Below are positions 1 to 64,000 of a DNA stretch of 64,000 nt, one piece after another. How positions within the stretch are numbered: the first letter of the stretch is position 1; each line of letters begins with the position of its first letter. The DNA comes from Escherichia coli (lineage in GTDB: Bacteria; Pseudomonadota; Gammaproteobacteria; Enterobacterales; Enterobacteriaceae), in NCBI RefSeq assembly GCF_024223415.1, contig NZ_CP100500.1; one strand, 5' to 3'. A program made the translations under genes and the position numbers. The notes below the pieces were generated by a model, which had not been told where the DNA came from, did no database searches, and worked only from the letters and a program-made list of their open reading frames with translations.

Positions 1-845
1 CGCTTACCCAGACGTTTGGCAAAATATCCGGCAATCAACATGGTCGGGATTTCCAGCCCGGCGGCGGTCCCCATCATCACACCGGCCAGTTTCTCAGGAA
101 GATGCAGTTCGTTGATAATAAATAGCGGCATGTTGATGATGTACAGGCTGTTCGAGCCCCACATCAATGTACAAATGACAAACAGCAGCAGCGTATCGCG
201 ACGGTTACGGCGCGGCGCTTCAACCGTGCCGGTCGCCAGCGGAAGCTCTTTTTGCATCGACGGTAAAAACAGCCACACCATCACGCCGCAAACAATAAAC
301 GCTACCGCTGCGCTCAGATACATTACCGTAAAGCTGAAACCCATCGCTAAGGCATAAGCCAGCGGTGGGCCAATGACCCATGCCAGTGAAACCTGAGCGC
401 GTAAAAAAGAGCTGAACATCACCGCCTCACGTCCGGTTTTGTCGGCATGTTCACGGGCAAGGGCAAACATTTGCGGGTTAGCGGTCGAGCCAAAGCTGCT
501 AAGAAAGACGCCAACGAATAGCAAAACAAAGTAGTTGCGATTCCAGGCAAAAAGGGTGCAGGTCAGCACGCCTAACAGGCAGCAAAAGACAATCAGCGAT
601 TTGCGATCGCCGCGCTTATCAGAGCGCCCGGCGAGAAACTGACTCACCAGAATCCCAATGACAGCGCTGCCGGTAAAGAAGAATCCCACCATCGCCGGAC
701 GGGCATGTACTTCATCGGTAAGAAAAATACTGAGTGTCGGGGTTTGCAGAGCGCCCGCAATACCGGTGAGAAAGGCAACGATTAAAAACGCCGTCGAGGT
801 CAGGTCAAACGATTTCGCGCTGGAGACTGCGGGGGAGTTATGCAT
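1..845 (-). CDS. setB: Sugar efflux transporter SetB (MFS), 5' portion; 3' end runs off the window
   Basis: Minus-strand translation from ATG at ~845 gives MHNSPAVSSAKSFDLTSTAFLIVAFLTGIAGALQTPTLSIFLTDEVH..., matching the recalled SetB N-terminus; the + strand track ORFs here are antisense artefacts. Confidence 0.85.
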   Translation of the reverse strand, partial: MHNSPAVSSAKSFDLTSTAFLIVAFLTGIAGALQTPTLSIFLTDEVHARPAMVGFFFTGSAVIGILVSQFLAGRSDKRGDRKSLIVFCCLLGVLTCTLFAWNRNYFVLLFVGVFLSSFGSTANPQMFALAREHADKTGREAVMFSSFLRAQVSLAWVIGPPLAYALAMGFSFTVMYLSAAVAFIVCGVMVWLFLPSMQKELPLATGTVEAPRRNRRDTLLLFVICTLMWGSNSLYIINMPLFIINELHLPEKLAGVMMGTAAGLEIPTMLIAGYFAKRLGK

Positions 846-1110
846 GCTGGTCGATCATTGGAAGAGGAAGACGCGGAGTTTACGCTGCTTGTCAGAAAAT
901 AAACAGACAGCGAAATCAAAAGCGCCACGAATAATCAAAATGCCATTTCACTGTTGCTGATTGGCTGCTGACGCTGCTGAAATGAAATTGCTGATAACGG
1001 ATTTTCCCATCAGCAATTAGGAAAAATGACAAAAAATTGTGCAGCACATCAAACTTTTGCTCATAACTTTACGGCTTTCCTTGCGTGCTGAAACAGAAGT
1101 ACTATGCTTT

Positions 1111-1126
1111 CTTGAAACGTTTCAGC
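1111..1126. promoter_or_regulatory. Cra (FruR) operator 1 upstream of fruB
   Basis: cTTGAAACGTTTCAGC, near-perfect palindrome matching the Cra consensus GCTGAAACGTTTCAGC. Confidence 0.8.
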
Positions 1127-1177
1127 GCGATCTTGTCTTTAACCCTAAGCCAGGTTGGCGCTTTTTTTCTCATAGAA

Positions 1178-1198
1178 GCTGAATCGTTTCAATTCAGC
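1178..1198. promoter_or_regulatory. Cra (FruR) operator 2 upstream of fruB
   Basis: GCTGAATCGTTTCAATTCAGC palindrome just upstream of the fruB RBS (AGAGGAGAA) and ATG. Confidence 0.75.
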
Positions 1199-1212
1199 AA
1201 GAGAGGAGAACT

Positions 1213-2343
1213 ATGTTCCAGTTATCCGTACAGGACATCCATCCGGGCGAAAAGGCCGGAGACAAAGAAGAGGCGATTCGCCAGGTCGCTGCGGCGCTGG
1301 TGCAGGCCGGTAATGTAGCAGAAGGCTACGTCAATGGCATGCTGGCGCGCGAACAGCAAACCTCAACGTTCCTCGGCAATGGTATTGCTATTCCACACGG
1401 CACTACCGACACCCGCGATCAGGTGCTGAAAACCGGCGTTCAGGTATTTCAGTTCCCGGAAGGCGTCACCTGGGGTGACGGTCAGGTAGCGTACGTAGCG
1501 ATCGGTATTGCTGCCAGCTCGGATGAGCATCTGGGCCTGCTACGCCAGCTGACCCACGTACTGAGCGATGATTCCGTTGCTGAACAACTGAAGTCAGCAA
1601 CAACAGCAGAAGAACTTCGCGCATTGCTGATGGGCGAAAAGCAGAGTGAGCAGCTGAAGCTCGACAACGAAATGCTGACGCTGGATATCGTCGCCAGCGA
1701 TCTGCTGACTCTTCAGGCGCTGAACGCTGCGCGTCTGAAAGAAGCGGGGGCAGTTGACGCCACTTTCGTCACCAAAGCCATCAATGAACAACCGCTGAAC
1801 CTCGGACAGGGCATCTGGCTGAGCGATAGCGCCGAAGGCAATTTGCGTAGCGCGATTGCTGTAAGCCGTGCGGCAAATGCTTTTGATGTGGACGGCGAAA
1901 CGGCAGCCATGCTGGTGAGTGTGGCGATGAATGACGATCAGCCCATTGCGGTTCTTAAGCGTCTCGCTGATTTGTTGCTCGACAATAAAGCTGACCGCTT
2001 GCTGAAAGCGGATGCGGCAACGTTGCTGGCGCTGCTGACCAGCGATGATGCGCCGACCGACGACGTGTTAAGCGCGGAGTTTGTGGTGCGCAATGAACAC
2101 GGCCTGCATGCTCGTCCAGGTACCATGCTGGTCAACACCATTAAACAATTTAACAGTGATATTACCGTGACAAACCTTGATGGCACCGGCAAACCGGCAA
2201 ACGGACGTAGTCTGATGAAAGTTGTGGCACTTGGCGTTAAGAAAGGTCATCGCCTACGCTTTACCGCCCAGGGTGCAGATGCTGAACAGGCGCTGAAAGC
2301 AATCGGCGACGCTATCGCTGCTGGTCTTGGGGAGGGCGCATAA
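1213..2343 (+). CDS. fruB: Fructose PTS diphosphoryl-transfer protein FPr (EIIA-M-HPr-like)
   Basis: 376-aa [23 protein letters not shown]...; first gene of the fruBKA operon. Confidence 0.95.
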
Positions 2344-3281
2344 TGAGCAGACGTGTTGCTACTATCACCCTTAATCCGGCTTATGACCTTGTTGGTTTCT
2401 GCCCGGAAATTGAACGCGGCGAAGTGAACCTGGTGAAAACCACCGGTCTGCATGCGGCGGGTAAAGGCATCAACGTGGCCAAAGTATTAAAAGACCTGGG
2501 AATTGATGTCACCGTTGGCGGCTTCCTCGGTAAAGACAATCAGGATGGTTTTCAGCAACTGTTCAGCGAGCTGGGCATTGCCAACCGTTTCCAGGTTGTA
2601 CAGGGGCGCACCCGAATTAACGTTAAGCTGACGGAAAAAGACGGCGAAGTGACCGACTTCAACTTCTCGGGTTTTGAAGTCACTCCCGCCGACTGGGAAC
2701 GCTTTGTGACTGATTCTCTGAGCTGGCTCGGTCAGTTCGATATGGTCTGTGTCAGCGGAAGCTTACCGTCAGGCGTCAGCCCGGAAGCGTTCACCGACTG
2801 GATGACTCGCCTGCGTAGTCAGTGCCCTTGCATTATCTTTGATAGTAGCCGTGAAGCGTTAGTAGCAGGTTTGAAAGCGGCACCGTGGCTGGTGAAACCT
2901 AACCGCCGCGAGCTGGAAATCTGGGCAGGCCGTAAACTGCCTGAAATGAAAGATGTGATTGAAGCTGCGCATGCGCTGCGTGAACAAGGTATTGCGCATG
3001 TCGTTATTTCACTGGGTGCCGAAGGCGCGCTTTGGGTTAATGCCTCCGGCGAATGGATCGCCAAACCACCGTCAGTCGATGTCGTAAGCACCGTTGGCGC
3101 AGGGGATTCTATGGTTGGTGGCCTGATTTATGGCTTGCTAATGCGTGAATCCAGTGAACACACACTGCGTCTGGCGACTGCTGTTGCAGCCCTGGCGGTA
3201 AGTCAAAGCAATGTGGGTATTACCGATCGTCCGCAGTTGGCCGCAATGATGGCGCGCGTCGACTTACAACCTTTTAACTGA
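2343..3281 (+). CDS. fruK: 1-phosphofructokinase (PfkB family)
   Basis: 312-aa ORF; ATGA overlap with the fruB stop; ribokinase-like GAGD motif. Confidence 0.95.
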   Translation: MSRRVATITLNPAYDLVGFCPEIERGEVNLVKTTGLHAAGKGINVAKVLKDLGIDVTVGGFLGKDNQDGFQQLFSELGIANRFQVVQGRTRINVKLTEKDGEVTDFNFSGFEVTPADWERFVTDSLSWLGQFDMVCVSGSLPSGVSPEAFTDWMTRLRSQCPCIIFDSSREALVAGLKAAPWLVKPNRRELEIWAGRKLPEMKDVIEAAHALREQGIAHVVISLGAEGALWVNASGEWIAKPPSVDVVSTVGAGDSMVGGLIYGLLMRESSEHTLRLATAVAALAVSQSNVGITDRPQLAAMMARVDLQPFN

Positions 3282-3297
3282 CAGCAGGAGAGGCATA

Positions 3298-4989
3298 ATG
3301 AAAACGCTGCTGATTATTGACGCTAATCTCGGTCAGGCACGCGCCTATATGGCGAAGACCCTGCTGGGCGCGGCGGCGCGAAAAGCAAAACTGGAAATCA
3401 TCGACAATCCGAACGACGCAGAAATGGCGATTGTTCTCGGTGATTCCATCCCGAATGACAGCGCGCTGAACGGTAAAAATGTCTGGCTGGGCGATATTTC
3501 CCGGGCAGTTGCGCACCCTGAGCTGTTCCTGAGTGAAGCCAAAGGCCATGCGAAACCTTACACTGCGCCGGTCGCTGCGACAGCACCGGTTGCCGCCAGC
3601 GGTCCGAAACGCGTAGTTGCGGTGACTGCTTGCCCGACTGGCGTAGCACACACCTTTATGGCGGCTGAAGCCATTGAAACCGAAGCGAAAAAACGTGGCT
3701 GGTGGGTGAAAGTTGAAACCTGTGGTTCTGTTGGTGCGGGTAATGCAATCACCCCCGAAGAAGTAGCCGCAGCGGATCTGGTGATTGTGGCGGCAGATAT
3801 CGAAGTGGATCTGGCGAAATTTGCTGGTAAACCGATGTATCGTACCTCTACTGGTCTGGCGCTGAAGAAAACCGCGCAGGAACTGGATAAAGCGGTTGCT
3901 GAAGCAACGCCGTATGAACCGGCGGGCAAAGCTCAAACGGCGACCTCTGAAGGTAAGAAAGAGAGTGCAGGCGCATACCGTCACTTGCTGACGGGTGTCT
4001 CTTACATGCTGCCGATGGTCGTTGCAGGTGGTCTGTGTATCGCGCTTTCTTTTGCTTTTGGTATCGAAGCGTTTAAAGAGCCGGGTACGTTGGCAGCGGC
4101 GCTGATGCAGATTGGTGGTGGTTCAGCCTTTGCGCTGATGGTGCCGGTACTGGCAGGTTATATTGCCTTCTCCATTGCCGATCGTCCGGGTCTCACGCCG
4201 GGTCTGATTGGCGGTATGCTGGCGGTCAGCACCGGTTCTGGCTTCATTGGCGGTATTATTGCGGGCTTCCTGGCTGGTTACATTGCGAAGTTAATCAGTA
4301 CGCAACTGAAACTGCCACAGAGTATGGAGGCGCTGAAACCGATCCTGATCATTCCGCTAATTTCCAGTCTGGTGGTCGGTCTGGCGATGATCTACCTGAT
4401 CGGTAAACCGGTTGCTGGCATTCTCGAAGGGTTGACTCACTGGCTGCAGACCATGGGGACTGCGAATGCGGTTCTGCTGGGGGCGATCCTCGGTGGCATG
4501 ATGTGTACTGACATGGGCGGTCCGGTAAATAAAGCAGCGTACGCATTCGGTGTGGGTCTGCTGAGTACTCAAACCTATGGCCCGATGGCGGCGATTATGG
4601 CGGCAGGTATGGTGCCACCGCTGGCAATGGGTCTGGCAACAATGGTGGCGCGTCGCAAATTTGACAAAGCGCAGCAGGAAGGTGGCAAAGCCGCTCTGGT
4701 TCTTGGTCTGTGCTTTATTTCGGAAGGTGCAATTCCGTTTGCTGCTCGTGATCCGATGCGTGTGCTGCCGTGCTGTATCGTGGGTGGGGCGCTGACTGGC
4801 GCAATCTCAATGGCGATTGGTGCGAAACTGATGGCACCGCACGGTGGTCTGTTTGTTCTGCTGATCCCTGGCGCTATTACGCCGGTACTGGGTTACCTGG
4901 TAGCAATTATTGCCGGTACGCTGGTGGCGGGTTTGGCCTATGCCTTCCTGAAACGTCCGGAAGTGGACGCAGTAGCGAAAGCCGCGTAA
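3298..4989 (+). CDS. fruA: Fructose-specific PTS EIIB'BC component
   Basis: 563-aa ORF with N-terminal IIB-like domains and a C-terminal polytopic IIC domain. Confidence 0.95.
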   Translation: MKTLLIIDANLGQARAYMAKTLLGAAARKAKLEIIDNPNDAEMAIVLGDSIPNDSALNGKNVWLGDISRAVAHPELFLSEAKGHAKPYTAPVAATAPVAASGPKRVVAVTACPTGVAHTFMAAEAIETEAKKRGWWVKVETCGSVGAGNAITPEEVAAADLVIVAADIEVDLAKFAGKPMYRTSTGLALKKTAQELDKAVAEATPYEPAGKAQTATSEGKKESAGAYRHLLTGVSYMLPMVVAGGLCIALSFAFGIEAFKEPGTLAAALMQIGGGSAFALMVPVLAGYIAFSIADRPGLTPGLIGGMLAVSTGSGFIGGIIAGFLAGYIAKLISTQLKLPQSMEALKPILIIPLISSLVVGLAMIYLIGKPVAGILEGLTHWLQTMGTANAVLLGAILGGMMCTDMGGPVNKAAYAFGVGLLSTQTYGPMAAIMAAGMVPPLAMGLATMVARRKFDKAQQEGGKAALVLGLCFISEGAIPFAARDPMRVLPCCIVGGALTGAISMAIGAKLMAPHGGLFVLLIPGAITPVLGYLVAIIAGTLVAGLAYAFLKRPEVDAVAKAA

Positions 4990-5144
4990 TAAAAGGTGTG
5001 TTACAGGGCAGAAATTTACTGCCCTGTATCATTGGATGAGCGCAAAGAGAATGACCGGTTTGTGAATGTAATTTTATGAATTTAAATGGTTTTATCTTTC
5101 AGTAGAAACCTGAAACGTTCATCAAACACTAAGGTTATTTCCTC

Positions 5145-5172
5145 AAGGGCAGATTCTTTTCTGCCCTTTTTT
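5145..5172 (+). terminator. Intrinsic terminator downstream of fruA
   Basis: AAGGGCAGA-ttctttt-CTGCCCTT stem followed by a T-run; a second perfect 9-bp hairpin lies at ~5003-5027. Confidence 0.7.
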
Positions 5173-5412
5173 AGTGTTCATGTTCTGTGCATCCCGTCAC
5201 AAATTCCTCGCTTTTGTAATTCAGGCATTTAATCGCATTTTGTGAGCCTGCTCAAATCTGCCCGCTTTGCCTCTCTGGCGGCAATTTACTTTACGTAAAA
5301 CATGCATACTATGAGCACATGTTTAAATATGAACACATGTTTAAACCGTCTTTGCAGTATCTATATCCTTGTGGATTGACAGGGTTGGTAATTTTTTACC
5401 AGAGGACGTGCT

Positions 5413-6354
5413 ATGCGCGAAAAGGATTATGTCGTAATTATAGGTTCGGCGAATATTGATGTCGCCGGATATTCACATGAATCATTAAATTATGCGGATT
5501 CAAATCCAGGTAAAATAAAATTTACACCTGGTGGAGTAGGGCGAAATATTGCACAAAACCTGGCGTTGCTGGGTAACAAAGCCTGGCTACTGAGCGCAGT
5601 AGGTAGTGATTTTTATGGTCAATCGCTGCTAACGCAAACCAATCAATCTGGCGTTTATGTCGATAAATGCCTGATTGTGCTGGGAGAAAATACGTCGAGT
5701 TATTTATCATTACTCGATAATACCGGTGAAATGCTGGTTGCTATAAATGACATGAATATTAGCAACGCTATTACAGCTGAATATCTCGCACAACACCGTG
5801 AATTTATTCAGAGGGCAAAGGTCATTGTCGCGGACTGTAATATCAGTGAAGAGGCACTGGCATGGATTCTGGATAATGCCGCCAACGTACCCGTATTTGT
5901 CGATCCGGTTTCAGCGTGGAAATGTGTCAAAGTGCACGACCGTCTAAATCAGATCCACACTCTGAAGCCAAACCGCCTTGAAGCGGAAACCCTGAGTGGG
6001 ATAGCGCTGTCAGGGCGTGAAGATGTGGCAAAGGTTGCCGCCTGGTTCCATCAACATGGCCTGAACCGACTGGTATTGAGCATGGGCGGCGATGGCGTTT
6101 ATTACAGTGAAATCAGCGGTGAAAGTGGCTGGTCTGCCTCGATCAAAACCAATGTTATTAATGTTACCGGAGCGGGCGATGCCATGATGGCGGGACTTGC
6201 TTCGTGTTGGGTAGACGGAATGCCGTTTGCCGAATCTGTTCGTTTCGCACAGGGATGTTCGTCAATGGCGCTCTCCTGTGAATACACCAATAACCCCGAT
6301 TTATCGATTGCCAACGTTATATCGTTAGTGGAGAACGCAGAATGTCTGAATTAA
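5413..6354 (+). CDS. psuK: Pseudouridine kinase (PfkB family)
   Basis: 313-aa ORF, MREKDYVVIIGSANIDV...; matches recalled PsuK/YeiC. Confidence 0.9.
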   Translation: MREKDYVVIIGSANIDVAGYSHESLNYADSNPGKIKFTPGGVGRNIAQNLALLGNKAWLLSAVGSDFYGQSLLTQTNQSGVYVDKCLIVLGENTSSYLSLLDNTGEMLVAINDMNISNAITAEYLAQHREFIQRAKVIVADCNISEEALAWILDNAANVPVFVDPVSAWKCVKVHDRLNQIHTLKPNRLEAETLSGIALSGREDVAKVAAWFHQHGLNRLVLSMGGDGVYYSEISGESGWSASIKTNVINVTGAGDAMMAGLASCWVDGMPFAESVRFAQGCSSMALSCEYTNNPDLSIANVISLVENAECLN

Positions 6355-7280
6355 AAATTTCCCCTGAATTATTACAAATTTCCCCGGAAGTGCAGGACGC
6401 TTTAAAAAACAAAAAACCGGTTGTGGCGCTGGAATCGACCATTATTTCTCACGGGATGCCGTTCCCACAAAATGCCCAGACCGCAATTGAAGTTGAAGAA
6501 ACTATTCGTAAACAGGGCGCAGTACCTGCCACTATCGCCATTATTGGTGGCGTGATGAAAGTGGGTTTAAGCAAAGATGAAATTGAATTACTGGGTCGTG
6601 AAGGGCATAACGTGACCAAAGTTAGTCGTCGCGATTTACCTTTTGTTGTTGCCGCCGGAAAAAATGGCGCAACCACTGTGGCTTCAACGATGATTATTGC
6701 GGCGCTTGCCGGAATTAAAGTATTTGCCACCGGGGGAATTGGTGGTGTTCATCGCGGGGCGGAACATACCTTCGATATTTCTGCCGATTTGCAAGAACTG
6801 GCAAATACTAATGTCACCGTTGTTTGTGCCGGGGCGAAATCTATTCTCGATTTAGGATTAACCACTGAGTATTTAGAAACCTTCGGTGTGCCGTTAATTG
6901 GCTATCAGACTAAAGCGCTGCCTGCGTTTTTCTGCCGCACCAGCCCATTTGAAGTCAGTATTCGCCTTGATAGTGCCACGGAAATCGCTCGTGCAATGGC
7001 AGTGAAATGGCAAACCGGTTTGAACGGTGGTCTGGTAGTGGCGAATCCGATCCCGGAACAGTTTGCGATGCCGGAGGAATCTATCAATGCAGCCATAGAT
7101 CAAGCCGTCGCCGAAGCCGAAGAGCAGGGCGTTATTGGTAAAGAAAGTACACCGTTCCTGCTGGCGCGTGTTGCTGAACTGACCGGCGGTGACAGCCTGA
7201 AATCCAACATCCAACTGGTGTTCAACAACGCCATTCTGGCGAGCGAAATTGCCAAAGAATACCAGCGTCTCGCGGGTTAA
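6342..7280 (+). CDS. psuG: Pseudouridine-5'-phosphate glycosidase
   Basis: 312-aa ORF overlapping the psuK 3' end; matches recalled PsuG/YeiN. Confidence 0.9.
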   Translation: MSELKISPELLQISPEVQDALKNKKPVVALESTIISHGMPFPQNAQTAIEVEETIRKQGAVPATIAIIGGVMKVGLSKDEIELLGREGHNVTKVSRRDLPFVVAAGKNGATTVASTMIIAALAGIKVFATGGIGGVHRGAEHTFDISADLQELANTNVTVVCAGAKSILDLGLTTEYLETFGVPLIGYQTKALPAFFCRTSPFEVSIRLDSATEIARAMAVKWQTGLNGGLVVANPIPEQFAMPEESINAAIDQAVAEAEEQGVIGKESTPFLLARVAELTGGDSLKSNIQLVFNNAILASEIAKEYQRLAG

Positions 7281-7373
7281 TTTCTGACGGGCAGAAAGCC
7301 GTCGCCCGTACTGATCATACATACCGAAACCTGGCGCTGACGCCGGGTTTACTGGCATGAAGGGAAAATCATT

Positions 7374-8624
7374 ATGGATATAATGAGAAGTGTTGTGGGG
7401 ATGGTGGTGTTACTGGCAATAGCATTTCTGTTGTCGGTAAATAAAAAGAGCATCAGTTTGCGCACGGTTGGAGCCGCACTGCTGCTGCAAATCGCTATTG
7501 GTGGCATCATGCTCTATTTTCCGCCGGGAAAATGGGCAGTAGAACAGGCGGCATTAGGCGTTCATAAAGTGATGTCTTACAGTGATGCCGGTAGCGCCTT
7601 CATTTTTGGTTCGCTGGTCGGGCCGAAAATGGATGTCTTGTTCGACGGTGCAGGCTTTATCTTCGCCTTTCGCGTACTTCCGGCGATTATCTTCGTCACT
7701 GCGCTTATCAGCCTGCTGTACTACATTGGCGTAATGGGACTGCTAATTCGTATTCTTGGCAGCATTTTCCAGAAAGCTCTTAACATCAGCAAAATCGAGT
7801 CTTTTGTTGCGGTTACCACTATTTTCCTCGGGCAGAACGAGATCCCGGCGATCGTTAAACCGTTTATCGATCGCATGAATCGCAACGAGCTGTTTACCGC
7901 AATTTGTAGCGGGATGGCATCCATTGCCGGTTCGATGATGATTGGTTACGCCGGAATGGGCGTGCCGATTGACTACCTGTTAGCGGCATCGCTGATGGCT
8001 ATCCCAGGCGGTATTTTGTTTGCACGTATTCTTAGCCCAGCAACCGAGCCTTCGCAGGTCACGTTTGAAAATCTGTCGTTCAGCGAAATGCCGCCAAAAA
8101 GCTTTATCGAAGCAGCGGCGAGCGGTGCGATGACCGGGCTGAAAATCGCCGCCGGTGTGGCGACGGTGGTCATGGCGTTTGTCGCAATTATTGCGCTGAT
8201 TAATGGCATTATTGGCGGAATTGGCGGCTGGTTTGGTTTTGCCAATGCCTCTCTGGAAAGTATTTTTGGCTATGTGCTGGCACCGCTGGCGTGGATCATG
8301 GGTGTGGACTGGAGTGATGCCAACCTTGCGGGTAGCCTGATTGGGCAGAAACTGGCGATTAACGAATTCGTCGCTTACCTGAGTTTCTCCCCATACCTGC
8401 AAACGGGCGGCACGCTGGAAGTGAAAACCATTGCGATTATCTCCTTTGCGCTTTGTGGTTTTGCTAACTTTGGTTCTATCGGTGTTGTCGTTGGGGCATT
8501 TTCGGCTATTTCGCCAAAACGTGCTCCGGAAATCGCCCAGCTTGGTTTACGGGCGCTGGCAGCAGCAACGCTTTCCAACCTGATGAGCGCGACCATTGCC
8601 GGGTTCTTTATTGGTTTAGCTTGA
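7374..8624 (+). CDS. psuT: NupC-family nucleoside transporter (putative pseudouridine transporter)
   Basis: 416-aa polytopic ORF, MDIMRSVVGMVVLLAIAFLLSVNKK...; paralogue of nupX in this window. Confidence 0.9.
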   Translation: MDIMRSVVGMVVLLAIAFLLSVNKKSISLRTVGAALLLQIAIGGIMLYFPPGKWAVEQAALGVHKVMSYSDAGSAFIFGSLVGPKMDVLFDGAGFIFAFRVLPAIIFVTALISLLYYIGVMGLLIRILGSIFQKALNISKIESFVAVTTIFLGQNEIPAIVKPFIDRMNRNELFTAICSGMASIAGSMMIGYAGMGVPIDYLLAASLMAIPGGILFARILSPATEPSQVTFENLSFSEMPPKSFIEAAASGAMTGLKIAAGVATVVMAFVAIIALINGIIGGIGGWFGFANASLESIFGYVLAPLAWIMGVDWSDANLAGSLIGQKLAINEFVAYLSFSPYLQTGGTLEVKTIAIISFALCGFANFGSIGVVVGAFSAISPKRAPEIAQLGLRALAAATLSNLMSATIAGFFIGLA

Positions 8625-8691
8625 GTTTCATTGCCGGATGTACTCGCTTATTAAGCGTTGCATCCGGCAATCGCGCTATTGCAAATAATTT

Positions 8692-9351
8692 TTACTGCAT
8701 CATCCCGGAGAATTTATTCTCCGGGTCCATCTCCAGCGCCAGTCCTGACAACTGCTTTCTGTTTTTAATGAGATATCCTTTCTTGCTTTTAATTAATAAA
8801 CCGTCGTGAATGAATTGCGCGAGAACATATAAAAGATGTCGATAAGAAACGCCTAAATACTCTGCCGCTTGCGTATGCTTTTCGTGATAAAGATCACCTT
8901 CTTGTGAGAGTAATATAAATGCTGCCAGGCGATTCACTAACGGAAATGATTGATTCTGAGTTAAAGAAACAATATTACGATAATTTTTATGACTTAAGGT
9001 GACGCAAAGTTTTCGTAAAAATAGGGTGTCGTTTAATAACAGCGGACGGTAATGTTTCATAGGGAGCGCAAGGCACCAACACTCTTCAATCGCCTGTACT
9101 GCACGTGGTTCATGGTCTTTATCGATTAACTCAATCTCGCCAATAAAACAGGGGGCGGCAAAGAAATCGATCAGCGACACGCAACCATTAGCTAGCGTGG
9201 CGTAAAGCCTGGCGCGGCCTCGCGTCAGGTAAAACAGCCAGGACGGCTGTTGCCCTTCCTGCACAATGTAGTCACGCGCTAAAAAATGAAACAGCCGCGT
9301 ATCGGCTGAAACATCCGTTAAAAAGCAATCCTTAAACGCGGATTCACTCAT
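8692..9351 (-). CDS. yeiL: CRP/FNR-family transcriptional regulator YeiL
   Basis: Track ORF is 232 aa; start placed at [10 protein letters not shown]... (219 aa) from recalled YeiL; C-terminal HTH. Confidence 0.85.
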
Positions 9352-9519
9352 CAATTGCTGCTTAAGATCATTATTGTGGATTTCTTTCACGATGTTTATC
9401 CGCTATGAGATTTCTCATATTTAGCATACGTACGCTGTTGTTAAGATTCAATCATCGGCCCGGTCGAATTTTCTTTGCTGTAGAAAAAATAACGCAACTG
9501 GAAACAGAGGAAATAAACA

Positions 9520-10461
9520 ATGGAAAAGAGAAAAATTATTCTGGATTGTGATCCGGGTCATGATGATGCTATTGCAATGATGATGGCAGCGAAACATCCG
9601 GCAATAGATTTATTAGGCATCACTATTGTAGCGGGTAATCAGACGCTTGATAAAACATTAATTAATGGCCTGAATGTTTGCCAGAAACTGGAGATTAATG
9701 TTCCGGTTTATGCGGGGATGCCGCAACCCATTATGCGTCAACAAATCGTTGCCGATAATATTCACGGTGAAACCGGACTGGATGGCCCGGTATTCGAGCC
9801 GCTGACCCGCCAGGCAGAAAGTACCCACGCGGTGAAATACATCATTGATACCCTGATGGCAAGCGATGGCGATATCACTCTGGTGCCGGTTGGTCCGTTG
9901 TCAAATATCGCGGTGGCAATGCGTATGCAACCCGCAATCCTGCCCAAAATCCGTGAAATTGTGCTAATGGGCGGCGCTTACGGTACAGGCAACTTCACGC
10001 CATCTGCCGAGTTCAACATCTTTGCTGACCCGGAAGCCGCACGCGTGGTGTTCACCTCCGGCGTTCCATTAGTGATGATGGGCCTCGATCTTACCAACCA
10101 GACCGTTTGCACCCCGGACGTAATTGCTCGGATGGAAAGGGCAGGCGGCCCTGCCGGAGAGCTATTCAGCGACATCATGAACTTCACTCTCAAAACGCAG
10201 TTCGAAAACTACGGCCTGGCTGGCGGCCCGGTGCACGACGCCACCTGCATCGGTTATCTGATTAACCCTGATGGCATTAAAACCCAGGAGATGTACGTCG
10301 AAGTGGACGTCAACAGTGGCCCTTGTTATGGGCGTACCGTCTGCGACGAGCTGGGCGTTCTTGGCAAGCCCGCTAATACCAAAGTCGGCATCACTATTGA
10401 TACCGACTGGTTCTGGGGCTTAGTCGAAGAGTGCGTGCGCGGCTACATCAAAACCCATTAA
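9520..10461 (+). CDS. rihB: Pyrimidine-specific ribonucleoside hydrolase
   Basis: 313-aa ORF with the N-terminal DCDPGHDD nucleoside-hydrolase motif. Confidence 0.92.
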
Positions 10462-10560
10462 GTGTTGATAACAAGCCGGGCCGGTATCGCAAGATGCAGG
10501 CCTGGCTATTTCTGAGGGGCAGAAAGCCGTCGCCCAATATGACATGAAGAGATAATAACT

Positions 10561-11808
10561 ATGGATGTCATGAGAAGTGTTCTGGGAATGGTGGTATTGC
10601 TGACGATTGCGTTTTTACTGTCAGTAAACAAGAAGAAGATCAGCCTGCGTACCGTTGGCGCGGCGTTAGTGTTACAGGTCGTGATCGGCGGGATTATGCT
10701 TTGGTTACCGCCAGGGCGTTGGGTCGCTGAAAAAGTCGCTTTTGGCGTGCATAAAGTGATGGCGTACAGCGATGCAGGTAGCGCATTTATCTTCGGTTCG
10801 CTGGTCGGGCCGAAAATGGACACGCTGTTTGATGGCGCAGGATTTATCTTTGGTTTCAGGGTGTTACCGGCAATTATCTTCGTCACCGCGCTGGTGAGTA
10901 TTCTCTACTACATCGGTGTGATGGGGATCTTAATTCGCATTCTCGGCGGTATCTTCCAGAAAGCGTTAAATATCAGCAAGATCGAGTCATTCGTCGCGGT
11001 CACTACCATTTTCCTCGGGCAAAACGAAATTCCGGCAATCGTCAAACCCTTTATCGATCGGCTGAATCGCAATGAGTTATTTACAGCGATTTGTAGTGGC
11101 ATGGCCTCAATTGCCGGTTCGACAATGATTGGTTACGCCGCGCTGGGCGTGCCTGTGGAATATCTGCTGGCGGCATCATTAATGGCGATCCCCGGCGGGA
11201 TCTTGTTTGCCCGCCTGTTAAGCCCGGCTACGGAATCTTCGCAGGTTTCCTTTAATAACCTCTCTTTCACCGAAACACCGCCAAAAAGCATTATTGAAGC
11301 GGCAGCGACAGGGGCGATGACCGGGCTGAAAATCGCTGCGGGTGTGGCAACAGTGGTGATGGCATTTGTTGCCATCATTGCGTTAATTAACGGTATTATC
11401 GGCGGCGTTGGCGGCTGGTTTGGTTTTGAACATGCCTCGCTGGAGTCCATTTTAGGTTATCTGCTGGCCCCACTGGCGTGGGTAATGGGTGTTGACTGGA
11501 CTGATGCGAATCTTGCCGGGAGTTTGATTGGACAGAAACTGGCAATAAATGAATTTGTCGCTTATCTCAATTTCTCACCCTATCTGCAAACGGCTGGCAC
11601 TCTGGATGCTAAAACCGTGGCGATTATTTCCTTCGCGTTGTGCGGTTTCGCTAACTTTGGTTCTATCGGGGTGGTGGGGGCGTTTTCTGCGGTTGCGCCA
11701 CACCGTGCGCCGGAAATCGCCCAACTTGGTTTACGCGCGCTGGCGGCGGCGACACTTTCTAATCTGATGAGTGCCACCATTGCCGGGTTCTTTATTGGTT
11801 TAGCGTAG
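10561..11808 (+). CDS. nupX: NupC-family nucleoside permease
   Basis: 415-aa ORF, MDVMRSVLGMVVLLTIAFLLSVNKKK...; close paralogue of psuT. Confidence 0.9.
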   Translation: MDVMRSVLGMVVLLTIAFLLSVNKKKISLRTVGAALVLQVVIGGIMLWLPPGRWVAEKVAFGVHKVMAYSDAGSAFIFGSLVGPKMDTLFDGAGFIFGFRVLPAIIFVTALVSILYYIGVMGILIRILGGIFQKALNISKIESFVAVTTIFLGQNEIPAIVKPFIDRLNRNELFTAICSGMASIAGSTMIGYAALGVPVEYLLAASLMAIPGGILFARLLSPATESSQVSFNNLSFTETPPKSIIEAAATGAMTGLKIAAGVATVVMAFVAIIALINGIIGGVGGWFGFEHASLESILGYLLAPLAWVMGVDWTDANLAGSLIGQKLAINEFVAYLNFSPYLQTAGTLDAKTVAIISFALCGFANFGSIGVVGAFSAVAPHRAPEIAQLGLRALAAATLSNLMSATIAGFFIGLA

Positions 11809-11863
11809 TGTGCGATTTATGAGCCGGATTAGATGCGGTCAAGCGTCGAATCCGGCAACATTG

Positions 11864-12952
11864 TTACACCATTGGCACTAATGACAGCGCGTTATCGGCA
11901 GACAGGGTAGGGTTGTTTAAGCTGCCGCTGGCGCGTGAAATTGCCGCGCAGGCCATCGCAAAACGGGCGCTGTCACGGAAATTGTTTCCCTCCAGAAAGC
12001 TATATACCAGACCCGCCATAAAACCATCGTCAGCACCAAAACTGTCTACCGTCGTATGCGCTGGCACAGTCAGCAAAAATTGTTCACCATCCTTTTCGCT
12101 GCAATAAACTGACTCATCGGGCAAATAAACAAACAGTTGCTGAACACCTTGCTGATGCAATGCATTCACTGCGGCATTACGGTCAGCATCGCTGGTGATC
12201 GCCTGTCCCCATAAAATTTCCAGCTCCGGTAAAGTGGGTTTCAGGGTGTGAACATGCGCCAGCCAGTGTTTGATTTTGCCCGCTTTGAATTCTGAAACGG
12301 TATCGACAAACACCGGGATCTCACCAGCGAGGGTAAAGACCCATTCCAGCGCCTCGGCTGTCAGGTTGCAATCAGCCAGTACCACGCCCGCATGACGAAG
12401 TAAATCGCGCGACCCGTTCAATAATTGCGGCGATAACTGTTCCAGCAGATGGGTATCGTTAATCGCCAGCACGGTTTGATCGTCTCGATTGGCAATTGCC
12501 AGATACGTCGATGTGCTTTGACCATGTAAACGAACGCAGCCGGAGACATTCACGCCGGCGCGGCGCGTTTCTTCCAGGAGCATTTCGCCATAAAAGTCAT
12601 CGCCAATCACTGAAAGCAAATGGACGTCACGGCCTAACAGCGCCAGATTGTGGGCGATGTTGCGTCCCACGCCGCCCGCCGAGCAATGAATCGTACCGGG
12701 ATGAGAAGCCGCTTGCGGGTAACGGATATCCGCCATCCCGCGAATATCCATATTGATTGTCCCCACCACTACGCAGTATTCCTGCTCGGTGAGAATGTAA
12801 CCTTTGCCTTTAATCCGCCCTTTGCGCATTAAATCCATAATATGCGCCGCAACGCGCGAACGACTGATTTGCAGCATGTCCGCAATTTCGTTCTGCTGAA
12901 TCAGCGGGTTACGCCGTAAAATTGCAAGGATCTCCTTTTCCCGGTTATTCAT
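11864..12952 (-). CDS. yeiI: PfkB-family sugar/nucleoside kinase with N-terminal HTH domain
   Basis: 362-aa ORF; N-terminal HTH (NNREKEILAILRRNP...) fused to a ribokinase-like domain paralogous to psuK. Confidence 0.88.
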   Translation of the reverse strand: MNNREKEILAILRRNPLIQQNEIADMLQISRSRVAAHIMDLMRKGRIKGKGYILTEQEYCVVVGTINMDIRGMADIRYPQAASHPGTIHCSAGGVGRNIAHNLALLGRDVHLLSVIGDDFYGEMLLEETRRAGVNVSGCVRLHGQSTSTYLAIANRDDQTVLAINDTHLLEQLSPQLLNGSRDLLRHAGVVLADCNLTAEALEWVFTLAGEIPVFVDTVSEFKAGKIKHWLAHVHTLKPTLPELEILWGQAITSDADRNAAVNALHQQGVQQLFVYLPDESVYCSEKDGEQFLLTVPAHTTVDSFGADDGFMAGLVYSFLEGNNFRDSARFAMACAAISRASGSLNNPTLSADNALSLVPMV

Positions 12953-12954
12953 CT

Positions 12955-13812
12955 TCAGGCTACCGCTTTTTCAGTTTGTTGCGCTTTCAGCCAGGCGATC
13001 TCTTCTGCCCAGATATCCGGGTTGATGGTTTCGAGGATCAGCGGAATGCCGTCGAAACGGTCGTCCTGCATGATCCAGCGGAACGCATCATGACCGATAT
13101 TGCCTTCACCGAGGCTATGATGGCGGTCAACGCGGCTGCCAAAGGTGCTTTTCGCATCGTTAAGGTGCATCCCGCGCAGATACTTAAAGCCGACAATACG
13201 GGCAAAATCCGCGAACGTTTTCTCGCATTCGGCTGGAGTACGCAAATCATACCCGGCAGCGAAAGCATGGCAGGTATCAATGCAGACGCCTACACGGGAT
13301 TTATCTTCCACGCCGTCGATAATCGCCGCGAGATGTTCGAATTTAAACCCTAAGTTACTGCCCTGACCGGCGGTGTTTTCAATCACCGCGGTCACACCTT
13401 GAGTTTTATCCAGCGCAATGTTGATGGATTCGGCAATACGCGCAAGGCAATCCTCTTCTGAAATCTGCATCAGATGGCTGCCAGGGTGGAAATTGAGCAA
13501 AGAAAGCCCCAGTTGTTCGCAACGCTGCATTTCATCTATAAAGGCATCGCGCGATTTTTCCAGAGCTTCAGCGACCGGATGTCCGAGGTTAATCAGATAG
13601 CTGTCGTGGGGAAGAATTTGCGCCGATGTGTAGTGATATTTTTCACAGGCGGCTTTGAATTCATCGATGGTTTGCGTCGTGAGCGGTGCGGCACGCCACT
13701 GACGTTGGTTTTTGGTGAACAAGGCAAACGCGGTTGCGTCGATTTCGGCGGCGCGAATTGCGGCATTTGCCAGACCGCCAGCAGCACTAACGTGCGCTCC
13801 AATGTATTTCAT
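12955..13812 (-). CDS. nfo: Endonuclease IV (AP endonuclease)
   Basis: 285-aa [17 protein letters not shown]...; matches recalled Nfo. Confidence 0.95.
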
Positions 13813-13885
13813 GCGAGGACTCCTGTTAAACCCGCTGGAGGAAAACGGTAATGATAGCGGGTTAACAGGAGCAAGATGTAGTGGT

Positions 13886-14935
13886 TTATGCGATGACGCT
13901 TTGAATCACATAGTTAATCGCACCACCACCAACAATCAGCCAGGCAAACAGTACCAGTGCCATCAGCAGAGGTTTCGCCCCGGCTTTTTTCAGCGCGCTG
14001 ACGTGAGTGGTCAGACCCAGCGCCGCCATCGCCATTGCCAGCAGGAAGGTATCCAGCGTTACCAGCATGTTCACCACGCTCTGCGGTAACAGGTGGAACG
14101 AGTTAAAGATGGCAACTACGATGAACAAGATGGCAAACCACGGAATAGTGATTTTGCTTTTCTCGCCGCTGTTCGCCCCAGACAGCTGTTTAACACGCGC
14201 CGCCAGCAGGATGAGGAACGGAGCCAGCATCATCACGCGCAGCATTTTGGAAATAACTGCTGCGTTTTCCGCATCCGGGCTGATGGCATGACCTGCCGCC
14301 ACCACCTGCGCCACTTCGTGCACAGTAGAACCAATGTAGATACCGAAAGTTTCCGGACTAAACCATTGAGACATCAGCGGATATATCGCCGGGTAGAGGA
14401 AAATCGCGACGGTCCCGAAGATAACAACGGTTGCAACAGCCACGGTTACTTTACTGGCTTCCGCTTTCACTACCGGCTCAGTCGCCAGTACCGCGGCAGC
14501 ACCACAGATACTGCTACCGGCACCGATCAACCAGCTGGTGTGCTTATCCAGACCAAACACTTTCTGCCCCAGGAAGCAAGCCAGCAGGAAGGTACTGGAC
14601 AGCGTCAACACGTCAATGATGATCCCACTGATACCGACATCGGCAATTTGCGAGAACGTCAGACGGAAGCCATAAAGAATGATACCCAGACGTAATAAAT
14701 ATTGCTTGGCAAACAGCACACCACCGTCACAGCTTTTCCAGATGTGCGGATAGATGGTGTTGCCTAAAACCATCCCCAACAAGATTGCGAGGGTGAGGGC
14801 ACTAAACCCGGCACCCGCAACCGCGGGAATGGAACCACCCCACAGGGCGACCCCGGTGATAACTGCACTCAGGGCTAACCCCGGAATAAAATGCCACAGT
14901 GTACGATGTTGTTTCTGTAAGGTGATATTCGTCAT
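13886..14935 (-). CDS. yeiH: UPF0324-family inner membrane protein
   Basis: 349-aa polytopic ORF divergent from the LysR regulator yeiE. Confidence 0.88.
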
Positions 14936-15033
14936 AACCCTCTCCTTTAACCGGGCATAAGGTTACGACTAACTGGTTTAAAAATAAAATTGATTATATA
15001 TTTATAATTAATCTTTATAAGTGGTAAGCGACT

Positions 15034-15915
15034 ATGCACATCACCCTCCGGCAGTTGGAAGTTTTTGCAGAAGTATTGAAAAGTGGATCAACCACCCAGG
15101 CGTCGGTGATGCTGGCGTTGTCGCAATCAGCAGTGAGCGCAGCCTTGACCGACCTGGAAGGGCAGCTTGGCGTGCAACTGTTTGATCGCGTGGGGAAAAG
15201 ACTGGTTGTTAATGAACACGGGCGGCTGCTCTATCCGCGTGCGTTGGCACTGCTTGAACAGGCGGTTGAAATCGAACAACTGTTTCGCGAAGACAACGGC
15301 GCGATTCGTATCTATGCCAGTAGTACCATCGGTAACTACATTCTGCCTGCAGTTATCGCCCGTTATCGCCATGATTATCCGCAGTTGCCGATTGAACTTA
15401 GCGTTGGGAACAGCCAGGACGTGATGCAAGCGGTGCTGGATTTCCGCGTTGATATTGGCTTTATTGAAGGACCGTGCCACAGCACTGAAATCATTTCTGA
15501 ACCGTGGCTGGAAGACGAGCTGGTGGTTTTCGCCGCGCCGACTTCGCCGTTGGCCCGTGGTCCGGTCACCTTAGAACAGCTGGCCGCTGCGCCGTGGATC
15601 CTGCGTGAACGCGGTTCCGGCACGCGGGAGATTGTCGATTATCTGTTGCTGTCACATTTACCGAAGTTTGAGATGGCGATGGAATTAGGTAACTCCGAGG
15701 CAATCAAACATGCGGTGCGTCATGGGTTGGGAATTAGTTGCCTGTCGCGACGGGTGATTGAAGATCAATTGCAGGCAGGCACATTAAGTGAAGTTGCGGT
15801 CCCTCTGCCGCGCCTGATGCGTACGTTGTGGCGTATACATCATCGGCAAAAACACCTTTCCAACGCGCTACGGCGCTTTCTGGACTATTGCGATCCCGCG
15901 AATGTACCGCGTTAA
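15034..15915 (+). CDS. yeiE: LysR-family transcriptional regulator
   Basis: 293-aa ORF with N-terminal LysR HTH ([24 protein letters not shown]...). Confidence 0.9.
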
Positions 15916-16119
15916 GTTGCTGTACAAGAACATGCTGGTGCTGTGTCGATTTCGTGACGCAGCGCCCTCAGCATGCATTCGCCAGAAAAGAGATTGGCTG
16001 CTTTACTTATAATCCCTGGGCGATCATGAAGGTGTCTTATAACCGTGTATTTCTGCCGGAAGGATTGCCAATCGTCTGCTACAATCGCGCCTCATTTTTT
16101 AGATGGATAGCATTTTTGT

Positions 16120-17589
16120 ATGGTTTCCGAAACTAAAACCACAGAAGCGCCGGGCTTACGCCGTGAATTAAAGGCGCGTCACCTGACGATGATTGCCATT
16201 GGTGGTTCCATCGGTACAGGTCTTTTTGTTGCCTCTGGCGCAACGATTTCTCAGGCAGGTCCGGGCGGGGCATTGCTCTCGTATATGCTGATTGGCCTGA
16301 TGGTTTACTTCCTGATGACCAGTCTCGGTGAACTGGCTGCATATATGCCGGTTTCCGGTTCGTTTGCCACTTACGGTCAGAACTATGTTGAAGAAGGCTT
16401 TGGCTTCGCGCTGGGCTGGAACTACTGGTACAACTGGGCGGTGACTATTGCCGTTGACCTGGTTGCAGCTCAGCTGGTCATGAGCTGGTGGTTCCCGGAT
16501 ACACCGGGCTGGATCTGGAGTGCGTTGTTCCTCGGCGTTATCTTCCTGCTGAACTACATCTCTGTTCGCGGCTTTGGTGAAGCGGAATACTGGTTCTCAC
16601 TGATCAAAGTCACGACAGTTATTGTCTTTATCATCGTTGGCGTGCTGATGATTATCGGTATCTTCAAAGGCGCGCAGCCTGCGGGCTGGAGCAACTGGAC
16701 AATCGGCGAAGCGCCGTTTGCTGGTGGTTTTGCGGCGATGATCGGCGTAGCTATGATTGTCGGCTTCTCTTTCCAGGGAACCGAGCTGATCGGTATTGCT
16801 GCAGGCGAGTCCGAAGATCCGGGGAAAAACATTCCACGCGCGGTACGTCAGGTGTTCTGGCGAATCCTGTTGTTCTATGTGTTCGCGATCCTGATTATCA
16901 GCCTGATTATTCCGTACACCGATCCGAGCCTGCTGCGTAACGATGTTAAAGACATCAGCGTTAGTCCGTTCACCCTGGTGTTCCAGCACGCGGGTCTGCT
17001 CTCTGCGGCGGCGGTGATGAACGCAGTTATTCTGACGGCGGTGCTGTCAGCCGGTAACTCCGGTATGTATGCGTCTACTCGTATGCTGTACACCCTGGCG
17101 TGTGACGGTAAAGCGCCGCGCATTTTCGCTAAACTGTCGCGTGGTGGCGTGCCGCGTAATGCGCTGTATGCGACGACGGTGATTGCCGGTCTGTGCTTCC
17201 TGACCTCCATGTTTGGCAACCAGACGGTATACCTGTGGCTGCTGAACACCTCCGGGATGACCGGTTTTATCGCCTGGCTGGGGATTGCCATTAGCCACTA
17301 CCGCTTCCGTCGCGGTTACGTATTGCAGGGACACGACATTAACGATCTGCCGTACCGTTCAGGTTTCTTCCCACTGGGTCCGATCTTCGCATTCATTCTG
17401 TGTCTGATTATCACTTTGGGCCAGAACTACGAAGCATTCCTGAAAGATACCATTGACTGGGGCGGCGTAGCGGCAACGTATATTGGTATCCCGCTGTTCC
17501 TGATTATTTGGTTCGGCTACAAGCTGATTAAAGGAACCCACTTCGTACGCTACAGCGAAATGAAGTTCCCGCAGAACGATAAGAAATAA
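16120..17589 (+). CDS. lysP: Lysine-specific permease (APC family)
   Basis: 489-aa ORF, MVSETKTTEAPGLRRELKARHLTMIAIGG... Confidence 0.95.
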   Translation: MVSETKTTEAPGLRRELKARHLTMIAIGGSIGTGLFVASGATISQAGPGGALLSYMLIGLMVYFLMTSLGELAAYMPVSGSFATYGQNYVEEGFGFALGWNYWYNWAVTIAVDLVAAQLVMSWWFPDTPGWIWSALFLGVIFLLNYISVRGFGEAEYWFSLIKVTTVIVFIIVGVLMIIGIFKGAQPAGWSNWTIGEAPFAGGFAAMIGVAMIVGFSFQGTELIGIAAGESEDPGKNIPRAVRQVFWRILLFYVFAILIISLIIPYTDPSLLRNDVKDISVSPFTLVFQHAGLLSAAAVMNAVILTAVLSAGNSGMYASTRMLYTLACDGKAPRIFAKLSRGGVPRNALYATTVIAGLCFLTSMFGNQTVYLWLLNTSGMTGFIAWLGIAISHYRFRRGYVLQGHDINDLPYRSGFFPLGPIFAFILCLIITLGQNYEAFLKDTIDWGGVAATYIGIPLFLIIWFGYKLIKGTHFVRYSEMKFPQNDKK

Positions 17590-17609
17590 GTTTCTCCCTT
17601 CCTTGCTAA

Positions 17610-17635
17610 GCCCTCTCAACCGAGAGGGCTTTTTC
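17610..17635 (+). terminator. Intrinsic terminator downstream of lysP
   Basis: CCCTCTC-aacc-GAGAGGG stem followed by CTTTTT. Confidence 0.8.
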
Positions 17636-17684
17636 AATTCCATTTCCCTGACAAATCATGCGGATATAAAATTTAACATTTGGA

Positions 17685-17712
17685 TTGATAATTGTTATCG
17701 TTTGCATTATCG
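17685..17712. promoter_or_regulatory. Fur box in the cirA promoter
   Basis: TTGATAATTGTTATCGTTTGCATTATCG, overlapping GATAAT-type hexamers typical of Fur operators, ~170 bp upstream of the cirA ATG. Confidence 0.7.
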
Positions 17713-17880
17713 TTACGCCGCAATCAAAAAAGGCTGACAAATCAGAGGCTGGTCCGGCTTGCTGGGATGATCACCTGCATACAAATAAGTCCACCGCGAT
17801 GCTGCCGTACGCAAGGGGACGTGAAGAAGATGTGAGCGATAACCCATTTTATTTTCGTAGTTACCTCATGGAGATATGGA

Positions 17881-19860
17881 ATGTTTAGGTTGAACCCTTT
17901 CGTACGGGTCGGGCTGTGTTTGTCCGCTATTTCTTGTGCATGGCCTGTGTTAGCGGTCGATGATGATGGCGAAACGATGGTTGTCACTGCATCTTCCGTT
18001 GAACAAAACCTTAAAGATGCACCCGCCAGTATCAGCGTCATTACCCAGGAAGACCTGCAGCGAAAACCGGTACAGAATCTGAAGGATGTCCTCAAAGAAG
18101 TGCCTGGCGTACAACTGACGAACGAAGGGGATAACCGTAAGGGCGTTAGTATTCGTGGTCTGGACAGCAGCTACACCCTGATTCTTGTCGACGGTAAACG
18201 CGTTAACTCCCGCAATGCCGTCTTCCGCCACAATGATTTCGATCTGAACTGGATCCCGGTCGATTCCATCGAACGTATTGAAGTGGTCCGTGGCCCGATG
18301 TCGTCGCTGTACGGTTCCGATGCGCTCGGCGGTGTAGTGAATATCATCACCAAAAAAATCGGTCAGAAATGGTCGGGTACCGTTACCGTCGATACCACCA
18401 TTCAGGAACATCGCGATCGCGGTGATACCTATAACGGTCAGTTCTTTACCAGTGGACCATTAATTGATGGTGTGCTGGGAATGAAAGCTTACGGCAGCCT
18501 GGCAAAACGTGAAAAGGATGACCCGCAAAACTCAACGACCACCGATACCGGAGAAACGCCGCGTATTGAAGGATTCTCCAGCCGCGACGGCAATGTCGAA
18601 TTTGCCTGGACACCGAATCAAAATCACGATTTTACTGCCGGATATGGTTTCGACCGTCAGGATCGTGATTCCGACTCGCTGGACAAAAACCGCCTGGAAC
18701 GCCAGAACTACTCCGTCAGCCATAATGGGCGTTGGGATTACGGCACCAGCGAACTGAAATACTACGGTGAGAAAGTCGAGAACAAAAACCCTGGCAACAG
18801 CAGCCCGATAACTTCCGAAAGCAATACGGTCGACGGCAAATACACGTTGCCGCTGACGGCGATTAATCAGTTTCTCACGGTTGGCGGTGAATGGCGTCAC
18901 GACAAACTTAGCGATGCGGTGAACCTGACCGGGGGAACCAGCTCCAAAACGTCTGCCAGCCAGTACGCGCTGTTTGTGGAAGATGAATAGCGAATCTTCG
19001 AGCCGCTGGCGCTGACGACCGGCGTACGTATGGACGATCATGAAACCTACGGTGAACACTGGAGTCCGCGTGCCTACCTGGTTTATAACGCCACCGACAC
19101 CGTAACGGTGAAAGGGGGCTGGGCGACGGCATTTAAAGCGCCTTCTCTGTTGCAACTTAGCCCTGACTGGACGAGCAATTCCTGCCGTGGCGCATGTAAG
19201 ATTGTGGGTAGCCCGGATCTGAAACCAGAAACCAGCGAAAGTTGGGAGCTGGGGCTTTACTACATGGGTGAAGAAGGCTGGCTGGAAGGGGTTGAATCCA
19301 GCGTTACCGTTTTCCGTAACGATGTGAAAGATCGTATCAGCATCAGCCGTACGTCTGACGTCAATGCTGCACCGGGCTACCAAAACTTTGTTGGTTTTAC
19401 AGCGAACGGTGTGCCGGTATTTAGCTACTACAACGTTAACAAAGCACGTATTCAGGGCGTGGAAACCGAACTGAAAATTCCGTTCAACGATGAATGGAAA
19501 CTGTCACTCAACTACACCTACAACGATGGTCGTGATGTCAGCAACGGCGAAAACAAACCGCTATCCGATCTGCCGTTCCATACCGCTAACGGTACGCTGG
19601 ACTGGAAACCGCTGGCACTGGAAGACTGGTCATTCTATGTTTCTGGTCACTATACCGGGCAGAAACGAGCCGACAGCGCGACGGCTAAAACACCGGGCGG
19701 TTATACCATCTGGAATACCGGCGCGGCCTGGCAGGTGACTAAAGACGTCAAACTGCGCGCAGGCGTGCTGAACCTTGGCGACAAGGATCTCAGTCGTGAC
19801 GACTACAGCTATAACGAAGACGGACGTCGTTACTTTATGGCAGTGGATTATCGCTTCTGA
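17881..19860 (+). pseudogene. cirA: Catecholate siderophore / colicin Ia-Ib receptor CirA, interrupted by an in-frame amber codon
   Basis: Track ORFs 17881..18990 and 19030..19860 share a reading frame and are separated only by TAG at 18988-18990 (...[26 protein letters not shown]...); wild-type CirA has Trp here (EDEWRIFEP) by recollection. Confidence 0.85.
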
Positions 19861-19891
19861 TAAGAAGATGCCCGGCGAACCGGGCGGACTT

Positions 19892-20761
<870 letters not shown>

Positions 20762-20985
20762 TCATCATACCGTTTATTCAATGTGCTGTGAGTAACTTTC
20801 ACTTCCGTATTTGCATAACGATGTTTTAACATCTGCTGATGAAAGGCAGCGGCAATTACAATAATTATCGCTGTGAATACTGGATTATGTGCGCCGCCTC
20901 ACGCACAATAATCAGGCTGTAAATCAGCTTAATAACTTTGCCCCCACGCAGGGCGGAGGCGTCACACCTGCAGGAGAAATCATAA

Positions 20986-21654
20986 ATGCCATCACTCAGT
21001 AAAGAAGCGGCCCTGGTTCATGAAGCGTTAGTTGCGCGAGGACTGGAAACACCGCTGCGCCCGCCCGTGCATGAAATGGATAACGAAACGCGCAAAAGCC
21101 TTATTGCTGGTCATATGACCGAAATTATGCAGCTGCTGAATCTCGACCTGGCTGATGACAGTTTGATGGAAACGCCGCATCGCATCGCTAAAATGTATGT
21201 CGATGAAATTTTCTCCGGTCTGGATTACGCCAACTTCCCGAAAATCACCCTCATTGAAAACAAAATGAAGGTCGATGAAATGGTCACCGTGCGCGATATC
21301 ACTCTGACCAGTACCTGTGAACACCATTTTGTTACCATCGATGGCAAAGCGACGGTGGCTTATATCCCGAAAGATTCGGTGATCGGTCTGTCAAAAATTA
21401 ACCGTATCGTGCAGTTCTTTGCCCAGCGTCCGCAGGTGCAGGAACGTCTGACGCAGCAAATTCTCATTGCGCTACAAACGCTGCTGGGCACCAATAACGT
21501 GGCTGTCTCTATCGACGCGGTGCATTACTGCGTGAAGGCGCGTGGCATCCGCGATGCAACCAGTGCCACGACAACGACCTCTCTTGGTGGATTGTTCAAA
21601 TCCAGTCAGAATACGCGCCACGAGTTTCTGCGCGCTGTGCGTCATCACAACTGA
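20986..21654 (+). CDS. folE: GTP cyclohydrolase I
   Basis: 222-aa [27 protein letters not shown]... Confidence 0.95.
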
Positions 21655-21670
21655 TTAAAAGGCAGGAACC

Positions 21671-22828
21671 ATGGAGCGCAACGTCACGCTCGATTTTGTT
21701 CGCGGCGTCGCCATTCTGGGGATCCTGCTATTAAACATCAGCGCCTTTGGGCTACCAAAGGCGGCTTATCTTAATCCCGCCTGGTACGGCGCTATTACGC
21801 CGCAGGATGCATGGACCTGGGCATTTCTCGATCTCATCGGCCAGGTGAAATTCCTCACGCTTTTTGCGCTGCTGTTTGGTGCTGGCCTGCAAATGTTGCT
21901 GCCCCGTGGCAGACGATGGATCCAGTCGCGGTTAACGCTGTTAGTCTTGTTGGGCTTTATTCACGGTTTATTGTTCTGGGACGGCGATATTCTGCTGGCT
22001 TACGGGCTGGTGGGCTTAATCTGCTGGCGGCTGGTGCGCGATGCGCCATCGGTAAAAAGCCTGTTTAATACAGGCGTCATGCTTTATCTGGTGGGGCTTG
22101 GCGTTTTGCTGTTATTGGGGTTGATTTCCGACAGCCAGACCAGCCGCGCTTGGACGCCGGATGCATCGGCTATTTTGTATGAAAAATACTGGAAGCTTCA
22201 CGGCGGCGTTGAAGCGATCAGTAATCGTGCCGATGGTGTTGGCAACAGTTTACTGGCACTGGGCGCACAGTATGGCTGGCAACTGGCAGGGATGATGCTC
22301 ATTGGTGCGGCGCTGATGCGCAGCGGCTGGCTGAAAGGGCAGTTCAGCTTACGTCACTATCGTCGTACTGGTTTTGTGCTGGTGGCGATTGGGGTGACCA
22401 TTAACCTTCCAGCCATCGCCCTGCAATGGCAGCTGGACTGGGCGTATCGCTGGTGTGCCTTCTTACTTCAAATGCCGCGGGAACTGAGTGCGCCGTTTCA
22501 GGCGATTGGCTATGCGTCGCTGTTTTATGGCTTCTGGCCGCAATTGAGCCGCTTTAAGCTGGTGCTTGCGATCGCCTGCGTCGGACGGATGGCGCTGACC
22601 AACTATCTATTGCAAACGCTGATTTGTACCACGCTTTTTTACCACCTCGGTTTGTTTATGCATTTTGACCGCCTGGAGCTGCTGGCGTTTGTTATTCCGG
22701 TATGGCTGGCGAATATCCTCTTCTCTGTTATCTGGCTGCGTTACTTCCGCCAGGGGCCGGTGGAATGGCTCTGGCGTCAGTTAACTTTGCGTGCTGCCGG
22801 ACCGGCAATATCTAAAACATCAAGATAA
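21671..22828 (+). CDS. yeiB: DUF418-family inner membrane protein
   Basis: 385-aa hydrophobic ORF immediately after folE. Confidence 0.85.
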   Translation: MERNVTLDFVRGVAILGILLLNISAFGLPKAAYLNPAWYGAITPQDAWTWAFLDLIGQVKFLTLFALLFGAGLQMLLPRGRRWIQSRLTLLVLLGFIHGLLFWDGDILLAYGLVGLICWRLVRDAPSVKSLFNTGVMLYLVGLGVLLLLGLISDSQTSRAWTPDASAILYEKYWKLHGGVEAISNRADGVGNSLLALGAQYGWQLAGMMLIGAALMRSGWLKGQFSLRHYRRTGFVLVAIGVTINLPAIALQWQLDWAYRWCAFLLQMPRELSAPFQAIGYASLFYGFWPQLSRFKLVLAIACVGRMALTNYLLQTLICTTLFYHLGLFMHFDRLELLAFVIPVWLANILFSVIWLRYFRQGPVEWLWRQLTLRAAGPAISKTSR

Positions 22829-22969
22829 CGATCTGGATCACATTCGTTAACAAAACGGCTGTAACCGTTTCCATTGCTGTGACTCGATTCACGAAGTCCT
22901 GTATTCAGTGCTGACAAAATAGCCGCCAGCAAGCAGTCATTTACTGCAATCTCATAACAGGTAGTGAAT

Positions 22970-24010
22970 ATGATCACCATTCGTGATGTAGCGCGTCAGG
23001 CTGGCGTCTCTGTGGCAACGGTTTCCCGGGTGCTCAATAACAGCACGCTGGTCAGTGCCGACACGCGTGAAGCAGTAATGAAAGCCGTGAGTGAGCTGGA
23101 TTATCGGCCAAACGCCAATGCCCAGGCGCTGGCAACTCAGGTTAGCGATACCATTGGCGTGGTGGTGATGGACGTTTCTGATGCTTTTTTCGGCGCGCTG
23201 GTAAAAGCGGTGGATCTGGTCGCCCAGCAGCATCAGAAATACGTGCTAATCGGCAATAGCTATCATGAAGCGGAAAAAGAGCGTCACGCCATTGAGGTGT
23301 TAATTCGCCAGCGTTGTAATGCGTTGATTGTTCACTCAAAAGCATTGAGTGACGATGAACTGGCGCAATTTATGGATAACATTCCCGGTATGGTGTTAAT
23401 CAACCGCGTTGTGCCGGGGTACGCCCATCGTTGCGTTTGCCTGGATAATCTCAGCGGTGCCCGAATGGCGACGCGCATGTTGCTGAATAACGGTCATCAA
23501 CGTATTGGTTATCTTTCTTCCAGCCACGGCATTGAAGATGACGCCATGCGTAAAGCAGGCTGGATGAGTGCGTTGAAAGAGCAGGATATTATTCCGCCAG
23601 AAAGCTGGATTGGCACTGGTACGCCGGACATGCCGGGCGGTGAGGCGGCGATGGTTGAACTGCTGGGGCGCAATCTACAACTTACCGCTGTATTTGCTTA
23701 TAACGACAATATGGCCGCTGGCGCACTGACAGCATTAAAAGATAATGGCATTGCGATTCCGTTACATCTCTCAATCATCGGTTTCGATGATATTCCCATC
23801 GCCCGTTACACCGACCCGCAATTAACGACCGTGCGTTATCCCATTGCTTCAATGGCTAAATTAGCCACCGAACTGGCCTTGCAGGGGGCAGCAGGCAATA
23901 TTGATCCTCGTGCCAGCCACTGTTTTATGCCGACGTTAGTGCGTCGCCATTCTGTCGCAACGCGCCAGAATGCGGCGGCGATCACTAACTCAACAAATCA
24001 GGCGATGTAA
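22970..24010 (+). CDS. galS: LacI/GalR-family repressor GalS (mgl repressor / galactose isorepressor)
   Basis: Track ORF starts 6 nt upstream; start placed at [25 protein letters not shown] (HTH). Confidence 0.92.
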
Positions 24011-24022
24011 CCGCTTTCAATC

Positions 24023-24038
24023 TGTGAGTGATTTCACA
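24023..24038. promoter_or_regulatory. CRP binding site in the mglB promoter, with adjacent GalS/GalR operator-like sequence
   Basis: TGTGAgtgatTTCACA matches the CRP consensus TGTGA-N6-TCACA; the adjacent ATGTAACCGCTTTCAAT resembles a gal-type operator. Confidence 0.7.
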
Positions 24039-24289
24039 GTATCTTAACAATGTGATGGCTATGATTGCACCGTTTTAACGTTGTAACCCGTATGTAACAG
24101 TGAATAATCACTTTCACCGAGGTAATAGCGTCATAACAACAATTAAAGCCGTTTTCTGGAGCGTTACCGGGCATGGAAGAACGAATTTTAAAAAGTGAGC
24201 TTCGGCGTTCAGTAACACTTCATTAACTCTACTGCCCCGCCGAGCATTTATCTCAAGCACTACCCTGCATAAGAAAAACCGGAGATACC

Positions 24290-25288
24290 ATGAATAAGAA
24301 GGTGTTAACCCTGTCTGCTGTGATGGCCAGCATGTTATTCGGTGCCGCTGCACACGCTGCTGATACTCGCATTGGTGTAACAATCTATAAGTACGACGAT
24401 AACTTTATGTCTGTAGTGCGCAAGGCTATTGAGCAAGATGCGAAAGCCGCGCCAGATGTTCAGCTGCTGATGAATGATTCTCAGAATGACCAGTCCAAGC
24501 AGAACGATCAGATCGACGTATTGCTGGCGAAAGGGGTGAAGGCACTGGCAATCAACCTGGTTGACCCGGCAGCTGCGGGTACGGTGATTGAGAAAGCGCG
24601 TGGGCAAAACGTGCCGGTGGTTTTCTTCAACAAAGAACCGTCTCGTAAGGCGCTGGATAGCTACGACAAAGCCTACTACGTTGGCACTGATTCCAAAGAG
24701 TCCGGCATTATTCAGGGCGATTTGATTGCTAAACACTGGGCGGCGAATCAGGGTTGGGATCTGAACAAAGACGGTCAGATTCAATTCGTATTGCTGAAAG
24801 GTGAACCGGGCCATCCGGATGCAGAAGCACGTACCACTTACGTGATTAAAGAGCTGAACGACAAAGGCATTAAAACTGAACAGTTACAGTTAGATACCGC
24901 TATGTGGGATACCGCTCAGGCGAAAGATAAGATGGACGCCTGGCTGTCTGGCCCGAACGCCAACAAAATCGAAGTGGTTATCGCCAACAACGATGCGATG
25001 GCAATGGGCGCGGTAGAAGCACTGAAAGCACACAACAAGTCCAGCATTCCGGTGTTTGGCGTCGATGCGCTGCCAGAAGCGCTGGCGCTGGTGAAATCCG
25101 GTGCACTGGCGGGCACCGTACTGAACGATGCTAACAACCAGGCGAAAGCGACCTTTGATCTGGCGAAAAACCTGGCCGATGGCAAAGGTGCGGCTGATGG
25201 CACCAACTGGAAAATCGACAACAAAGTGGTCCGCGTACCTTATGTTGGCGTAGATAAAGACAACCTGGCTGAATTCAGCAAGAAATAA
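24290..25288 (+). CDS. mglB: Periplasmic galactose/glucose-binding protein
   Basis: 332-aa ORF with signal peptide ([23 protein letters not shown]). Confidence 0.95.
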
Positions 25289-25296
25289 GACTGATT

Positions 25297-25325
25297 GGGC
25301 GCAGTCTATTACTGCGCCCTTATTG
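25297..25325 (+). terminator. Hairpin / attenuating terminator between mglB and mglA
   Basis: GGGCGCAGT-ctatt-ACTGCGCCC perfect 9-bp stem followed by a T-rich stretch. Confidence 0.65.
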
Positions 25326-25348
25326 TATGACCAACAAGGTAAAATTAT

Positions 25349-26869
25349 ATGGTCAGCTCAACGACTCCGTCCTCCGGGGAATACTTGTTGGAAATGAGCG
25401 GTATCAACAAGTCCTTTCCTGGTGTTAAGGCACTTGATAACGTTAATTTAAAAGTCCGGCCACATTCTATCCATGCATTAATGGGGGAAAACGGTGCAGG
25501 AAAATCGACATTATTAAAATGCCTGTTTGGTATTTATCAAAAAGACTCCGGCACCATTTTATTCCAGGGTAAAGAGATCGATTTCCATTCTGCAAAAGAA
25601 GCCCTGGAAAATGGTATTTCGATGGTACACCAGGAGTTAAACCTGGTATTACAACGTTCGGTGATGGATAACATGTGGCTGGGGCGATACCCCACCAAAG
25701 GCATGTTTGTCGATCAGGACAAAATGTACCGCGAAACCAAAGCGATTTTTGATGAACTGGATATTGATATCGATCCGCGTGCGCGCGTCGGCACATTATC
25801 TGTTTCGCAAATGCAGATGATCGAAATCGCCAAAGCGTTTTCCTATAACGCGAAAATTGTGATTATGGATGAACCGACTTCTTCGTTAACCGAAAAAGAG
25901 GTCAATCATCTGTTCACTATTATTCGTAAATTAAAAGAGCGCGGCTGCGGTATTGTTTATATCTCGCATAAAATGGAAGAAATCTTCCAGTTATGTGATG
26001 AAGTTACCGTATTGCGCGACGGTCAGTGGATCGCCACTGAACCGCTGGCAGGACTGACGATGGACAAGATCATCGCCATGATGGTTGGGCGTTCTCTTAA
26101 CCAGCGTTTCCCTGACAAAGAAAACAAGCCGGGCGAAGTCATCCTCGAGGTGCGTAACCTGACGTCACTGCGCCAGCCGTCGATTCGCGATGTCTCGTTT
26201 GATCTGCATAAAGGGGAGATCCTCGGTATTGCCGGTCTGGTGGGGGCGAAACGTACCGATATTGTTGAGACGTTATTTGGTATTCGCGAGAAATCGGCTG
26301 GCACCATAACGTTGCACGGCAAACAGATCAATAACCATAATGCCAACGAAGCCATAAACCACGGATTTGCACTGGTAACTGAGGAGCGCCGCTCAACGGG
26401 AATTTATGCCTATCTGGATATCGGTTTTAACTCGTTAATTTCCAATATTCGCAACTACAAAAATAAAGTTGGTTTACTGGATAACTCGCGGATGAAAAGC
26501 GATACCCAGTGGGTGATTGATTCGATGCGGGTGAAAACGCCGGGTCATCGGACGCAAATTGGTTCGCTCTCAGGTGGTAATCAGCAAAAGGTGATTATTG
26601 GTCGCTGGCTGTTAACGCAACCAGAAATATTAATGCTCGATGAACCGACGCGCGGTATTGATGTCGGGGCGAAGTTTGAAATTTATCAGTTAATTGCCGA
26701 ACTGGCGAAGAAAGGCAAGGGGATTATTATTATCTCCTCTGAAATGCCTGAGTTGTTAGGGATAACAGACCGTATTCTGGTCATGAGCAATGGTCTCGTT
26801 TCCGGAATTGTCGACACAAAAACAACAACGCAAAACGAAATTCTGCGTCTTGCGTCTTTGCACCTTTAA
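25349..26869 (+). CDS. mglA: Galactose/methyl-galactoside ABC transporter ATP-binding protein
   Basis: 506-aa ORF with duplicated Walker A motifs (GENGAGKST...). Confidence 0.95.
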
Positions 26870-26884
26870 GATTAGGGGCTTCCC

Positions 26885-27895
26885 ATGAGTGCGTTAAATA
26901 AGAAAAGTTTTCTTACTTACCTGAAAGAGGGCGGTATTTACGTCGTTCTTTTAGTTTTGCTGGCGATTATTATTTTCCAGGACCCAACATTTTTAAGTCT
27001 GTTGAACTTAAGTAATATTCTCACCCAGTCATCGGTGCGTATTATTATCGCGCTCGGTGTGGCAGGGTTAATTGTCACCCAGGGGACCGATCTTTCTGCT
27101 GGTCGTCAGGTAGGGCTGGCGGCAGTGGTGGCTGCGACATTATTGCAGTCCATGGATAACGCCAACAAAGTGTTCCCGGAAATGGCGACGATGCCGATTG
27201 CGCTGGTTATTCTGATTGTCTGTGCCATTGGTGCGGTGATCGGTTTGATCAACGGTCTGATTATCGCTTATCTCAACGTGACGCCGTTCATTACCACGCT
27301 CGGCACGATGATCATCGTCTATGGCATCAACTCGCTCTATTACGACTTTGTCGGGGCGTCGCCAATTTCTGGTTTTGACAGTGGCTTCTCTACCTTTGCT
27401 CAGGGCTTTGTCGCGCTGGGGAGTTTCCGTCTCTCTTACATCACCTTCTACGCGTTGATTGCGGTGGCGTTCGTCTGGGTGTTGTGGAACAAAACCCGCT
27501 TCGGTAAGAACATTTTTGCCATTGGCGGTAACCCGGAAGCGGCAAAAGTATCTGGTGTCAACGTCGGCCTGAACCTGCTGATGATCTACGCGTTGTCTGG
27601 TGTGTTCTATGCCTTCGGCGGGATGTTAGAAGCCGGACGTATCGGCTCTGCCACCAACAACCTCGGCTTTATGTATGAGCTGGATGCTATCGCGGCGTGC
27701 GTGGTAGGCGGTGTATCGTTCAGCGGCGGTGTGGGGACGGTGATTGGCGTGGTGACCGGGGTAATTATTTTTACCGTCATCAACTATGGCCTGACGTATA
27801 TCGGCGTAAACCCATACTGGCAGTACATCATCAAAGGGGCGATTATTATCTTCGCCGTAGCGCTGGATTCACTGAAATACGCGCGTAAGAAATGA
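26885..27895 (+). CDS. mglC: Galactose/methyl-galactoside ABC transporter permease
   Basis: 336-aa polytopic ORF. Confidence 0.95.
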   Translation: MSALNKKSFLTYLKEGGIYVVLLVLLAIIIFQDPTFLSLLNLSNILTQSSVRIIIALGVAGLIVTQGTDLSAGRQVGLAAVVAATLLQSMDNANKVFPEMATMPIALVILIVCAIGAVIGLINGLIIAYLNVTPFITTLGTMIIVYGINSLYYDFVGASPISGFDSGFSTFAQGFVALGSFRLSYITFYALIAVAFVWVLWNKTRFGKNIFAIGGNPEAAKVSGVNVGLNLLMIYALSGVFYAFGGMLEAGRIGSATNNLGFMYELDAIAACVVGGVSFSGGVGTVIGVVTGVIIFTVINYGLTYIGVNPYWQYIIKGAIIIFAVALDSLKYARKK

Positions 27896-27953
27896 TGTGA
27901 ATGTGGTCCGCATTCGGTCATAAACGCACATAACATCATGATCTGTGTGGTTT

Positions 27954-28130
27954 TGTAGGCCGGATAAGGCGTTCACGCCGCATCCGGCAACAGGAGCCAA
28001 ATGCCGGATGCAACGCTGGCGCGTTTTATCCGGCCTACAATAAGCTCAACATACTGATTTGTATGGTTTTGTAGGCCGGATAAGGCGTTCAAGCCGCATC
28101 CGGCGACAGGAACCAAATGCCGGATGCGTC
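27954..28130. repeat. REP/BIME cluster (two tandem units of paired REP sequences)
   Basis: Repeated TGTAGGCCGGATAAGGCGTTCACGCCGCATCCGGCA and inverted GCCGGATGC...TATCCGGCCTACA units in the mglC-preA intergenic region. Confidence 0.9.
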
Positions 28131-28137
28131 TCTGGTT

Positions 28138-29373
28138 TTACAACGTTACCGGGTGTTCTTTCTCGCCTTTCTTAAACTTCACTTCCCCGAGCTCAATACA
28201 ACCCACCGGGCAGACGTGACCACAAAGCAGACAACCCACACATTTCTCGGTATTACAATGCGGTGTGCGGGTTTTCTCGCTCCATTCCATCGCCTGGTGA
28301 CCGCCGTCGTAACAGGAAATATAACAGCGTCCACAGCCAACACATTTATCAAGATTGATACGGGGATAGACAATATAACTGCGGTCTAAATCTTCCGCCG
28401 GGACAATATTGTTATTCGCCAGACCTACCATCTCCTGCAACGAATCAAACCCTTGATCGGCGAGATAATGCGACAACCCGCTCGCCATATCTTCCACTAT
28501 CCGATAGCCGTACTGCATAATGCCGGTGGTGACCTGTAACGTTGCTGCGCCGAGCAATAAAAACTCCGCCGCATCTTCCCAGGTTTCAATGCCGCCGATA
28601 CCGCTGATCGGGAAATCGCGCAGTTCTGGATGGGTGCGCATTTGCTGAATAAAGCGCAGGGCGATCGGTTTTACCGCTTTACCGGAATATCCGGAAATAC
28701 TCGATTTACCGTTCACGATCGGCATACCGATTTTCTGATTAAGATCGATATTGGTGATGGATTTAACGGTGTTAATTGCCGCAATGCCATCTGCGCCGCC
28801 GCGCTTCGCCGCCAGCGCCACTTCGCACATATCACCGATATTCGGCGTCATCTTCGCCAGCATTGGCAGCGTGGAACCCCGTTTCACTGCCCGACAATAT
28901 TTTTCTACCAGCTCCGGGCTTTGCCCGACATCGCTACCCATCGCATGAGAAGTCATTTGCGGACAGGAGAAGTTACACTCGATCATATCCGCGCCAGCTT
29001 CTTGCACCAGGCGCGCCAGCTCCTCCCATTGCTGCTCATTTTCCCCCATGATCGAAGCGATCAATACTTTGTCCGGGTAATCTTCCTTCAGCCGACGCAG
29101 GGCGGCCAGATTCTCTTCCAACGGATGTTCAGCAATCTGCTCCATATTTTTGAAGCCGATAAAACCGGTATCTTCTTTCACCAGATGATCAAAACGCGGC
29201 GAGACTTCGTTGGCGATAAAAAAGCCGATCGTTTTAAACACCACACCGCCCCAACCTGTGTCGTAGGCTTTGGCACACATCTCATAGCAGTTGCCTACCG
29301 GCGAAGAAGAGAGGCAGAACGGGTTGGGAAACTTCACGCCGCAAAAAGTAATCGAAAGATCTTTCGTTAACAT
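28138..29373 (-). CDS. preA: NAD-dependent dihydropyrimidine dehydrogenase subunit PreA (DHODH-like barrel plus 2x 4Fe-4S ferredoxin)
   Basis: Track ORF is 413 aa; start placed at [20 protein letters not shown]-terminal CxxCxxCxxxCP clusters. Confidence 0.9.
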
Positions 29374-30605
29374 GAGCAAGCTCCCTCTAAATAGTGATGA
29401 ATCGCCTCGGCGGCTTCTTTCCCGGTTTTCACGGCATAGACCACGGTTTTGTCACCCTCAACAATATCGCCAGCAGCAAAGACTTGCGGGTCGCGGGTCT
29501 GATAATTTTGTGTTTTGATGGTGTTACGCTGCGGCTCTAACTCCGCAAAGGCATCTAGTCTGGCATGCTGACCGACGGCGAGAATAATTTTATCTGCCGC
29601 CATCGTCAGTTCGCCCGATAACCGTACATGCTTAAACGTGACTTTATTGCCTTCCACGGCTACTGGCGTGAATCCATCGATGATCGAAACGCCCAGCTCC
29701 CGGGCGCTGGTAAACTCTTTTTCGCTTGCCGGAAACTCATCTAACTCTTCACGCGCTACGCAAGTTACCGCCTGACAGCCGAGAACTTTCAGCGTGCTGG
29801 CTACGTCCATCGCGACATCACCGCCGCCGATAATTAATGCGCTTTGTGGAATGCTGATATCGCCTTGCGCCTGTCGTGCACGTTGCAAGAAGTCGACGGC
29901 AATCTCAACGTCACTATGCTCAAACAGCGGTAGCCCGGAACCGCTTGATAACCCCACGGTGACCAGTACCGCGCGGTTTTCTGCTTTCAGCTGCTCAAGG
30001 GTGAGTGTGTTACCGACTTCGTTGTTGCACTTAATGGTCACGCCCATTTTTTCAATACGGGCGATCTCTGCATCCAGCACTGATTGCGGTAACCGGAATT
30101 GCGGAATACCGTTACGCAACCAGCCACCGGGGTGCGCTTCTTTCTCATAAATCGTGACGTCATAACCCTGGTTTGTCAGTGTCACACTGGCCTGCAATCC
30201 GGCAGGACCTGCGCCAATAATCGCGACTTTGCCGAGCGTTTTAGTACCGGGCTGATAAATTTCCATTCCGGTTTGTTGTTCAAAATCAGTAACAAAACGC
30301 TGTAAGCGGCTGATATCAATGGGAGCATCAACACCGGCACGGGTACAACCGCTTTGGCATAATTTCTCCGTCGGGCACACTCTGGCACAAACAGCACCGA
30401 GGGCATTATTTTCGCGAATTGTCTCGGCAGCGCCTTTAAAATTACGAAAGTAGATTGAGCGAATAAATTTCCCCGGATCGGTCTGTGCCGGGCAAGCCTG
30501 ACTACAGGGAGCGTCGTGACATAATAAACAGCGAGAGGCTTCTTTAATCGCCAGTAAAGACGTAAAAGCCGGAGTGAGTTCATCCAGATAATTTTGTTGC
30601 GGCAT
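29367..30605 (-). CDS. preT: NAD-dependent dihydropyrimidine dehydrogenase subunit PreT (FAD/NAD-binding, GltD-like)
   Basis: 412-aa ORF; Rossmann motif IIGAGPAGL; overlaps the preA start. Confidence 0.9.
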
Positions 30606-30798
30606 GTGATCTTCCTTAATGCTATAGGTAATTAAGGCGAGCGTTTAGTAAATAATAATGTACTGATATTAAGGCTAAGCGTGCGGGGGAATTTAAACTG
30701 TGAAAAGATTCACAAATAGCTGCGGTTAGGAATGTGATATCCGCAGCTTATCAGGTGAAGTAATAATTATTCTCAATAATTAACTGGAGAGGGGAATA

Positions 30799-32794
<1,996 letters not shown>

Positions 32795-32923
32795 GGCGTT
32801 GCCTCATAATCATGTAATGGGATAACAGTTTACGAACCCGTTATGGCTTTATATGTGATCTGAATCTCATTAATTATGCAACGCGTGAAACATACATCAA
32901 AAATGCGCGACGCATCGCAAATT

Positions 32924-34050
<1,127 letters not shown>

Positions 34051-34252
34051 TTAATTCGTAAAACGTGCTACCGATCACATTAAGAAATCAGCGCTTATTT
34101 TTTCGCTCCCCGGCATTACGCAATGCGCAGCGAACTCAGGCATACATCAAGCATAGAGAGGGATTGCAGTTTGCAGCAATCCCTCTTTGCAGACCTTTAA
34201 TCCGCTGACCATAGGCGCTAACATAGCGCCTCATTTTTTTGCGGGTGATGAT

Positions 34253-35200
34253 ATGCGTGTGTTACTGGCACCGATGGAGGGAGTGCTTGACTCTCTGGTG
34301 CGTGAATTGCTGACCGAAGTTAACGACTACGATCTGTGCATCACCGAGTTTGTCCGCGTGGTGGATCAACTGCTGCCGGTAAAAGTCTTTCATCGCATTT
34401 GCCCTGAGCTACAAAACGCCAGCCGGACACCATCTGGTACGCTGGTGCGCGTGCAGTTGTTAGGTCAGTTCCCACAATGGCTGGCAGAGAACGCCGCCCG
34501 TGCGGTGGAGTTAGGTTCCTGGGGCGTGGATCTCAATTGCGGCTGCCCGTCGAAAACGGTTAACGGTAGCGGCGGCGGGGCGACGTTACTCAAAGATCCT
34601 GAACTCATCTACCAGGGTGCAAAAGCGATGCGTGAAGCTGTACCGGCGCATTTGCCCGTCAGCGTGAAAGTGCGTCTGGGCTGGGACAGCGGTGAGAAGA
34701 AATTTGAAATCGCCGATGCGGTTCAACAGGCTGGCGCTACGGAGCTGGTGGTGCATGGGCGGACGAAAGAGCAGGGTTACCGCGCGGAGCATATTGACTG
34801 GCAGGCGATTGGCGATATTCGCCAGCGGCTGAATATTCCGGTGATTGCCAACGGTGAAATCTGGGACTGGCAGAGCGCGCAACAATGCATGGCGATCAGC
34901 GGCTGCGACGCAGTGATGATTGGTCGCGGGGCGCTCAATATTCCCAACCTGAGCCGGGTGGTAAAATATAACGAACCGCGAATGCCGTGGCCGGAGGTGG
35001 TTGCTTTGCTGCAAAAATATACCCGTCTGGAAAAGCAGGGCGATACCGGGTTATATCACGTTGCGCGGATTAAACAGTGGTTGAGTTATTTGCGTAAAGA
35101 ATACGATGAAGCAACGGAATTATTTCAGCATGTTCGGGTGTTGAATAATTCCCCTGATATTGCAAGGGCTATTCAGGCAATTGATATCGAGAAACTCTAA
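34253..35200 (+). CDS. dusC: tRNA-dihydrouridine(16) synthase
   Basis: Track ORF is 337 aa; start placed at [14 protein letters not shown] (315 aa); Dus catalytic Cys context (NCGCP). Confidence 0.9.
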
Positions 35201-35572
35201 AAAACCATAGTGATGTTTTTTGACAATGTGTTAGCTCTTTATCAATAGGCCGCACGGTTGTTTGGTGGCGTCAAAATTGCCGAGGCGTTCCCTGAAGGCC
35301 GGGGCAGCCCACATGGATGTGGGCTGAGGGCGCGTTTTACAGGGATGTTACCTCGCGCCCGACCCGGTAGCCGTAAGGGATAAGCCGAGGGCACCGCGCA
35401 GCGGCGATTTTGTTCGCCAGAGCCCGGGGGTGCAGGGGGCGGCGGCGATTGGCCGCCCCCTGCGCGCTCCTTGCGCCAGTGATTATATGAAGCAATGCAC
35501 ATGACAGGAGCGCAACAGGATGAGAGACTGAAATATTCTCGTTATTTTCGGACCTGATGACATTAATTAATT

Positions 35573-35656
35573 TTAAAATATCATCTTAAATACGCCAGTC
35601 ACCACCAGTAGCCCAATCAGGAAAATAATCAATACAGCCCAGAGTATAATTTTCAT
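35573..35656 (-). CDS. yohP: Small membrane protein YohP (27 aa)
   Basis: Minus-strand ORF MKIILWAVLIIFLIGLLVVTGVFKMIF, below the ORF-track size cutoff; matches recalled YohP. Confidence 0.7.
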   Translation of the reverse strand: MKIILWAVLIIFLIGLLVVTGVFKMIF

Positions 35657-35879
35657 TGGCGTTCCTTTATTTGTGAGTGCTGAATAAGTATAGGAAAAAA
35701 CGAAGCCCTTTGCCGTTATCCATAAACGATTAAGATAAATCGGAAGATATCATTCACTTAGTGTATATTTTTCTGGATATGTCGTTTTATTGCCACTGAT
35801 GTATTGCCACGCGAAACTAAAAAATATATCGCAACACACGGTAATCTCCGCGCACCTTTTCTTACCTGATTATTCCCCC

Positions 35880-37316
35880 ATGAATCGTGATTCCTTTTAT
35901 CCAGCCATCGCCTGTTTTCCGCTGTTACTGATGCTGGCCGGGTGTGCGCCTATGCATGAAACCCGCCAGGCGTTAAGCCAGCAAACGCCCGCTGCACAAG
36001 TTGACACCGCATTACCCACGGCGCTGAAAAATGGTTGGCCAGACAGCCAATGGTGGCTGGAGTATCACGATAATCAACTCACTTCCTTAATTAACAATGC
36101 ACTACAGAACGCACCGGATATGCAGGTGGCTGAACAGCGCATTCAGCTAGCTGAAGCCCAAGCGAAGGCAGTTGCCACTCAGGATGGTCCGCAGATCGAC
36201 TTTTCGGCGGATATGGAGCGGCAAAAAATGTCGGCAGAAGGCTTAATGGGGCCGTTTGCTCTGAACGATCCGGCCGCAGGTACGACCGGCCCGTGGTACA
36301 CCAACGGTACTTTTGGCTTAACGGCGGGCTGGCATCTCGATATCTGGGGAAAGAATCGGGCGGAGGTTACTGCCCGCCTGGGTACGGTTAAAGCACGGGC
36401 GGCGGAACGCGAGCAAACCCGCCAATTGCTGGCTGGCAGCGTAGCCCGCCTGTACTGGGAGTGGCAAACCCAGGCGGCGTTAAACACGGTCTTGCAGCAA
36501 ATAGAAAAAGAGCAGAACACCATTATCGCGACCGATCGCCAGCTATATCAGAACGGGATTACTTCTTCAGTTGAAGGTGTGGAAACCGATATTAATGCCA
36601 GCAAAACCCGGCAGCAGCTCAACGATGTCGCGGGGAAAATGAAAATTATTGAGGCACGGTTAAGCGCACTTACAAATAACCAGACAAAGTCATTGAAGCT
36701 TAAACCGGTCGCGTTGCCGAAAGTGGCAAGCCAGCTTCCTGATGAACTGGGGTACTCCTTACTGGCCCGGCGGGCAGATTTGCAGGCGGCGCACTGGTAC
36801 GTTGAGTCATCGCTAAGCACCATTGATGCGGCAAAAGCGGCATTTTATCCTGACATCAACCTGATGGCCTTCCTGCAACAGGATGCGTTGCACTTAAGCG
36901 ATCTGTTCCGTCATTCCGCGCAGCAAATGGGCGTTACGGCAGGCCTGACGCTACCCATTTTCGATAGTGGTCGTCTTAACGCCAATCTCGATATCGCAAA
37001 AGCCGAAAGCAACTTGTCTATCGCCAGCTACAACAAAGCGGTGGTTGAAGCGGTGAATGACGTGGCGCGGGCAGCCAGTCAGGTTCAGACACTGGCGGAG
37101 AAAAACCAGCATCAGGCGCAAATTGAGCGCGATGCCTTGCGTGTGGTAGGTCTTGCGCAGGCGCGCTTTAACGCGGGCATCATTGCTGGTTCCCGCGTCA
37201 GCGAAGCCAGAATCCCCGCGCTGCGTGAGCGGGCCAATGGCCTGTTATTGCAAGGGCAGTGGCTGGATGCCTCCATTCAACTCACTGGTGCGTTGGGCGG
37301 GGGTTACAAACGCTGA
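35880..37316 (+). CDS. mdtQ: Outer-membrane efflux lipoprotein (OMF / NodT family), intact
   Basis: Start placed at MNRDSFYPAIACFPLLLMLAGC (lipobox LAGC), giving a continuous 478-aa ORF. Confidence 0.85.
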   Translation: MNRDSFYPAIACFPLLLMLAGCAPMHETRQALSQQTPAAQVDTALPTALKNGWPDSQWWLEYHDNQLTSLINNALQNAPDMQVAEQRIQLAEAQAKAVATQDGPQIDFSADMERQKMSAEGLMGPFALNDPAAGTTGPWYTNGTFGLTAGWHLDIWGKNRAEVTARLGTVKARAAEREQTRQLLAGSVARLYWEWQTQAALNTVLQQIEKEQNTIIATDRQLYQNGITSSVEGVETDINASKTRQQLNDVAGKMKIIEARLSALTNNQTKSLKLKPVALPKVASQLPDELGYSLLARRADLQAAHWYVESSLSTIDAAKAAFYPDINLMAFLQQDALHLSDLFRHSAQQMGVTAGLTLPIFDSGRLNANLDIAKAESNLSIASYNKAVVEAVNDVARAASQVQTLAEKNQHQAQIERDALRVVGLAQARFNAGIIAGSRVSEARIPALRERANGLLLQGQWLDASIQLTGALGGGYKR

Positions 37317-37368
37317 TGATATGCGCCTTCTATACTTAACGTTTATTCAGCGTTAAGTGGAGAACTCG

Positions 37369-38130
37369 ATGGCACAGGTTGCGATTATTACCGCCTCCGA
37401 TTCGGGGATCGGCAAAGAGTGCGCGTTATTACTGGCGCAGCAGGGGTTTGATATTGGTATTACCTGGAACTCAGATGAAGAAGGGGCAAAAGATACCGCG
37501 CGTGAGGTAGTTAGCCACGGCGTACGTGCGGAGATCGTGCAGCTGGATCTCGGTAAACTGCCAGAAGGTGCGCAGGCGCTGGAGAAACTCATTCAACGGC
37601 TGGGGCGTATTGATGTGCTGGTGAATAATGCGGGCGCAATGACCAAAGCGCCGTTTCTTGATATGGCTTTCGATGAGTGGCGCAAGATTTTTACCGTTGA
37701 TGTCGATGGTGCATTTTTATGCTCACAAATTGCGGCCCGCCAGATGGTGAAACAAGGGCAGGGCGGTCGCATCATCAACATTACGTCGGTACATGAACAT
37801 ACGCCGCTGCCGGATGCCAGCGCCTACACAGCCGCTAAACATGCGCTCGGTGGGTTAACCAAAGCGATGGCGCTGGAGCTGGTCAGGCATAAGATTTTGG
37901 TGAACGCAGTCGCGCCTGGGGCGATCGCCACGCCAATGAATGGCATGGATGACAGCGACGTGAAGCCCGACGCGGAGCCTTCGATTCCTCTGCGGCGTTT
38001 TGGCGCAACGCATGAGATTGCCAGCCTGGTAGCGTGGCTGTGCTCAGAGGGCGCAAATTACACCACCGGGCAGTCGTTGATAGTGGATGGCGGCTTTATG
38101 TTGGCGAATCCGCAGTTCAACCCAGAATAG
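37369..38130 (+). CDS. yohF: Short-chain dehydrogenase/reductase (acetoin-reductase-like)
   Basis: 253-aa ORF from MAQVAIITASDSGIGKE (SDR TGxxxGxG-like motif). Confidence 0.9.
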   Translation: MAQVAIITASDSGIGKECALLLAQQGFDIGITWNSDEEGAKDTAREVVSHGVRAEIVQLDLGKLPEGAQALEKLIQRLGRIDVLVNNAGAMTKAPFLDMAFDEWRKIFTVDVDGAFLCSQIAARQMVKQGQGGRIINITSVHEHTPLPDASAYTAAKHALGGLTKAMALELVRHKILVNAVAPGAIATPMNGMDDSDVKPDAEPSIPLRRFGATHEIASLVAWLCSEGANYTTGQSLIVDGGFMLANPQFNPE

Positions 38131-38170
38131 CGCAGTGAGGTGCGTGGTTATTTCAATGGGTAAAATTTTG

Positions 38171-38250
38171 GTAGGCATGATAAGACGCACAAGCGTCGCA
38201 TCAGGCATGGTGCACCGGATGTCGGATGCGGCGCGAACGCCTTACCCAGG
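38171..38250. repeat. REP-like palindromic element
   Basis: GCATCAGGC... / ...CCGGATGTCGGATGCGGCGCGAACGCCTTACC REP-type sequences between yohF and yohD. Confidence 0.6.
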
Positions 38251-38259
38251 GCAATGGTT

Positions 38260-38838
38260 TTACGCCTGATGATCCGGCTTTTTCTTCCCGCGCCGTTTCA
38301 GCCACCAGCGCACGCCTACCACCAGAACCACGACCAGAATCAACCAGACCCAGTGCTTCAAATGCTGGTCGAGAGTGTGCAACCACGGCGCAATCACCTG
38401 ACCACCAGCGTAACCGATAGTGGTAAAAATCAACGCCCAGGCAAATGCGCCGAGAATATTAAGCGGCAGAAAGATTTTCGGCGGCAGCTGGCTGGCACCA
38501 ATCAGCGTCGGGCCAATCACCCGAAAGCCATACATAAAGCGCGTACCAATGACAAACAGATACGGATGGCGTTGGATAAGTTTCTGCGCCCGCTCAATTT
38601 TATCCTGATGTTTCGAGAAACGGCGTAACAGCTTGCCGCCAAACCGCCGCCCGCACAGATAAAGCACCTGGTCGCCAATCATGCCGCCAAGCGCCACAGA
38701 AAGTACCACCAGCGGGAACTTTAATAGCCCCTGATGTGCCGCAACGCCTCCCAGCAAAGTCACGGTTTCACCTTCCGCCAGGCTACCGATCACCAGCGCG
38801 GCATAACCATATTGTGAGATGAGTGTATTGAGATCCAT
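38260..38838 (-). CDS. yohD: DedA-family inner membrane protein
   Basis: Start placed at MDLNTLISQYGYAAL (192 aa). Confidence 0.88.
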   Translation of the reverse strand: MDLNTLISQYGYAALVIGSLAEGETVTLLGGVAAHQGLLKFPLVVLSVALGGMIGDQVLYLCGRRFGGKLLRRFSKHQDKIERAQKLIQRHPYLFVIGTRFMYGFRVIGPTLIGASQLPPKIFLPLNILGAFAWALIFTTIGYAGGQVIAPWLHTLDQHLKHWVWLILVVVLVVGVRWWLKRRGKKKPDHQA

Positions 38839-39007
38839 AGGCCAGTCTGTCTCCCTTTGGTTGCCTTTAAGCATACACCCTGGAAATCATTCACGCTGAA
38901 AAAGGACGTACATCAGACGGTGCAAATTACATGAGCGAACAAAAAATAATCACAAGCTGAATTATACTTGAACTGTCAGGTTCATGAACTCACAACAAGG
39001 GGGCGGT

Positions 39008-39595
39008 ATGAGCCATGTCTGGGGACTGTTTTCCCATCCCGATCGTGAAATGCAGGTGATTAATCGCGAAAACGAAACGATTTCTCACCATTACACCCAC
39101 CACGTTTTGCTGATGGCGGCGATTCCGGTGATTTGCGCCTTCATTGGCACTACACAGATTGGCTGGAATTTTGGCGATGGCACTATCCTGAAGTTATCCT
39201 GGTTTACCGGACTGGCGCTGGCTGTCCTGTTTTATGGCGTTATGCTGGCTGGGGTTGCGGTAATGGGGCGGGTCATCTGGTGGATGGCGCGTAATTATCC
39301 GCAGCGTCCGTCACTTGCGCACTGCATGGTCTTCGCGGGCTACGTTGCAACTCCGCTGTTTTTAAGCGGTCTGGTGGCGCTTTATCCACTGGTCTGGTTG
39401 TGTGCGCTGGTCGGCACGGTGGCGCTGTTTTACACCGGCTACCTGCTTTACCTTGGTATTCCGAGCTTCCTGAATATCAACAAAGAGGAAGGCCTTAGCT
39501 TCTCTAGTTCGACGCTGGCGATTGGCGTGCTGGTACTGGAAGTGCTGCTCGCCCTAACCGTTATACTATGGGGCTACGGTTATCGTTTGTTCTAG
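39008..39595 (+). CDS. yohC: Yip1-family inner membrane protein
   Basis: Start placed at MSHVWGLFSHPDREMQ (195 aa); hydrophobic. Confidence 0.85.
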   Translation: MSHVWGLFSHPDREMQVINRENETISHHYTHHVLLMAAIPVICAFIGTTQIGWNFGDGTILKLSWFTGLALAVLFYGVMLAGVAVMGRVIWWMARNYPQRPSLAHCMVFAGYVATPLFLSGLVALYPLVWLCALVGTVALFYTGYLLYLGIPSFLNINKEEGLSFSSSTLAIGVLVLEVLLALTVILWGYGYRLF

Positions 39596-39768
39596 AAAGT
39601 TCTTTGACGTTGCATTGCTGGCGTAAATGTCAGCAATGCAGCATTTCCTCACGATTCTCCTTTGACGATCGCACTTTTTGCTCGTTATGATGGCGTCGCT
39701 AGCCTCAGTAAATCCTTACTCCGGCGGTGCGCAACCCGTGCGCGTGAACCACTATCTGAATGCTCATC

Positions 39769-40701
39769 ATGCCGAAATTTCGAGTTTCTTTATTTAGCCT
39801 GGCCCTGATGCTGGCTGTGCCTTTGGCACCGCAGGCCGTTGCGAAAACGGCAGCCGCTACCACCGCTTCACAACCGGAAATTGCCTCCGGTAGCGCGATG
39901 ATTGTTGATCTGAATACCAACAAAGTGATCTATTCGAACCACCCGGATCTGGTGCGTCCGATTGCGTCTATCAGCAAATTAATGACCGCGATGGTTGTGC
40001 TGGATGCACGACTGCCGCTGGATGAAAAACTAAAAGTGGATATCAGCCAGACGCCGGAGATGAAAGGGGTCTATTCGCGCGTACGACTGAATAGCGAAAT
40101 CAGCCGTAAAGATATGCTGTTGCTGGCGCTGATGTCTTCAGAAAACCGCGCGGCGGCAAGCCTTGCGCACCATTATCCCGGTGGTTACAAAGCCTTTATT
40201 AAGGCAATGAATGCGAAAGCGAAATCGCTCGGAATGAACAACACGCGCTTTGTTGAACCTACCGGATTGTCGGTGCATAACGTTTCAACTGCCCGTGACT
40301 TAACCAAACTGCTCATTGCCAGCAAACAATATCCGTTGATCGGGCAGTTAAGTACTACCCGGGAAGATATGGCAACCTTCTCTAATCCGACGTATACGCT
40401 GCCGTTCCGCAATACTAATCATCTGGTGTATCGCGATAACTGGAATATTCAGTTAACCAAAACCGGCTTTACCAATGCGGCGGGCCATTGTCTGGTGATG
40501 CGTACGGTTATCAATAATAAACCGGTGGCGCTGGTAGTGATGGACGCGTTTGGCAAATATACCCATTTTGCCGATGCCAGCCGCCTGCGTACCTGGATTG
40601 AAACCGGTAAAGTGATGCCTGTGCCGGCAGCAGCGTTGAGCTATAAAAAACAAAAAGCCGCCCAAATGGCGGCGGCGGGGCAGACGGCACAGAACGATTA
40701 A
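39769..40701 (+). CDS. pbpG: D-alanyl-D-alanine endopeptidase (PBP7)
   Basis: Start placed at [18 protein letters not shown]; SxxK active-site motif (SISK). Confidence 0.92.
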
Positions 40702-40738
40702 GTGAATTCGGATGGCGATACTCTGCCATCCGTAATTT

Positions 40739-42454
40739 TTACTCCACTTCCTGCCAGTTTTTCCGTTTACTGGTTTTACCGATCCCCGGATTCATGCTGT
40801 TGGTCGGATCGTTCTCGCGATAGAACTTCTGCAACGTCTCCGGTGCTTTATACAAATGACCGACGTTATGCTCGGCAGGGTACTGCGCGCCGCGCTGCTG
40901 TAGCAGTTCCAGCATCTGTTCTTTTAACGCATGCACATCCACGCCTTTTTTCACTATGTAATCCTGATGGAAGACATAGCACATAAAATGGCCGTAATAG
41001 AGCTTGTGCACCAGCTGGCTGTCGATCTCCGGCGGTAAATGCTCATACCACTCGGTGTCGTTACGCCGCAGAGCGATATCCAACGCCAGAATGTCTTCGA
41101 CTTCATCGGAATGCACCGCCTGATAACGAATTGCTGCGCCCGCAGCGGCGAAACGGTGTAAAAACGCTTTGCTGCCTTCCTCCGGCGTACAGACAAAGAA
41201 ATCGCCTTCGGCCTGTTTGAAATAATCCACCAGCCACGATTTGGCTTCGCCCACGCCATCGCCCGCCATTTTTAACAGCAGATGATGCTCGTATTTATCG
41301 CGCCAGTTTTTCATGCGCGGCGGTAAATGGCTGGGGAACAGGTGACCGAATTTTTGCATCGCACGGTCAGTAAAATGCGGACGGAAGAATTTCACTTTCT
41401 CCAGCATCGCATCGGTGCGTCCCTTGAGATTAAAGAAGAACGGCATCTTGTCGGTGCCTAACTTATCAATCATCAGGAAGGTGTCTTTGCCGTATTTTTC
41501 CGCAATATCGTAGATATCCCGGTGCATATATTCCCCGGCAACCGGCAGATTTTCGAAGTTAGCCAGAATATGACGGCGGATTTCGGTCAGCACTTCCGGC
41601 TGGTTGGTGCCGATATAAAACACCTGCTGATTTTTTTCCGCTTCGAAGGTATCAAGACGTACTGCAAAGACCGCCAGCTTCCCGGCGCAACCAGAAGATT
41701 CAAATAACCGATCAGGATCGGCGTTATAACGTGCGGGCGTGTCGGCTTCAATATCACGAACGCGGTGGACATAGTCATAATCGTGGGCGTGACGACCATC
41801 GTGACGCACATCGTCATCTTTGATGCGATCATCATCCAGCTTGCTAAGGATCTGCTCCGGCGTTTCGCCCAGATCAATCCCCAGATGGTTCACCAGCGTC
41901 AGTTTGCCGTCTTCATTTATACGCGCGAATAACGACATTTCGGTATACGCCGGGCCACGTTGCACCAGCGAGCCGCCGGAGTTGTTACAAATACCGCCGA
42001 TGACCGATGCGCCTATACACGATGATCCAATCACTGAGTGCGGTTCGCGTCCCAGCGGTTTGAGGGCTTTTTCCAGCGAATAGAGCGTGGTGCCCGGATA
42101 GGCCAGCACCTGTTCGCCCTTGCCAAGAACGTGCAGCTTGTCGAGACGCAGGGTGCTGATGATCACGATATCGCGATCATAGCCGTTACCGTTTGGCGTC
42201 GATCCTTCGGTCAGGCCTGTATTGGCAGCCTGCATCAGAATAATTTTGTCGGCGGTGACGCAGGCTTTCAGCACCCGCCACAATTCCAGTAGTGAGCCAG
42301 GGAAAACGACAGCCAGCGCGTCGCCCTGACCAGAACGGAAGCCCTTGCGATAGCGGGCCGTTTTTGCGGGATCGGTGAGCAGGTGTGAATGACCGACCAG
42401 ACGGGCAAGTTCATTCAAAAAGGCTTTATTATCAGTTGTTGTCATGGAAGACAT
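40739..42454 (-). CDS. dld: FAD-dependent respiratory D-lactate dehydrogenase
   Basis: Start placed at MSSMTTTDNKAFLNELARLVG (571 aa). Confidence 0.92.
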   Translation of the reverse strand: MSSMTTTDNKAFLNELARLVGHSHLLTDPAKTARYRKGFRSGQGDALAVVFPGSLLELWRVLKACVTADKIILMQAANTGLTEGSTPNGNGYDRDIVIISTLRLDKLHVLGKGEQVLAYPGTTLYSLEKALKPLGREPHSVIGSSCIGASVIGGICNNSGGSLVQRGPAYTEMSLFARINEDGKLTLVNHLGIDLGETPEQILSKLDDDRIKDDDVRHDGRHAHDYDYVHRVRDIEADTPARYNADPDRLFESSGCAGKLAVFAVRLDTFEAEKNQQVFYIGTNQPEVLTEIRRHILANFENLPVAGEYMHRDIYDIAEKYGKDTFLMIDKLGTDKMPFFFNLKGRTDAMLEKVKFFRPHFTDRAMQKFGHLFPSHLPPRMKNWRDKYEHHLLLKMAGDGVGEAKSWLVDYFKQAEGDFFVCTPEEGSKAFLHRFAAAGAAIRYQAVHSDEVEDILALDIALRRNDTEWYEHLPPEIDSQLVHKLYYGHFMCYVFHQDYIVKKGVDVHALKEQMLELLQQRGAQYPAEHNVGHLYKAPETLQKFYRENDPTNSMNPGIGKTSKRKNWQEVE

Positions 42455-42649
42455 TTTCCACTCCTTGTGGTGGCGAAAAAATATCACAAACTAGAATAGC
42501 GCCTTGTATGACAATTCAGCGAGTGAATATTTTGAAAATTCAGACAATAAACTGAGCATTCTTTTTCTCTCTCCATCATGCTTATGGCAAACTACGGTTT
42601 TTGCACCATTTTCGCTGCCTCGTCGGGCAACAGAGGAAGAAAAATCCAT

Positions 42650-44947
42650 ATGAAATGGCTATGTTCAGTAGGAATCGCGGTGAGTCTGGCCCTGCAGCCA
42701 GCACTGGCGGATGATTTATTCGGCAACCATCCATTAACGCCCGAAGCGCGGGATGCGTTCGTCACCGAACTGCTTAAGAAAATGACAGTTGATGAGAAAA
42801 TTGGTCAGCTGCGCTTAATCAGCGTCGGCCCGGATAACCCGAAAGAGGCGATCCGCGAGATGATCAAAGACGGTCAGGTTGGGGCGATTTTCAACACCGT
42901 AACCCGTCAGGATATCCGCGCCATGCAGGATCAGGTGATGGAATTAAGCCGCCTGAAAATTCCTCTTTTCTTTGCTTACGACGTGCTGCACGGTCAGCGC
43001 ACGGTGTTCCCGATTAGCCTCGGTCTGGCCTCGTCTTTTAACCTCGATGCAGTGAAAACGGTCGGACGTGTCTCTGCTTATGAAGCGGCAGATGATGGCC
43101 TGAATATGACCTGGGCACCGATGGTCGATGTCTCGCGCGATCCGCGCTGGGGACGTGCTTCCGAAGGTTTTGGCGAAGATACGTATCTCACCTCAACAAT
43201 GGGTAAAACCATGGTGGAAGCGATGCAGGGTAAAAGCCCGGCAGATCGCTACTCGGTGATGACCAGCGTCAAACACTTTGCCGCATACGGCGCGGTAGAA
43301 GGCGGTAAAGAGTACAACACCGTCGATATGAGTCCGCAGCGCCTGTTTAATGATTATATGCCGCCGTACAAAGCGGGGCTGGACGCAGGCAGCGGCGCGG
43401 TGATGGTGGCGCTGAACTCGCTGAACGGCACGCCAGCCACCTCCGATTCCTGGCTGCTGAAAGATGTTCTGCGCGACCAGTGGGGCTTTAAAGGCATCAC
43501 CGTTTCCGATCACGGTGCAATCAAAGAGCTGATTAAACATGGCACGGCGGCAGACCCGGAAGATGCGGTGCGCGTGGCGCTGAAATCCGGAATCAACATG
43601 AGCATGAGCGACGAGTACTACTCGAAGTATCTGCCTGGGTTGATTAAATCCGGCAAAGTGACGATGGCAGAGCTGGACGATGCTGCCCGCCATGTACTGA
43701 ACGTTAAATATGATATGGGGTTGTTTAACGACCCATACAGCCATTTGGGGCCGAAAGAGTCTGACCCGGTGGATACCAATGCCGAAAGCCGCCTGCACCG
43801 TAAAGAAGCGCGTGAAGTGGCGCGCGAAAGCTTGGTGTTGCTGAAAAACCGTCTCGAAACGTTACCGCTGAAAAAATCGGCCACCATTGCGGTGGTTGGG
43901 CCACTGGCGGACAGTAAACGTGACGTGATGGGCAGCTGGTCCGCAGCCGGTGTTGCCGATCAATCCGTGACCGTACTGACCGGGATTAAAAATGCCGTCG
44001 GTGAAAACGGTAAAGTGCTGTATGCCAAAGGGGCGAACGTTACCAGTGACAAAGGCATTATCGATTTCCTGAATCAGTATGAAGAAGCGGTCAAAGTCGA
44101 TCCGCGTTCGCCGCAAGAGATGATTGATGAAGCGGTGCAGACGGCGAAACAATCTGATGTGGTGGTGGCTGTAGTCGGTGAAGCACAGGGGATGGCGCAC
44201 GAAGCCTCCAGCCGGACCGATATCACTATTCCGCAAAGCCAACGTGACTTGATTGCGGCGCTGAAAGCCACCGGTAAACCGCTGGTGCTGGTGCTTATGA
44301 ACGGGCGTCCGCTGGCGCTGGTGAAAGAAGATCAGCAGGCTGATGCGATTCTGGAAACCTGGTTTGCGGGGACTGAAGGCGGTAATGCAATTGCCGATGT
44401 GTTGTTTGGCGATTACAACCCGTCCGGCAAGCTGCCGATGTCCTTCCCGCGTTCTGTCGGGCAGATCCCGGTGTACTACAGCCATCTGAACACCGGTCGT
44501 CCGTATAATGCCGACAAGCCGAACAAATACACTTCGCGTTATTTTGATGAAGCTAACGGGGCGCTTTATCCGTTCGGCTATGGTCTGAGCTATACCACTT
44601 TCACCGTCTCTGATGTGAAACTTTCTGCGCCGACCATGAAGCGTGACGGCAAAGTGACGGCCAGCGTGCAGGTGACGAACACCGGTAAGCGCGAGGGTGC
44701 CACGGTAGTGCAGATGTACTTGCAGGATGTGACGGCTTCCATGAGTCGCCCTGTGAAACAGCTGAAAGGCTTTGAGAAAATCACCCTGAAGCCGGGCGAA
44801 ACTCAGACCGTCAGCTTCCCGATTGATATTGAGGCGCTGAAGTTCTGGAATCAACAGATGAAATATGACGCCGAGCCTGGCAAGTTCAATGTCTTTATCG
44901 GCACTGATTCCGCACGCGTTAAGAAAGGCGAGTTTGAGTTGCTGTAA
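42650..44947 (+). CDS. bglX: Periplasmic beta-glucosidase (GH3)
   Basis: Start placed at MKWLCSVGIAVSLALQPALA (signal peptide), 765 aa. Confidence 0.92.
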   Translation: MKWLCSVGIAVSLALQPALADDLFGNHPLTPEARDAFVTELLKKMTVDEKIGQLRLISVGPDNPKEAIREMIKDGQVGAIFNTVTRQDIRAMQDQVMELSRLKIPLFFAYDVLHGQRTVFPISLGLASSFNLDAVKTVGRVSAYEAADDGLNMTWAPMVDVSRDPRWGRASEGFGEDTYLTSTMGKTMVEAMQGKSPADRYSVMTSVKHFAAYGAVEGGKEYNTVDMSPQRLFNDYMPPYKAGLDAGSGAVMVALNSLNGTPATSDSWLLKDVLRDQWGFKGITVSDHGAIKELIKHGTAADPEDAVRVALKSGINMSMSDEYYSKYLPGLIKSGKVTMAELDDAARHVLNVKYDMGLFNDPYSHLGPKESDPVDTNAESRLHRKEAREVARESLVLLKNRLETLPLKKSATIAVVGPLADSKRDVMGSWSAAGVADQSVTVLTGIKNAVGENGKVLYAKGANVTSDKGIIDFLNQYEEAVKVDPRSPQEMIDEAVQTAKQSDVVVAVVGEAQGMAHEASSRTDITIPQSQRDLIAALKATGKPLVLVLMNGRPLALVKEDQQADAILETWFAGTEGGNAIADVLFGDYNPSGKLPMSFPRSVGQIPVYYSHLNTGRPYNADKPNKYTSRYFDEANGALYPFGYGLSYTTFTVSDVKLSAPTMKRDGKVTASVQVTNTGKREGATVVQMYLQDVTASMSRPVKQLKGFEKITLKPGETQTVSFPIDIEALKFWNQQMKYDAEPGKFNVFIGTDSARVKKGEFELL

Positions 44948-44956
44948 TGCTTTTGT

Positions 44957-44981
44957 AAGGGCGCGACGTTTGCGCCCTTTG
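44957..44981 (+). terminator. Intrinsic terminator downstream of bglX
   Basis: GC-rich hairpin GGGCGCG-acgtt-TGCGCCC followed by TTT. Confidence 0.7.
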
Positions 44982-45020
44982 CCTGATGTTCATATCTTAA
45001 CTTGCTGAATTTTCGCCCTT

Positions 45021-45056
45021 TGTAGGCCGGATAAGGCGCTCGCGCCGCATCCGGCA
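45021..45056. repeat. REP element
   Basis: TGTAGGCCGGATAAGGCGCTCGCGCCGCATCCGGCA. Confidence 0.85.
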
Positions 45057-45198
45057 GGAAACGCCGGACCGAATATGCCTCTTAAGTATTTATCTGATTC
45101 TGCAACTGAATCCTTCCGCTCAAGCTAACCCCGCCATTATCAACTATGCTTTTCTCTTAATTCGCTGAAAACAACAGTAAAAGAATGAGGAAAGCATC

Positions 45199-46116
45199 AT
45201 GCCACTCTTAAAGCTCTGGGCAGGTTCACTGGTTATGTTGGCAGCCGTGAGCCTGCCGCTACAGGCGGCTTCCCCCGTTAAAGTCGGTTCAAAAATCGAT
45301 ACCGAAGGTGCGCTACTCGGCAATATCATTTTGCAGGTGCTGGAAAGCCACGGCGTACCGACGGTGAATAAAGTGCAACTCGGAACGACTCCTGTGGTGC
45401 GCGGGGCGATTACTTCCGGTGAACTGGATATCTATCCGGAATATACCGGCAATGGCGCTTTCTTCTTTAAAGATGAAAACGATGCAGCGTGGAAAAACGC
45501 GCAGCAAGGTTACGAGAAAGTCAAAAAGCTCGATTCGGAGCACAACAAGTTAATCTGGCTGACGCCCGCGCCTGCAAATAACACCTGGACTATCGCCGTG
45601 CGTCAGGATGTGGCAGAGAAAAATAAACTCACTTCGCTTGCCGACCTGAGTCGTTATCTGCAAGAGGGCGGCACCTTCAAACTGGCAGCCTCGGCAGAGT
45701 TTATCGAACGCGCCGATGCGTTACCCGCGTTTGAAAAAGCCTATGGCTTTAAGCTCGGTCAGGATCAGTTGCTGTCACTGGCTGGTGGCGACACGGCGGT
45801 GACGATCAAAGCCGCTGCCCAGCAAACCTCTGGCGTTAATGCTGCAATGGCTTACGGCACTGACGGCCCGGTAGCGGCGCTGGGGCTGCAAACCTTAAGC
45901 GATCCGCAAGGTGTGCAACCTATCTACGCGCCTGCACCAGTGGTGCGTGAGTCGGTGTTGAGGGAGTATCCGCAAATGGCACAGTGGCTACAGCCAGTCT
46001 TCGCCAGCCTCGATGCAAAAACATTGCAGCAACTGAATGCCAGCATTGCTGTGGAAGGACTGGATGCCAAAAAAGTGGCTGCCGACTACCTGAAACAAAA
46101 AGGGTGGACGAAGTAA
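45199..46116 (+). CDS. osmF: Glycine-betaine-type ABC transporter periplasmic binding protein
   Basis: 305-aa ORF with signal peptide; first gene of the osmF-yehYXW operon. Confidence 0.92.
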   Translation: MPLLKLWAGSLVMLAAVSLPLQAASPVKVGSKIDTEGALLGNIILQVLESHGVPTVNKVQLGTTPVVRGAITSGELDIYPEYTGNGAFFFKDENDAAWKNAQQGYEKVKKLDSEHNKLIWLTPAPANNTWTIAVRQDVAEKNKLTSLADLSRYLQEGGTFKLAASAEFIERADALPAFEKAYGFKLGQDQLLSLAGGDTAVTIKAAAQQTSGVNAAMAYGTDGPVAALGLQTLSDPQGVQPIYAPAPVVRESVLREYPQMAQWLQPVFASLDAKTLQQLNASIAVEGLDAKKVAADYLKQKGWTK

Positions 46117-46122
46117 TTTCCC

Positions 46123-47280
46123 GTGACTTATTTCCGTATTAATCCTGTTCTGGCGCTGCTGCTGTTGCTGACGGCAATCGCAGCGGCGCTGCCGTTTATC
46201 AGTTACGCGCCTAATCGTTTAGTTTCGGGTGAGGGGCGTCATCTCTGGCAGCTGTGGCCGCAAACGATCTGGATGCTGGTGGGCGTTGGTTGCGCCTGGC
46301 TGACGGCCTGTTTTATTCCCGGTAAAAAAGGCAGCATTTGTGCACTCATTCTGGCGCAATTCGTCTTCGTATTGCTGGTGTGGGGAGCTGGAAAGGCGGC
46401 GACCCAACTGGCGCAAAATGGCAGTGCGCTGGCGCGTACCAGCCTCGGCAGTGGTTTCTGGCTGGCTGCGGCGCTGGCATTGCTGGCCTGTAGCGATGCC
46501 ATCCGCCGAATCTCCACGCATCCGCTGTGGCGCTGGTTGTTGCATATGCAGATTGCCATTATTCCGCTGTGGTTGCTGTACTCCGGCACGCTTAACGATC
46601 TCTCACTAATGAAAGAATACGCCAACCGTCAGGATGTGTTTGACGACGCGCTGGCACAACATCTGACGTTGCTGTTTGGTGCGGTGCTGCCTGCGTTAGT
46701 GATTGGTGTGCCGTTGGGCATCTGGTGCTACTTTTCCACTGCTCGGCAGGGGGCAATTTTTTCTCTGCTCAATGTCATTCAGACCGTGCCTTCGGTGGCG
46801 CTCTTTGGCCTGTTGATTGCGCCGCTTGCCGCGCTGGTGACGGCCTTTCCGTGGCTGGGGAAGCTCGGCATAGCAGGAACCGGAATGACACCCGCACTGA
46901 TTGCGCTGGTGCTCTATGCCTTGCTGCCGCTGGTGCGCGGCGTGGTAGTCGGCTTGAACCAGATCCCGCGCGATGTGCTGGAGAGCGCCAGAGCGATGGG
47001 CATGAGCGGGGCGCGGCGATTCCTGCATGTTCAGTTACCACTGGCGTTACCGGTATTTCTGCGCAGCCTGCGGGTGGTGATGGTGCAAACTGTAGGTATG
47101 GCGGTGATTGCGGCGTTAATCGGCGCAGGCGGTTTTGGTGCGCTGGTTTTCCAGGGGCTGCTAAGCAGCGCCATTGATTTAGTGTTGCTGGGGGTGATCC
47201 CGGTAATTGTTCTGGCGGTGCTTACCGACGCGCTGTTCGATTTGCTTATCGCACTGCTGAAGGTGAAACGTAATGATTGA
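46123..47280 (+). CDS. yehY: ABC transporter permease
   Basis: 385-aa polytopic ORF, GTG start in the track. Confidence 0.9.
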
Positions 47281-48199
47281 ATTTAGCCATGTCAGCAAAC
47301 TGTTCGGCGCACAAAAAGCCGTTAACGATCTCAATCTCAATTTTCAGGAAGGGAGTTTTTCGGTGCTGATTGGCACATCTGGCTCCGGCAAATCCACCAC
47401 CCTGAAAATGATTAACCGCCTGGTGGAGCATGACAGCGGAGTGATCCGCTTTGCCGGAGAAGAAATTCGCTCGCTGCCAGTACTGGAGTTGCGCCGCCGG
47501 ATGGGCTATGCCATTCAATCTATTGGCCTGTTCCCCCACTGGAGCGTGGCGCAAAACATCGCTACCGTGCCGCAATTACAAAAATGGTCGCGGGCGCGGA
47601 TTGACGATCGTATCGACGAATTAATGGCGCTACTGGGGCTGGAGTCAAATTTGCGTGAGCGTTATCCGCATCAGCTTTCCGGTGGTCAGCAGCAACGTGT
47701 GGGAGTGGCGCGTGCACTGGCTGCCGATCCGCAAGTCTTACTAATGGATGAACCTTTTGGCGCACTGGACCCGGTAACGCGCGGCGCGTTGCAACAAGAG
47801 ATGACGCGCATTCACCGTTTGCTGGGGCGTACCATTGTGCTGGTCACTCATGATATTGATGAGGCGCTACGGCTGGCAGAACATCTGGTATTGATGGATC
47901 ACGGTGAAGTAGTGCAGCAGGGCAATCCGCTGACGATGCTGACTCGTCCGGCGAATGATTTTGTCCGCCAGTTTTTTGGACGTAGTGAACTGGGTGTGCG
48001 CCTGCTTTCGTTACGTAGTGTGGCGGATTACGTGCGTCGCGAAGAACGAGCAGATGGTGAGGCACTGGCAGAAGAGATGACGCTACGCGATGCGCTCTCT
48101 CTGTTTGTTGCGCGGGGATGCGAGGTGCTGCCGGTGGTGAACATGCAGGGCCAGCCTTGCGGCACGCTGCATTTTCAGGATCTGCTGGTGGAGGCGTAA
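47273..48199 (+). CDS. yehX: ABC transporter ATP-binding protein with C-terminal CBS-like domain
   Basis: 308-aa ORF with Walker A (GTSGSGKST) and ABC signature (LSGGQQQR). Confidence 0.92.
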
Positions 48200-48203
48200 G
48201 CGT

Positions 48204-48935
48204 ATGAAGATGTTGCGCGATCCGCTGTTCTGGCTCATTGCTCTGTTTGTGGCGCTGATTTTCTGGCTGCCTTACAGCCAGCCGCTGTTTGCTGCCTTGT
48301 TCCCACAACTGCCACGACCCGTTTATCAGCAAGAAAGTTTTGCAGCTCTGGCACTGGCTCATTTCTGGCTGGTGGGAATTTCGAGTTTGTTTGCGGTGAT
48401 CATTGGCACTGGTGCCGGAATTGCTGTCACTCGCCCGTGGGGCGCGGAATTTCGCCCACTGGTGGAAACTATTGCCGCCGTTGGACAGACTTTTCCGCCC
48501 GTCGCAGTGCTGGCGATCGCCGTTCCGGTGATCGGCTTTGGTCTGCAACCAGCGATTATCGCCTTGATCCTTTACGGTGTGCTGCCCGTCCTGCAGGCGA
48601 CACTTGCCGGGCTGGGAGCGATTGATGCCAGCGTGACAGAAGTTGCGAAAGGTATGGGAATGAGTCGTGGTCAGCGACTGCGTAAGGTCGAGCTACCGCT
48701 GGCGGCTCCGGTGATTCTGGCGGGCGTGCGAACTTCGGTGATTATCAACATTGGTACGGCGACGATCGCCTCAACGGTAGGGGCCAGCACGCTGGGTACG
48801 CCCATCATCATCGGGCTTAGCGGATTTAATACCGCGTATGTGATCCAGGGGGCGTTACTGGTGGCACTGGCGGCGATCATCGCAGACCGCCTGTTTGAAA
48901 GGCTGGTGCAGGCGCTTAGCCAGCACGCAAAATAA
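48204..48935 (+). CDS. yehW: ABC transporter permease
   Basis: 243-aa polytopic ORF. Confidence 0.9.
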
Positions 48936-49023
48936 AGGTATAACCTGCGAGCATGACGCCACCAATTCCGCCTAACGCCATAAACAGGAACAGGGCGATG
49001 ACCCCAATTTTAGCTATGCGCAT
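48916..49023 (-). CDS. yohO: Small membrane protein YohO (35 aa)
   Basis: Minus-strand [38 protein letters not shown] overlapping the yehW 3' end; matches recalled YohO. Confidence 0.75.
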
Positions 49024-49082
49024 AATGCACTCCTTATGTTAACGAAAGGATTGTACAGTAAAGCGCATTTGTTAACGAATCA

Positions 49083-49767
49083 TTAAATGCCGAGTGGGAA
49101 AATATCATGGCCTTGTTCTTGCCAACTGGTGAGTTGCTGCTGTTGGGCGGAGGTTCGATTTTCACCGCACCACACCAGCAATGTACGGCCTTCGAATAGT
49201 TCAGGGCGTAGTTGATTGAGCGAGTGGGCGAGGACATCAATGCGCCATCCTTGTTGACTGGCAATCCAGCCCTCCAGCCACAGACGGGTGGTATCCTGAA
49301 TATTCCAGCCAACCACCAGCGCATCTTTACCCTGTTTTTTACGTGCCGAAGCCAGACAAATGGCGATGTAGTTGATCAGTACGCCGTCGAGGATCGCCAG
49401 CAGCGCCTGGAGAGTCGGTTGTTGGCACTGAAGCCGTCGGCGCAGAGGAATAAACAGATGTGTGGTGAGTGTCTGGGCGGGGTAATCCTGACCGCGCTCT
49501 TTGATCCACGTTCGCAGGCTATGTAGATTGCCGCTTTGCAGGTAAGTCAGTAATGTTTCTTGCTGATCGCGCCAGCCGTTCTGCACATCAACATTTTCAT
49601 TACTGAGCAGCATTTTAACTTTGCTGACCTGCACGCCGTTGTCGATCCAGCGTTTGATCTCGCGGATCCGGTCAATATCGGCATCGTTGAACAGCCGATG
49701 ACCGCCGTCTGTCCGTTGCGGTTTCAGCAATCCGTAACGCCTCTGCCACGCGCGTAACGTGACAGGG
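49083..49767 (-). pseudogene. mlrA: MerR-family curli regulator MlrA (YehV), 5'-truncated by prophage insertion
   Basis: Minus-strand translation matches MlrA from ...PVTLRAWQRRYGLLKPQRTDGGHRLFNDADIDRIREIKRW... to the native C-terminus; the first ~16 codons (MALYTIGEVALLCDIN, part of the HTH) are replaced by phage DNA. Confidence 0.85.
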
Positions 49768-49804
49768 ATTAAGGGTAAACTAACTGATTTTACAAGTTTT
49801 TATT

Positions 49805-51091
49805 TTACCCCACTTTCTTATGGGGCATACATGGGACACTTTCAGATAGTCTTTTGTTAAGGAGTTCTATCTGTTCGTGATTGTTGTCTTTCATCCATGC
49901 TCCGTAAACATTGAATACCATTTGTGCGTTTGTGTGGCCCATCTGGCTTGCGATAAAACTAGGATTAGCTCCAGCGGCAAGTGACCAGCATGCATAAGTA
50001 TGCCTGGATTGGTACGATTTTCTGTGTCTCAGACCTGCGCGTTTTAAGATACTTGTCCATGACTCCCTGATGGAGTCAACCTTATAGTGCGGTCCGGAAA
50101 ACTGCCGCTGTTTTATTACCTGAGGACTAAAAACAAAAGTGCATTTATGCACAGTACTTCTCCCATATTCCCTCTGCTTTACCTCTACAGAATGTTGCTT
50201 TCCAAGCATGGTCATTTCCGCCTGACTTTTAAGAGCATCAATAGCTGGTTGAACCAGATGAATTGTCCTTCCGGTGCCAGCATCGGTTTTTGGTGGAGTG
50301 AATTCGCCAAGTTTTGTATAATTCCTACGGATGGTTATAGTCCTTGCTTTAAGGTCTATATCTTCCCATGCCAGCGATACCAACTCCCCGTGACGAATAC
50401 CCGTGTATACAGCGAGAATCCACAGGTTTTTTGTTTGTTGATGACGGCAAGCCTCAATAAAACGAATAAATTCGTCACGGGTGAGAGGATCTGGTTTTAC
50501 CTTGGACTTTTTTAAGGGAGCCAGACCGTTAAATGGGTTTCCTGAGGTATAACCATTATCTGTTGCAAATTGAAACATTCCAGCTATGGTTGTCATATAG
50601 TAGTTTACCGTGACCACTGAGCGCCCTTTTATGGAAGAAGTCTTTCCATTAGAAAGCTTTTGGTAACCGGTCAACAAATCTCTCCTTACGAAAAGTAAAT
50701 CCTCTTTTGTTATGGATGAAACCAGTTTTTTTTCACCTAACATTGGTAACATGTTTTTAATTACTGACTGGTAACGGTTAAGTGCATTCGCACAAATCTC
50801 AATTTTCTTAAGGTCCAACCATTTTTCCGAAAGTGCCTTAACGGTTATCTCTCTTTTTCCCAGACCAAAGTGTTTCAGGTTAGGGGAATTAGGGAACTGC
50901 GCGGCGTAGTCGAAACTCCCCATTCTGATTGCAAAACAAACGGAAGTGCGAAGTTCACCTGCGATCTTCCGGTTTTTGGCGGTGTCAGGAACACCGAGGT
51001 TTTCTCTGACACGTTTGCCATTATAGTGAAACCATATACGGAGTGATCCTCCATGGTTTTCAACGCCTGTCGGGTATGATACGTTACTCAT
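49805..51091 (-). CDS. int: Phage tyrosine integrase
   Basis: 428-aa ORF; C-terminal catalytic-domain residues (RHTYACW, GHTNAQMVFNVY); transcribed toward the att junction. Confidence 0.9.
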   Translation of the reverse strand: MSNVSYPTGVENHGGSLRIWFHYNGKRVRENLGVPDTAKNRKIAGELRTSVCFAIRMGSFDYAAQFPNSPNLKHFGLGKREITVKALSEKWLDLKKIEICANALNRYQSVIKNMLPMLGEKKLVSSITKEDLLFVRRDLLTGYQKLSNGKTSSIKGRSVVTVNYYMTTIAGMFQFATDNGYTSGNPFNGLAPLKKSKVKPDPLTRDEFIRFIEACRHQQTKNLWILAVYTGIRHGELVSLAWEDIDLKARTITIRRNYTKLGEFTPPKTDAGTGRTIHLVQPAIDALKSQAEMTMLGKQHSVEVKQREYGRSTVHKCTFVFSPQVIKQRQFSGPHYKVDSIRESWTSILKRAGLRHRKSYQSRHTYACWSLAAGANPSFIASQMGHTNAQMVFNVYGAWMKDNNHEQIELLNKRLSESVPCMPHKKVG

Positions 51092-51124
51092 TAAACCTCC
51101 CAGACGTCCAGGAGCATTAACAGG

Positions 51125-51379
51125 TTAACCGGAACTTGCATTTTTGGCACCTGGTTGTTTCTGGTTTTCGATCCATCGCATAATTTCTTCGATGTTGTAC
51201 AGGCATTCACTGTAGTGCCCCGGATCACCTTCTACAGCGTAATGGCGGTATTCTTTTCCCTGCATCCATGACTTTCTTCTTGCCCGCTCAATGGTGCCAG
51301 GCTTTAGCCCTGTTGATGCAATGAGGACTCTCTCCGTACACCATTTGCTGGGGGTTATCTGATAGATGATTGTTTGCAT
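51125..51379 (-). CDS. Putative excisionase / small DNA-binding protein
   Basis: 84-aa ORF immediately upstream of int in the same orientation; assigned by position and size only. Confidence 0.5.
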   Translation of the reverse strand: MQTIIYQITPSKWCTERVLIASTGLKPGTIERARRKSWMQGKEYRHYAVEGDPGHYSECLYNIEEIMRWIENQKQPGAKNASSG

Positions 51380-51535
51380 GCCAACCTCATAAAATTTTCA
51401 TCCACGGCAGTGGCACCACACATCAAACATTCGCTTCACAACTTCACGACAGTAGAAGCCGTCAACATCTCGCGTCAGGTCATAGCGATTGCCATAACGC
51501 TGGCGCACCCATAGTTCAAATGCTTTATTCATTCT

Positions 51536-51778
51536 TTACTTCCTTTTCATGGCCCGTAATTTTTTCAGATGAGCTTCCTGCTCTGTTTCTGCCAGAATTT
51601 GTCGGTATTCCTGGTGATCGAGCCGTTCAAACAGTTCATTAAAATCGTTTATTTTTACCGACTGTGTTCTCCCATCCATTCTTCTGTACAACACAGTGTT
51701 GTTTATGCAGCGAATAATTTTTACCGGGTAGCCAGCACTATCGGTGTATATCTGACCACGTTGAATCAGAGCGAACAT
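51536..51778 (-). CDS. Hypothetical phage protein
   Basis: 80-aa ORF in the leftward early operon. Confidence 0.45.
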   Translation of the reverse strand: MFALIQRGQIYTDSAGYPVKIIRCINNTVLYRRMDGRTQSVKINDFNELFERLDHQEYRQILAETEQEAHLKKLRAMKRK

Positions 51779-51865
51779 TCCTTTATCCCCAGCGGAAAAG
51801 CGAATACAGAATAAATGCCACCGCTATTGCAACTCCTACTGCGGTGAATGCTTCAGGCCAATTCA

Positions 51866-52495
51866 TCATTTCACCTCCACGCCGATCCCGGCAATAACAC
51901 AATCCCGTTTGATAGCTTCTTTCACCCAGCGTTTATAGGTTTCCGGATGGAATTTTGCGTTTTTTCCGGTACCGCTCCAGAATGCCTTTGATGTGATATC
52001 GGGCAGGGTGATGGTCAGGCCTTTCTTCTTGCTGCCTTCAGAACTTTTGCAAAAAGTTAATGCGTCGCGTAGTTCTTTAACACACGCATAGTTTTCTGCT
52101 TTCTCTGGGTCGCCGGTACGGTGTTCAGCTTCTTGTCTGCACCATTTGATGACTTTCTCTGCGGCTGCGTGGAGACGCTGACGTTGCCAGTCGTATGTGT
52201 CGACCAGCCCATATGCGTGATTCTTTGCTTTGCTTAATTCAGCGACGAGGCATTCGGAATCAATCAAATTATTTTCCGCAGCGGACAGCGCTTGTTTAAG
52301 TCGCTCGATTTCTTGAGCCATGTAGTAGCCGGTTTTACTCCAGGTATCGACATCATCGTCACTCATATCCAGTTCCATCGACGCCATCAGAACGGCGTCG
52401 TGATAGTTCTGGCTACCGCAGGTGATTGCAACGACGTAGGAGTCACTATTTTCTCGTTTATGGATAAGTACAACTGGGTTTTTGATCTTGCTCAT
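51866..52495 (-). CDS. Hypothetical phage protein
   Basis: 209-aa ORF; no motif I can recognise. Confidence 0.55.
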   Translation of the reverse strand: MSKIKNPVVLIHKRENSDSYVVAITCGSQNYHDAVLMASMELDMSDDDVDTWSKTGYYMAQEIERLKQALSAAENNLIDSECLVAELSKAKNHAYGLVDTYDWQRQRLHAAAEKVIKWCRQEAEHRTGDPEKAENYACVKELRDALTFCKSSEGSKKKGLTITLPDITSKAFWSGTGKNAKFHPETYKRWVKEAIKRDCVIAGIGVEVK

Positions 52496-52595
52496 TCCGC
52501 ACCTCAGTAATTCATTAAAAATTTATATTCAATCAGCGCACCGAAAACGACGGACGCCAGCAGCAGACCAAACAGCATGGACAGGAGGAATGACT

Positions 52596-52820
52596 TCATC
52601 GCTTTGCCTCCCGCTGTACGATTTTGTAGGCGCGCAGGATGTCGCGTGTTTTTCCTGACAACGATGACTTAACCCAGAAAAAGCCGCTGCGGTTTTCATA
52701 GATCCCCTGTACATTAAACAGCACCGCATCAACAACGCGGTTATGCTTTTGCAATGTCAGGCAGGAACTGGTGATCACGATGTTCGCTACGGCGCCATAG
52801 TCCTGGTATTGGATTTTCAT
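52596..52820 (-). CDS. Hypothetical phage protein
   Basis: 74-aa ORF abutting the next ORF; a 31-aa hydrophobic peptide ORF (MKSFLLSMLFGLLLASVVFGALIEYKFLMNY, ~52504-52599) overlaps its stop by ATGA. Confidence 0.45.
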   Translation of the reverse strand: MKIQYQDYGAVANIVITSSCLTLQKHNRVVDAVLFNVQGIYENRSGFFWVKSSLSGKTRDILRAYKIVQREAKR

Positions 52821-53159
52821 TTACATGTTCCCCATAACGGTATCGCTCATGTCGTTAACCATGCTCTGCCAGATTTCTTTGCCGCTTTGCGTCAGCTCGT
52901 TTCCACGAACGCATTTGCTTAACAGCTGAATACCAACGGCTTCCCATTGGGGGTAATTTTCTTTGATAGCCTTCAGAGCATAACCATCGATTAAATCCCT
53001 GATACCTTTAACCCCACCGATGATGTTTACTCGTATGGATTGCCCATTGACATTAATCATGAAATGATCTCCGTTGGTGGCGGATATGTGGTTGTGCAGT
53101 GCAGCCGCATACTGATTTGCCAGCGCATTGAGGCGGAAATTTTGTGTAATGAGTGGCAT
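52821..53159 (-). CDS. Hypothetical phage protein
   Basis: 112-aa ORF, stop/start abutting neighbours. Confidence 0.5.
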   Translation of the reverse strand: MPLITQNFRLNALANQYAAALHNHISATNGDHFMINVNGQSIRVNIIGGVKGIRDLIDGYALKAIKENYPQWEAVGIQLLSKCVRGNELTQSGKEIWQSMVNDMSDTVMGNM

Positions 53160-53905
53160 TATTTACCCTCCCAACCAATCACCTGAAACAGCCCCATTTT
53201 CGGGTGATACCAGCGGGTACCGCGTGGCTCTGCCTCTGACATCATCTGATGAAATGCTTTCATGAACGGCTCAAGCTCCACGATAGCCCGGCGAGAAAGA
53301 AGACCATCTGGCGTCATAAATTCGTGCGTATCGGTTGGGATGCTGTAGGCATTGACCAGATTGCGGCACTTGGCATCAGTCATTCCGCTTTTGGCGACCA
53401 CCTGGCGATAACCGACATATCCGGCGCGCATATTTCCGCGTTTGATGTTCTCCACAGCTTTGGTGACCGTTTCGATCTTCTCTTCAACATGACTCAGGCG
53501 CTTCTGCTGGCGAACGGCATCGGCGGCCATTGCAGCGATCATCTCCATTTCCGTCAGCGGCGCGTGAGTTCGGAAATAGCTGTTAACCAGTTCGCGCTGA
53601 ACCTGCCATGCAAGAGTATCGTTAAAAGGCTTCGTCAACATCAGGTAACCAGACTCGAAAAGAATGATCCCTTTGGCAGTTCGCGCGGCAAAGGCATCAG
53701 AAAGTGACTCCGTACGTATTACGTCCGCAGTCATTTCAAGAAAATCCACCCCTTCGATAAAGTGAGAACGGTTGCGGTTAAACGCAGCACGGGCGGTACC
53801 TTCCGGGCGCTGGTGGACGTCATCAATCATTGCAAATGTCACAACACGCTGACCGCGATATTCGATTACCGGAAACTGTTTGTTGTTGATGGTTACAGTA
53901 TTCAT
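53159..53905 (-). CDS. Hypothetical phage protein, possibly antirepressor/regulatory-like
   Basis: Start placed at MNTVTINNKQFPVIEYRGQRVVTF (RBS GGAGAT upstream); domain assignment is from memory and uncertain. Confidence 0.5.
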   Translation of the reverse strand: MNTVTINNKQFPVIEYRGQRVVTFAMIDDVHQRPEGTARAAFNRNRSHFIEGVDFLEMTADVIRTESLSDAFAARTAKGIILFESGYLMLTKPFNDTLAWQVQRELVNSYFRTHAPLTEMEMIAAMAADAVRQQKRLSHVEEKIETVTKAVENIKRGNMRAGYVGYRQVVAKSGMTDAKCRNLVNAYSIPTDTHEFMTPDGLLSRRAIVELEPFMKAFHQMMSEAEPRGTRWYHPKMGLFQVIGWEGK

Positions 53906-53948
53906 TTTTATCTCCAGACAGCCCGGCGTGTAATACCGGGCATATGTA

Positions 53949-54776
53949 TTACTTAACCTGAATAAATGGTGTGTTGGCACCGCTGGTCATGTATTGCGGC
54001 AGTGTACCGTTCCACTTGTTGATGGCTTCCAGCTCCATAACGTTTGGGTTCTGGCGCAGAGCTTCACCGCGTAAACGAATAGCATCGGCTTCGGCCTGGG
54101 CTTTTGTGCGAATCGCATCTGCCTGTCCGGCAGCTTCCGCGCGCAACATGTTGGCTTCCGCTTCGCGCTGTTTTACTTCCTGCTCGCGTTGCAGGGTTTT
54201 CTGGTTGGCCGTGACTTTGGCATTAATGCTGTCGATAACGGTTGGCGGGTACTCCGGCTTACCCACATATGAGAGGCTCATTACCTGAATACCGATAGGT
54301 GTCATCTCTGCCTGAATGTCTTTAAGAGCTTCATCCAGCAGCTCAGACTTGCCGCCGTCGATAAATTTGTCAGTGGTCATTTTGCTGGCCAGTCGGTTGA
54401 GTGCGTCGGCGATCTTCTGGCGCAGGTCAGTGTCGGTAATGTCATCCACGCCTTTGCGGTAGGTCTGAAACACCGTGGTAACTTTGGATGGATCAACTTT
54501 GTAGGCCACGCCAATGTGATAGCCGATGGTTGTACCGTCACTCATCTGGAAACTGAACGGTTCATCGTAGGTCTTCATTTGTTTGAAGGTGGGGAAGATA
54601 TAAACTTCAGTATTCCAGCCAGTCCAGTAGCGACCAACACCGACCACCTCACCGACGCCTTTGTCGTCGCCCAGTTTATTTACCTTGATGCCAACATTAC
54701 CTGGTTCAACGCGATCGCAACCGACAAGGCCAATAGTCGGCAGAACAATGGCTAAAGCAAAAATAATTTTTTTCAT
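53949..54776 (-). CDS. SPFH/band-7 (prohibitin/flotillin-like) domain lipoprotein
   Basis: 275-aa ORF; lipoprotein signal MKKIIFALAIVLPTIGLVGC; SPFH-like core followed by an Ala/Glu/Arg/Gln-rich coiled-coil tail (EQEVKQREAEANMLRAEAAGQADAIRTKAQAEADAIRLRGEALRQ). Confidence 0.7.
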   Translation of the reverse strand: MKKIIFALAIVLPTIGLVGCDRVEPGNVGIKVNKLGDDKGVGEVVGVGRYWTGWNTEVYIFPTFKQMKTYDEPFSFQMSDGTTIGYHIGVAYKVDPSKVTTVFQTYRKGVDDITDTDLRQKIADALNRLASKMTTDKFIDGGKSELLDEALKDIQAEMTPIGIQVMSLSYVGKPEYPPTVIDSINAKVTANQKTLQREQEVKQREAEANMLRAEAAGQADAIRTKAQAEADAIRLRGEALRQNPNVMELEAINKWNGTLPQYMTSGANTPFIQVK

Positions 54777-54961
54777 CTTTTATCCTTAGTGAAAGAAAGA
54801 CCCTTGTAAATGGCATAAATGCAGGGCGGGGTCAGAAACGCCAGTGCAAAGCCAGAAATAACTGCTATCGTATCCTTCATGGATATAAGGAACGGAACGA
54901 TTAATCCGTAAATACATGTGATAATTGCCAGTGATATAACTATTCTGAAATAAATGTTCAT
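54773..54961 (-). CDS. Small membrane protein, translationally coupled to the SPFH lipoprotein
   Basis: 62-aa ORF with two hydrophobic helices; stop overlaps the SPFH start by 4 nt. Confidence 0.55.
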   Translation of the reverse strand: MNIYFRIVISLAIITCIYGLIVPFLISMKDTIAVISGFALAFLTPPCIYAIYKGLSFTKDKR

Positions 54962-55021
54962 GGTCCTCCTGATGTATTCGGCTTGCCTTATTTAATTGCG
55001 TCATAGTTAATTTCGTTTACG

Positions 55022-55412
55022 TCAGAATGGTTTTGTTGCCATCAGTTCGTAATATCCGGCGCTCCATGTGTCATATTTTCTGAACCATTTTTCTGTATAC
55101 TGTTTCCTGGCGATGAGTCTGCGCAGTCGTCTGATTGTTCGCTGGTGTGCGCGGGTATACTCTGTGGTTGATTCTCCACGTTTCCATATCTCATTCCTGT
55201 TGAAGATAAAACGCTTGTCAGGATAGCGTTGTCGGAATCCTGAACGTTCAAAAGCGCGGGTGGTCATAAAGAATGCCAGGTAACGAATTGCCGTTTTTCG
55301 AGTGAGGCATTTTTTTTGTTCTTCCGTGGCGTGTTACAAAAAATAACGGGCCGACGGGTGTATCATGTTTCTGTAATGCCTGGTCAATGGCGCTGGCGGT
55401 GCGGTTGTCGAT
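55022..55412 (-). pseudogene. Hypothetical phage gene split by a frameshift at a T8/A8 homopolymer
   Basis: A 57-aa ORF (MIDNRTASAIDQALQKHDTPVGPLFFVTRHGRTKK...) and the 81-aa track ORF 55022..55267 become one ~130-aa ORF if the A8 run (plus-strand T8 at ~55309-55316) is shortened by 1 nt. Confidence 0.4.
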
Positions 55413-55601
55413 CATTTCTTTATTTCTCCCGAATAACGTTCATGACTCATTACTTCCCAGTTCCGGCCGTCGTCTTTCGATAACAGCCGCCAGCGACGGT
55501 TAACCTTCAGACTGAGATATCCGGTGCGCTGTATCCGATGCGGAAATATCCGTCGGCATCGGTACAACAACAGGACCTGCAATGCCTGCCGGTGGATCCG
55601 C

Positions 55602-55817
55602 TCAGGAATGCGTGTTGCTGTTAATGCCACCGGTTTCCTCCTGAGCAGGTGCTGTTATCTGATACCCCGCTCTTTCTGCCAGCCGTATGAATGTATCCAT
55701 GCTGGCAATCAGCTCGCCATCGCGGACTTTGCAGACACCTGTGACTTGGCCATTTTCAATTGTCATAACGATCTGCACTTTTTCGCGCACAACAGATACA
55801 GGGGATAAATTAGCCAT
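55602..55817 (-). CDS. Hypothetical phage protein
   Basis: 71-aa ORF, 1-nt overlap with the upstream ORF. Confidence 0.45.
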   Translation of the reverse strand: MANLSPVSVVREKVQIVMTIENGQVTGVCKVRDGELIASMDTFIRLAERAGYQITAPAQEETGGINSNTHS

Positions 55818-56176
55818 CAGTTAATTCCTCCACTGGTATATTTTTCTTTTTCGTAATCAACAACCTCTTTTAAAAGGTTGTCTACAATTAACTTCCCCGA
55901 TTCAGTTAGATACTCAGTGTGTTGATTAATATTGATGGCATTGCGGTATGCGGCAAGTATTGCGGTCTCGCCATCCGTCCGTCCAAATTCAACACGGGTA
56001 AGACCTTCAAATCGTAATAACAGTTGTGTCATGAAGTGTTCCGTAATTTCGATGGTAGTTAACCCTCCGTCAGGAAGATTTACGATGAGAAGATTTCCTC
56101 CTGTTTTACGTTGCATCCGCTGTAATGCTGTTGTGACTATGCGGTGACGATATTTACCAATGATTTCATATGCCAT
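55817..56176 (-). CDS. Hypothetical phage protein
   Basis: 119-aa ORF. Confidence 0.5.
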   Translation of the reverse strand: MAYEIIGKYRHRIVTTALQRMQRKTGGNLLIVNLPDGGLTTIEITEHFMTQLLLRFEGLTRVEFGRTDGETAILAAYRNAININQHTEYLTESGKLIVDNLLKEVVDYEKEKYTSGGIN

Positions 56177-56360
56177 TTGTTATTTCCCGTATGCTTTCCT
56201 AAGAAACAGTATTGCAACTGACCAGTATCCTGCATTAGCCATTAATAAGGCGGTTTTATAAGCGCTTCTATTTTTCATGTATCACCATTATTTTCTGGTT
56301 GTGAAAACTCCCGACCAGAGGCCGTCATGTTTTTATGTGTGATTTTTTATTGAGTATTCT

Positions 56361-56552
56361 TTATTCGTTACGTAGTGTTTCTATATACTCGTAAGCCATT
56401 TCACAGGTCTTATTCATGGACCTGATGAGACAACATAAATAATCGTCTAACTCTCCTGAGTCGGGCGAATTCTTAAATATAAATTCAAGCATTGATGTAT
56501 TCTCTTTTATTTGTGCCGCCACTTCCTCAAGAATATTTAATGGAGTTTTCAT
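56361..56552 (-). CDS. Hypothetical phage protein
   Basis: 63-aa ORF overlapping the upstream ORF by 4 nt. Confidence 0.4.
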   Translation of the reverse strand: MKTPLNILEEVAAQIKENTSMLEFIFKNSPDSGELDDYLCCLIRSMNKTCEMAYEYIETLRNE

Positions 56553-56773
56553 GTTCTTTGCTCCTTTAATGTGTCTCTGGCGCTTCTGGCGTATTGTTGT
56601 GCAAGTAAAAAGATGTCATCCGAAAGTTCATCACATTCTTCATCACCTGAAGCCGAAATGATTAACCCCGCTTCAAGCAGTACGGCAATGTGATGAAAAG
56701 CTGTTTCCGGTTCGTTGGTGAGGCCTTTGAACATTTTCATTTTATGCTTCCTCCTGATTTTGTTTATAAGCAC
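56549..56773 (-). CDS. Hypothetical phage protein with basic N-terminus
   Basis: 74-aa ORF, N-terminus KIRRKHKMKMFK. Confidence 0.4.
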   Translation of the reverse strand: MLINKIRRKHKMKMFKGLTNEPETAFHHIAVLLEAGLIISASGDEECDELSDDIFLLAQQYARSARDTLKEQRT

Positions 56774-57161
56774 CAGTCAGTAACCACATCGGATCACAGC
56801 CAAGAACATTAGCCAGAGGAATAATCTGGCTTGCCAGAGGCTCCCTCTTGCCACTTTCCCACTGGATGATAATTTCTTCATCGAGATTGAGCAGCCTGGC
56901 GAGTTCGGCGGTTGTTAAGCCGCAGTCTTCGCGTTGGGTGCGAATCCGATTCTGGGAATTAATAGCTAAATTTTGTTTGCATAAACGTGACGCGGTGAGG
57001 CTATATTTTTGAGTTACAGCCAGGATGGAGCTGGCAAGTTCAATTAACTCAGGGTTATTGCTGCTATACAGTAGTGCACCAGCCCCTACTAAGAGCTGAA
57101 TATTCTCAAGAGCATCGTGCTGATTTGTTGGTAACCCCATATACGATGACATTTTTCTCAT
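56742..57161 (-). CDS. HTH (XRE-like) domain protein, first gene of the leftward early operon
   Basis: 139-aa ORF with a C-terminal helix-turn-helix (GLTTAELARLLNLDEEIIIQWESGKREP). Confidence 0.55.
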   Translation of the reverse strand: MRKMSSYMGLPTNQHDALENIQLLVGAGALLYSSNNPELIELASSILAVTQKYSLTASRLCKQNLAINSQNRIRTQREDCGLTTAELARLLNLDEEIIIQWESGKREPLASQIIPLANVLGCDPMWLLTGAYKQNQEEA

Positions 57162-57212
57162 CCTCTATAATTGCTTTGGTGAGTTCGATACCTATGTCAA
57201 GATAATAGGTTT

Positions 57213-57244
57213 ACCGATTTCACCTGTCAATCGGTTTATCGATT
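57213..57244. promoter_or_regulatory. Putative OL operator palindromes
   Basis: ACCGATT-N9-AATCGGT and AATCG-N6-CGATT inverted repeats, sharing half-sites with the cI-cro palindrome. Confidence 0.5.
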
Positions 57245-57250
57245 TTTTCC

Positions 57251-57276
57251 AAAAAAAAGCCCACTTAAGAGTGGGC
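57251..57276 (-). terminator. Intrinsic terminator downstream of cI
   Basis: On the minus strand, GCCCACT-cttaa-GTGGGC followed by T8. Confidence 0.75.
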
Positions 57277-57294
57277 GGGTTAAATGATTTTTGC

Positions 57295-57987
57295 TTATGC
57301 AAAACGGTGTAGTGTCATAGGCCAACTGACAATTACTTTTCCGTCAATGTGAAGTTGTTCGAAGTCTTCCGGTTCGATAGCCCAATCCTTGTAAGCTGGG
57401 TTGTCAGATATCACCGTTAGAGTATCTTTGATTTTTTGAAGTCTTTTGATGTGCGATGTTCCAGAGTATGTAAAGGCGTATATACCATCACCATTAAATG
57501 TGCGAACTGATACATCTACAAATACCAAGTCTTCAGGGTCTATTGTGCCTTTCATACTGTCGCCGTGGGCGTTTATTGCTTTGATTGCTGATGCTGGTCT
57601 GCCGCCAAAAACTCTTGATGCGTATCCTGGCTCTATCGCTATAGATCTGACAATGTCAGGAAAATCAGAGTTATAACTACCAGGTCCGCAACTATATCTG
57701 ATGTCTAAAACATCCACGACATACGAATCAGTAACCCAATCTTCAGAAATGTTACGTATTTGGTGTGAGTCTGCAGAGGTCACGATTTCCATTGGGCCAA
57801 CACCCGATGCGAGCCATTCCGGGTTAACGCCCAAAACTTTTGCTATTTCGACTGTTTTTCTGGAACCGTTGGCTTTGTTAAGTAGTTGGTTAACACTGGA
57901 CTGAGCCATACCCACTTCTTTGGCCAGCCTACCTTGCGTAAATTTTGCGTTGCGCATAGCTAAATCAAGTCGTTCTGAAAATGTCAT
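57295..57987 (-). CDS. cI: Phage CI-type repressor (N-terminal HTH, C-terminal S24 LexA-like peptidase)
   Basis: 230-aa ORF; HTH (FTQGRLAKEVGMAQSSVNQL) and C-terminal autocleavage-domain motifs (GDSM...K); divergent from cro. Confidence 0.85.
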   Translation of the reverse strand: MTFSERLDLAMRNAKFTQGRLAKEVGMAQSSVNQLLNKANGSRKTVEIAKVLGVNPEWLASGVGPMEIVTSADSHQIRNISEDWVTDSYVVDVLDIRYSCGPGSYNSDFPDIVRSIAIEPGYASRVFGGRPASAIKAINAHGDSMKGTIDPEDLVFVDVSVRTFNGDGIYAFTYSGTSHIKRLQKIKDTLTVISDNPAYKDWAIEPEDFEQLHIDGKVIVSWPMTLHRFA

Positions 57988-58020
57988 TGCGATTTTCCTC
58001 CCCTCTCTATCTTGGCTAGT

Positions 58021-58038
58021 TTATCGGCTTTCCGATAA
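58021..58038. promoter_or_regulatory. Putative OR operator
   Basis: TTATCGG-cttt-CCGATAA perfect palindrome between cI and cro. Confidence 0.6.
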
Positions 58039-58106
58039 ATATTCTAGGTTTAACGTTGAATATCGCTTTTCCTGTTGTTATTATGCGTTCAATAGGAGAT
58101 GCGATT

Positions 58107-58394
58107 ATGAAACATAAAGCCATAGAGAAAGCTATTGAGATTCTTGGAAGTCAGCAAGCCTTAGCCAAGCGATGCGGAAAGGCCCAGTCAACAGTCTGCG
58201 ATTGGTTGAACTGCAAGAACAAGATTTCACCAGAATTTGTGCCGTTATTGGTTGCAGCTGTCGACGGAAAGATCCAAGCGTATGAATTTCGTCCAGACCT
58301 ACCAGAGCTTTTTCCACATCCAAGCTTAGCGCGCACGGGGGAGGTGAAGGGCTTGTATGTCCCAGAATTACGTTCAGACAGAGATGCCATCTAG
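58107..58394 (+). CDS. cro: Cro-like HTH regulator
   Basis: ATG at 58107 with RBS AGGAGA; MKHKAIEKAIEILGSQQALAKRCGKAQSTVCDWLN (HTH); track ORF begins at an upstream TTG. Confidence 0.7.
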   Translation: MKHKAIEKAIEILGSQQALAKRCGKAQSTVCDWLNCKNKISPEFVPLLVAAVDGKIQAYEFRPDLPELFPHPSLARTGEVKGLYVPELRSDRDAI

Positions 58395-58650
58395 GTACTG
58401 CCAGGCAGACGAAGAGTGGATTCAGCAGCAGTTACAGAGGCTGCCTCCGTCACTGAGACGGAAGGTCGCCCTGAAATATGCGGAGGTATACGAAATCACT
58501 TTTGACGCTGAGCCTGTTTCATTCCGCAAGGAGAACAGAGCAAGGCACGAAGCAAACACAAGGCTCCGCCTGTTCGTGAGAAATCAGGGCAGAGCTTTAC
58601 AGGGGTATACAACTCAGCCGCCCCTGGCAGGAACGCAATCGCGCTCCTGA
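58357..58650 (+). CDS. Hypothetical phage early protein (cII position)
   Basis: 97-aa ORF with RBS GGAGGTGAAGG; overlaps the cro 3' end. Confidence 0.5.
   Translation: MSQNYVQTEMPSRYCQADEEWIQQQLQRLPPSLRRKVALKYAEVYEITFDAEPVSFRKENRARHEANTRLRLFVRNQGRALQGYTTQPPLAGTQSRS

Positions 58651-64000: not shown

Follow-up and report, generated by a model that had tools for sequence, protein, structure and literature searches.

Gene content of the locus

The window, i.e. the whole stretch of DNA that was analysed, comprises 64,000 nucleotides of Escherichia coli contig NZ_CP100500.1 (RefSeq assembly GCF_024223415.1). A prophage in this window carries two overlapping genes on the minus strand, one for a 62-aa membrane protein and one for a 275-aa lipoprotein with an SPFH (Band-7) domain. 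The features of the locus are:

49805-51091, minus strand: integrase
51125-51379, minus strand: excisionase
53159-53905: ORF6N / antirepressor-like gene, adjoining the SPFH gene
53949-54776, minus strand: SPFH/Band-7 lipoprotein ORF, 275 aa, of the phiP27 L05 / N4 gp20 / phrog_200 family
53997-54017, minus strand: family-specific C-terminal motif K-W-N-G-T-L-P (from homologue alignments)
54015-54245, minus strand: Ala/Glu/Arg/Gln-rich helical region, helices 178-242 and 244-254 (from AF2, composition and alignment)
54153-54713, minus strand: SPFH (Band_7) alpha/beta domain, residues 22-208 (from the Pfam envelope and AF2 secondary structure)
54717-54776, minus strand: lipoprotein signal peptide with lipobox LVGC, Cys20 (from the sequence)
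54773-54776, minus strand: ATGA overlap of partner stop and SPFH start (read directly from the sequence)
54773-54961, minus strand: partner ORF, 62 aa, predicted two-helix inner-membrane protein of the N4 gp19 / phrog_1130 family
56742-57161: CII-like regulator
57295-57987, minus strand: CI-like S24 repressor

An earlier note on this DNA had reported both ORFs, the 4-nt overlap between them and their location between xis and cI, and all three readings were confirmed, with excisionase, gene pair and S24 repressor on the same strand. The ATGA overlap indicates that the partner and SPFH genes are translationally coupled. The sequence GGAGG is present just 5' of the partner ORF (54965-54969) and AAGGA lies 6 nt 5' of the SPFH gene start. 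Overlaps of 1 to 20 nt were also seen at comparable pairs in P88, N4, Gekk3-15, ORM_20, Munch and a P1-like plasmid.

The pair is co-oriented inside the repressor-controlled leftward early operon. A consensus scan of positions 53000-56000, which is crude and can be escaped by promoters, gave no sigma-70-like promoter, against a chance expectation of 3.9, nor any terminator on the minus strand. Taken together with the position in the early operon, this means that expression of the pair in the lysogen is not indicated. The same scan does not support the further possibility of a moron equipped with a promoter and terminator of its own. No tRNA lies within the window and hence there is no tRNA integration site in it.

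The SPFH lipoprotein

The 275-aa protein begins with MKKIIFALAIVLPTIGLVGC followed by Asp, and carries a canonical lipobox with Cys20. Its N-terminus can be written MKK-IIFALAIVLPTIG-LVGC20, i.e. a basic start, a hydrophobic core and a lipobox, which agrees with a PS51257-type PROSITE signal (basic N-terminus, hydrophobic core, [LVI][ASTVI][GAS]C with the Cys within positions 15-35). At least 90% of 89 homologues share Cys20, as do all of 28 paired or fused sequences. In E. coli lipoproteins an Asp at position +2 causes retention in the inner membrane, and the Asp following Cys20 suggests such retention here; the +2 residue is Glu in the PVP-SE1 relative, which lacks the Asp+2 signal, and Tyr in that of N4.

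Pfam Band_7 (PF01145) matched residues 22-208 with an E value of 3e-31 (109 bits, model positions 2-176 of 176) and phrog_200 matched the protein with an E value of 7e-115. The AF2 monomer (pLDDT 92.4) shows an SPFH domain, a helix of about 65 residues (178-242) and a short helix (244-254). In the monomer models pLDDT is low for the C-terminal tail. Residues 178-254 consist of 49% Ala/Glu/Arg/Gln. Judged from the AF2 model and from alignment to the helices of HflK/C and prohibitin, these helices would be the counterparts of the CC1/CC2 helices that form wall and cap in SPFH cages. The C-terminal part also has a conserved KWNGxLP motif; in the homologue alignments W255 and G257 do not vary and P260 is kept in at least 90% of the sequences.

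Full-length chains of HflC, HflK, prohibitin, erlin, stomatin, flotillin and QmcA were recovered by Foldseek with a probability of 1.0 over about 260-300 columns, HflC and HflK being the top matches. The lipoprotein with an SPFH-like core and a coiled-coil tail that had been read from the sequence earlier is thus borne out by domain search, model and fold comparison. Among solved structures the family sequence profile reached prohibitin-1 (4e-11), HflK (2e-7), HflC (3e-6) and QmcA (7e-6), and did not reach stomatin or flotillin. In NCBIfam only the HflC/HflK models matched, at 26.5 bits for TIGR01932 hflC (cut-off 134.4) and 23.2 bits for TIGR01933 hflK (cut-off 159.4).

The partner protein

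The 62-aa protein has two hydrophobic segments by hydropathy and was modelled by AF2 as a helical hairpin (H2-26 and H31-53, pLDDT 76-84). It was matched by phrog_1130, described as 'membrane protein', with an E value of 2e-23; the category of this PHROG is 'moron, auxiliary metabolic gene and host takeover'. All of 30 distinct alleles of the gene are intact, with dN/dS values of 0.06-0.85. P23 and S27, located where the two helices meet in a turn, do not vary among homologues, whether free-standing or fused.

A small ORF starts exactly 185 nt 5' of the SPFH start in 81 of 82 related loci with variable flanking genes, the single exception being a locus that is cut off at the SPFH start. Such fixed spacing is far more than would be expected by chance. 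Among 16 diverse loci, ranging from E. coli phages to a Prevotella Lak phage, the partner was detected within 1.5 kb of the SPFH gene in 13. Using an HMM built from free-standing partners only, the partner was also found fused to the SPFH N-terminus in 15 of 150 family cluster representatives (E values 8e-16 to 6e-4), each of which retains the lipobox. The spacing, the conserved P23 and S27, the fusions, the neighbour loci and the hairpin model together identify the small protein, at the level of sequence and prediction, as a genuine conserved subunit of the SPFH module. The coupled small membrane partner proposed in the earlier note was therefore upheld by the overlap, the spacing and the fusions.

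The suggestion that this partner might have NfeD-like features was not borne out. No Pfam family was found in any of 17 partner or partner-module sequences at E ≤ 0.001, the NfeD OB fold (PF01957) included, and at 62 aa the protein is too short for an OB fold in addition to its two helices. An AF2 model of the partner concatenated to the SPFH protein, resembling the natural fusions, gave no confident docking (pTM 0.58, pLDDT below 60 in the C-terminal tail).

The ORF6N gene at 53159-53905 was considered as a third component, having been named together with the pair in the earlier note. In the survey of 82 loci it lies directly 3' of the SPFH gene in 17 and is elsewhere in the locus or undetected in the others; it is not a conserved neighbour and was ruled out.

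Distribution of the module

Homologues were found in 386 of 50,697 phage records, many of them from virulent phages. Carriers include virulent N4 (gp19/gp20), rV5-like, PaP3-like, phiCbK-like, jumbo, crAss-like and Lak phages, and among them are lytic phages of the environmental bacteria Caulobacter, Ochrobactrum and Erwinia. Of 5426 complete E. coli genomes, 392 (about 7%) contain the pair, and Stx-converting prophages frequently carry the module. An identity of 35-46% is kept across phages of different bacterial classes.

In every genome examined, among them N4, PVP-SE1, P88, P1-like plasmids, ORM_20, Magneto and Munch, the module is located among early or DNA-metabolism genes. It lies between cox and a replication gene in P88, and upstream of the ban/DnaB helicase gene on the same strand in P1-like plasmids; the ban promoter of canonical P1 is C1-controlled. 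The module never adjoins endolysin, holin or spanin genes and has no structural-module location in the genomes examined; a structural or lysis component would have refuted the earlier reading. Judged from the sequences surveyed, the pair is a widespread module of lytic and temperate phages and not special prophage defence cargo. The step from 'prophage accessory cargo' to defence is weakened by its occurrence in the obligately lytic carriers listed above, from N4, rV5-like, PaP3-like and phiCbK-like to crAss-like and Lak phages.

Comparison with known systems

The lipoprotein is 99.6% identical to phiP27 L05 (P27p05), 92% to P88 gp12 and 62% to N4 gp20. With matches to phrog_200 and phrog_1130 in adjacent genes on one strand, the locus has a module of the N4 gp19/gp20 type. 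N4 gp19/gp20, phiP27 L05 and P88 gp11/gp12 represent the same module, in which an upstream two-helix ORF overlaps the lipoprotein start, and nothing essential differs between them; these entries are annotated as 'lipoprotein', 'serine protease' or 'SPFH domain protein'. Assignment to them names the pair without explaining its function. The published literature on the family was found to hold annotations and, in two papers, the statement that the role is 'unclear', with no experimental function for any member, which agrees with the earlier statement that this is not a described system.

The HflK/HflC-FtsH complex (PDB 7VHP, 7WI3, 9CZ2) likewise combines SPFH domains with long coiled-coil helices in a similar overall shape. 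It faces the periplasm on the inner membrane, as is predicted for the phage lipoprotein, and its cage encloses membrane proteins. However, two paralogous subunits make up the HflK/C hetero-oligomer and both are anchored by a transmembrane helix at the N-terminus, whereas the phage pair has a single SPFH protein, a lipid anchor and a separate hairpin protein. With NCBIfam scores far below the equivalog cut-offs and no paralogue pair, the phage protein falls outside HflK/HflC. Prohibitin PHB1/PHB2 (PDB 8RRH, 9O9Z), the best profile match among solved structures (residues 7-243), forms a cage that sits on the outer side of an energy-transducing membrane; it differs in being eukaryotic and mitochondrial, in its transmembrane-helix anchor and in having two paralogues, and shares about 15% identity with the phage lipoprotein.

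In SPFH-NfeD operons (QmcA-YbbJ, PDB 8Z5G; YqiK-YqiJ; archaeal PH1511-PH1510) an SPFH gene is co-transcribed with the gene of a small membrane protein whose product sits in or at the cage. The phage genes share the adjacent membrane-partner gene, as seen from the overlap, the fixed spacing and the fusions described above. In contrast to NfeD, the phage partner has neither an OB fold nor a Pfam match, and N-terminal fusion with a retained lipobox is not an NfeD arrangement. Furthermore, QmcA faces the cytoplasm, whereas the phage lipoprotein is predicted to be exported. The theme of an SPFH protein with a partner is already known, and the lipoprotein with a hairpin is a variation on it.

Phages also encode early exclusion proteins of the envelope, small proteins or lipoproteins that act on the cell surface or membrane, such as T4 Imm/Sp, T5 Llp, phi80/T1 Cor and TP-J34 Ltp. 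None of these is an SPFH protein, and the likeness to the phage pair is a functional analogy with no sequence or fold relationship.

Proposed function

The architecture of the module is well supported: its domain, its fold, the linkage to the partner and the distribution are shown. We infer the topology, the sorting to the inner membrane, the assembly of a cage, the time of expression and the role in physiology. Our preferred reading, to which we assign a probability of roughly 0.4, is an SPFH scaffold of two components on the periplasmic side of the inner membrane that is made during lytic growth and protects the membrane of the infected cell. The 62-aa protein would insert as a helical hairpin whose two ends lie in the cytoplasm, with its conserved P-x-L-I-S turn at the periplasmic surface. 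The 275-aa protein would be exported, receive its lipid at Cys20 and stay in the inner membrane, where it may oligomerise through its helix of about 65 residues into a closed ring or cage, as do HflK/C, prohibitin, stomatin and flotillin, fencing off a membrane patch that holds the hairpin partner. Translational coupling would supply both proteins in fixed proportion, and in some relatives a single fused precursor would be split by signal peptidase II. The pair would be made from the phage early operon in lytic development and not in the repressed lysogen, the benefit being an inner membrane that is protected until programmed lysis, either by a block of later-arriving phage genomes or by stabilisation of the energised membrane. 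Superinfection exclusion is thus possible, though exerted early in the lytic cycle and not as immunity of the lysogen. Proteins that exclude other phages usually evolve fast and have a narrow range, and the identity kept by this family across bacterial classes counts against exclusion; a generic target fits it better than a phage-specific block.

The least improbable of the alternatives, in our opinion still an unlikely one, is that the phage cage mimics, joins or competes with HflK/C in the periplasm and retunes the FtsH protease, by which substrates such as CII-like regulators, Xis, membrane proteins or LpxC would be stabilised or destabilised during infection. The nearest profile relatives, prohibitin-1 and HflK/HflC, which rank ahead of QmcA, both regulate membrane AAA proteases, and the leading Foldseek and sole NCBIfam matches point the same way. 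The predicted extracytoplasmic topology at the inner membrane matches that of HflK/C, a universal target would account for a family conserved in phages of both Proteobacteria and Bacteroidota, and a CII-like regulator is encoded at 56742-57161 in the same prophage. These links are, however, ones of family resemblance; the NCBIfam scores of 23-26 bits stand against equivalog cut-offs of 134-159 bits, a single SPFH gene with a hairpin partner takes the place of a K/C paralogue pair, and the anchor is a lipid and not a transmembrane helix. Many carriers, moreover, are strictly lytic and have no lysogeny decision to control. The earlier note had suggested superinfection exclusion or abortive infection as plausible. 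Defence of the lysogen in this sense, in which the prophage expresses the pair for superinfection exclusion at the envelope or for abortive infection via SPFH-gated membrane damage, we now regard as distinctly unlikely. It would suit the nonessential region between xis and cI, the mosaic distribution (the pair is kept while its flanks vary, and occurs in 392 of the E. coli genomes), the category under which phrog_1130 is filed, the established theme of excluding phage lipoproteins (T5 Llp, Cor, Ltp) and the annotation of N4 gp18, a neighbour of gp19/gp20, as 'superinfection exclusion'. Exclusion by a prophage nevertheless requires expression in the lysogen, which the position in a repressed early operon and the promoter and terminator scan do not indicate, and such defence is meaningless in the obligately lytic phages in which the module is common. 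A search of PADLOC-DB v2 at E ≤ 0.01 gave no family for either protein or for four neighbours, by which a known defence system was ruled out, and no exclusion-annotated PHROG was matched.

Control of lysis timing, in which a periplasmic cage would sequester or delay a holin, pinholin or spanin, or would resist lysis from without, and so lengthen the productive period, is considered very unlikely. The pair belongs to the envelope, one of its members is a small membrane protein, and judged by genomic position it would be made before the late genes; lysis by N4 is known to be very delayed, and solved SPFH cages enclose small membrane proteins, e.g. in QmcA-YbbJ. Against this stand its constant separation from lysis genes in the genomes examined, its carriage by phages with ordinary lysis timing and the lack of sequence similarity to antiholins in the PHROG search. 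Least probable of all, and hardly to be expected, is a lysogenic-conversion or virulence lipoprotein, i.e. a triacylated protein exposed on the surface or on vesicles that alters the interaction between the host bacterium and an animal. Here the frequency of the module in Stx-converting prophages is joined by a putative precedent, PM0222, a prophage-borne HflK/C-like SPFH protein of 25-35 kDa in Pasteurella multocida that is reported to occur in lysogen cells and outer-membrane vesicles, to activate TLR1/2 and to attenuate virulence when deleted (PMC9872710). Activation of TLR1/2 is a generic property of bacterial lipoproteins, however, and carriage of the module by lytic phages of Caulobacter, Ochrobactrum and Erwinia speaks against virulence as the selected function. 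If PM0222 is homologous, its presence in lysogen cells and outer-membrane vesicles counts against a lytic, inner-membrane protein.

Returning to the two-component scaffold, a bolder form of it, which we hold to be unlikely, is that phages of many lineages (N4, lambdoid, crAss-like and Lak) build their own SPFH nanocage early in infection on the outer face of the inner membrane. It would be made from the lipoprotein and the hairpin, in some phages as a precursor cut by signal peptidase II, and would capture a universal membrane machine of the host such as FtsH or the genome-entry site. If this were true, infected bacteria would contain a membrane compartment made by the virus that has not been recognised before.

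Significance

SPFH cages (HflK/C, prohibitin, stomatin and flotillin) have recently become understood structurally and their physiological logic is still debated. The conservation of a phage version from coliphages to crAss-like and Lak phages implies a general, so far unknown step of phage-host membrane biology. Both the N4 gp19/gp20 genes and the pair of this prophage can be tested directly in E. coli K-12; exclusion or control of FtsH, if true, would be a new mechanistic class in the respective field, and if no phenotype is seen a common annotation puzzle persists. The recurring fusion, in which the lipobox is retained, further suggests that maturation takes an unusual route through an internal signal peptidase II site.

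With regard to P1, Upl/Plp was rejected as a named equivalent of the pair, canonical P1 Plp being an unrelated protein of 125 aa encoded on the opposite strand, and P1 CRISPRi essentiality data are irrelevant here because plp and upl are not homologues. P1 Plp occupies the same variable slot in which P1-like plasmids carry the SPFH pair.

The gene pair and its prophage setting

The pair occupies the minus strand of a prophage, among the following features.

49805-51091, minus: integrase
51125-51379, minus: excisionase (phrog_539)
53159-53905, minus: ORF6N/antirepressor-like gene (phrog_1726, E=1e-69), directly downstream of the SPFH gene
53949..54776, minus: SPFH lipoprotein, 275 aa (ORF call)
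54773-54776, minus: ATGA, partner stop overlapping SPFH start (read from the sequence)
54773..54961, minus: partner, 62 aa (ORF call)
57295-57987, minus: CI-like S24 repressor

GGAGG lies 5' of the partner ORF and AAGGA 6 nt ahead of the SPFH start. The partner shows two hydrophobic stretches, and its C-terminus is basic; AF2 models it as a hairpin (helices 2-26 and 31-53), and it matches phrog_1130 ('membrane protein', E=2e-23). Its reading frame is kept intact in 30 distinct alleles, at dN/dS of 0.06 to 0.85. The 275-aa protein begins with a canonical lipoprotein signal, MKKIIFALAIVLPTIGLVGC-D, with Cys20 as the lipobox cysteine, and matches phrog_200 ('lipoprotein', E=7e-115). An earlier note had described, from the sequence alone, the two ORFs and their overlap, an SPFH core with an Ala/Glu/Arg/Gln tail, and a location between xis and cI. 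The ORF, Pfam and PHROG results bore out every particular, including the SPFH assignment (Pfam Band_7, residues 22-208, E=3e-31) and the tail, a helical C-terminal region (residues 178-254) that is 49% Ala/Glu/Arg/Gln.

The chromosomal flank (window 45000-49900) is 99.9% identical to E. coli yehW-yehX-yehY-osmF-mlrA and the integrase end of the prophage therefore abuts the mlrA (yehV) region, a known insertion site of Stx-type prophages; no tRNA genes were found across the whole window. A consensus scan of 53000-56000 returned neither a sigma-70-like promoter (0 found, 3.9 expected by chance) nor a minus-strand terminator, and for this reason the pair appears to be read within a repressor-controlled leftward early operon.

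The SPFH stop and the ORF6N start are 43 nt apart, and between them lies a GC stem of 5 bp closed by a 9-nt loop (CCCGG-N9-CCGGG, 53922-53940), which has no T-run after it and is thus not a canonical terminator. The mechanical ORF list takes the ORF6N gene to a GTG at 53980, an extension that would run into the SPFH gene, so translation more probably begins at the ATG at 53905. Further upstream, two overlapping minus-strand ORFs of 81 and 55 aa (55022-55267 and 55248-55415) match the C-terminal (50-130) and N-terminal (1-36) parts of phrog_1886 (135 positions, function not annotated). The same split recurs with equal spacing in about 28 related IMG/VR loci, being a conserved frameshift or else a gene inherited in split form.

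Conservation of the pair as a unit

The neighbourhood survey proposed in the earlier note was carried out on 82 loci with the lipoprotein (80 from IMG/VR and two phage records). The partner ORF lies exactly 185 nt upstream of the SPFH start in 81 of these, the sole exception being truncated there, while integrases, repressors and neighbour genes vary. The ORF6N gene was rejected as a member of the module because it is directly downstream in only 17/82 loci; its relative position varies between related phages.

A small two-helix ORF also abuts or overlaps the SPFH start in N4 (gp19), P88 (gp11), Fraca, a P1-like plasmid, Gekk3-15, ORM_20, Munch, Lak-B5 and one metagenomic relative. A P-x-[LM]-[IV]-S turn is common to the partners, with Pro23 and Ser27 invariant in a 17-sequence alignment. 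The suggestion that the partner might be NfeD-like did not hold, since no Pfam family, NfeD included, matches any of the partner proteins. Among the distant homologues (35-46% identity), many reach 320-390 aa through an N-terminal fusion of the two-helix module, after which come a basic linker and the signal peptide, still with its lipobox. An HMM built from free-standing partners only matched the N-terminus of 15 of 150 family representatives (E 8e-16 to 6e-4) and located a partner at most 1.5 kb from the SPFH gene in 13 of 16 diverse loci, among them PVP-SE1 (gp115, two genes upstream), DL54 and a crAss-like phage; within this distance it found nothing in phiEa104, phiE125 and Magneto. That the two are repeatedly fused, stay adjacent at a fixed spacing and are translationally coupled argues, taken together, that partner and lipoprotein form a physical complex.

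In P1-like phage-plasmids the partner ORF is 78 aa and unannotated (4775-5011, minus, in locus L084 from E. coli plasmid pMTY1886_untypable_1; 2284-2520 in locus L100). One metagenomic representative, P0171 (344 aa), has the module at its C-terminus, an order opposite to the other fusions that would invert the expected topology. It may be an artefact, or may come from a phage that has reassigned a stop codon and so reads through it.

Structure and relatives

The AF2 model of the lipoprotein (89-sequence alignment; pLDDT 92.4, pTM 0.74) comprises an SPFH alpha/beta domain, helices 178-242 and 244-254, and a flexible tail. Foldseek aligned the whole chain, with probability 1.0, to HflC, HflK, prohibitin 1/2, erlin 1/2, stomatin, flotillin and QmcA, and likewise to the shoulder of major vault protein, all of which build closed cages. 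Against solved chains, the family profile matched prohibitin-1 (4e-11), prohibitin-2, HflK (2e-7), HflC (3e-6) and QmcA (7e-6). Orthology to HflK or HflC was rejected because the NCBIfam models gave 23-26 bits, where the cut-offs are 134-159 bits. The positions that the family conserves are Cys20, Gly48 and a C-terminal K-W-x-G-x-L-P motif (W255 and G257 invariant), which is disordered in monomer models. When the two proteins were joined in the natural-fusion layout, the hairpin was modelled confidently and its packing without confidence (pTM 0.58).

Distribution and genomic position

The lipoprotein is 99.6% identical to L05 of Stx2e phage phiP27 and 92-97% identical to proteins of Stx2a-converting phages and P2-like phage P88. 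A translated search found the family in 386 of 50,697 phage records (372 at >=80% of length), and an exhaustive search of cluster representatives gave 229 clusters at E<=1e-30. The lipoprotein is present in 392 of 5426 complete E. coli genomes, with 34 places on plasmids, at least one a P1-like phage-plasmid.

Other carriers of the family
Virulent N4 (62% identity); N4-like phages of Klebsiella, Erwinia and Shigella
rV5-like myoviruses (PVP-SE1, 4MG); FelixO1-like phiEa104
PaP3-like Pseudomonas podoviruses; Burkholderia phiE125
Caulobacter phiCbK-like phages; jumbo phage Munch
crAss-like phages; Prevotella Lak megaphages

The view of the pair as prophage accessory cargo gives way to that of a family shared by lytic and temperate phages of several bacterial phyla. 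In the annotated genomes examined, the SPFH gene always lies amid early or DNA-metabolism genes and never beside lysis or virion genes, which speaks against the structural or lysis component that the earlier note had allowed for.

Position of the gene in selected genomes
N4: after RNAPII gp15/16, ahead of replication genes
P88: between cox and replication endonuclease
P1-like plasmids: pair between dmt and ban, upstream of ban, same strand
PVP-SE1: near exonuclease
ORM_20: near thymidylate synthase
Magneto: near RtcB

In P1-like plasmids the pair fills the tRNA-flanked variable dmt-ban slot, where canonical P1 has plp, upl and tciABC; in canonical P1 the ban promoter is C1-controlled. N4 gp18 (L090, the N4 locus, 3407-3721), just upstream of gp19/gp20, is annotated 'superinfection exclusion, similar to P22 gp17', which may be coincidence or a hint of a shared envelope-related block; no homologue was found at the corresponding window position.

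Topology and possible function

Both hairpin ends would be cytoplasmic, since the partner C-terminus and the fusion linker are basic, placing the conserved turn at the periplasmic surface; a signal peptide after the hairpin would export the SPFH part. The window protein has Asp at +2, in E. coli the classical signal for retention in the inner membrane, and so do its homologues from P88, Fraca, Munch and P1-like elements; N4 (Tyr) and PVP-SE1 (Glu) depart from this rule. In the fusions, signal peptidase II cleavage at the retained lipobox is predicted to yield the same two products.

The literature search found no experiment on any member of the phiP27 L05/N4 gp20 family. A 2026 study of an N4-like phage states that the reason for the gene in the phage genome 'remains unclear' (PMC13239085), and other papers repeat the HflK/C analogy and nothing more. 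The pair is a real finding, but one more copy of a phage gene pair that is common and has been annotated before. The analysis adds that the partner is a conserved subunit, frequently fused and not related to NfeD; that lytic as well as temperate phages, from several bacterial phyla, carry the module; that the models predict a complete cage-type SPFH architecture with a lipid anchor; and that the case for prophage defence is weak. A lipid-anchored, periplasm-facing SPFH assembly on the inner membrane with a hairpin protein, common to very different phages, is well supported, its oligomeric state, topology and production early in lytic growth being predicted.

We favour a role in protecting the inner membrane of the infected cell, because this would be useful to lytic and temperate phages alike and fits early expression and envelope location; protection may mean barring the entry of genomes that arrive later, or preserving an intact, energised membrane up to programmed lysis. 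Among the alternatives, modulation of FtsH is the foremost: the two SPFH families closest to the phage protein regulate membrane AAA proteases and have the topology predicted for it, and a universal target would explain the unusually good conservation across host phyla. Defence of the lysogen by superinfection exclusion or abortive infection, as first proposed, is less likely and its framing weak, given that lytic phages carry the pair too, that the consensus scan gave it no promoter of its own and that PADLOC returned no match. Control of lysis timing, and a virulence role as for the putatively homologous Pasteurella PM0222 (PMC9872710), are minor alternatives. As a variation on the SPFH-plus-partner theme, the pair is easily tested in N4 or E. 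coli.

Directly after the CI-like repressor gene, and on its strand, comes the gene for a 139-aa HTH protein (56742-57161, minus; 'CII-like regulator' phrog_4836, E=5e-47), a layout unlike that of lambda; this protein may be relevant to the FtsH hypothesis.

Follow-up and report, generated by a model that had tools for sequence, protein, structure and literature searches.

A prophage gene for a protein of 130 amino acids was found to be split into two overlapping reading frames at a run of eight adenines (A8) in Escherichia coli. The analysis covered a stretch of 64,000 nucleotides (contig NZ_CP100500.1), referred to below as the window. Very probably the gene carries a genuine, heritable +1 mutation, from A7 to A8, which arose by replication slippage at a recurrently affected hot spot and made it a pseudogene in this strain. 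We infer replication slippage as the cause, as well as the loss of function and the dispensability of the gene. The split gene belongs to a decaying lambdoid prophage that is integrated in mlrA, and it is a slippage pseudogene of an ordinary kind and of recent origin.

Organisation of the split gene

The split gene consists of the following parts, all on the minus strand of the window.

55022..55415, minus strand: whole frameshifted gene, a pseudogene allele of a PHROG 1886 protein (393 nt and 130 aa after repair)
55248..55415, minus strand: ORF1, 55 aa, ATG start; residues 1-35 are native, and the next 20 (MPHSKNGNSLPGILYDHPRF) are read out of frame up to TGA
55022..55267, minus strand: ORF2, 81 aa, ATG start; native residues 50-130, beginning at the invariant internal Met50
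55310..55317, minus strand: A8 run of the coding strand, which reads T8 on the plus strand; the +1 insertion occurred here

The original prediction of two overlapping minus-strand ORFs (55415..55248, 55 aa, and 55267..55022, 81 aa) that would fuse to a basic protein of about 130 aa if the A8 run were one base shorter proved correct. Removal of one A gave a continuous protein of 130 aa with a pI of 10.96 and 30 K+R residues versus 11 D+E residues. The run itself, predicted at about 55309-55316, is real and lies one base further on, at 55310-55317, while the predicted end of the gene at 55412 fell 3 nt short of the true end at 55415. Residues 1-129 of the repaired protein matched the PHROG 1886 profile at 1-130/135 with an E value of 1.6e-59, a full-length family match. 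When searched separately, the two fragments matched this profile in adjoining regions, at 1-36 (E=1.5e-13) and at 50-130 (E=3.3e-29). Because of the end-to-end match, the adjoining matches of the fragments and the occurrence of the exact intact protein (P0012) in other genomes, the fusion of both ORFs into one protein is well beyond chance.

The start codon of ORF1 (55415-55413) overlaps the stop codon of the upstream gene (ATGA), and a GGGAG Shine-Dalgarno sequence is located upstream of it. ORF2 starts 17 nt upstream of the ORF1 stop codon.

A single ORF as the ancestral state

The ancestral organisation is one gene. In the related complete E. coli genomes that were inspected the locus contains an intact CDS of 393 nt (WP_000566776.1), annotated as 'hypothetical protein', so that the search for an intact ORF in related prophages, which had been proposed as a check, gave a positive result. 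The exact repaired protein P0012 was found intact in 3758 blocks of a collection of 15 billion proteins. An 81-nt query centred on the A run matched 104 complete E. coli genomes, none of which was identical to the window tract; among the matches listed (30), all span 80 nt, i.e., they have A7.

Homologues formed 206 clusters across the Enterobacteriaceae, all of them single ORFs of 130-146 aa, with members of about 60% identity in Salmonella, Citrobacter, Enterobacter, Klebsiella, Kosakonia and others. All 31 diverse homologues that were aligned were likewise single ORFs. In an alignment of the homologues (n=32) the frameshift site (K34, K35, C36) is located inside the most conserved block, HGRxKKCFSRDTAIRYLAFFM. 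The DNA of distant homologues from Salmonella, Enterobacter and Citrobacter contains an in-frame A6 (CAT/ATC/ACT AAA AAA TGC), and the A7 relatives all read GAAGAAC-A7-TGCC. The E. coli run is A7 and not A6 because the Thr codon preceding AAA AAA is ACA, and A7 is the ancestral E. coli state, arising from ACA AAA AAA, which encodes T33-K34-K35.

Slippage from A7 to A8 within codons 33-35 would shift the ribosomes to the +2 frame (equivalent to -1) after Lys35. Translation would then yield a fragment of 55 aa that ends at TGA, and the conserved core (K34-K35-C36 ... LAFFM50) as well as the C-terminal Arg-rich helix would be lost. On account of this loss the gene is regarded as a pseudogene in the window lineage. 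The event is recent there, since the downstream frame is still identical to that of the commonest intact protein.

Authenticity of the additional adenine

The exact truncated product of 55 aa (P0001) was present on 62 contigs in 72 blocks of the protein collection. A variant product (P0003), which differs by one SNP that is synonymous in the repaired native frame, was present on 81 contigs in 109 blocks, and nine more variants of the truncated product were found, one of them from Shigella boydii ATCC 9905. The A8 products came from Logan short-read assemblies, ENA metagenomes and NCBI genomes, most of them short-read, and A8 was present in the DNA of all 19 loci that were fetched. Logan contig ERR3437277_80 (L004) gave a gapless alignment of 12,168 nt with the window prophage, in which 7 positions differed, and it carries both A8 and the G6 run of rusA described below. 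The NCBI contig UDHK01000011.1 was identical to the window over 7,096 nt. On the chromosomal side, 24,501 nt of the window gave a single ungapped alignment of 100.0% with NZ_CP110978.1, and the three A7/T7 runs within these 24.5 kb showed no indel. Because of this ungapped alignment the assembly is considered not to be riddled with homopolymer errors.

A second homopolymer frameshift was observed in rusA (63104-63476, plus strand), which is split into ORFs of 35 aa and 104 aa, with G6 at 63190-63195. Compared with strain GF60, the only near-identical complete genome, rusA of the window has one extra G (376 vs 377 nt). G6 recurs in 29 blocks of independent assemblies, including the ERR3437277 contig with A8, and since it is common to independent assemblies, the rusA frameshift is a real inherited mutation and not an error.

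A sequencing or assembly error in the homopolymer, which would mean that the genome truly has A7 and the gene is intact, is extremely improbable. A single-base change within a homopolymer, a second such frameshift 8 kb away in rusA, and the lack of A8 among the RefSeq complete E. coli genomes (104 tract matches, none identical to the window) speak in favour of such an error. However, the identical A8 occurs on the 62 contigs from independent, mostly short-read assemblies, the prophage contig that is gapless against the window over 12.2 kb carries A8 together with the rusA G6, and the adjoining 24.5 kb of chromosome are free of indels against a close relative, the three A7/T7 runs included. An artefact would be confined to one assembly and accompanied by other homopolymer indels against near-identical references, and neither was the case. 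Thus, of the two explanations given in the original prediction, systematic homopolymer errors failed, as both A8 and the rusA G6 recur in independent short-read assemblies and the chromosomal 24.5 kb are indel-free, while a slippage-prone tract was the right alternative, A8 and A6 recurring on several haplotypes. The independently assembled DNA shows the A8 allele to be real and recurrent. Both frameshifts, A8 and rusA G6, are real mutations that have been inherited within this prophage lineage. The two genes call for annotation as pseudogenes, and the frameshifts should neither be 'corrected' nor be taken as signs of a poor assembly. The main value of the result lies in annotation and quality control, and it opens no long-standing question.

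Recurrent changes in the length of the run

After normalisation of the run length, the 393-nt gene was compared among 71 loci, which were obtained from exact-product look-ups, RefSeq genomes and a pattern scan of IMG/VR. The IMG/VR scan by itself gave 36 loci with A7 and 1 locus with A8 (n=37). Among the sampled loci, which were from E. coli and Shigella prophages, A8 occurred on at least five gene haplotypes and A6 on at least four. The haplotypes (114C,183G,217G) and (114C,190C,217G) were each found with A6, A7 and A8 in a 393-nt gene that was otherwise identical. The SNP at position 114 is only 8 nt away from the run, and its alleles were seen with the run lengths in all four combinations. 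Two loci, L018 with A8 and L069 with A7, differed by 2 mismatches and the run length over 4,603 nt; the flanks of both were several percent different from those of the window. The A6 products were first predicted and then matched by exact look-up, which gave a cluster of 5 members on 13 contigs, and the DNA agreed. These sequences are most simply read as the outcome of slippage that took place repeatedly and independently at a single hot spot, by +1 as well as by -1.

An exact A7 twin of the window haplotype (114T,141A) was not found at the DNA level in the sampled loci, P0012 being a twin at the protein level only. H41 and H42 were considered as A7 twins of the window haplotype and rejected, as both have the (190C,217G,258C) haplotype. 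Exact look-ups of hypothetical A9, A10 and A4 products, which covered two haplotypes only, found none. At a second A7 run, located at the start of the SPFH gene (54767-54773), 16 loci matched the flank pattern and all had A7, a small number that gives this comparison low power.

In the A6 alleles (L081, L083 and L085-L087) the TGA of a 49-aa ORF overlaps the ATG of the 81-aa ORF (ATGA), and both pieces are predicted by gene callers, unlike those of the A8 alleles. A8 of the P0003 type was found in prophage remnants riddled with IS1/IS3 in L012-L014 (GCA_900450175.1, GCA_900448845.1 and CP026875.1), which appear to be Shigella-like genomes. Most of the 109 blocks of P0003 are made up of contigs of 2-5 kb, which suggests clonal inheritance of this pseudogene in Shigella-like genomes. 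The N-terminal 'TASAI' (window region 55388-55400) varies in the relatives P0004 and P0009, which have TASASAI and TASASASAI. This variation is a 6-nt repeat expansion and represents a second polymorphism of the slippage type within the same gene.

The A7 run is a small mutational hot spot in an uncharacterised prophage gene that is distributed throughout the Enterobacteriaceae, and it has been altered repeatedly in both directions. Since the tract has been altered independently so many times, the sequences suggest that the PHROG 1886 gene may be dispensable, or mildly costly, to lysogens; repeated expansion to A8 (at least five times) and contraction to A6 (at least four times) would fit such a gene.

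Contingency-type phase variation, in which the A6/A7/A8 tract would be a selected and reversible ON/OFF switch of the prophage gene, was considered as well and is very unlikely. ON and OFF lengths occur on otherwise identical backgrounds, as is expected of a phase-variable gene, with A6, A7 and A8 all found on the same haplotypes. The tract is located early in the ORF (codons 33-35), and the E. coli run (A7, by way of the ACA Thr codon) is longer than that of other genera (A6). Nevertheless, A7 is short in comparison with known contingency tracts, so that only slow switching would be expected. The OFF alleles gain secondary null mutations, which is one-way decay and not reversible switching, and they amount to a few percent only. 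As the KK pair is conserved in the protein, the run is explained by a preference for the Lys codon AAA. The secondary null mutations in the A8 lineages also argue against a routine reversion of A8. A broader version has an equally slim chance of being right: A7 would be a selected mutational switch by which the lysogen turns a costly early-left gene off, and perhaps on, or A8 would be partly active through a +1 slip of tRNA-Lys. As a switch, the tract would have come about when E. coli prophages lengthened the ancestral A6 to A7 through the ACA codon.

Recoding and the two reading frames

Under programmed recoding, A8 would be a designed slippery site, and ribosomal slippage (+1/-2) or transcriptional slippage there would give a full-length product in addition to the short one. 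Runs of A are a classic type of slippery sequence, the restoration of ORFs at A/T runs has been documented (Baranov et al. 2005, PMC1088944), and the A8 arrangement recurs across many genomes; moreover, the exact wild-type protein would be restored if the ribosome slipped by +1 on the last Lys codon. The distribution of the alleles does not agree with such a design. Only a minority of a few percent of the alleles have the two-ORF layout, which was found in 72 and 109 blocks versus 3758 blocks for one intact variant and in 1 of the 37 IMG/VR loci. The distant homologues are all single ORFs with A6, so that neither the two-ORF layout nor the slippery tract is conserved among the homologues, and A8 alleles have exact A7 twins.

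The downstream frame of the A8 alleles decays. In six loci (L006-L011) it is interrupted by the stop codon Q91* (271C>T), and in L012 it is shifted a second time near nt 340. Because of these mutations the downstream frame is considered not to be under selection once the run has slipped; the purifying selection that recoding would impose on it was not seen. Elements that could stimulate recoding were not found either. The 95 nt following the run form no unusual RNA structure (-18.9 kcal/mol, z=-1.35, with 21 of 200 shuffles folding as well), no GGAGG-like (Shine-Dalgarno-like) motif precedes the run, and the codon after it is an ordinary AUG, neither hungry nor a stop.

The length of the run and the direction of the shift are also unfavourable. 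In many bacteria selection against A/T runs is evident from about 9 nt (PMC1088944), and about A11 is needed for robust sliding of ribosomes (PMC4363877); A8 is below both. Rescue of a +1 allele requires -1 or +2 in the RNA, but in A/T runs E. coli RNA polymerase errs mainly by inserting one base and rarely deletes bases from a run (PMC5574713). Programmed recoding is therefore regarded as highly improbable, and the original prediction had already ranked it as less likely, a view in line with the single-ORF homologues, the A7 twins and the decay of the frame. It is possible that A8 alleles still produce the full-length protein at a low level, either by a +1 slip of tRNA-Lys on AAA-AAA-A, which would give the exact wild-type protein, or by slippage of RNA polymerase.

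The view that the ORFs of 55 aa and 81 aa each represent a functional gene is almost certainly wrong. Related prophages carry the same two ORFs with A8, and ORF2 begins at an invariant Met 17 nt before the stop codon of ORF1, so that termination-reinitiation is conceivable. However, the out-of-frame tail of ORF1 has no homologues except in frameshifted alleles, and ORF1 retains only native residues 1-35, of which residues 1-24 were modelled at a pLDDT below 50. The sequence before the ATG of ORF2 (GGCATTCTTT-ATG) contains no Shine-Dalgarno-like sequence, and Q91* truncates ORF2 in L006-L011. Gene callers seldom predict ORF2 in A8 contigs: the gene tables of loci L004-L021 contain no call for it, and its product P0013 was present on only 2 contigs of the 15-billion-protein collection. 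Related phages with two separate ORFs and the same A8 tract, which had been named in advance as a sign of a genuine gene pair, thus do exist. They do not indicate such a pair, because theirs is a minority allele with exact A7 (and A6) twins and with later inactivating mutations.

The prophage, the gene neighbourhood and the intact protein

From position 1 to about 49.7 kb the window consists of E. coli chromosome (mglBAC ... osmF-yehYXW-yohO-mlrA). The lambdoid prophage extends from about 49.8 kb onward and is inserted in mlrA (yehV), the attachment site that Stx1-type phages use in O157:H7. The features that border the prophage or lie next to the split gene are as follows.

49083..49730, minus strand: MlrA ORF, 215 aa, adjoining the integrase and left by the prophage insertion
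49805..51091, minus strand: integrase of the prophage, 428 aa
55412..55630, minus strand: upstream neighbour of the PHROG 1886 gene, 72 aa, ParE_like toxin domain (PF24732, E=3.3e-17, 62.7 bits vs cutoff 24.4)
55602-55817, minus strand: 71-aa ORF preceding the ParE_like gene, with a 29-nt overlap with the ParE_like ORF
58868-59500, plus strand: NUMOD4/HNH_3 (homing-endonuclease-like) gene, 210 aa, directly upstream of a DEAD-box helicase gene

The MlrA remnants in related loci have 215, 228 or 233 aa. On the coding strand of the integrase gene there is an in-frame A8 (50726-50733, T8 when read on the plus strand), which could be used as a comparator tract. The gene is intact, and its product of 428 aa is as long as that of related loci. 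In place of the NUMOD4/HNH_3 gene, related prophages have an unrelated ORF of 122-124 aa or nothing.

The PHROG 1886 gene is located in the early-left operon of the prophage. From the repressor side the order is HTH genes, two 63-aa genes, a 119-aa gene, the 71-aa gene and the 72-aa ParE_like gene, followed by the PHROG 1886 gene, a 62-aa membrane protein, an SPFH protein, an ORF6N protein and, further along, the integrase. The gene holds the same place in the early-left operon of Salmonella, Enterobacter and Citrobacter prophages, and it is always preceded by a conserved gene of 118-135 aa and then a gene of 65-79 aa, with stop/start overlap. The ParE_like ORF, which PGAP names inconsistently as 'ParE family toxin-like' or 'hypothetical', overlaps the PHROG 1886 gene by 4 nt (ATGA). 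It is present in the E. coli and Enterobacter versions of the module and absent from those of Salmonella and Citrobacter, in which a different protein of 65-76 aa immediately precedes the PHROG 1886 gene. A toxin-antitoxin pair of the ParE type with the 130-aa protein was rejected, as the genes do not co-occur across the homologues (Salmonella, Citrobacter). The ParE_like gene is context and not an obligate partner.

PHROG 1886 is annotated as of unknown function. Scans of the repaired protein with Pfam, NCBIfam and PADLOC gave no match, a sequence-profile search of the PDB gave nothing, and a fold search gave no informative match. Neither the domain scans nor the fold search pointed to an antitoxin. 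The INPHARED phage collection contained no match by megablast, and a literature search for the RefSeq accessions, PHROG 1886 and PF24732 found no papers. The intact protein has a long Arg-rich helix (residues 84-116). This helix and the pI of 10.96 are the only basis for the tentative suggestion that the product might be a small basic accessory protein that binds nucleic acids.

Comparison with known systems

Within the PHROG 1886 family, the member encoded in the window is frameshifted. The split gene resembles cases in which transcriptional slippage restores an ORF (PMC1088944; Thermus dnaX, Shigella mxiE, IS elements) in that an A run is located at the junction of overlapping ORFs and the fusion gives a homologous full-length protein. 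It differs from them in the length of the run, which is 8 nt and not at least 9 nt, and in the change needed in the RNA, which is -1 or +2, while the E. coli polymerase mostly adds one base (PMC5574713). In addition, the two-ORF layout is not conserved here and the downstream frame decays.

With the contingency loci of Neisseria, Haemophilus and Campylobacter, which are switched by homopolymers, the gene shares an A6/A7/A8 polymorphism that toggles the ORF on identical backgrounds. In contrast to these loci, the tract is short, the OFF alleles are rare and decay further, and two conserved AAA codons for Lys account for the run; nothing indicates that the switch is reversible or that the tract has been selected for.

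The slippage pseudogenes of prophages and of Shigella and E. coli, known as 'authentic frameshifts', agree with the split gene in every respect that was compared. A single-base change in a mononucleotide run splits a conserved ORF, close relatives have intact orthologues, some lineages show further decay by a nonsense codon or a second frameshift, and carriage is clonal in IS-rich, Shigella-like contexts. No essential difference from these pseudogenes was found, and the distinguishing mark of the present gene is its notable homoplasy, with at least five gains and at least four losses of one A on the haplotypes sampled.

Follow-up and report, generated by a model that had tools for sequence, protein, structure and literature searches.

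Phage lambda has operators at approximately -18, -42, and -65 from the PR start and an OL spacing of about 24 bp, and the operators of phage 434 are 14 bp long with the form ACAA-N6-TTGT. More generally, CI and Cro share three imperfect palindromes, and the covariation between their recognition helices and half-sites is code-like (PMC6649833). In CP-933P of Escherichia coli O157:H7, a YdaS protein acts as Cro, with intergenic operators that also serve the cI analogue PaaR2, and its first place of binding is PRM; this prophage also has a separate PL/OL set (PMC8630535). In this work, we found that the inverted repeats beside the cI-like gene of another E. coli prophage are in all likelihood the OL and OR operators of a lambda-type switch. 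The sequenced phage with the closest repressor is Klebsiella phage Mulock (MN098327; 52% identity), and no repressor in the sequenced-phage collection exceeds this value. Relatives of Mulock include ST13-OXA48phi12.5, ST11-VIM1phi8.1, and the IMG/VR loci L028-L032. Among sequenced phages, megablast recovered none that carries this immunity region. Phage phi467 has flanks in common with the locus, but its repressor (40% identity) and the repeats in its spacer are different. The operator sequences of this group and of the sister groups gave no paper in a full-text literature search.

The sequence analyzed (hereafter the window) is a 64,000-nucleotide stretch of an E. coli chromosome with 99.9% identity to strain Ch1, in which the flanking genes are osmF, yehYXW, and mlrA. 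A lambdoid prophage is inserted beside mlrA; the window holds its left part, including the integrase gene, and the prophage continues past the right end. The features of the immunity region are listed in Table 1. The cI-like and cro-like genes are separated by a 119-bp spacer. The cI-like protein, named "LexA family transcriptional regulator" in RefSeq, matches Pfam Peptidase_S24 (PF00717; 7.5e-17) and PHROG phrog_4 ("transcriptional repressor"; 1e-53), and its HTH has matches to HTH_19 (22.9 bits), HTH_3 (20.9 bits), and Phage_CI_repr that are all weak and under the Pfam gathering scores. Among PDB entries, its matches are the 434 repressor N-terminal domain (2r63 and 1per; the best solved match, E ~4e-4) and UmuD structures. 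The alignment shows no variation at Ser144 of the GDSM motif, at Lys181, or at Cys100-Gly101, such that both the catalytic Ser-Lys dyad and the Cys-Gly cleavage motif of the S24 domain are present at the sequence level. The gene has a Shine-Dalgarno leader and is thus not leaderless. The recognition helix of this protein reads AQSSVNQLLN. The divergent cro-like gene encodes a protein that matches YdaS_toxin (PF15943; 1e-14, with 54.5 bits against a cutoff of 30) and phrog_35 ("transcriptional repressor"), and its recognition helix, AQSTVCDWLN, has a start (AQSTV) that resembles the AQSSV of cI. An Rfam scan of 49500-64000 found no RNA family.

Table 1. Genes, promoters, terminator, and candidate operators of the immunity region, with the integrase gene. 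Positions refer to the window; motif scores are matches to the 12 defined positions of W-ATCGG-N4-CCGAT-W.
Feature	Position	Strand	Sequence or product	Motif score	Remarks
Integrase gene	49805-51091	minus			Left part of prophage
DicA/CII-like HTH gene	56742-57161		139-aa product		First gene of the leftward PL operon; left of cI, past the terminator
PL	57202-57230	minus	TTGACA-17-TATTAT		11/12 to promoter consensus; drives the operon starting with the HTH gene
OL-b (equivalent to OL1)	57204-57219		AATAGGTTTACCGATT	11/12	Covers PL -10 and spacer
OL-a (equivalent to OL2)	57229-57244		AATCGGTTTATCGATT	11/12	Overlaps upstream edge of PL -35
cI-transcript intrinsic terminator	57251-57276	minus	GCCCACT-CTTA-AGTGGGC, then U8
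cI-like repressor gene	57295-57987	minus	230 aa		Probable 434/Xre-type HTH (N-terminal) and S24 (LexA/UmuD-like) self-cleavage domain (C-terminal)
PRM (putative)	58018-58046	minus	TAGAAT-17-TAAACT		Weak, read by eye; OR-pal lies in its spacer and -10
OR-pal	58022-58037		TATCGGCTTTCCGATA	12/12	At the place of lambda OR3; flanking bases extend the perfect palindrome to 58020-58039
OR-y (possible degenerate OR2)	58043-58058		TCTAGGTTTAACGTTG	7/12	Abuts PR -35
PR	58056-58084	plus	TTGAAT-17-TATTAT, TG extension		9/12 to promoter consensus
OR-z (probable OR1)	58061-58076		TATCGCTTTTCCTGTT	9/12	Left half intact, right half degenerate; in PR spacer
OR-x (possible fourth site)	58091-58106		AATAGGAGATGCGATT	10/12	Approximately +1 to +16 of PR, over cro ribosome-binding site
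cro-like gene	58107-58394	plus	95 aa, YdaS family		Divergent from cI

The initial annotation had described a palindrome, TTATCGG-N4-CCGATAA, between cI and cro, together with related repeats next to a strong terminator on the left of cI. All of these elements are present. The palindrome is found at 58021-58038 with CTTT as its N4 and extends to a perfect 8+8 repeat (TTTATCGG-CTTT-CCGATAAA). On the left are ACCGATT (57213-57219), AATCGGT (57229-57235), and the AATCG...CGATT pair (57229-57244), beside a minus-strand hairpin followed by T8 with a folding energy of -12.4 kcal/mol. Judged from the alignment of these sites, their common element is the 16-bp W-ATCGG-N4-CCGAT-W, with ATCG-N6-CGAT as its core. 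Matches to this motif are concentrated in the two intergenic regions, which together amount to 252 bp: three of the five matches with a score of at least 11/12 in the 64 kb (Poisson P ~9e-7) and four of the 12 matches with at least 10/12 in the window (P ~1e-7) are located there. The motif was refined on the sites and then scored on them, such that these values are partly circular; a motif derived from OR-pal alone still finds OL-a and OL-b. The core is exact in OL-a (57230-57243) and OR-pal (58023-58036) and has one mismatch in OL-b (57205-57218) and OR-x (58092-58105). The further 10/12 matches that the window contains within the prophage, at 52531, 54282, 58637, and 59841, are not clearly above chance. 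A scan of the whole prophage, as the initial annotation had proposed, gave the same picture: in the near-identical Ch1 prophage of approximately 43 kb, the exact core occurs only twice, in OR-pal and OL-a, and three of the four matches with at least 11/12 are at operator positions, with the fourth inside gpJ.

The layout of this locus resembles that of lambda in its divergent cI/cro pair, in the terminator between cI and PL, and in the S24 self-cleavage domain of the repressor. Its candidate pseudo-palindromic sites are placed at approximately -22, -40, and -61 relative to the start of PR, and paired sites 25 bp apart lie over the -10 and -35 of PL. Several features differ from lambda. Each site spans 16 bp around an axis that falls between base pairs and has an ATCG-N6-CGAT core, whereas those of lambda are 17 bp and of the TATCACCGC type; the consensus is best matched at the OR3-equivalent position; OL has only two sites; cI has a Shine-Dalgarno leader; rexAB is absent; and Cro belongs to the all-alpha YdaS family. 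With 434, the sites have in common a geometry of contacted cores of 4 bp, 6 bp between them, and an A/T-rich center, and the ACAAC-N4-GTTGT palindrome of the sister group formed by L035 and L039 resembles the 434 sites. However, the core (ATCG rather than ACAA) and the helix (AQSSVNQLLN rather than TQQSIEQLEN) are different, and the overall similarity is weak. CP-933P likewise has a YdaS-family protein in the Cro role and a separate PL/OL set, but PaaR2 belongs to another repressor family with no S24 domain as described, the repeats are 18 bp with the consensus GTTTAGTAA, and its YdaT and toxin-antitoxin genes are without counterpart beside the cI of the window. Mulock and the window have in common a nearly identical HTH (GRLAKEVGMAQSSVNKLLN), the same type of Cro, operators with the ATCG-N6-CGAT core, and the arrangement of PL/OL and PR/OR. 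The two differ in position 5 of the half-site, which is C in Mulock (ATCGC/GCGAT) and G in the window. Moreover, the OR region of Mulock has three clear sites, its OL region also has three, and its OR3 and OR2 are 27 bp apart compared with 21 bp in the window.

For examining the conservation of these sites, carriers of the same repressor were collected from complete E. coli genomes (24 in total; ~24/5,426) and from IMG/VR (22 contigs), and the window, three of these genomes, and the 22 contigs gave 21 distinct haplotypes. The N-terminal domain of cI is identical in all haplotypes but one (L026), and the intergenic DNA differs. Loss of the palindromes among phages with the same cI had been named beforehand as grounds for abandoning the operator reading; the cores were found to be nearly invariant. 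Core positions have a mean of 0.27 variant haplotypes compared with 1.88 for the other intergenic positions (Mann-Whitney P = 2e-4, which represents a trend rather than a true probability for related haplotypes). Variation is located in the operator centers, in the outer flanks (58021 and 58037), and above all in the hypervariable spacer between the left operators (57220-57225).

On the left side, OL-a and OL-b have a center distance of 25 bp. The core positions of OL-a are conserved, with variation chiefly at the central base 57238, and those of OL-b are mostly conserved, with variation at the central bases 57212-57213 and a change of G57216 to T in four haplotypes. Mulock carries AATCGCTAAAACGATA and AATAGCCAAGGCGATT at the positions of OL-a and OL-b, respectively. 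No counterpart of the third OL site of Mulock was found to the right of OL-a, because the terminator follows directly. This terminator (folding z -2.2) has a 7-bp stem (57276-57259), which is retained in the variants despite sequence changes.

On the right side, the spacer between cI and cro contains OR-pal as its single perfect site, along with three candidates of lower score. PR is predicted to start at approximately 58091, which is 16 nt ahead of the cro ATG. The center of OR-pal is thus at about -61 from the PR start (the site lies 55-70 bp upstream) and at about -18 from the inferred PRM start, although PRM was not called in the consensus promoter scan. The perfect palindrome covers the presumed promoter of cI instead of PR, in an OR3-like position rather than that of a predicted site for cro shut-off. 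Its core (58022-58036) is almost invariant in the 21 haplotypes, and the flanks (58021 and 58037) vary. When the OR spacers of Mulock, L028, and the window were aligned globally, they matched only at the cI-proximal site and in the stretch ahead of the cro ATG; because of this, the register of the other sites relative to the promoter was compared by eye. By this comparison, the register of OR-z after the -35 is that of OR1 in Mulock (ATCTCTTTTGCGATA) and L028. The ATCG of OR-z (58062-58065) is invariant and the remainder of the PR spacer varies among the 21 haplotypes, with the right half of the site reading CCTAT in four of them. OR-y sits where Mulock and L028 carry a perfect OR2; the block is nearly invariant and matches OL-b at 11/16 positions as a direct repeat, and it may represent a degenerate OR2. 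OR-x has one variant among the 21 haplotypes, but the ribosome-binding site is itself under constraint, which confounds this conservation, and the equivalent ATAG-N6-(C/T)GAT-T-ATG is also found in L028 and Mulock. The conservation of OR-z and OR-y could instead reflect promoter, UP-element, or ribosome-binding-site constraints.

Comparisons with more distant relatives, which are 43-52% identical in cI, link the half-sites to the recognition helices. In six cI/Cro groups that differ in their helices, the cI-cro spacer has an X-N4-X' palindrome of a type particular to the group, with half-sites of ATCGG, ATCGC, ATAAC, ACAAC, ATAGC, and ATACG, and within a group, cI and Cro have recognition helices that start alike. 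The helix starts of cI and Cro, respectively, are SQPAIQKM and SQPAVHKW in L040 (ATAAC-N4-GTTAT), SQAAIQKL and SQAAVQKW in L035 and L039 (ACAAC-N4-GTTGT), AQPSVWKL and KQPSVWAW in L033, L034, and L079 (ATAGC-N4-GCTAT), and AQPTIWRL and AQPTVWRW in L080-L083 (ATACG-N4-CGTAT). Mulock and L028-L032 provide the decisive case at the level of sequence comparison: their cI proteins are 49-52% identical to that of the window and their spacers are largely dissimilar outside the sites, yet the helices (AQSSVNKLLN in cI and AQST[IV]CDWLN in Cro) are nearly those of the window and the ATCG-N6-CGAT core is the same. Their OR regions have three sites with this core, namely, TATCGCCAAGGCGATT, followed by AATCGCATAGGCGATT directly beside a TTGACA -35, with OR1 as the third; their OL regions have AATAGCCAAGGCGATT, AATCGCTAAAACGATA, and AATCGCATAAGTGATA (ATCG/ATAG-type) around an identically built PL. 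The genes downstream of cI are different in these relatives, with no DicA-like neighbor, such that the sites travel with the cI/cro pair.

These comparisons bear on the question of which protein the palindromes serve. It appears quite improbable that they are bound by a regulator other than cI, be it Cro alone or the DicA/CII-like protein encoded directly downstream of PL as the third HTH protein of the region. In lambda, N15, and CP-933P, the first binding of Cro-type proteins is at PRM, and the best site of the window is located over its presumed PRM; moreover, cI and Cro are inseparable by comparison because they always travel together. However, the same type of site accompanies cI/cro without a DicA-like neighbor in Mulock and L028-L032, the helix start of cI tracks the half-site as well as that of Cro in all six groups, and a prophage with a repressor that does not bind at PL and PR would be left without means of immunity.

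The unit of recognition also needed revision. The initial annotation had taken the 7-bp TTATCGG/CCGATAA as the shared half-site and ACCGATT...AATCGGT as a related inverted repeat. We consider it very improbable that this 7-mer is the recognition unit and that ACCGATT-N9-AATCGGT is itself an operator. The arms do exist and are complementary, and AATCGGT is invariant among relatives. However, the outer bases (T58021 and A58037-58038) differ from phage to phage even where the DNA-binding domain of cI is identical, and a search for the 18-bp pattern TTATCGG-N4-CCGATAA with up to three mismatches found no second site in the immunity region, left sites included. The 7-mer TTATCGG occurs 14 times in the window compared with 7.7 expected and nowhere in the immunity region outside the palindrome. 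The half-sites of the left operators read AATCGG, AATAGG, CCGATT, and TCGATT, and the common half-site core at the sequence level is ATCG(G), which replaces the 7-mer. The ACCGATT...AATCGGT pair was likewise rejected as one operator. It consists of the right half of OL-b and the left half of OL-a; its half-sites point away from each other (CCGAT...ATCGG) and are separated by 11 bp, in contrast to ATCGG-N4-CCGAT, and the intervening bases are the most variable in the region. Furthermore, ACCGATT itself changes to ACCTATT or GCCGATT in relatives, and Mulock shows the equivalent false inner pairing (GCGATT-N9-AATCGC) because two palindromic sites are adjacent. Thus, the central idea of the initial annotation, that the repeats are immunity-region operators that predict the recognition sequence of the repressor, stands on clustering, conservation among phages with the same cI, position relative to the promoters, and covariation with the helix, and the 7-mer half-site and the ACCGATT...AATCGGT pair were given up.

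The 8+8 palindrome was not retained as significant in itself, as such repeats are common at the scale of the window (34 hits, or approximately 20 separate repeats, compared with about 10 in shuffles; most are GC-rich terminators). That the sites are chance palindromes in AT-rich promoter DNA, conserved only through promoter, terminator, and ribosome-binding-site constraints, is scarcely credible: such repeats are indeed frequent and OR-x, OL-b, and OR-y overlap the Shine-Dalgarno, a -10, and a -35, respectively, but the motif is enriched (P ~1e-6), conserved ATCG/CGAT blocks lie outside the promoter hexamers (57231-57234, 57240-57243, 58023-58036, and 58062-58065), and the same helix goes with the same core in largely dissimilar spacers and other helices with other cores.

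If the repeats serve as OL and OR operators, which is the preferred reading, the cI-like repressor would bind the 16-bp element as a dimer through its probable 434-type HTH, with the ATCG-N6-CGAT core being contacted and the T-rich center probably uncontacted. The YdaS-type Cro would be expected on the same sites; the operators are presumably common to both proteins because the recognition-helix starts are alike (AQSS and AQST). Repressor on OL-b and OL-a would block leftward early transcription from PL because these sites cover its -10, spacer, and -35 edge, and the terminator would insulate PL from the transcription of cI. On the right side, the weaker OR-z in the PR spacer, OR-y at the -35 edge, and OR-x over the start of the cro transcript may serve in the control of PR. 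Occupation of OR-pal by Cro, or by excess cI, would shut off cI synthesis, and the S24 domain would render the repressor cleavable after DNA damage. We infer actual binding, the preference of each protein for particular sites, and the position of PRM from the sequence.

One property of this arrangement is that OR has a single strong match to the motif and the sites expected to repress PR are weak (OR-z and OR-y). This may suggest a cI/YdaS-Cro switch wired otherwise than that of lambda, with the best operator over the cI promoter in all six groups, PR under half-degenerate sites together with a site at the cro ribosome-binding site, and a helix/half-site code, a possibility that we regard as rather doubtful. 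If this were the case, repression of PR would need cooperativity or OL-OR looping over approximately 0.8 kb, and the perfect site would be mainly a Cro target or a tight brake on the synthesis of cI. The code would read AQSS/AQST for ATCG, SQPA for ATAA, SQAA for ACAA, AQPS for ATAG, and AQPT for ATAC, and could be used to predict the immunity groups of enterobacterial prophages from sequence.

Very probably, the operators form an ordinary lambdoid set with an ATCG(G) specificity for which we found no description. In this case, the understanding of the switch mechanism would be unchanged, and the table of helices and half-sites would be a modest addition to the known Cro/CI code. We propose ATCG-N6-CGAT, preferably ATCGG-N4-CCGAT, as a concrete recognition sequence for an uncharacterized immunity type that is kin to Klebsiella prophage modules, and this sequence may be of use in prophage annotation, in the prediction of co-immunity, and in the design of reporters or inducible switches.

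In the cI-cro spacers of the family of loci that encode a cI repressor and a YdaS-type Cro (L028-L085, L086 from Klebsiella phage Mulock, and L087 from BTP1), no operator forms a more perfect palindrome than the cI-proximal one. This holds for each of the six specificity groups, where the sites that cover PR show less symmetry. In the variant locus L026 (IMGVR_UViG_2703718850_000006), which encodes a cI with 89% identity and the same recognition helix, the position of the perfect palindrome in the cI-cro spacer is occupied by TATAGGCATTCCGATA, with one core change. This locus has also gained an extra half-site, ATCGG, which lies downstream of the PR -10 and ahead of the ribosome-binding site of cro.

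We found a pseudo-operator right on the cro ribosome-binding site, just 5′ of the ATG, in the window (58091-58106), L028, Mulock, and L033/L034. The window, Mulock, and L028 share the form ATAG-N6-(C/T)GAT-T-ATG, and the pseudo-operator of L033 and L034 is AAAGC-AGGA-GCTAT, the same type as their own operators. These pseudo-operators hint at a fourth site at the PR transcript start. Further downstream, the operator-like 16-mer AATCGCGCTCCTGATT (58637-58652; 10 of 12 motif positions matched) lies at the extreme end of the phrog_852 ORF and may be a chance match or a distal repressor site.

Genes flanking the cI-cro region of the window.
Feature	Position	Strand	Context
ParE-family toxin-like gene	~55415-55603	-	inside leftward early operon
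HTH_3 protein gene (139 aa; phrog_4836, "CII-like regulator")	56742-57161	-	first in PL operon
phrog_852 ORF (unknown function)	58357-58650		cII position, next after cro
NUMOD4/HNH homing-endonuclease-like gene	58868-59500	+	between early regulatory genes and helicase/primase replication genes

In the leftward operon, the homolog of the HTH_3 protein in phage phi467 is annotated as DicA. To our knowledge, it is unusual for the N position of a lambdoid phage to be occupied by a third DNA-binding regulator, as it is here. The ParE-family gene is taken from RefSeq, which annotates it in the nearly identical prophage carried by E. coli strain Ch1. On the rightward side, a 217-bp non-coding stretch precedes the NUMOD4/HNH gene.

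The Cro of the window has 95 aa, compared with 80-81 aa in its relatives, and the extended 3′ end of cro (58330-58394) overlaps the phrog_852 ORF. Homology with the UMNF18/STEC313-type prophages breaks off at ~58345, suggesting a mosaic recombination junction within the end of cro.
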